IMG/VR virus record: IMGVR_UViG_3300045988_138778
Location: 1-13,930 of that record
Direction: 5' to 3' (one strand)
Length of the DNA: 13,930 nucleotides
Origin: a virus
Positions 1 to 13,930 of this stretch are shown here, one piece after another. Numbering within the stretch: position 1 is the stretch's first letter; each line of letters starts with the position of its first letter. Both the position numbers and the translations under genes were made by a program. The notes under the pieces are model-generated. The model was not told the origin of the DNA and did no database searches. It was given only the letters and a program-made list of their open reading frames with translations.

Positions 1-55
1 ACATATCGCTATACGTTACACCGACATAGAAAGGGAAGAATTTGAAATGAAAAAA
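1..55. repeat. Left inverted terminal repeat (ITR), 55 bp
   Basis: Read directly. Positions 1-55 (acatatcgctatacgttacaccgacatagaaagggaagaatttgaaatgaaaaa) equal the reverse complement of 13876-13930 with no mismatch. Identity stops at position 56 (c versus t). ITRs on a genome that encodes a protein-primed PolB mark replication origins at linear ends. Confidence 0.95.
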
Positions 56-295
56 CGCAATATCACACCCATGGATTTTTACCGCATGTGCTACACCCTA
101 AAACCTGATATTTTGGTTAGTGTATACAGTGCAAAGAAAGGCGGCATGCCTATGTGGACAGGTGAATTTCGCTCGATGCCCCGTGTATATCGTGACGCAA
201 CGATTGAAGATTTGAATATTATTGCACGGGATTCTCAAATCGTGAAATTAACATTTGCATTGCAGGAAAGGAGCATGGACTTTGGCAAAGCGTAA
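47..295 (+). CDS. Small early protein of unknown function (82 aa); paralog of the 13125-13313 product
   Basis: The ATG at 47 lies 8 nt after GAAAGGGAAG (29-38), and both are inside the ITR. It is the first ORF of the left arm. N-terminal similarity to the right-arm ORF (ITPMDFYRMCYTLKP..VSVY..GEF..MP versus MTISDFYRVCVSMQP..IRVY..GEY..LP) supports it as a real gene. Confidence 0.75.
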   Translation: MKKRNITPMDFYRMCYTLKPDILVSVYSAKKGGMPMWTGEFRSMPRVYRDATIEDLNIIARDSQIVKLTFALQERSMDFGKA

Positions 296-908
296 ACCTA
301 CACAATACGCGTGGCAAGATTTAGAATACACACCGTACTATCTCAATAAGCACACGGAAGCAGAGCTGCGCAAAGAATATAGTAAACTCCGATCTGTTGT
401 GCGCAAACGTCAAGAGCGTCTTGATAAATCAGAATTTTCGGATCTCCGAGAAGTCAAGCATTATGGCAAGTTACCGCCTGTTGCGCAGATTAAGAACAAG
501 CAGCAACTTGTCTATGCGCTTGCAGAAGCAAAGCGATTTTTGAAGGAAGATATATCAATCACTCGTTTTAAGCGTGAACGTAAAGACATGGTTGCAAAAC
601 TCAATGCCAACGGTTATGAATTTGTTACAAATACAAACTTTTTATCGTTTGTCATGTTTATGGAGACGATGCGCGCCATCGCGCAAAATATGCGTTTTGA
701 CTCGGAAGTGCTCGTAAACGCATATGAGAATGTGACAACCGGCAAAATTTCTGCATCAAAATTGCAAAAGTGGTTTACCGATTTTATCAAAAAACAAGAA
801 CAAGCTGCCTGCGACTTTCCCGATAAATATTCCCGTACAAAAGGGGGTAAGGTGAAAATTGAAAGTAAAGACCTTGAAGAATGGGCAAGTCATTTGTTCG
901 GTGATTGA
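282..908 (+). CDS. Putative terminal protein (replication primer), about 208 aa; start uncertain
   Basis: The ORF sits directly upstream of, and overlaps, the protein-primed PolB gene, which is the phi29 gene 3 / gene 2 arrangement. It is basic and helical, and EYSKLRSVVRKRQERL resembles the phi29 TP N-terminal segment EYARLVKNTKAKIART as I recall it. The frame opens at TTG 255. I prefer TTG 282 because AGGAAAGGAG (264-273) lies 8 nt upstream. There is no in-frame ATG near the 5' end. The function is inferred from synteny. Confidence 0.5.
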   Translation: MAKRKPTQYAWQDLEYTPYYLNKHTEAELRKEYSKLRSVVRKRQERLDKSEFSDLREVKHYGKLPPVAQIKNKQQLVYALAEAKRFLKEDISITRFKRERKDMVAKLNANGYEFVTNTNFLSFVMFMETMRAIAQNMRFDSEVLVNAYENVTTGKISASKLQKWFTDFIKKQEQAACDFPDKYSRTKGGKVKIESKDLEEWASHLFGD

Positions 909-2955
909 TTTTCCGCTTGAAGAATTCGCAGAGCTGCCGGTGCTGGATCGCAAAATCACAAGAACCAAAAAGACAAAATTGCTTGATATTGTGACAGCGT
1001 TTGACATTGAAACAACACGCATTAAATCAATAGAACAAGCTGTGATGTATATCTGGCAATGGCATTTTGCAGATCCTATCAACCTAACTGTCGTTGGTCG
1101 CACTTGGGAAGAATTTGAAGCATTTTGTGCAAGTCTCGAAGCATATATGCGGGCGCTATCCCAAGAAGATTATCATTTGCAGCTTTGTGTTTATGTCCAT
1201 AATTTATCATATGAGTTTCAGTTTTTGCGCGGAATTTATCATTTTACAAACGATGAAATTTTTGCTGTTGACTGCCGCAAAGTCCTTAAATGCACAATGT
1301 ACGATAATTTTTTTGAATTTCGTTGCAGCTATCTGCACAGCAATATGTCGCTTGATGCATATACCCACAAAATGGGCGTTGCCCACGGCAAACTATCCGG
1401 TGTAAAATTTGACTATAATAAACCCCGTTATCCATGGACTCCGTTGTCGGACGATGAATTGGAATATTGTGTAAATGATGTGCTCGGTCTGTGTGAAGCT
1501 TTAACAATTGAAATGCGCCATGATAATGACAATCTGTACACAATCCCTCTAACCTCTACCGGATATGTGCGCCGCGATGCGCGTGCCGCGATGAAACGCG
1601 CAGGGCTGGAACGTCTCGGCGCAATTCAGCCCGATGCAGAATTGTATAGAATGCTGCGCGAAGCGTTCCGTGGTGGTAACACTCACGCCAACCGCTATTA
1701 TACCGGTCAAGTGCTGCGCGGCAAAATCCAAAGTGCGGACCGCAGCAGCAGTTACCCGGATGTGTTGTGTAATTGTCTGTACCCGATGCGGGCATTTGAG
1801 CCGTTGGGCGAGATAACACTTGATGGACTCAAGCGCAAACTTAACCAGCACCGGAAAGCGTTAATAATGCGGATCGCATTAACAGACGTTGAGTTAATCA
1901 ACCCCTGCTGGGGTTGTCCATATCTAACGATTGACAAGAGCCGGAATGTAATTGATCCTGACCGTGACAACGGGCGGATCTTGAGCGCAAAATATCTGGA
2001 GACAACGGTCACAGATGTGGATCTTGCTATTATCCTTAAAGAGTACAAGTTTAGTGGTTTTAGGGCATTTGACTGCTGGCAATCCACCTATGCAAAATTG
2101 CCGCGCGAACTAATTGAATGTGCAATAGATTATTACCGCGCAAAAACCAGTTTGAAAAATGTACCCGGTCAAGAATTGTACTACATGAAAAGCAAAAACA
2201 AACTTAATAGTATATACGGCATGATGGCACAGGATCCCGGCAAGCGCTCCATATTATACACCCCCGAAGAAGAATTTGAAATTGATGAAAAAACGCCAAT
2301 CGAAAAAATCTTGTCACAGAATCTGCGCAATGCCTTTTTGTGTTACCAATGGGGCGTTTGGGTAACAGCTAACGCACGCTACCGCCTTGAAGAGGGTATC
2401 GAACTTGCAGGAGATGGCTTTGTGTATTGTGACACCGACTCGGTTAAATATCTGGGTGACATTGACTGGACAAAATACAACAAAGCCAGAATCAAAGATA
2501 GTAAAGCCTCTGGTGCCTATGCTGCTGACCCATCCGGCAAAATGCATTATATGGGAGTGTTCGAGCCAGAGCACGACATGTGCGAATTTGCCACGTTGGG
2601 CGCGAAAAAATACTGTTACCGCGAAACGCCAGAAAGCCCATTGTGCTGCACGATCGCTGGTGTAAATAAAAAAGAGGGTGCAAAAGAGTTGGAACGCCAC
2701 GGCGGTATTGATGCGTTTAAGCCCGGCTTTGTTTTCAAGGACGCGGGCGGCACAGAATCCGTATACAATGATAGTCCAGAGATAGACAGCATTACAATAG
2801 ACGGTCACACATTGCCAATAACCTCAAATGTAGTTATCCGGGAAAGCACCTATAAACTCGGTATCACATCAGAATATATGGATCTGCTGCTGCGCTGCGA
2901 CTATACCCGAAATGGAATTGGCAGGCTGGATGTATATTTTGAAAATGGATATTGA
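859..2955 (+). CDS. Protein-primed family-B DNA polymerase (phi29 gp2-like), 698 aa
   Basis: Motifs read in the translation:
- ExoI FDIETT (about nt 1000-1017);
- ExoII HNLSYEFQF;
- ExoIII YCVNDV;
- motif A DRSSSYPDV (Dx2SxYP);
- motif B KNKLNSIYG (Kx3NSxYG, about nt 2194-2220);
- motif C YCDTDS (about nt 2426-2443);
- KxY motif GAKKYCY.
The start is TTG 859, preceded by AAGGGGGTAAGGTG. It overlaps the upstream gene by 50 nt. Confidence 0.95.
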   Translation: MKVKTLKNGQVICSVIDFPLEEFAELPVLDRKITRTKKTKLLDIVTAFDIETTRIKSIEQAVMYIWQWHFADPINLTVVGRTWEEFEAFCASLEAYMRALSQEDYHLQLCVYVHNLSYEFQFLRGIYHFTNDEIFAVDCRKVLKCTMYDNFFEFRCSYLHSNMSLDAYTHKMGVAHGKLSGVKFDYNKPRYPWTPLSDDELEYCVNDVLGLCEALTIEMRHDNDNLYTIPLTSTGYVRRDARAAMKRAGLERLGAIQPDAELYRMLREAFRGGNTHANRYYTGQVLRGKIQSADRSSSYPDVLCNCLYPMRAFEPLGEITLDGLKRKLNQHRKALIMRIALTDVELINPCWGCPYLTIDKSRNVIDPDRDNGRILSAKYLETTVTDVDLAIILKEYKFSGFRAFDCWQSTYAKLPRELIECAIDYYRAKTSLKNVPGQELYYMKSKNKLNSIYGMMAQDPGKRSILYTPEEEFEIDEKTPIEKILSQNLRNAFLCYQWGVWVTANARYRLEEGIELAGDGFVYCDTDSVKYLGDIDWTKYNKARIKDSKASGAYAADPSGKMHYMGVFEPEHDMCEFATLGAKKYCYRETPESPLCCTIAGVNKKEGAKELERHGGIDAFKPGFVFKDAGGTESVYNDSPEIDSITIDGHTLPITSNVVIRESTYKLGITSEYMDLLLRCDYTRNGIGRLDVYFENGY

Positions 2956-2980
2956 CATATGGCCGCAAATGCCGTATCAT
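2952..2980 (+). promoter_or_regulatory. Sigma-A/sigma-70-type promoter for the SSB gene
   Basis: TTGACA (2952-2957), a 17-nt spacer, then TATCAT (2975-2980). A perfect TATAAT overlaps at 2980-2985. The -35 overlaps the PolB stop codon. A 7-bp stem-loop (ttgtagc aagaaa gctacaa, 2985-3004) sits at the predicted transcript 5' end. Confidence 0.6.
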
Positions 2981-3036
2981 ATAATTGTAGCAAGAAAGCT
3001 ACAAAAACACAAACCCGAACAAAGGAGTAAACAATC

Positions 3037-3387
3037 ATGAAAATCACAAAGAGCTATCCCGAAAATCTGACTCTGAAACAGGCTTACAACCTGACCCGCA
3101 GCCCCGAAAGCCGCAACATGAAAACGTTAGAAGGTGCAACTTTTAATGTTGAAGCTTATGCCCTGTATGAGGATGCAAACGCCAAAGGTGAAGAGCAGGA
3201 GATTCTTGCAGTTCTTACCAGCGAGGGCGATACGTTCAGCACCATTTCCGAAACGTTTAAGCGCGACTTTGCAGCAATCGTTGATGTTGTCAACCAGTAC
3301 GATGCTGACCTCACCACTGTAGACATCGAAGTCATTGGCGGCGAAAGCAAAAATGGCCGTCATTACATCGATTGCAAGATGAACTAA
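3037..3387 (+). CDS. Single-stranded DNA-binding protein, phi29 p5-like (116 aa)
   Basis: ATG is preceded by AAAGGAG. The size matches phi29 p5 (124 aa). Segments resemble my recollection of p5: ILAVLTSEGDTFSTISETF versus TTIFAADGSLYSAISKTV, and IEVIGGESKNGRHYIDCK versus VKVVQGTSSKGNVFFSLQ. A dedicated promoter and terminator fit a highly expressed protein. Confidence 0.55.
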   Translation: MKITKSYPENLTLKQAYNLTRSPESRNMKTLEGATFNVEAYALYEDANAKGEEQEILAVLTSEGDTFSTISETFKRDFAAIVDVVNQYDADLTTVDIEVIGGESKNGRHYIDCKMN

Positions 3388-3418
3388 CCATTTTCTATTC
3401 TTGACATAATTCTTCCCC

Positions 3419-3462
3419 ATCAAACGGGCGGCGGCATAAAAACCGCCGCCCGTTTGATTTTA
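3419..3462 (+). terminator. Rho-independent terminator after the SSB gene
   Basis: A 16-bp GC-rich stem (3419-3434 pairs with 3443-3458), loop cataaaaa, then ATTTTA. On the minus strand the stem is not followed by a U-tract, so it is oriented for + transcripts. Confidence 0.8.
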
Positions 3463-3478
3463 CGAAAGCGAGTGAAAG

Positions 3479-4543
3479 ATGAAAAAGAACAAACTATACC
3501 TAGACAGCGGATACCTGAACATGGATTATATCATGGGCTTGAAAACACCCTATATTATGGTTGTCGGCGGACGCGGCACTGGTAAAACATACGGTGCATT
3601 AAAATATGTACTTGAGCACCGGATCACTTTCATGCTCATGCGCCGCACACAAACTGCTATTGACCTTGTCAATAAACCAGAGTTTAGCCCCATTAAGCCG
3701 GTCTGTGAAGATATGGGATTAAGCATCAAACCTTTTCCGATCTCCAAGGGAAGCAGCGCTTTTTACGATGTAGATGAAGAGGGCCATAACTTGGGTGGCC
3801 TGCCGTATGGCTACACCTGCGCACTTTCGACAATCTCCAATATGCGCGGTTTTAGCGCGGAAGATTGCAAAATTTGTATTTATGATGAATTCATTCCGGA
3901 AAAACACGAACGCCCGTTGAAAAATGAAGCCGCTGCATTTTATAATGCATATGAAACAATCAACCGAAATAGAGAGTTGAAAGGTGATCCGCCCCTTAAA
4001 ATGCTGTGTCTTGCCAACGCAAACGATATTGCAAACCCCCTGTTTTTAGACATGGGGCTTGTGGCAAGAGCGCAACGGATGATCGACACCAAAACAGAGA
4101 TGTGGCAAGATAATGATCGCGGCATTACTATGATAATGTTGCAGCACTCCCCAATCTCTGCGGAAAAAGCAAACACCGCACTATACCGGCTTACAAAAAA
4201 TACATTGTATAGCGCAATGGCGCTGGATAATGATTTTAGGCAAGAGTATAGCCGGATCACCCCTCAAAAAATCATTGAGTATAAGCCGGTGTGCGTTGTG
4301 GGTGAACTGGAAATCTACCAACACAAATCCCGCGCTCAATATTATGTAACAACCCACAAATCGGGCGTTTGCCCAACCTATGAGAGCACAGAGCGCGGGA
4401 TTCAGATGTTTAACGCGCACTTTTCATGGTTTAGGCTCACATACTATTTAAGCAATACCGTGTTGTTTGAGTCTCCTATCTGTGAAGTTTTACTAGATAA
4501 GTATTTTCGGGAAGGTGCGAAAATCTCAAGTCGAAAAGCATAA
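3479..4543 (+). CDS. DNA packaging (encapsidation) ATPase, phi29 gp16-like (354 aa)
   Basis: Walker A is VGGRGTGKT (about nt 3562-3588) and Walker B is ICIYDEF (about nt 3871-3891). YDEFIPEK, INRNRE and CLANANDIANPLFL parallel phi29 gp16 FDEFIREK, FRNRER and CLSNAVSVVNPYFL as I recall them. Confidence 0.9.
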   Translation: MKKNKLYLDSGYLNMDYIMGLKTPYIMVVGGRGTGKTYGALKYVLEHRITFMLMRRTQTAIDLVNKPEFSPIKPVCEDMGLSIKPFPISKGSSAFYDVDEEGHNLGGLPYGYTCALSTISNMRGFSAEDCKICIYDEFIPEKHERPLKNEAAAFYNAYETINRNRELKGDPPLKMLCLANANDIANPLFLDMGLVARAQRMIDTKTEMWQDNDRGITMIMLQHSPISAEKANTALYRLTKNTLYSAMALDNDFRQEYSRITPQKIIEYKPVCVVGELEIYQHKSRAQYYVTTHKSGVCPTYESTERGIQMFNAHFSWFRLTYYLSNTVLFESPICEVLLDKYFREGAKISSRKA

Positions 4544-4544
4544 A

Positions 4545-4575
4545 AACAGCCCCTGCCGTATTGGCAGGGGCTGTT
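4545..4575. terminator. Shared hairpin terminator between the convergent arms
   Basis: A 13-bp perfect stem (aacagcccctgcc 4545-4557 pairs with ggcaggggctgtt 4563-4575) with loop gtatt. It lies between the ATPase stop (4543) and the tailspike stop (4580). Read on the minus strand it is followed by TTTTA. The + strand tail is weaker (gctgtt). Confidence 0.75.
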
Positions 4576-4579
4576 GCTG

Positions 4580-6565
4580 TTAAGAGATGTTAGGCCGCAA
4601 AATCTTGATAGCAGTCATGCCGTCATGATTATTCCACCGCGGGAAATCCATGGGCGTGCCGTCCATGTTGCGGATCCGGTCAAGCATTACCGGCGAATTT
4701 CCCGGCTGAAAGCCGGATACCTGCACCGTGTACGCATAGGATGCAGGGCGCTTGCAATACAAGATAATAGCATTGCCGTCATTGACATAATACAGCCGGT
4801 CAATGTCGCTGACAACATCCCATGTAACTGTCTTGCCTGCTCCTGGTGTCACGTTATAAATCGACAGATTAAGTTTGCGGTTATCAACCGCACTGATTGC
4901 AAACAAGCCGCCGGTTGTGGGGTTATTGGAAATATAAATGGTGCAATCCACATCATTGATATCACAGATACGGATGCACCCCTGTGAGCTGATGCTACCT
5001 GTCGGAATCGGCATATAAGCAAAAGCCTTGTACTGCTCTGGATCCCCGACCTCTGATTGCCCCGCAACGGTGTACTGTATCTGATCTGTGATTGCAAGGT
5101 CAATACACCGATGTTCGCCAGCCTTGCAAATATACTGGCTGTTGCCGGTAAAAATATACTCTCGCTTGGTGTAGATATATGCATTATTGATCTTGCACAC
5201 CATGGCAGTGACGGGATATTGCCCGATGCTCTGTATCGTAGTAGATACTTTGGCGCTGCGGTTAATTACACCGCCGTCAACCGTCAACTGCGGACTAGGG
5301 CTTGTGCCAATCACTGCAATTGCTGCAAAGCCCTCTTCGGTGGTTGCCGTGTTGTCATCAATCGTATAAATCAGGTTATTGATGTATGCAGCTGCCTTGC
5401 CCGGCCCGTCAAATACAATGCCCCGGCGGCAAGTATCCAGATACAGGTTAGTGATGTGTATATCATTGTTAGTGATTTTAAGTCCGTTGGTATTATCCCA
5501 CCAGGTGTTTGCATCCACCCCCCCGGTGCCGCCTGCCGGAATGCCGTGGTAAGTAATCCAGTTGCAACCAATTACATTAGTCCGACAGTCAAATCCGGTC
5601 TGGCATACCATTGCAAGCAGGTTATTGCAAATGCAATCGGGCGCACGGTCGCCCCAATAGAAAGCCGTGTTACCGGTTACACGCTCTGTTGGGTGTACGT
5701 CACTGAATCCCCATACCGAAATGTTATCCATATAGCAGTAGCGGTTTAACGTGCTAACAGTAGGTTGCAAATACACGCCATAAGATTTGACCCCGCCGAT
5801 ACTTACATTATAGATGTAATTGTCGGTGTATTTGTTGGTGGTAAATACGATGCCACCGATCATGCCGTTGCAAATAATGTCAAGATTTGCAATCACAATG
5901 TTGCCTGTCACATCGTCGCCCGATACCGTAATAACGCCACGACTGCCAAACGCCGTTGGGTTGTCGGTATACTGCAAAATGGTGTCGCTGGTTCCGCGAG
6001 CGGGATCTCGCGAGGATGCCGCGCCATACAAGCTATGCTTAAGCTGCACCGGTGCGCTGATCTTATATGTGCCCACTGGAATGAACAGCGGAAATTGTTT
6101 GGTGTACGTGTTTAGCGTTGCGGTTATATCATCGGTTCCGTCCTTTTTTAGGGGTTGAAACTCTTCGATCGAACGCGGCGAGGGTTTAACAATTTTGGCA
6201 CCGTTTTTGAGCACTGCAAATTTATGAGTCTCACCGTTTTTATCGTTAAAGGGGAATGCGTCAAAATCTTCGGAAAAACCCTCAACAGCAGCAATCGATA
6301 AACCCAAAGATGTGCCTGCAATGACGGTTTCAGCGCTGGCGTTGCCGAACTGGCTGTTGCCGTTGCTCTGTGCGGTCATAACGGGTTTGTTGTTTGCCCG
6401 CAAGGTTAGAGTGGTGCCTGCTTCGATAGTAAACGCGCCAGTGCTGGTTGCGCTTGCATTACCATTAGTAGCTTTATCAAGCTTTTTGTCCGTATTGTTG
6501 CGGCCATCTGTGTCTTTTACGATGTAAGTCTCGCCGTCAATTTTGAATTTGTCAACGTATGGCAT
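4580..6565 (-). CDS. Tailspike / appendage protein with predicted right-handed beta-helix (pectate-lyase-like) domain, 661 aa
   Basis: ATG 6565 is preceded by AAGGGGGTG. GTDDITATLNTYTKQFPLFIPVGTYKISAPVQL matches the usual entry motif of pectate-lyase-3 / tailspike beta-helices (DDT..I...........P.GTY.I). Repetitive N/G/I-rich strands such as NIVIANLDIICNG and ITNNDIHITNLYLD follow. It is the last gene of the structural operon, where phi29 places gp12. Confidence 0.75.
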   Translation of the reverse strand: MPYVDKFKIDGETYIVKDTDGRNNTDKKLDKATNGNASATSTGAFTIEAGTTLTLRANNKPVMTAQSNGNSQFGNASAETVIAGTSLGLSIAAVEGFSEDFDAFPFNDKNGETHKFAVLKNGAKIVKPSPRSIEEFQPLKKDGTDDITATLNTYTKQFPLFIPVGTYKISAPVQLKHSLYGAASSRDPARGTSDTILQYTDNPTAFGSRGVITVSGDDVTGNIVIANLDIICNGMIGGIVFTTNKYTDNYIYNVSIGGVKSYGVYLQPTVSTLNRYCYMDNISVWGFSDVHPTERVTGNTAFYWGDRAPDCICNNLLAMVCQTGFDCRTNVIGCNWITYHGIPAGGTGGVDANTWWDNTNGLKITNNDIHITNLYLDTCRRGIVFDGPGKAAAYINNLIYTIDDNTATTEEGFAAIAVIGTSPSPQLTVDGGVINRSAKVSTTIQSIGQYPVTAMVCKINNAYIYTKREYIFTGNSQYICKAGEHRCIDLAITDQIQYTVAGQSEVGDPEQYKAFAYMPIPTGSISSQGCIRICDINDVDCTIYISNNPTTGGLFAISAVDNRKLNLSIYNVTPGAGKTVTWDVVSDIDRLYYVNDGNAIILYCKRPASYAYTVQVSGFQPGNSPVMLDRIRNMDGTPMDFPRWNNHDGMTAIKILRPNIS

Positions 6566-6580
6566 TATTACACCCCCTTA

Positions 6581-6796
6581 TTAGGTGATATCATGAGTGC
6601 CAGTAGTAATGCTGATAGTTTCGGTTGCGGCGGTGTATGCCACTTCTACACGCGACAGTTTTTCCAGCTCCGTTACTTTATTAAGAGCATTAGTTGCGTT
6701 TGTGCTCGCAGTTGTTGCAGTAGTACGTGCTGTGATATCCTTTACCTCAATATCTTCGCCACCAAGATTAAATTTACTAACATACTGTGCAGCCAT
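6581..6796 (-). CDS. Mini-fibre / small virion-associated protein (71 aa) sharing its N-terminal motif with the tailspike
   Basis: ATG 6796 is preceded by AAGTGAGGT. The N-terminus QYVSKFNLGGEDIEVKD parallels the tailspike N-terminus PYVDKFKIDGETYIVKD. A Thr/Ala-rich segment and a short predicted helix (ALNKVTELEKLSRVE) follow. Confidence 0.6.
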   Translation of the reverse strand: MAAQYVSKFNLGGEDIEVKDITARTTATTASTNATNALNKVTELEKLSRVEVAYTAATETISITTGTHDIT

Positions 6797-6816
6797 ATTA
6801 TTATTACCTCACTTTC

Positions 6817-7443
6817 TTATTTACCGACAATTTTAATAGTTTCGACCGGTTTATCATAAATATGGATATCTCCGCCGGTTACTACCTCGCCAGTATCGGG
6901 TGTAAAGAATCCAAAGCTAATACTGGTATCACTAGCATCGTACTTTGCAACGGCGAGAGATAGAATATAATGCAAGCGTTCCGCTATGCTGGTTTTAGCG
7001 CAGTTGGTGCCCTCAATGTATCGGGTGCCTGCATCCATAGGTTTGATAATAACATACAGATCTGCACCCAACCATATAAGATCGTTAATATTGCGGTTTG
7101 CGCTCGCCGTGGTTTTGAGTTTTTCGTCTGCCGGGGTGATTGCTAATTTTACGCTTGCCCAAAGTTCGGAGAAGTTGCCGATTTTAGTCCAGTAGTTGAT
7201 ATTTTCAATATCAACCCCAATCGGAACAGGTTGTACACTCAAATAACCATCGCCGTTTGTGTCCAGCACTACACAATTTTTAGGATACTGACTTGTAATA
7301 TCCCATTGCAACGGGTCAGCATAAGTGATCGAATTGAGTACAATAAAATCGGCAATCGTTTTGTTTTGGTTTTTCAGCGTTTCCAGAATCCAATCAAGAT
7401 TAAGATTATGAAAATCGCTGTACGGCCATTTTTCAGTAAACAT
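6817..7443 (-). CDS. Putative tail fibre / receptor-binding protein (208 aa)
   Basis: I prefer ATG 7443, preceded by AAAGGCGGTGA, over the track's TTG 7461. The N-terminus FHNLNLDWILETLK is a motif I associate with N-termini of phage tail-fibre proteins from Firmicutes. It lies between the collar and tailspike genes. The function is inferred. Confidence 0.45.
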   Translation of the reverse strand: MFTEKWPYSDFHNLNLDWILETLKNQNKTIADFIVLNSITYADPLQWDITSQYPKNCVVLDTNGDGYLSVQPVPIGVDIENINYWTKIGNFSELWASVKLAITPADEKLKTTASANRNINDLIWLGADLYVIIKPMDAGTRYIEGTNCAKTSIAERLHYILSLAVAKYDASDTSISFGFFTPDTGEVVTGGDIHIYDKPVETIKIVGK

Positions 7444-7476
7444 TATTTCACCGCCTTTCAATATTATTATACGCTA

Positions 7477-8088
7477 TTAGTATATCAAAAGCAAGAACTG
7501 TTGTTTGAATTTATCAATCAAATAATCGTACATGTTCCAATCAGCAACACGGCGTTCCTCTTCGATCATCTGCTGACTGGTTGTTACACCAATGTTGCCG
7601 TGTACTCGCCCTGTGTGTTTTAACTCTTCCTTGCTGTTGCCCTCGCTTTTGCCGGTCTGTGTGCTCTCGTTGGTGCTATCATTGTCATTTTGACCGCTGG
7701 TAACAAGGTTTCCGCTGTCAAAGCCAGCCGCCTTGCTAATATCGGTACTATGATTTTTACCCTTGCCCGTGTCGGTGCTCTTCACATTGCTGTTAGTTTG
7801 ATTATTGTCTGTCCAATCCTCTTGCCGGTCATAGTTTTCAATTGGGTTGTATTCCAGCTTTGTTGTGTTCCACATCTTTTCCCAACTGTCTAAATGTGCG
7901 CTTGACCATATGCCAATGACAGAGCGCATGGTTGCGGGGTTTGAAAAAAGCACTTCCATTTCCGCTGTCTCCATCAACAGATTGTTGATGTACAGTTGTT
8001 TGTCCATGCCATCCGGCAACACAAGCTCATCAAAAATGCTATTGTCGTATTGATACAGCCCTAACAGTGACAAGGTTGCTCTACTCAT
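7477..8088 (-). CDS. Putative lower collar / head-tail adaptor-tube protein (203 aa)
   Basis: I prefer ATG 8088, preceded by GTGAGGGCGG, which overlaps the portal stop (ATGAGTAG). The track's 7477..8178 reading would start inside the portal gene. It sits directly downstream of the portal, as phi29 gene 11 does. The central Asn/Ser/Thr/Gly-rich segment (NQTNSNVKSTDTGKGKN...NDNDSTNESTQTGKSEGNS) fits an extended tube-forming insertion. Confidence 0.45.
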   Translation of the reverse strand: MSRATLSLLGLYQYDNSIFDELVLPDGMDKQLYINNLLMETAEMEVLFSNPATMRSVIGIWSSAHLDSWEKMWNTTKLEYNPIENYDRQEDWTDNNQTNSNVKSTDTGKGKNHSTDISKAAGFDSGNLVTSGQNDNDSTNESTQTGKSEGNSKEELKHTGRVHGNIGVTTSQQMIEEERRVADWNMYDYLIDKFKQQFLLLIY

Positions 8089-8992
8089 CTTCGCCGCCCT
8101 CACTTCCCGCGCTGATCTGCGGCTTGTTGCGCCACTCCACGCCAAGTTTGATGCCAAACATTTTGCTAGTTTGGGCAAAACTCTTTTGCAGCTGATCCAG
8201 CCACAGATCCGCTTTGCTGGTTACTTCCACGTTGTTCGCGTTGACCTCATCGCTGATAAGGCGCTCTTTTTTGTCCGTGTTTGCGTTAGGGATACCAACG
8301 TCCGTGTCAAACATCATTTCCCACTTGCGCAGGTCTGCCAACGCATCACCGGCAATATAGTTTTGCCCCACATTTTGCTGAAAAGGTATCCAAGAGGGGT
8401 TGCCGCTCTGGACATCATACAACGCGGTATCAACAAATGTTGCTGGCTCACCGCTTGCTACACGGTCAAACAGTTTTTTCTGGCTCTCCGCCGTGTTTTT
8501 ATTTTTACCAAAAAACACATAGGACAAACGGCTATTGACAAGGTTTACACCTGCGGTTTCCGCGGTCAATGACATCATATCGGCATAAAATCCCACCAAG
8601 TCCATAACGCTGCCATAATCAGGTTGCAGCTTGATAAGCGTGCATTGCGTGCCGATCTCCAACCGGCGCAAACCTCGAAGCAGGGGATTTGTGACAAGGG
8701 CACGTTTGGGCTGATAAAAGATGTTGTACCCGTCAAGCCCGCACTGCTGCGGGATAACTCCGTACTTGTCAGTGTTGAGTACGGCAATATAGCCGATGCC
8801 GTACAAAACATACAAAAAATAGTCTCTGTCCCACGTTTCCGGCAAATCCCACTTAAATACAGACATTGCTTTTTGCAGCAAGTAGCGGGCAAAAAAGCGT
8901 TGCAGCTCTGTGTTTTTGGTGTGTACCGTGCTAGGGCTGTGCTGACTTACTTCTGCGTTGATGTAATCGTACATATAAGGCGCGGCCTGCAT
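8081..8992 (-). CDS. Portal (upper collar / connector) protein, phi29 gp10-like (303 aa)
   Basis: The size is close to phi29 gp10 (309 aa). KWEMMFDTDVGIPNANTDKKERLISDEVNANNVEVTS parallels gp10 [36 protein letters not shown] as I recall it. I prefer ATG 8992, which lies 8 nt after AAGGGGG and shares one nucleotide with the upstream stop (TAATG), over GTG 9001. Confidence 0.85.
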   Translation of the reverse strand: MQAAPYMYDYINAEVSQHSPSTVHTKNTELQRFFARYLLQKAMSVFKWDLPETWDRDYFLYVLYGIGYIAVLNTDKYGVIPQQCGLDGYNIFYQPKRALVTNPLLRGLRRLEIGTQCTLIKLQPDYGSVMDLVGFYADMMSLTAETAGVNLVNSRLSYVFFGKNKNTAESQKKLFDRVASGEPATFVDTALYDVQSGNPSWIPFQQNVGQNYIAGDALADLRKWEMMFDTDVGIPNANTDKKERLISDEVNANNVEVTSKADLWLDQLQKSFAQTSKMFGIKLGVEWRNKPQISAGSEGGEDE

Positions 8993-9543
8993 TATTTGCA
9001 CCCCCTTGCCATTTTAAGCAATAGCCATACCGGGATTGCTTTTTTCCCCGGCGTGGGCGGCTCTGGGCCGGGGCCGGGCGGATTGTCTGCACTCCATGTT
9101 ACATCATACTTACCAACCGCGTTAGGGATGCCCAAAATCCGGGATGGATCTTGACGGTAACGAGTAGAGCGTCCGCCAACCCAATACTCCCAATGGGTAT
9201 GCACACCGGTTGCATTGCCGGTCTGACCCTGTGTGCCGATCAAGTCACCCGCATTGAGCACCTCTCCGACCTTATGTGTCTGTGCCTTAAAGTGCGCAGC
9301 CAGCCAATAACGTTTGTTGCCCATATCTACCACGATATAGTTGCCCCAACTGTCATTGCCAGTTTTGCCGCCTTGCCAAGTGTGCGCAGTCACAATCGTT
9401 CCGGCCTGCGGGGCAAACGCCAAAAAATCAGTTGGATGCTTGGTGTCAATGCCGCCGTGGTGCGATCCGTCCGAATAATACGGATATGCTGCGGTCACTG
9501 TGATTGTGCTTTCATCGGTGATACATTGCGGATAGCTTGCCAT
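8992..9543 (-). CDS. M23 (LytM-type) peptidoglycan endopeptidase, virion-associated lysin and/or endolysin (183 aa)
   Basis: HxxxD is present (HHGGID), as is HxH (GVHTHWEY), with a G-rich strand GTQGQTGNATG between them. These are the canonical M23 metallopeptidase signatures. ATG 9543 is preceded by AAAGGAG. The C-terminus is a Pro/Gly linker (PPGPGPEPPTPG) followed by a short hydrophobic/basic tail (KKAIPVWLLLKMARGCK). Confidence 0.85.
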   Translation of the reverse strand: MASYPQCITDESTITVTAAYPYYSDGSHHGGIDTKHPTDFLAFAPQAGTIVTAHTWQGGKTGNDSWGNYIVVDMGNKRYWLAAHFKAQTHKVGEVLNAGDLIGTQGQTGNATGVHTHWEYWVGGRSTRYRQDPSRILGIPNAVGKYDVTWSADNPPGPGPEPPTPGKKAIPVWLLLKMARGCK

Positions 9544-9558
9544 ATATAATCAACTCCT

Positions 9559-11040
9559 TTATTCAAAATAAAATCCATTATTAAGATGCTCGCGGATCGC
9601 GCTGATCTCCATTGACGTTGCAGGCGCGGAAAAATCGCTGTCGGAACACATGATATAGCCGGACAAGCTGCTTATCTTGCGTTTCTCACAAACTGGATAG
9701 CCGCGGTGCTCTGGAGCTTCTCCAACCAAGTCCCAAAACTTGCCTAACAGATACGGTGTAAAACCGTACTCTACAACACTGCCCTGTCCACCCCTTGATA
9801 CACTTTCTGCGGTCGCCTGCTGCGCTCCGCTCTGGATGCCGTTGGAAATTGCCGCTGCGTTTTGGTCAAGTCCTAATGTTTCAGCGCCGTTAATCCAGTC
9901 ATGGACTTTGCGGGTAATATCTGCGGCCTGCTGGAAAAATGACTGCGCACCGGCAACTACACCGCCCGCAACTGCCTGCACAACTCCGCCCGCTGTATTA
10001 ACCATGCTTGTGATTTGCCCGATTTGAATCTGCACCGCAACGTTACCGGTTAAAGTCTGGAAAGCGGCTTTATAATCATTACGGGCGGAAAGCTCCAAAA
10101 CTGCATTTCCAGTGTATAGGTCAATTGCCAATGTACCATACAATATATTTGTATTATACAAGCGACTGCTATCAATGTCAATCAATCCAAAACCGGGCAT
10201 ATACATTTTATAGGTGCTATAAGGGGCTGCTTTCAAGTAGGAGTGTTTACTATCTACTGCGGGATTTTTGGGGATCGCAACGTTAAAACGATATTTTAAG
10301 CTGTCGTTATTTTGGTCAAGTATCCAGAATTTAGCGCCAACATCTAATCTCCACCAACCGACCGGCACACTCTCCACAGCGGATGCATCTGGAAAACTTG
10401 CCCCGAACGGCAACCAATACGCAAAGCTGAAATACTGTATAGGATTAAACAGCGCTTTTGCAAGATTGCTGCTAATTTCGTTGGGGTCAATATTGAGATA
10501 GTCGCTATCCGATAGTAATTTTGTCATTAACTTTTTAAAACTGTCTGCCTTACATGCTATTGTGGTAGTAGATCCAAAAGCATTATAGCCGGATGCCTGC
10601 ACGCCAAAAATAAAAGTACCGCCCTGCACGTTATCTGTATAAATCGCGGGCAAGTCTTGCCTTGCTAATCTTGCATAGCTTAATGTCGGGTATGTGGTAT
10701 CTATAATATCAGGATTGACAGCGCTTGCGGCTCGCACAATATACTCTGTACTATTAGCTATCTCATTGCGCCAGCTGGCAAGCGGATCCACAGTCATGCT
10801 TGCGTACCACATGCCGCCCGACCATGTCCAGTTATCAACAAAATAAAATCTGCCAAAATCGGGAATGTATGCATAGTTCCACGCGTGGGGGCTTTCAGAC
10901 TGCCCGAACGCTACAAAACCAATTTCCGGCGCTAACATGCTGCAAGATTCCCGCAACTGACCTTGCACGCCTTTTGAAGTACCGGACGGGCGGGCGGTGC
11001 TGTTCAGTTTTTTGGCAAATTGATATAGTGTAATGTTCAA
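9559..11040 (-). CDS. Tail knob / distal tail tube protein, phi29 gp9-like (about 493 aa)
   Basis: It lies between the capsid and portal genes. The N-terminal pattern (NITLYQFAKKLNST ... NYAYIPDFGRFYFVDNWTW ... MTVDPLASWRNEI ... EYIVRA) parallels phi29 gp9 (NYIMFQN..KWFYAFVT..FEIDVLQTW..FIVREH) as I recall it. I prefer TTG 11040, which lies 5 nt after AAGAGGTG. The track start TTG 11058 falls in the U-tract of the upstream terminator and has no RBS. Confidence 0.6.
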   Translation of the reverse strand: MNITLYQFAKKLNSTARPSGTSKGVQGQLRESCSMLAPEIGFVAFGQSESPHAWNYAYIPDFGRFYFVDNWTWSGGMWYASMTVDPLASWRNEIANSTEYIVRAASAVNPDIIDTTYPTLSYARLARQDLPAIYTDNVQGGTFIFGVQASGYNAFGSTTTIACKADSFKKLMTKLLSDSDYLNIDPNEISSNLAKALFNPIQYFSFAYWLPFGASFPDASAVESVPVGWWRLDVGAKFWILDQNNDSLKYRFNVAIPKNPAVDSKHSYLKAAPYSTYKMYMPGFGLIDIDSSRLYNTNILYGTLAIDLYTGNAVLELSARNDYKAAFQTLTGNVAVQIQIGQITSMVNTAGGVVQAVAGGVVAGAQSFFQQAADITRKVHDWINGAETLGLDQNAAAISNGIQSGAQQATAESVSRGGQGSVVEYGFTPYLLGKFWDLVGEAPEHRGYPVCEKRKISSLSGYIMCSDSDFSAPATSMEISAIREHLNNGFYFE

Positions 11041-11055
11041 AATCACACCTCTTTT

Positions 11056-11087
11056 CAAAAATACCCCGTGCCATAACTGACACGGGG
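11056..11087 (-). terminator. Rho-independent (probably leaky) terminator after the major capsid gene
   Basis: The minus-strand RNA reads ccccgugucA guua uggcacgggg, a 10-bp stem with one G-U pair and a 4-nt loop, followed by UAUUUUU. It lies between the capsid stop (11101) and the RBS of the tail-knob gene. Confidence 0.7.
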
Positions 11088-11100
11088 CTGTTATTAAAAG

Positions 11101-12315
11101 TTAGTCAAGCAGCAGGACAACGGCCTTTTCAGTGTTATCTTGGATCGTCTTGATGGTTGCGTGCTCTGCTGTGTTCCAGTAGCCGCCATCAATGTTCAGC
11201 GGCGTGGTCGCGCTCCACTTGTTGGTATAGCAGTAGCCCAATGCATCACGGTCGTGCATGATGCCAAAAATGCCTGCCTGCTTAACTTCGGCGGTCGCTT
11301 TCTTAACCGCGCCGGTAGTATCGGTGTATACCGGCGTGATTGCGATACTGTCGGGGGTCTCGATGCTCTGCCAAAAATTGATACTCTCAAAATTGCCAAG
11401 CGACAGATAATCGTCATGGTAAGTGGGCGACAAAACCATGGTGCGCATTTGATCATATGCTTTACTGTACAGCGCAACGCGCAGATTCTCCGCGCGGGTG
11501 TGACGCAAAACAGGCTTGGCGTTAATGACGGTTTGATACATCTGGCTCCGCTCGCCCATCAGGCGGGCAATAGTATTAACGCGAGCCGCAACCCAACGCA
11601 TAAAGGGCGCAAAGTTTGCGGGCTGATAGACACTCTGCGCGGTAAGCTCAAGGCCGCTTTCTGCGTTGTACTCGGTCAACAGATGGACAACGCGCGTTGC
11701 CTGCTTTTCGTCCAAAAGGGCACCGATAAAGTTTGCTTGCATGCCGCGGGCGACAGCTTCACGGTAAGACTCTTTATCGTTGTTGCGCTCCGTCATGTTC
11801 ATTGCATTAAAACGCATAAATTCGTCCGCGCCGGACATTGCGACGTCAAACTGATCCTTAAAAGTGGTGTAGCGCTGCTGGTATACTGCGGTACCGTAAA
11901 AGTTAGTTTGCAAAACTTCCTGTTTACTGATCTTGTACATATCCACGCTTTCACCATTGCCAAGTGCGTTAGTGTCGTGACCTGTTGCATCATATGCGAC
12001 AGGCCACATAAAACGCTGATCGTCCTGCATCTTGGCAGCAATGGGACTCATCTTGCGCAGTGCATTGCCGTATCGCGGCAAATCCATTTCCAGACTAGTA
12101 AGAGGGCTAGTATAGTCGCGCACTGCGTAAATTGACCGGCTCCAAAGCTGTGACAGTGCGTTAATAATGGGGTCATAGCCGGTTTTAAGAGCGGTCTGCG
12201 CGACAGAAACAAACTGTTCAGGCGTTGCAATATTGGTAATCACTTTCTGCCCGGTTGCCTGTTCAACGGCCTCGCCAAGGATGGACGCGGCCTGTGAAAT
12301 AGTCATATCATTCAT
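11101..12315 (-). CDS. Major capsid protein, phi29 gp8-like HK97 fold (404 aa)
   Basis: It follows a scaffold-sized gene. The C-terminal core GIMHDRDALGYCYTNKWSATTPLNIDGGYWNTAEHA parallels phi29 gp8 [35 protein letters not shown] as I recall it. It is the largest head-module ORF and is followed by an attenuating terminator. Confidence 0.85.
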   Translation of the reverse strand: MNDMTISQAASILGEAVEQATGQKVITNIATPEQFVSVAQTALKTGYDPIINALSQLWSRSIYAVRDYTSPLTSLEMDLPRYGNALRKMSPIAAKMQDDQRFMWPVAYDATGHDTNALGNGESVDMYKISKQEVLQTNFYGTAVYQQRYTTFKDQFDVAMSGADEFMRFNAMNMTERNNDKESYREAVARGMQANFIGALLDEKQATRVVHLLTEYNAESGLELTAQSVYQPANFAPFMRWVAARVNTIARLMGERSQMYQTVINAKPVLRHTRAENLRVALYSKAYDQMRTMVLSPTYHDDYLSLGNFESINFWQSIETPDSIAITPVYTDTTGAVKKATAEVKQAGIFGIMHDRDALGYCYTNKWSATTPLNIDGGYWNTAEHATIKTIQDNTEKAVVLLLD

Positions 12316-12325
12316 GGTTTACATC

Positions 12326-12616
12326 TCATTTCTGTGTTGCGGGTTTGGGCGGCAAGATAATGCTTGCAAGCACATCTTCCGCCGTCTGGGGTTTCGGCTG
12401 TTCAGTCGCCGCAATGTTCATGGTTTTGATCTGTTCGCCAAGTGCGTTAATTGCGGCAATAATACCGCCCGCATCCTCTACGGGTGCAGCGGGTGCAGCG
12501 GGTGCAGCGGGTGCAGCGGGTGCAGCGGGTGCAGCGTTGTCAAGAGTGACAAGCTTTGCAAGATCGTCTTTAGTGTAGCCTGCACGGCACAGGGCAATAA
12601 TATCATCAATAGTCAT
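12326..12616 (-). CDS. Putative scaffolding protein with (Ala-Ala-Pro)x6 linker (96 aa)
   Basis: Both size and position (directly upstream of the capsid gene) match phi29 gp7 (98 aa). ATG 12616 is preceded by AAGAGGTG. It has a short helical N-terminal module (DDIIALCRAGYTKDDLAKLV), the AAP repeat, then a helical C-terminal part. The function is inferred from synteny. Confidence 0.55.
   Translation of the reverse strand: MTIDDIIALCRAGYTKDDLAKLVTLDNAAPAAPAAPAAPAAPAAPVEDAGGIIAAINALGEQIKTMNIAATEQPKPQTAEDVLASIILPPKPATQK
12481..12536. repeat. Perfect 9-bp tandem repeat (cgggtgcag) x6 plus a partial copy
   Basis: Read directly. Six identical 9-mers span 12481-12534, followed by cg. On the minus strand this reads GCT GCA CCC x6 and encodes AAPAAPAAPAAPAAPAAP inside the scaffold-like gene. 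Confidence 0.95.
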
Positions 12617-12619
12617 AGT

Positions 12620-12829
12620 TTACACCTCTTTCAATACAGTTGTTTTAGCGGGGTCATTGATAAGTTTGACAAGCGTGTCTTTATCGCCTACTGTCATAGG
12701 GCCACATGCAGCATTCTGGTTATAATTGGCGGTGTATTCGCTATAATAACCGATGCCAAGTTGCTTGCATTTTCTGTATACAATACACGCTTGGACGCTG
12801 GTAATGTCGGCATACATAACAACATACAT
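12620..12829 (-). CDS. Hypothetical protein (69 aa)
   Basis: ATG 12829 shares one nucleotide with the upstream stop (TAATG). The stop lies 3 nt before the scaffold gene start. I recognised no motif. Confidence 0.6.
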   Translation of the reverse strand: MYVVMYADITSVQACIVYRKCKQLGIGYYSEYTANYNQNAACGPMTVGDKDTLVKLINDPAKTTVLKEV

Positions 12830-12981
12830 TATGCATCACCGTCCATTTTGCCTATGTGCTCGCAGAGTTTTACAATGGCAGCGGTGTTTTCCTTGATCGT
12901 GGTGTTACTCTGCCACCACATCAGCAAAAAAGCCGCAATCGGAAAACCAACCTGCTGGATGATAGTACTGATCTCTTCCAT
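12829..12981 (-). CDS. YvrJ-like small membrane protein, holin candidate (50 aa; absent from the ORF track)
   Basis: My own translation from ATG 12981, preceded by AAGTGAGGTG, gives MEEISTIIQQVGFPIAAFLLMWWQSNTTIKENTAAIVKLCEHIGKMDGDA. There is one hydrophobic segment (VGFPIAAFLLMWW). The pattern ME..I..I..VGFPIA..L resembles the YvrJ family of small Firmicute proteins as I recall it. It is the first gene after the late promoter and leader. Confidence 0.6.
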   Translation of the reverse strand: MEEISTIIQQVGFPIAAFLLMWWQSNTTIKENTAAIVKLCEHIGKMDGDA

Positions 12982-13012
12982 GGTTTACACCTCACTTTCA
13001 GACGGACGGATA

Positions 13013-13098
13013 TACAAAAAGCGGGAAAAGACTCTTGACCCGCTACAAGGTCGTGCGCCGGATTCCGTCCGTATAGCTTGCGCATCTTTTCCCGCTTT
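13013..13098 (-). terminator. Promoter-proximal structured leader RNA ending in an intrinsic terminator
   Basis: On the minus-strand RNA, aaagcgggaaaaga (13098-13085) pairs with ucuuuucccgcuuu (13031-13018), a 14-bp helix, and is followed by UUGUAUAU. The helix encloses two smaller hairpins: ugcgc..cgga-cggaa-uccg-gcgca, and gacc-uuguagcg-gguc. It lies directly downstream of the -10 element and 30 nt upstream of the first late-gene ATG. Confidence 0.6.
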
Positions 13099-13099
13099 C

Positions 13100-13128
13100 A
13101 TAGTATCATATTATATTGTAAGTGTCAA
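13100..13128 (-). promoter_or_regulatory. Consensus sigma-A/sigma-70-type promoter heading the structural/lysis operon
   Basis: Minus strand: TTGACA (13128-13123), a 17-nt spacer, then TACTAT (13105-13100), with TG at the extended -10 position (aTGaTACTAT). The -35 overlaps the stop codon of the upstream small ORF. Confidence 0.65.
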
Positions 13129-13313
13129 GAGTTAAAATAAAATTTCCACTCCATATGGGGATTGACTAGCAAGGTGTCAAACTCATGTTTTGCAAGTGCG
13201 TAAGGCAGATCACCATATTCTCCATTATAAATGCAACGGTCGTTATCATACACGCGGATACTTGTTTTAGGCTGCATTGACACACACACCCGGTAAAAGT
13301 CACTGATTGTCAT
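13125..13313 (-). CDS. Small early protein (62 aa), paralog of the left-arm 47-295 product
   Basis: I prefer ATG 13313, which lies 9 nt after AAAGGGGA, over the track's TTG 13319. Similarity to the left-arm ORF is described under that feature. Confidence 0.7.
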   Translation of the reverse strand: MTISDFYRVCVSMQPKTSIRVYDNDRCIYNGEYGDLPYALAKHEFDTLLVNPHMEWKFYFNS

Positions 13314-13328
13314 TGCCAAACATCCCCT

Positions 13329-13529
13329 TTATATAGTTGTCTGCCCATACGGCAAATCATTATTACATTCGTTGCGTTTATCCTCATTGATAAGGTGCTT
13401 TGTTCTGCGTGCCATTGCGCACACGGGCAAATGGTCACATGTTGCGCATGATTCATTGACACCACAACTGCACAACAGATCATTGATTGCACGTTCAAGC
13501 GCGGTGCGCTTTGCTGTGTAAGTTGTCAT
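13329..13529 (-). CDS. Cys-rich small early protein (66 aa), possible zinc-binding regulator
   Basis: ATG 13529 overlaps the upstream stop (ATGA). It carries the cysteine cluster CSCGVNESCATCDHLPVC (CxCx5Cx2Cx5C). The function is unknown. Confidence 0.6.
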   Translation of the reverse strand: MTTYTAKRTALERAINDLLCSCGVNESCATCDHLPVCAMARRTKHLINEDKRNECNNDLPYGQTTI

Positions 13530-13687
13530 ATAATCACCTCAGTTCTAATAGATGTATCATCAGGCAGCCCCATAAAATCGCAATATCTGTCAACCGCCTT
13601 TTCTGCTTCATCGGGGCGTTGCCCGCGATAAATTTCAACATGGTTTAGCACGTCATACGCAATGACTAACACATTTGTATATTGCAT
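13526..13687 (-). CDS. Small acidic early protein (53 aa; absent from the ORF track)
   Basis: My own translation from ATG 13687, which lies 8 nt after GAGGAG, gives MQYTNVLVIAYDVLNHVEIYRGQRPDEAEKAVDRYCDFMGLPDDTSIRTEVII. Its stop overlaps the next start (ATGA). It has about 10 acidic and 5 basic residues. Confidence 0.55.
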   Translation of the reverse strand: MQYTNVLVIAYDVLNHVEIYRGQRPDEAEKAVDRYCDFMGLPDDTSIRTEVII

Positions 13688-13746
13688 GTCAATCACTCCT
13701 CGCAAATATCAATTACAATACCGAATACCCACAACAGATTAAGCAT

Positions 13747-13884
13747 GTTTCAAACCTCTCTAATAACTTGCCCTGTGCTATACTCCGGGTTAATCTTGCG
13801 AGCCTGTGCAAGCGCTTCGTCAAAACTTTCTGCATTAACAATGAGTCCGCACAAGTCATCACCCGTTATAAACCATTTTTTCAT
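13747..13884 (-). CDS. Small early protein (45 aa; absent from the ORF track); its start codon lies inside the right ITR
   Basis: My own translation from ATG 13884, the ITR copy of the ATG at 47 with the same ITR-borne RBS, gives MKKWFITGDDLCGLIVNAESFDEALAQARKINPEYSTGQVIREV. Confidence 0.5.
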
Positions 13885-13930
13885 TTCAAATTCTTCCCTT
13901 TCTATGTCGGTGTAACGTATAGCGATATGT
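13876..13930. repeat. Right inverted terminal repeat (ITR), 55 bp
   Basis: Exact reverse complement of 1-55. Confidence 0.95.

Follow-up and report, generated by a model that had tools for sequence, protein, structure and literature searches.

Genome organization and gene content

The window, by which we mean the whole 13930-nt stretch of viral DNA analyzed here, belongs to a small, phi29-like phage that infects a Firmicute of the gut. Pfam searches identified a family-B protein-primed DNA polymerase, a phi29-type SSB, a gp16 packaging ATPase and a gp10 connector (Table 1), together with an M23 peptidase, and the genome is linear with inverted terminal repeats (ITRs), as in the phi29-like protein-primed podophages (the Salasmaviridae/Guelinviridae assemblage). 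Left-arm genes are read rightward and right-arm genes leftward, the two arms converging at a bidirectional terminator with a 13-bp stem at 4545–4575. The sole similar phage record in GenBank is MT835998, an unannotated contig from human faeces with 85% identity, and the closest cultured phages as judged by the polymerase (about 36% identity) infect Amedibacillus and Clostridium. The product encoded directly upstream of the polymerase gene is a candidate terminal protein, given the same position of that gene in Bacillus phage phi29 and Streptococcus phage Cp-1. The other genomes and contigs compared are referred to below by L numbers.

A perfect 16-bp inverted repeat (ATCAAACGGGCGGCGG / CCGCCGCCCGTTTGAT) was noted at 3419–3458, in the interval that separates the SSB gene from the ATPase gene. 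A 96-aa gene, situated upstream of the capsid gene, contains a perfect 9-nt tandem array at 12481–12536 (CGGGTGCAG, 6.2 copies), read as PAAPAAPAA and so on. The array is 27 nt shorter in L020, and L021 has a scaffold gap of 100 N at this place, so the copy number is not fixed by short-read assembly.

Table 1. Features of the window, with coordinates counted from its first nucleotide.
Feature	Position	Strand	Remarks
Left ITR arm, innermost 55 nt	1..55	+	Most of predicted 5′ leader, RBS, ATG and two Lys codons
Shine-Dalgarno region GAAAGGGAAG	29..38	+	8 nt 5′ of the ATG at 47–49; mirror copy at 13893–13902 (−)
ORF1, first left-arm gene, 82 aa	47..295	+	
Candidate terminal protein, 208 aa	282..908	+	TTG start 8 nt after GGAAAGGAG; assigned by position only
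Family-B protein-primed DNA polymerase	859..2955	+	PF03175, E = 1.2e-10, 41.3 bits (cutoff 25.8)
Promoter-like site TTGACA-17-TATCAT	2952–2980	+	Ahead of SSB gene
phi29-type SSB	3037–3387		PF17427, 3.9e-06, just above its cutoff
gp16 packaging ATPase	3479–4543		PF05894, 1.2e-14
gp10 connector	8081–9001	−	PF05352, 1.6e-18
Promoter-like site TTGACA-17-TACTAT, upstream TG	13128–13100	−	Ahead of right-arm genes below 13100
First right-arm gene, 44 aa, MKKWFITGDD...	13750..13884	−	
Right ITR arm, innermost 55 nt	13876..13930	−	Mirror of nt 1–55

Terminal repeat and terminal genes

The two very ends of the window carry an exact inverted repeat of 55 nt, which cannot be chance, and the arms diverge at nt 56 (c vs. 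t). The repeat can be extended to 66 nt at 92% identity, an extension we regard as incidental. Both arms read GAAAGGGAAG-N8-ATGAAAAAA, with ATG AAA AAA at 47–55 on the left, and the RBS block GAAAGGGAG is kept in all related ITRs in our alignment. The initial annotation, made from the sequence of the window, was therefore right that the repeat holds the RBS, the ATG and the first three codons of both terminal ORFs. It was also right, as far as the window goes, that the 46 nt upstream of each ATG contain no promoter: a promoter scan of the whole window gave nothing on the plus strand upstream of nt 47 and nothing at the mirror position on the right arm. The best promoter-like sites in internal intergenic sequence are the two listed in Table 1, both of which have a canonical −35, unlike the ITR promoter predicted below.

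The dN/dS values of the two terminal ORFs, 0.11–0.25, indicate purifying selection and show that both are real genes. In all close relatives the left arm opens with ORF1, at 68–100% amino acid identity and dN/dS of 0.11–0.25. An exact-protein look-up did not find ORF1 on record, because gene callers extend the ORF to the contig edge. Sequence searches of Pfam, PHROG and PDB gave no match for ORF1, the 44-aa right-arm gene or the candidate terminal protein. The 44-aa gene is also present in L010 and L012 (84–86% amino acid identity, dN/dS about 0.15), where it is the second gene and has its own RBS and start codon. The first right-arm gene differs across genomes, its product beginning MKKWFITGDD..., MKKEFMAKLI..., MIIRDAAV..., MMIIKDAF... 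or MIIKDAKG....

Several smaller observations were made on these genes. In L002, the A-run that follows the ITR ATG (255–262) has five A's and not six, which puts the ATG out of frame with the 44-aa gene (MKNGL-stop) and is due either to an error in the homopolymer or to genuine inactivation. A 64-aa ORF at 13125–13319 on the minus strand (MAMTISDFYRVCVSMQPK...) is a diverged paralogue of ORF1, about 32% identical over 40 aa with the DFYR.C motif included. It is conserved in all relatives, giving one ORF1-type copy per arm. An additional ORF1 copy occurs in tandem in L012 and L019. A hydrophobic micro-ORF of 17 aa, MLNLLWVFGIVIDICEE, follows an RBS-like GAGAGG at 13693–13746 on the minus strand; it is kept in L001, L003 and L008, and in L003 it adjoins the ITR directly.

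Truncation of the contig at the assembler k

The same phage was found in an independent MEGAHIT assembly as the ENA contig k109_59564 (L020/L022; 14011 nt), which is 99.8% identical to the window and was assembled with k = 109, a value taken from the name of the contig. Its two ends form an inverted repeat that is exact over 109 nt, with the inner boundary where it lies in the window and 54 extra nt outside each end. Inside, its sole difference from the window is a 27-nt gap in the tandem repeat, which gives the length observed (14011 = 13930 − 27 + 108). The length of the repeat thus varies with k, from 55 nt in the window to 109 nt in k109_59564, and the inner boundary remains constant. The largest default k of SPAdes is 55. 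Exact terminal repeats of 55 nt were also found in L008, L053, L070 and Amedibacillus phage AD70P2, and other exact terminal repeats fall on the k values 79 (L009, L051), 119 (L002) and 141 (L049). When de Bruijn unitigs were simulated from L004, which has an ITR of 300 nt, the terminal repeat was exactly k long for k = 55, 79, 109, 119 and 141. The outer limit of the 55-nt repeat is an assembly artefact.

A de Bruijn assembler would merge both copies of an ITR into one graph edge, and the contig of the unique region would retain only the k-mer common to that merged edge, ending k nt outside the point at which the arms diverge. A k-long overlap at the contig ends of circular genomes is well known; that overlap is direct, whereas ITR genomes show its inverted counterpart, simulated here. 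In MT835998 the inverted repeat extends 26 nt beyond window nt 1, where the contig end cuts it. Both ends of the window would be expected to continue outward with ...TATAATTGTACTATAAGGGT placed directly before ACATATCG. We conclude that the window is very probably an incomplete contig of a linear, protein-primed, phi29-like gut phage of about 14.4 kb, in which an ITR of about 300 nt has been cut at k and an inward promoter lies in the part that was lost.

If the window were instead complete, the ITR would truly be 55 nt and the terminal genes would have no conventional upstream promoter, leaving transcription to start at the DNA end or to use an unusual polymerase. This reading has only the window itself in its favour; L021 likewise begins at ACATATCG, but this too is a scaffold of that sort. 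We consider it highly improbable, given that the k = 109 assembly of the same phage goes 54 nt further at both ends, that repeat length equals the assembler k in many contigs as well as in the simulation, and that all relatives reaching further out have about 250 nt of additional ITR in common. Even harder to credit is a genome with no ITR in which a chimeric assembly copied one end onto the other. Inverted-repeat artefacts are known in metagenome assemblies and some ITR contigs have been doubted (PMC9610469), but here the same two arms come from independent samples and assemblers, and in about 10 related genomes each arm then leads into different conserved genes under purifying selection. The arms also differ at a few positions in L002 and L009, which argues for two real copies, and the window encodes a protein-primed polymerase and a phi29-type module. 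A truncated ITR is the reading we carry forward.

Full-length ITR in related genomes

Exact ITRs of 300 nt and 294 nt were found in L004 (14452 nt) and L007 (14295 nt), respectively, and both of these genomes and L003 begin at a common terminus, 5′-GCGTA. The perfect identity of the arms in L004 and L007 may come from assembly and so does not count as independent evidence for homogenisation. When aligned with the 300-nt ITR of L004, window nt 1 falls at nt 252. By this alignment, about 245–250 nt would be absent from each end of the window, about 500 nt in all, and the full genome should be about 14.4 kb, like those of the relatives. The ITR of the window's own strain is seen to 109 nt, and the figure of about 300 nt rests on the relatives. 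In L004 and L007 the ATG is at nt 295–296 on both arms, so that the inward-facing first genes are equidistant from the ends.

Several statements of the initial annotation change once the missing part is considered. The 46 nt available upstream of each ATG reflect a contig cut k nt outside the inner boundary of the ITR, and the true termini should lie about 250 nt further out. The terminal genes were said to have no recognisable promoter upstream, and an invariant TATAAT block, which we predict to be a −10, is located 14 nt beyond window nt 1. The replication origin and the translation-initiation region were taken to be the same DNA and would instead be about 250 nt apart. Both the missing promoter and the apparent overlap of origin and translation start are explained by truncation of the contig at k. 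The suspicion that a few terminal nucleotides are missing went in the right direction, although the loss would be larger by about two orders of magnitude. The lack of a sliding-back reiteration in 5′-ACATAT is moot, as these bases are internal, not terminal, because the ITR extends about 250 nt further out.

Read from the outside in, the ITR would consist of the terminus and origin (5′-GCGTA...), about 200 nt of partly conserved sequence with an invariant 24-nt block, the promoter, a leader some 55 nt long, and then the RBS GAAAGGGAG followed by the start codon. In Bam35, replication uses a single-nucleotide jumping-back that leads from the third base to the first (PMC5175343). The terminus 5′-GCG found here (template 3′-CGC, in which the first base equals the third) is compatible with jumping-back of the Bam35 type, and the contigs may lack 1–2 bases.

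The invariant block of the outer ITR, at 153–176 in L004 and absent from the window, is TTGCTAGTTATAAGAATGATACAA flanked by two copies of ACAATTG. It is as conserved as the −10 region and is a candidate protein-binding site. A second promoter within this block was considered and dropped, since no acceptable hexamer pair could be read on either strand. Structured RNA in the outer ITR was considered as well: RNAalifold covariation terms were positive on both strands (five sequences), and the idea was set aside as unsupported, though not disproved. Rfam searches of the window and the full-length relatives, including a lax search with the ITRs only, gave no pRNA or other match. The outer ITR holds only short ORFs, none of them convincing as a protein-coding gene. 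An exact-match scan of IMG/VR and the JGI metagenomes for the window's own ITR returned no match, and a scan with an invariant 20-mer returned only the known relatives and two unrelated chance matches.

Predicted inward promoter

The 54 nt directly outside window nt 1, as given by k109_59564, are AGTACATGTACCTGTAAGGCGTTCTATGCTATACTATAATTGTACTATAAGGGT and include TGcTATACTATAAT. We aligned the ITRs of seven relatives (eight sequences) and found a mean column identity of 77%, with the two longest invariant runs being TATACTATAATTGT and TTGCTAGTTATAAGAATGAT(A)CAA, both still invariant when L020 was added, and with the RBS as the next best conserved block. The first of these runs contains a perfect TATAAT overlapping TGcTATACT, an extended −10, and it is positioned 14 nt outside window nt 1 and about 60 nt 5′ of the ATG, facing inward. 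The −10 block is retained in L012 despite a replaced leader, and in L009 one arm has lost 5 nt in such a way that TGcTATAAT is formed anew. A scan for two hexamers accepted the site in L004 alone (CTGAAA-17-TATAAT, 10/12) and rejected it in L020, L007 and the distant L071, the −35 being weak and variable. From consensus, position and conservation, TGcTATACTATAAT is likely the −10 of an inward early promoter, and we would place the transcription start 8–13 nt before window nt 1. If this promoter call is right, window nt 1–46 are nearly the whole 5′ leader. A structured or regulatory leader was considered and rejected, the fold being unremarkable (z = 0.13).

Two features surrounding the block were also noted. 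In the ITR of L004 (201–256), ATGTACC upstream and GGGTAC(A/T)T downstream of the −10 block form an inverted repeat around the predicted promoter, and GTACC-N5-GGTAC could form a small hairpin at the predicted transcription start, a putative operator.

It is also conceivable that the ITR is truncated as proposed and yet transcription of the terminal genes does not come from the TATAAT block, their promoter being further out (e.g., near TTGCTAGTTATAAGAATGATACAA) or dependent on a phage-encoded factor, with TATAAT serving as a protein-binding or origin-associated site. In keeping with this, the −35 is poor and unconserved, leading the scan to refuse L020, L007 and L071, and a small hairpin with some covarying pairs overlaps the −35 position. 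The second invariant block (TTGCTAGTTATAAGAATGATACAA) has no assigned role, and the opposite strand of the TATAAT block also reads as a −10 (TACAAT, TATAGT), the scan of L004 giving an outward site at 270–241. Against this, TGn-TATACT/TATAAT is a textbook extended −10 at a normal distance (about 60 nt) from the ATG, the block survives replacement of the leader in L012 and TGcTATAAT is recreated in L009, and the other block yields no acceptable two-hexamer promoter. We judge a role other than promoter unlikely for the TATAAT block and continue to treat it as the predicted −10.

Inner boundary of the ITR at the start codon

The ITR includes ATGAAAAAA as its innermost part in the window, L020 and L001, and it stops after ATGA in L004. 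Its inner edge coincides with the ATG in L007, where a 1-nt indel shifts it, and lies just before the ATG in L003. There are a few arm-to-arm mismatches in the inner ITR of L002 and L009, and similarity still stops at the ATG. In L071, which has only 40% polymerase identity, an exact ITR of 305 nt stops after ATGAAA (...AGAGAGGTAAGGAAGATGAAA). The inner boundary at the start codon is real and is conserved in this phage group and one distant relative. The possibility raised in the initial annotation, that the conserved repeat always stops just after the ATG, is borne out to within a few nt in L071 and in each close relative that has both of its ends, but the rule is not universal: the more distant L049, L050 and L065 have repeats that end upstream of their first genes. 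The sharing of Met-Lys-Lys was dropped as a conserved feature, as the shared coding part is 0–9 nt among relatives and is thus incidental. In L008, the exact 55-nt terminal repeat consists of the 3′ end of an MKKEF-type gene and AAACATG, ending in ...GTGTGAAACATG. The ITR of this phage has apparently absorbed one whole gene and again ends at an ATG, with the contig again cut at k = 55.

Under the proposed arrangement both arms would hand their first gene an identical promoter, leader, RBS and ATG, and early transcription would run inward from both ends. From the left it would enter ORF1 and go on into the genes for the candidate terminal protein and the DNA polymerase, and from the right it would enter a variable set of small genes. 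Beyond the identical ITR of the right arm, the first gene is one of at least five unrelated ones, depending on the genome, and the slot gene is absent in L003. These observations are the basis for a tentative suggestion, which we hold to be possible rather than probable, that the ITR is a portable cassette for origin and early expression whose inner edge is pinned to the start codon, where genes are captured, swapped or absorbed. If so, through recombination or strand switching at the recurring RBS-TTTGAAA(C)ATG motif, the right end would be a hot spot for the acquisition of genes expressed on DNA entry.

Implications for genome completeness

The biology described here is modest: in a clade of small phi29-like phages of the human gut, a long ITR would give an origin, a predicted early promoter, a leader, an RBS and a start codon to both arms. 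A more general point concerns how such contigs are read. Genomes are commonly regarded as complete when they show an ITR of at least 20 nt (PMC9610469). As seen with the window, an exact ITR may instead flag a contig that is missing hundreds of bases per end, including the origin and early promoters, and the warning sign is an exact repeat whose length equals a common k (55, 79, 99, 119, 127 or 141). This warning extends to at least one deposited "complete" phage genome. The record in question is that of Amedibacillus phage AD70P2 (L023, OP172638), deposited as a complete genome, in which an exact 55-nt repeat lies inside an imperfect one of 81 nt; like the window, it may be truncated at k = 55.

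Comparison with known systems

The cultured phages nearest by polymerase (about 36% identity), Amedibacillus phages AD70P2/AD70P3 (Guelinviridae) and Clostridium phage HM2, have genomes of 12–17 kb. The ITR is 81 nt and imperfect in AD70P2 and about 170 nt in HM2, and in HM2 it differs from that of the window phage in stopping about 44 nt before the first candidate start. Enterobacteria phage PRD1 (Tectiviridae) is comparable in that its genome, about 15 kb long, is linear and protein-primed, has an exact ITR and carries early genes reading inward from both ends. It differs in being tailless, in its ITR of 110 nt and in first genes that begin about 233–240 nt from the ends. PRD1 was considered as a precedent for promoters within an ITR and rejected, the only left promoter-like site (144–173) being in unique sequence, inward of the 110-nt ITR and outside it.

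Bacillus phage phi29 resembles the window phage in its polymerase, SSB, gp16 ATPase and connector families, in having early genes on both arms and in its protein-primed ends. Its early promoters are in unique sequence and its pRNA is encoded near the left end, the pRNA being defining for the Bacillus phi29 group only. Rfam, by contrast, finds no pRNA in the window or the full-length relatives. The phi29 ITR is only 6 nt, AAAGTA (PMC11476376, PMC4974454).

Streptococcus phage Cp-1 (Salasmaviridae, Cepunavirus) is likewise a protein-primed, phi29-like podophage with a long ITR, annotated in RefSeq as 236 nt. In our own alignment the Cp-1 ends are near-identical to about nt 352, a span that covers annotated −35/−10 pairs and transcription starts on both arms. 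On the left arm the −35 is at 222–227 and the −10 at 245–250, mirrored on the right, and further promoters with mapped starts are annotated for the left arm (PE1/PE2) and for the right arm (PE4/PE5). The first genes begin 376 and 375 nt from the two ends, and the left arm has small ORFs followed by the terminal protein and DNA polymerase genes. The promoters of Cp-1 are canonical TTGACA/TATAAT, whereas the −35 in the group of the window phage is weak. In Cp-1 the similarity of the ends fades about 20 nt before the ATG, leaving the RBS and start unshared, whereas in the window phage identity continues through the RBS and 0–9 nt into the ORF. The layout is therefore already known from Cp-1, and the present group extends the Cp-1 design by a few tens of nt and has a right arm whose first-gene slot varies.

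Follow-up and report, generated by a model that had tools for sequence, protein, structure and literature searches.

A family of small three-way-junction RNAs with the blueprint of phi29 pRNA leads the late operon of gut and rumen phi29-type phages and may serve DNA packaging

Introduction

The packaging motor of phage phi29, with its gp16-type ATPase and gp10-type connector, needs an RNA, the pRNA (PMC5066667). Reviews describe this RNA as unique to phi29 and its Bacillus relatives (PMC5066667, PMC11476376). Our literature searches likewise found no report of a pRNA outside Bacillus phages, and in papers on Clostridium podoviruses and further phi29-like phages pRNA comes up solely as a feature of phi29. 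A second, smaller and highly diverse family would bear on the open question of why an RNA is needed in one motor lineage.

The pRNA is represented in Rfam by RF00044 ('Phage_pRNA'), which scores 145 bits on phi29. In the phi29 structure line of this model, 1 nt links helix A to helix C, and a one-sided bulge of 9 nt separates C from helix E, whose loop has 6 nt; the strand C' comes right after E', and UUU then leads to helix D, with a loop of 5 nt, and finally to A'. The long helix A carries a CCA bulge that binds the ATPase, and the basic N-terminal RKR motif of gp10 binds the pRNA, 5-6 copies of which form a ring on the prohead and none of which stays in the virion. Bulge and D loop of phi29 pair with each other (AACC/GGUU), and this intermolecular contact closes the pRNA ring (PMC5066667).

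Three other kinds of phage or bacterial RNA resemble the locus described here in part. The put RNAs of HK022 and the EAR RNA of Bacillus are cis-acting processive antiterminators, structured RNAs of ~70 nt that are transcribed directly after a strong promoter, as the first part of a long operon. The put element consists of two adjacent stem-loops, with neither an enclosing helix nor loop-loop pairing. In the lambda pR'-tR' (6S RNA) system, a short terminated transcript is made from a constitutive promoter ahead of the whole late operon. Riboswitches of the purine type are three-way junctions in 5' leaders, in which a closing helix holds two arms joined by a tertiary Watson-Crick contact, and loop-loop contacts in riboswitches of this type are usually conserved in sequence.

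Results and Discussion

A near-complete phi29-type genome

The window, by which we mean the whole 13,930-nt stretch of viral DNA analysed (IMG/VR record IMGVR_UViG_3300045988_138778), is at 13.9 kb the near-whole genome of a small phi29-type podovirus. Its plus strand encodes a protein-primed family-B DNA polymerase (859-2955; PHROG match), a phi29-type single-stranded DNA-binding protein (3037-3387; Pfam PF17427, 27.5 bits against a cut-off of 25) and a phi29 gp16-type packaging ATPase (3479-4543; phrog_2150, 1.7e-34), which matches the gp16 structure PDB 7JQQ at E = 1.1e-10 and a second gp16 structure, PDB 5HD9, at about E = 1e-10, of the same order. A terminal protein candidate on this strand is proposed from its position and is without a family match. 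The minus strand carries the structural genes, among them a phi29 gp10-type upper collar connector (8081-9001; phrog_2038, 1.6e-25; PDB 1H5W, gp10, E = 7.5e-9), the major capsid protein (11101-12315), an M23 peptidase, a lower collar protein and a tail protein. Plus-strand genes and minus-strand structural genes converge on a shared terminator at 4545-4575, and a further terminator-like hairpin (11088-11063) lies inside the late operon, after the capsid gene. A scan of the window for tRNA and tmRNA genes found none.

In a BLAST search of GenBank phages the single relative of the window was an unannotated human-faecal contig (MT835998, 85% identity). The nearest cultured phages, judged by the ATPase at 26-29% identity, are Amedibacillus phage AD70P3 (Guelinviridae) and phages of Clostridium innocuum.

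A strong late promoter followed by a three-way-junction RNA

Upstream of the structural genes, on the minus strand, a -35 hexamer TTGACA (13128-13123) is separated by a 17-nt spacer from an extended -10 element, TGaTACTAT (13108-13100). The promoter scan finds 10 of the 12 hexamer positions matched, in addition to the extended -10 TG. The predicted transcription start is at ~13095-13092. All 10 close relatives have the same -35 hexamer, with a spacer that is free to vary. The TGA stop codon (13127-13125) of an upstream 64-aa ORF falls within this hexamer.

The DNA that follows is predicted to give a three-way-junction RNA of ~78-83 nt (~13095-13017, minus strand). Its enclosing helix A is formed by a 5' strand, GAAAGCGGGAAAAGA (13099-13085), and a 3' strand, UCUUUUCCCGCUUUU (13031-13017), in which 13098-13085 pairs with 13031-13018 in 14 perfect base pairs and G13099 can be added opposite U13017. 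If transcription starts 7 nt past the -10 element (~13093), just ~9-11 bp of this helix would be present in the primary transcript. Within helix A lie two arms. Arm C/E (13084-13054) consists of helix C (13084-80 with 13058-54), an 8-nt one-sided bulge on the 5' side, AAGCUAUA (13079-72), and helix E (13071-68 with 13062-59), which is capped by the pentaloop CGGAA (13067-63). Arm D (13052-13037) is a helix (13052-49 with 13040-37) with the loop UUGUAGCG (13048-41), and a purine-rich strand, AAGAG (13036-13032), leads from D back to A, with a consensus of A-N-G-A-R in our homologue alignment (A4) and the covariance model R2. The final bases of helix A are at the same time the first bases of a U-tract, UUUUUGUAUA (13020-13011), which begins with UUUUU (13020-16) and is invariant in the 10 close relatives.

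Folding of 13098-13010 with ViennaRNA gives the three-way junction both as the minimum free energy structure and as the centroid (-35 kcal/mol, z = -3.4), and 1 of 200 shuffled controls folds as stably. A motif descriptor of the RNA shape has one match in the window, with a score of 33 against at most 27 in six shuffled windows; this descriptor is specific in the window and non-specific in AT-rich genomes (CI644P1, Athos, phi29). The near-consensus promoter, the 14-bp helix running into a U-tract and the junction of two hairpins had all been noted in a preliminary description of this DNA, and each is borne out, the first by the scan, the second by direct reading of the sequence and the third by the agreement of both folds. 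That description also pointed out that AGCGGG occurs twice, which is correct, and that the 3' strand might therefore pair alternatively, for which no relative offers support.

Helix A and the U-tract together form a terminator-like site, the predicted 3' end of a ~78-83-nt RNA. The terminator scan does not call this site because the enclosed 'loop' measures 53 nt; the simple definition of an intrinsic terminator, a short GC-rich hairpin with a 3-8-nt loop and a U-tract, does not fit a stem that holds a conserved, structured 53-nt insert. The first late gene follows closely, with a Shine-Dalgarno sequence, GUGAGGUG, at 12995-12988 and an ATG at 12981 (50 aa; 12995-12829 with its ribosome-binding site, minus strand), and the space between RNA and gene is too small for a second promoter. 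Homologues of the 50-aa protein come after the RNA in several clades. A 54-aa ORF that overlaps the RNA (12921-13085) was rejected as coding because variation in the stems is compensatory and the loops change length.

The RNA belongs to a large family

A search with the capsid protein yielded 35 viral contigs, and one with a capsid alignment gave 80 metagenome loci and 80 viral ones; most are contigs of 12-14.5 kb from human gut or rumen. The RNA of the 10 close relatives shows 98.5% identity, compared with 84-88% for the flanking genes and a scrambled promoter spacer, which suggests that loops as well as stems are under selection. One of these homologues (L004) has a compensatory change from G:C to U:A in helix A; another (L003) differs in one bulge base and one D-loop base, with their pairing kept.

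Distant relatives have no sequence similarity to the RNA of the window. A scan for a stem plus U-tract recovered just part of the homologues, and a scan centred on the CGGAA motif, followed by covariance models, succeeded: in 31 of the 35 viral contigs the motif scan detected this design ahead of the late genes, and the models R1 and R2 give exactly one match in each related genome, over a set of more than 100 contigs from gut and rumen. The matches are always on the strand of the capsid gene, and nearly all loci with sufficient upstream sequence have one. Across the family the RNA measures ~70-83 nt, with an uninterrupted helix A of 9-15 bp and junction strands of 0 nt (A to C), 0-2 nt (C to D) and 3-5 nt (D to A). 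The E loop is near-invariant, CGGAA in most members, with the variants CAGAA, CGAAA, UGGAA and CCGAA.

For comparative analysis we used 66 distinct homologous sequences, which bear out the covariation that the preliminary description had proposed to look for in related genomes. All 24 pairs show double changes, including all 11 modelled pairs of helix A. In this set 96.3% of cells are paired, against 35-50% when the partners are slid, and the covariation score is 1.006 against 0.216 in shuffles, none of 500 of which reaches the observed value. The alignment contains 75 G-U or U-G pairs against 9 A-C or C-A pairs, an excess that places the structure in an RNA read off the late strand. On these comparisons the RNA family is certainly real, far beyond chance.

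Rfam searches of the whole window and of the 151-nt region 12990-13140 returned noise only at E values up to 10, and Rfam 15 holds no matching family, cis-regulatory families included. Between RF00044 and the new RNA there was no match in either direction, whether the pRNA model was run on the window and on 12990-13140 (E up to 10) or R2 on phi29, and RF00044 did not match AD70P3, CI644P1, phiCPV4 or Athos.

The bulge pairs with the loop of arm D

In the window, GCUA in the bulge (13077-74) can pair with UAGC in the D loop (13045-42). The longer pairing GCUAUA/UGUAGC, which the preliminary description had picked out, comprises 4 Watson-Crick pairs, or 6 pairs when G-U is counted, and in the homologues it proves to be one version of a general rule: in nearly all sequences the D loop is complementary to the 3' part of the 7-8-nt bulge in arm C/E. 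Among the 66, cognate bulges and loops share a mean of 4.33 contiguous Watson-Crick base pairs, against 2.39 for non-cognate combinations, a difference reached in 0 of 10000 permutations.

About 20 complementary versions occur, depending on the clade. Besides GCUA/UAGC of the window, these are GGACA/UGUCC, GAACA/UGUUC, GAGU/ACUC, GGUCA/UGACC, AGUCA/UGACU, GACCA/UGGUC, UGCAC/GUGCA, UGUGC/GCACA, UGUCA/UGACA, UGACA/UGUCA, UGUAC/GUACA, CAAAUC/GAUUUG, UGUUGC/GCAACA, GCACAA/UUGUGC, GAGC/GCUC, GCUG/CAGC, GACC/GGUC, CGC/GCG and UGC/GCA. Complementarity between bulge and D loop that covaries in this way is the hallmark of phi29 pRNA.

With purine riboswitch-type junctions the new RNA shares the closing helix, the two arms in tertiary Watson-Crick contact and the place in a 5' leader. 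It differs from them in that its contact joins a bulge to a loop rather than two loops, its contact sequences vary freely, it has neither an expression platform nor an alternative pairing for helix A, and no Rfam family matches it.

The RNA as leader of the late operon

In every sampled lineage the RNA is the leader of the late operon, on the late strand, also after genome rearrangement; the sample comprises the capsid-retrieved loci and their relatives, and lineages with a phi29-like gene order lie outside it. The upstream neighbour varies between the ATPase gene and small early genes. In five more distant faecal genomes, which are collinear (polymerase, ATPase, late genes), the RNA and its own promoter come directly after the ATPase gene. 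A near-consensus promoter ends 2-14 nt before the RNA in ~50 of the 66 distinct homologues, and also in L200-L204; one rumen clade has no such promoter, and its helix A comes straight after the stop codon of a small terminal ORF.

This constancy of position, kept even after rearrangement, is what would be expected of a cis-acting element. The RNA would then be a leader whose bulge and D loop make an intramolecular tertiary contact within a compact fold, and whose CRGAA loop could bind RNA polymerase or a phage or host protein. Its possible functions would include processive antitermination, as by HK022 put and Bacillus EAR, protection of the mRNA 5' end, and translational control through the E loop. 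We regard a cis-acting leader as possible but, on balance, doubtful. In its favour, all lineages have the RNA on the late strand, directly ahead of the first late gene, whatever lies upstream, and many clades have no terminator. The hairpin at 11088-11063 is a terminator-like site that transcripts of the operon must read through, and in this, as in being a structured RNA of about 70 nt right after a strong promoter of a long operon, the locus resembles those of put and EAR. It differs from put in its enclosing helix and bulge-loop pairing, and from both in that the hosts and phage families are unrelated. The geometry would also allow a cis-acting fold: with 3-5 nt between D and A, 0 nt between A and C, and C and D of similar length, arm D could lie along C.

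Several features fit a cis-acting leader poorly. Helix A is very stable and no pairing with the Shine-Dalgarno sequence competes with it; an expression platform is therefore lacking. The paired bulge and loop sequences turn over fast yet stay complementary, which is typical of pRNA, and the detailed topology of pRNA, in a phage with a homologous motor of the kind that needs one, would have to be a coincidence. No cis-regulatory family of Rfam matches. Moreover, in the contig MT836587 a tRNA-Gln gene starts within 0-3 nt of the 3' strand of helix A; processing by RNase P would therefore free the junction RNA as a separate molecule, and a tRNA placed there, ahead of the late genes, would cut a leader off its mRNA. 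Helix A with the U-tract, in the clade of the window, likewise looks built to end a transcript.

The 3' boundary differs among clades. An unbroken run of five U directly after helix A is present only in the clade of the window, and U-rich stretches occur in some others. Many clades have no terminator after the RNA but an AU-rich spacer, or a Shine-Dalgarno sequence within 3-20 nt (4 nt past helix A in L034); in these a free RNA would therefore need processing. Signs of a discrete RNA are the promoter, helix A and U-tract in the clade of the window, and the abutting tRNA in MT836587.

These boundaries bear on a second alternative, that the locus is a gate of the lambda pR'-tR' type, in which the promoter fires constitutively, helix A and the U-tract terminate, an early protein antiterminates, and the RNA is a by-product comparable to 6S RNA. 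Within the clade of the window the likeness to lambda is close, with a constitutive-looking promoter, a short terminated transcript and the whole late operon behind it; neither the promoter nor the GC-rich base of helix A nor UUUUU varies there, and no second promoter precedes the first gene of the late operon. As a function of the family, we consider such a gate very improbable. The unbroken U-tract is confined to that one clade, and the terminator, unlike tR', is not kept across the family, whereas the RNA and its loops persist across clades whose major capsid proteins are as little as 37% identical. Its loops and tertiary pairs are strongly selected, and a by-product would not be expected to keep invariant loops or a covarying bulge-loop pairing. 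Comparison with lambda Q identified no Q-like protein and no Q-binding or pause element; the four small proteins encoded upstream of the RNA have no significant Pfam match and none resembles Q, although a protein without a match may still have such a function, and in collinear relatives the ATPase gene takes their place. Of the two interpretations first offered for this locus, a Q-type late gate and a functional product with the architecture of pRNA, the second is the better supported, and the first lacks support as a conserved function. A role as partial terminator or attenuator in the window's own clade is possible.

A complementary box near the first late gene

Between the U-tract and the Shine-Dalgarno sequence of the window, a little upstream of the latter, lies an 'anti-E' box, UCCGUCCGU (13010-13002, minus strand), which forms 9 bp with ACGGACGGA (13072-13064), that is, with the last bulge base, the 5' strand of E and the loop bases CGGA. 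The preliminary description had reported this complement with the right coordinates and with slightly wrong letters. Equivalent boxes stand 8-11 nt past helix A in a second clade, as UCCGGCU(G), and in L201, as CUUCCGGC. In at least two clades box and E stem covary, with a complementarity of 7-10 bp, and complementarity of at least 6 bp is found in 21 of the 66 sequences, compared with 1 of 66 in an upstream control. Most clades have no anti-E box. An apparent match in MT836587 was discarded, as it is the D-loop of the tRNA.

The box may inactivate an RNA that is still attached to the mRNA, or link the RNA with translation of the first late gene, and its covariation with the E stem would suit a cis-acting leader. 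It would also suit a small RNA that acts in trans in some role other than packaging, either as a decoy or regulator of a host factor or by pairing of E loop and anti-E box to time translation of the first late protein, a membrane protein. Such a regulator is favoured by the conserved single-stranded pentaloop and the covarying E/anti-E complementarity, together with the signs of a discrete RNA. We think it very improbable: most clades are without the box, and the pRNA-like bulge/D-loop pairing and helix A would be left unexplained. A packaging role, for its part, leaves the anti-E box unexplained.

A candidate miniature packaging RNA

The reading that we favour, and hold to be somewhat probable, is that the RNA is a pRNA-like packaging RNA in miniature, of ~70-83 nt, made as the leader of the late operon. 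We infer a function in packaging because the motor proteins of these phages are homologous to those of the sole motor known to need RNA, and because the one conserved structured RNA that the analysis detected is built on the pattern of pRNA, including covarying interlocking loops; the position of the RNA directly after the packaging ATPase gene in collinear relatives lends further support.

The likeness to phi29 pRNA is extensive. Both come from phages with a gp16-type ATPase and a gp10-type connector, both have their own strong promoter upstream, and both are three-way junctions with their 5' and 3' ends paired in helix A. The order of elements given by the RF00044 structure line, A, C, one-sided 5' bulge, E, C', D and A', is the same, and in both the 3' part of the bulge pairs with the D loop (here 3-6 bp, in phi29 4 bp), covarying and with the primary sequence left free.

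The differences are also clear, and some of them count against a packaging role. The new RNA, at 70-83 nt compared with 117-174 nt, is half the size of domain I of pRNA; its helix A is short and lacks a bulge of the CCA type; and it has no domain II, the region after helix A being only a short spacer before the Shine-Dalgarno sequence, with no counterpart of that domain. Its E loop is a conserved CRGAA pentaloop, unlike that of phi29. In phi29 the junction linkers measure 1, 3 and 0 nt, and here 0, 0-2 and 3-5 nt; the helices may therefore stack differently, and bulge and loop could be in contact within one molecule. The phi29 pRNA is encoded at the genome end behind early genes, whereas the new RNA heads the late operon, often without a terminator. 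Points against the packaging reading, to judge from these comparisons, are the lack of covariance-model similarity to RF00044, the halved size and the differing junction, to which the constant position as a late leader, expected of an element acting in cis, may be added. A further such point is the connector of the window, which lacks the basic N-terminal RKR motif of phi29 gp10.

For a packaging RNA, the following course can be envisaged. The strong promoter, of the sigma-A/sigma-70 type, would make the RNA the very first part of the late, structural transcript, and a free molecule could arise by termination at helix A and the U-tract in the clade of the window, by a nuclease cut in the AU-rich spacer, or, in one lineage, by RNase P cleavage at the abutting tRNA. 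Transcripts that read through would be the late mRNA; one RNA per late transcript would therefore suit the low ratio of RNA to capsid protein in a prohead. By analogy with phi29, the bulge and D loop of neighbouring molecules would pair with each other and thereby build a ring at the connector vertex of the prohead, with the gp10-type connector as the presumed docking site. The conserved pentaloop and the arms would contact the prohead, and helix A would present the gp16-type ATPase, its presumed partner if the RNA is a pRNA.

Reach of the family and a cultured member

These observations suggest that RNA-dependent packaging motors extend far beyond the known Bacillus phages. The wider proposition is that a mini-pRNA of ~70-80 nt, made as a late leader, serves the motors of phi29-like phages of Firmicutes from gut and rumen, a large radiation that is mostly uncultured and includes AD70P3, that the phages of Clostridium perfringens probably have one in a larger form, and that the RNA is ancestral to the gp16-type motor lineage. 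We see the arguments for and against this joint claim as evenly balanced. In the candidate RNAs of phiCPV4 and Athos, relatives are too similar or too few for covariation to be assessed.

With more than 60 natural sequence variants in hand, a packaging role, if true, would define the minimal RNA for a motor of this kind and provide new self-assembling three-way-junction modules for RNA nanotechnology. Should the RNA act in cis, it would define a new class of leaders for phage late operons, marked by a tertiary pairing that is unusual and evolves fast. AD70P3 is a cultured member, and the packaging idea can therefore be tested directly. In this phage a 123-nt gap directly after the ATPase gene folds into the same junction, with the bulge AUAUCCAA, an E loop CCGAA and a D loop GGGA, and the bulge and D loop pair as UCC/GGA.

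Structured RNAs before the late genes of other phages

The cultured Guelinviridae phage AD70P3, which infects Amedibacillus, carries the same mini three-way-junction RNA as the window (OP172639, L197 in our comparison set, ~6296-6367, minus strand), recognized by its fold. It lies in a gap flanked on one side by the packaging ATPase gene and on the other by structural genes, with a TTGACA promoter upstream. R2, the covariance model built from homologues of the junction RNA, gives no match to the AD70P3 RNA, although its fold is clear. AD70P3 offers an experimental system that is ready for use.

In Clostridium phage phiCPV4, the gap upstream of the scaffold and capsid genes (NC_018083, L205, 16130-16344, minus strand) occupies the relative position that the junction RNA holds in the window. 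Besides a terminator hairpin and a promoter-like site, this gap contains an RNA of ~130 nt that is highly structured (z = -4.6) and whose predicted fold reads as a larger pRNA-like one. A long, interrupted helix A is predicted, together with a helix C (CACAGAC/GUCUGUG) bearing the 5' bulge CGCCA, an E hairpin (GGG-GUGGAA-CCC) and a D hairpin (GGGU-UGGC-ACCC) whose loop, UGGC, is complementary to GCCA of the bulge. Conservation of this RNA across 17 C. perfringens phage records is 92-100%; in some C. perfringens phage records the region is labelled as a hypothetical protein.

Enterococcus phage Athos presents a candidate small RNA region between replication genes and the scaffold gene (LR990834, L206, ~4585-4790, plus strand). 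Here a promoter (TTTACA-17-TAAAAT) is followed by a structured RNA and a strong intrinsic terminator, with a late promoter, distinct from the first, beyond the terminator. The RNA spans ~130 nt (z = -4.0), and a long helix is predicted to close a multi-branch junction. It does not match the Rfam pRNA model, which describes the phi29 packaging RNA, though the phage is classed in Salasmaviridae. We regard it as a candidate stand-alone small RNA gene in a syntenic position.

Elements adjoining the junction RNA

The anti-E box of the window (13002-13010), a complement of the 5' strand and loop of the E hairpin, lies a short way upstream of the first late gene's Shine-Dalgarno sequence. Equivalents occur in the related loci L145-L171, L201 and L203, and in two clades the box and the E stem covary. 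In one clade, an 18-nt perfect palindrome, ATGTTCCACGTGGAACAT (L021, ~1790-1810), is placed after the RNA and before the first late gene, and resembles an operator.

In MT836587 (L204), a phi29-like genome of 13.7 kb, a tRNA-Gln (UUG) gene (8489-8564, minus strand) immediately adjoins the junction RNA at its 3' end, and the late genes lie downstream. ARAGORN also called a tRNA-Pro (CGG) in MT836263 (L200, 3917-3993, minus strand), within a stretch that aligns to M23 peptidase and connector genes; this call may be a false positive.

Promoter sites and hairpins of the window

In the promoter of the junction RNA, the -35 hexamer contains the TGA stop (13125-13127) of an upstream 64-aa ORF, and therefore transcripts begun further upstream would also enter the RNA. 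A perfect consensus promoter (TTGACA-17-TATAAT, 12/12; 10153-10181, minus strand) is found within a 499-aa structural gene (9559-11058), downstream of a strong terminator-like hairpin (11063-11088) that itself follows the capsid gene. It may be an internal promoter serving the connector and tail genes.

Between the SSB-like and packaging ATPase genes lies a perfect GC-rich hairpin (CAAACGGGCGGCGG...CCGCCGCCCGUUUG; 3415-3458), readable on both strands; the only near-matches to Rfam in the window fell here and were rejected as spurious. A GC-rich hairpin of 13 bp, flanked on either side by T-runs (4545-4575), separates the convergent ATPase gene (ending at 4543) and tail gene (ending at 4580), and looks like a bidirectional terminator, a putative role in which it resembles TD1 of phi29.
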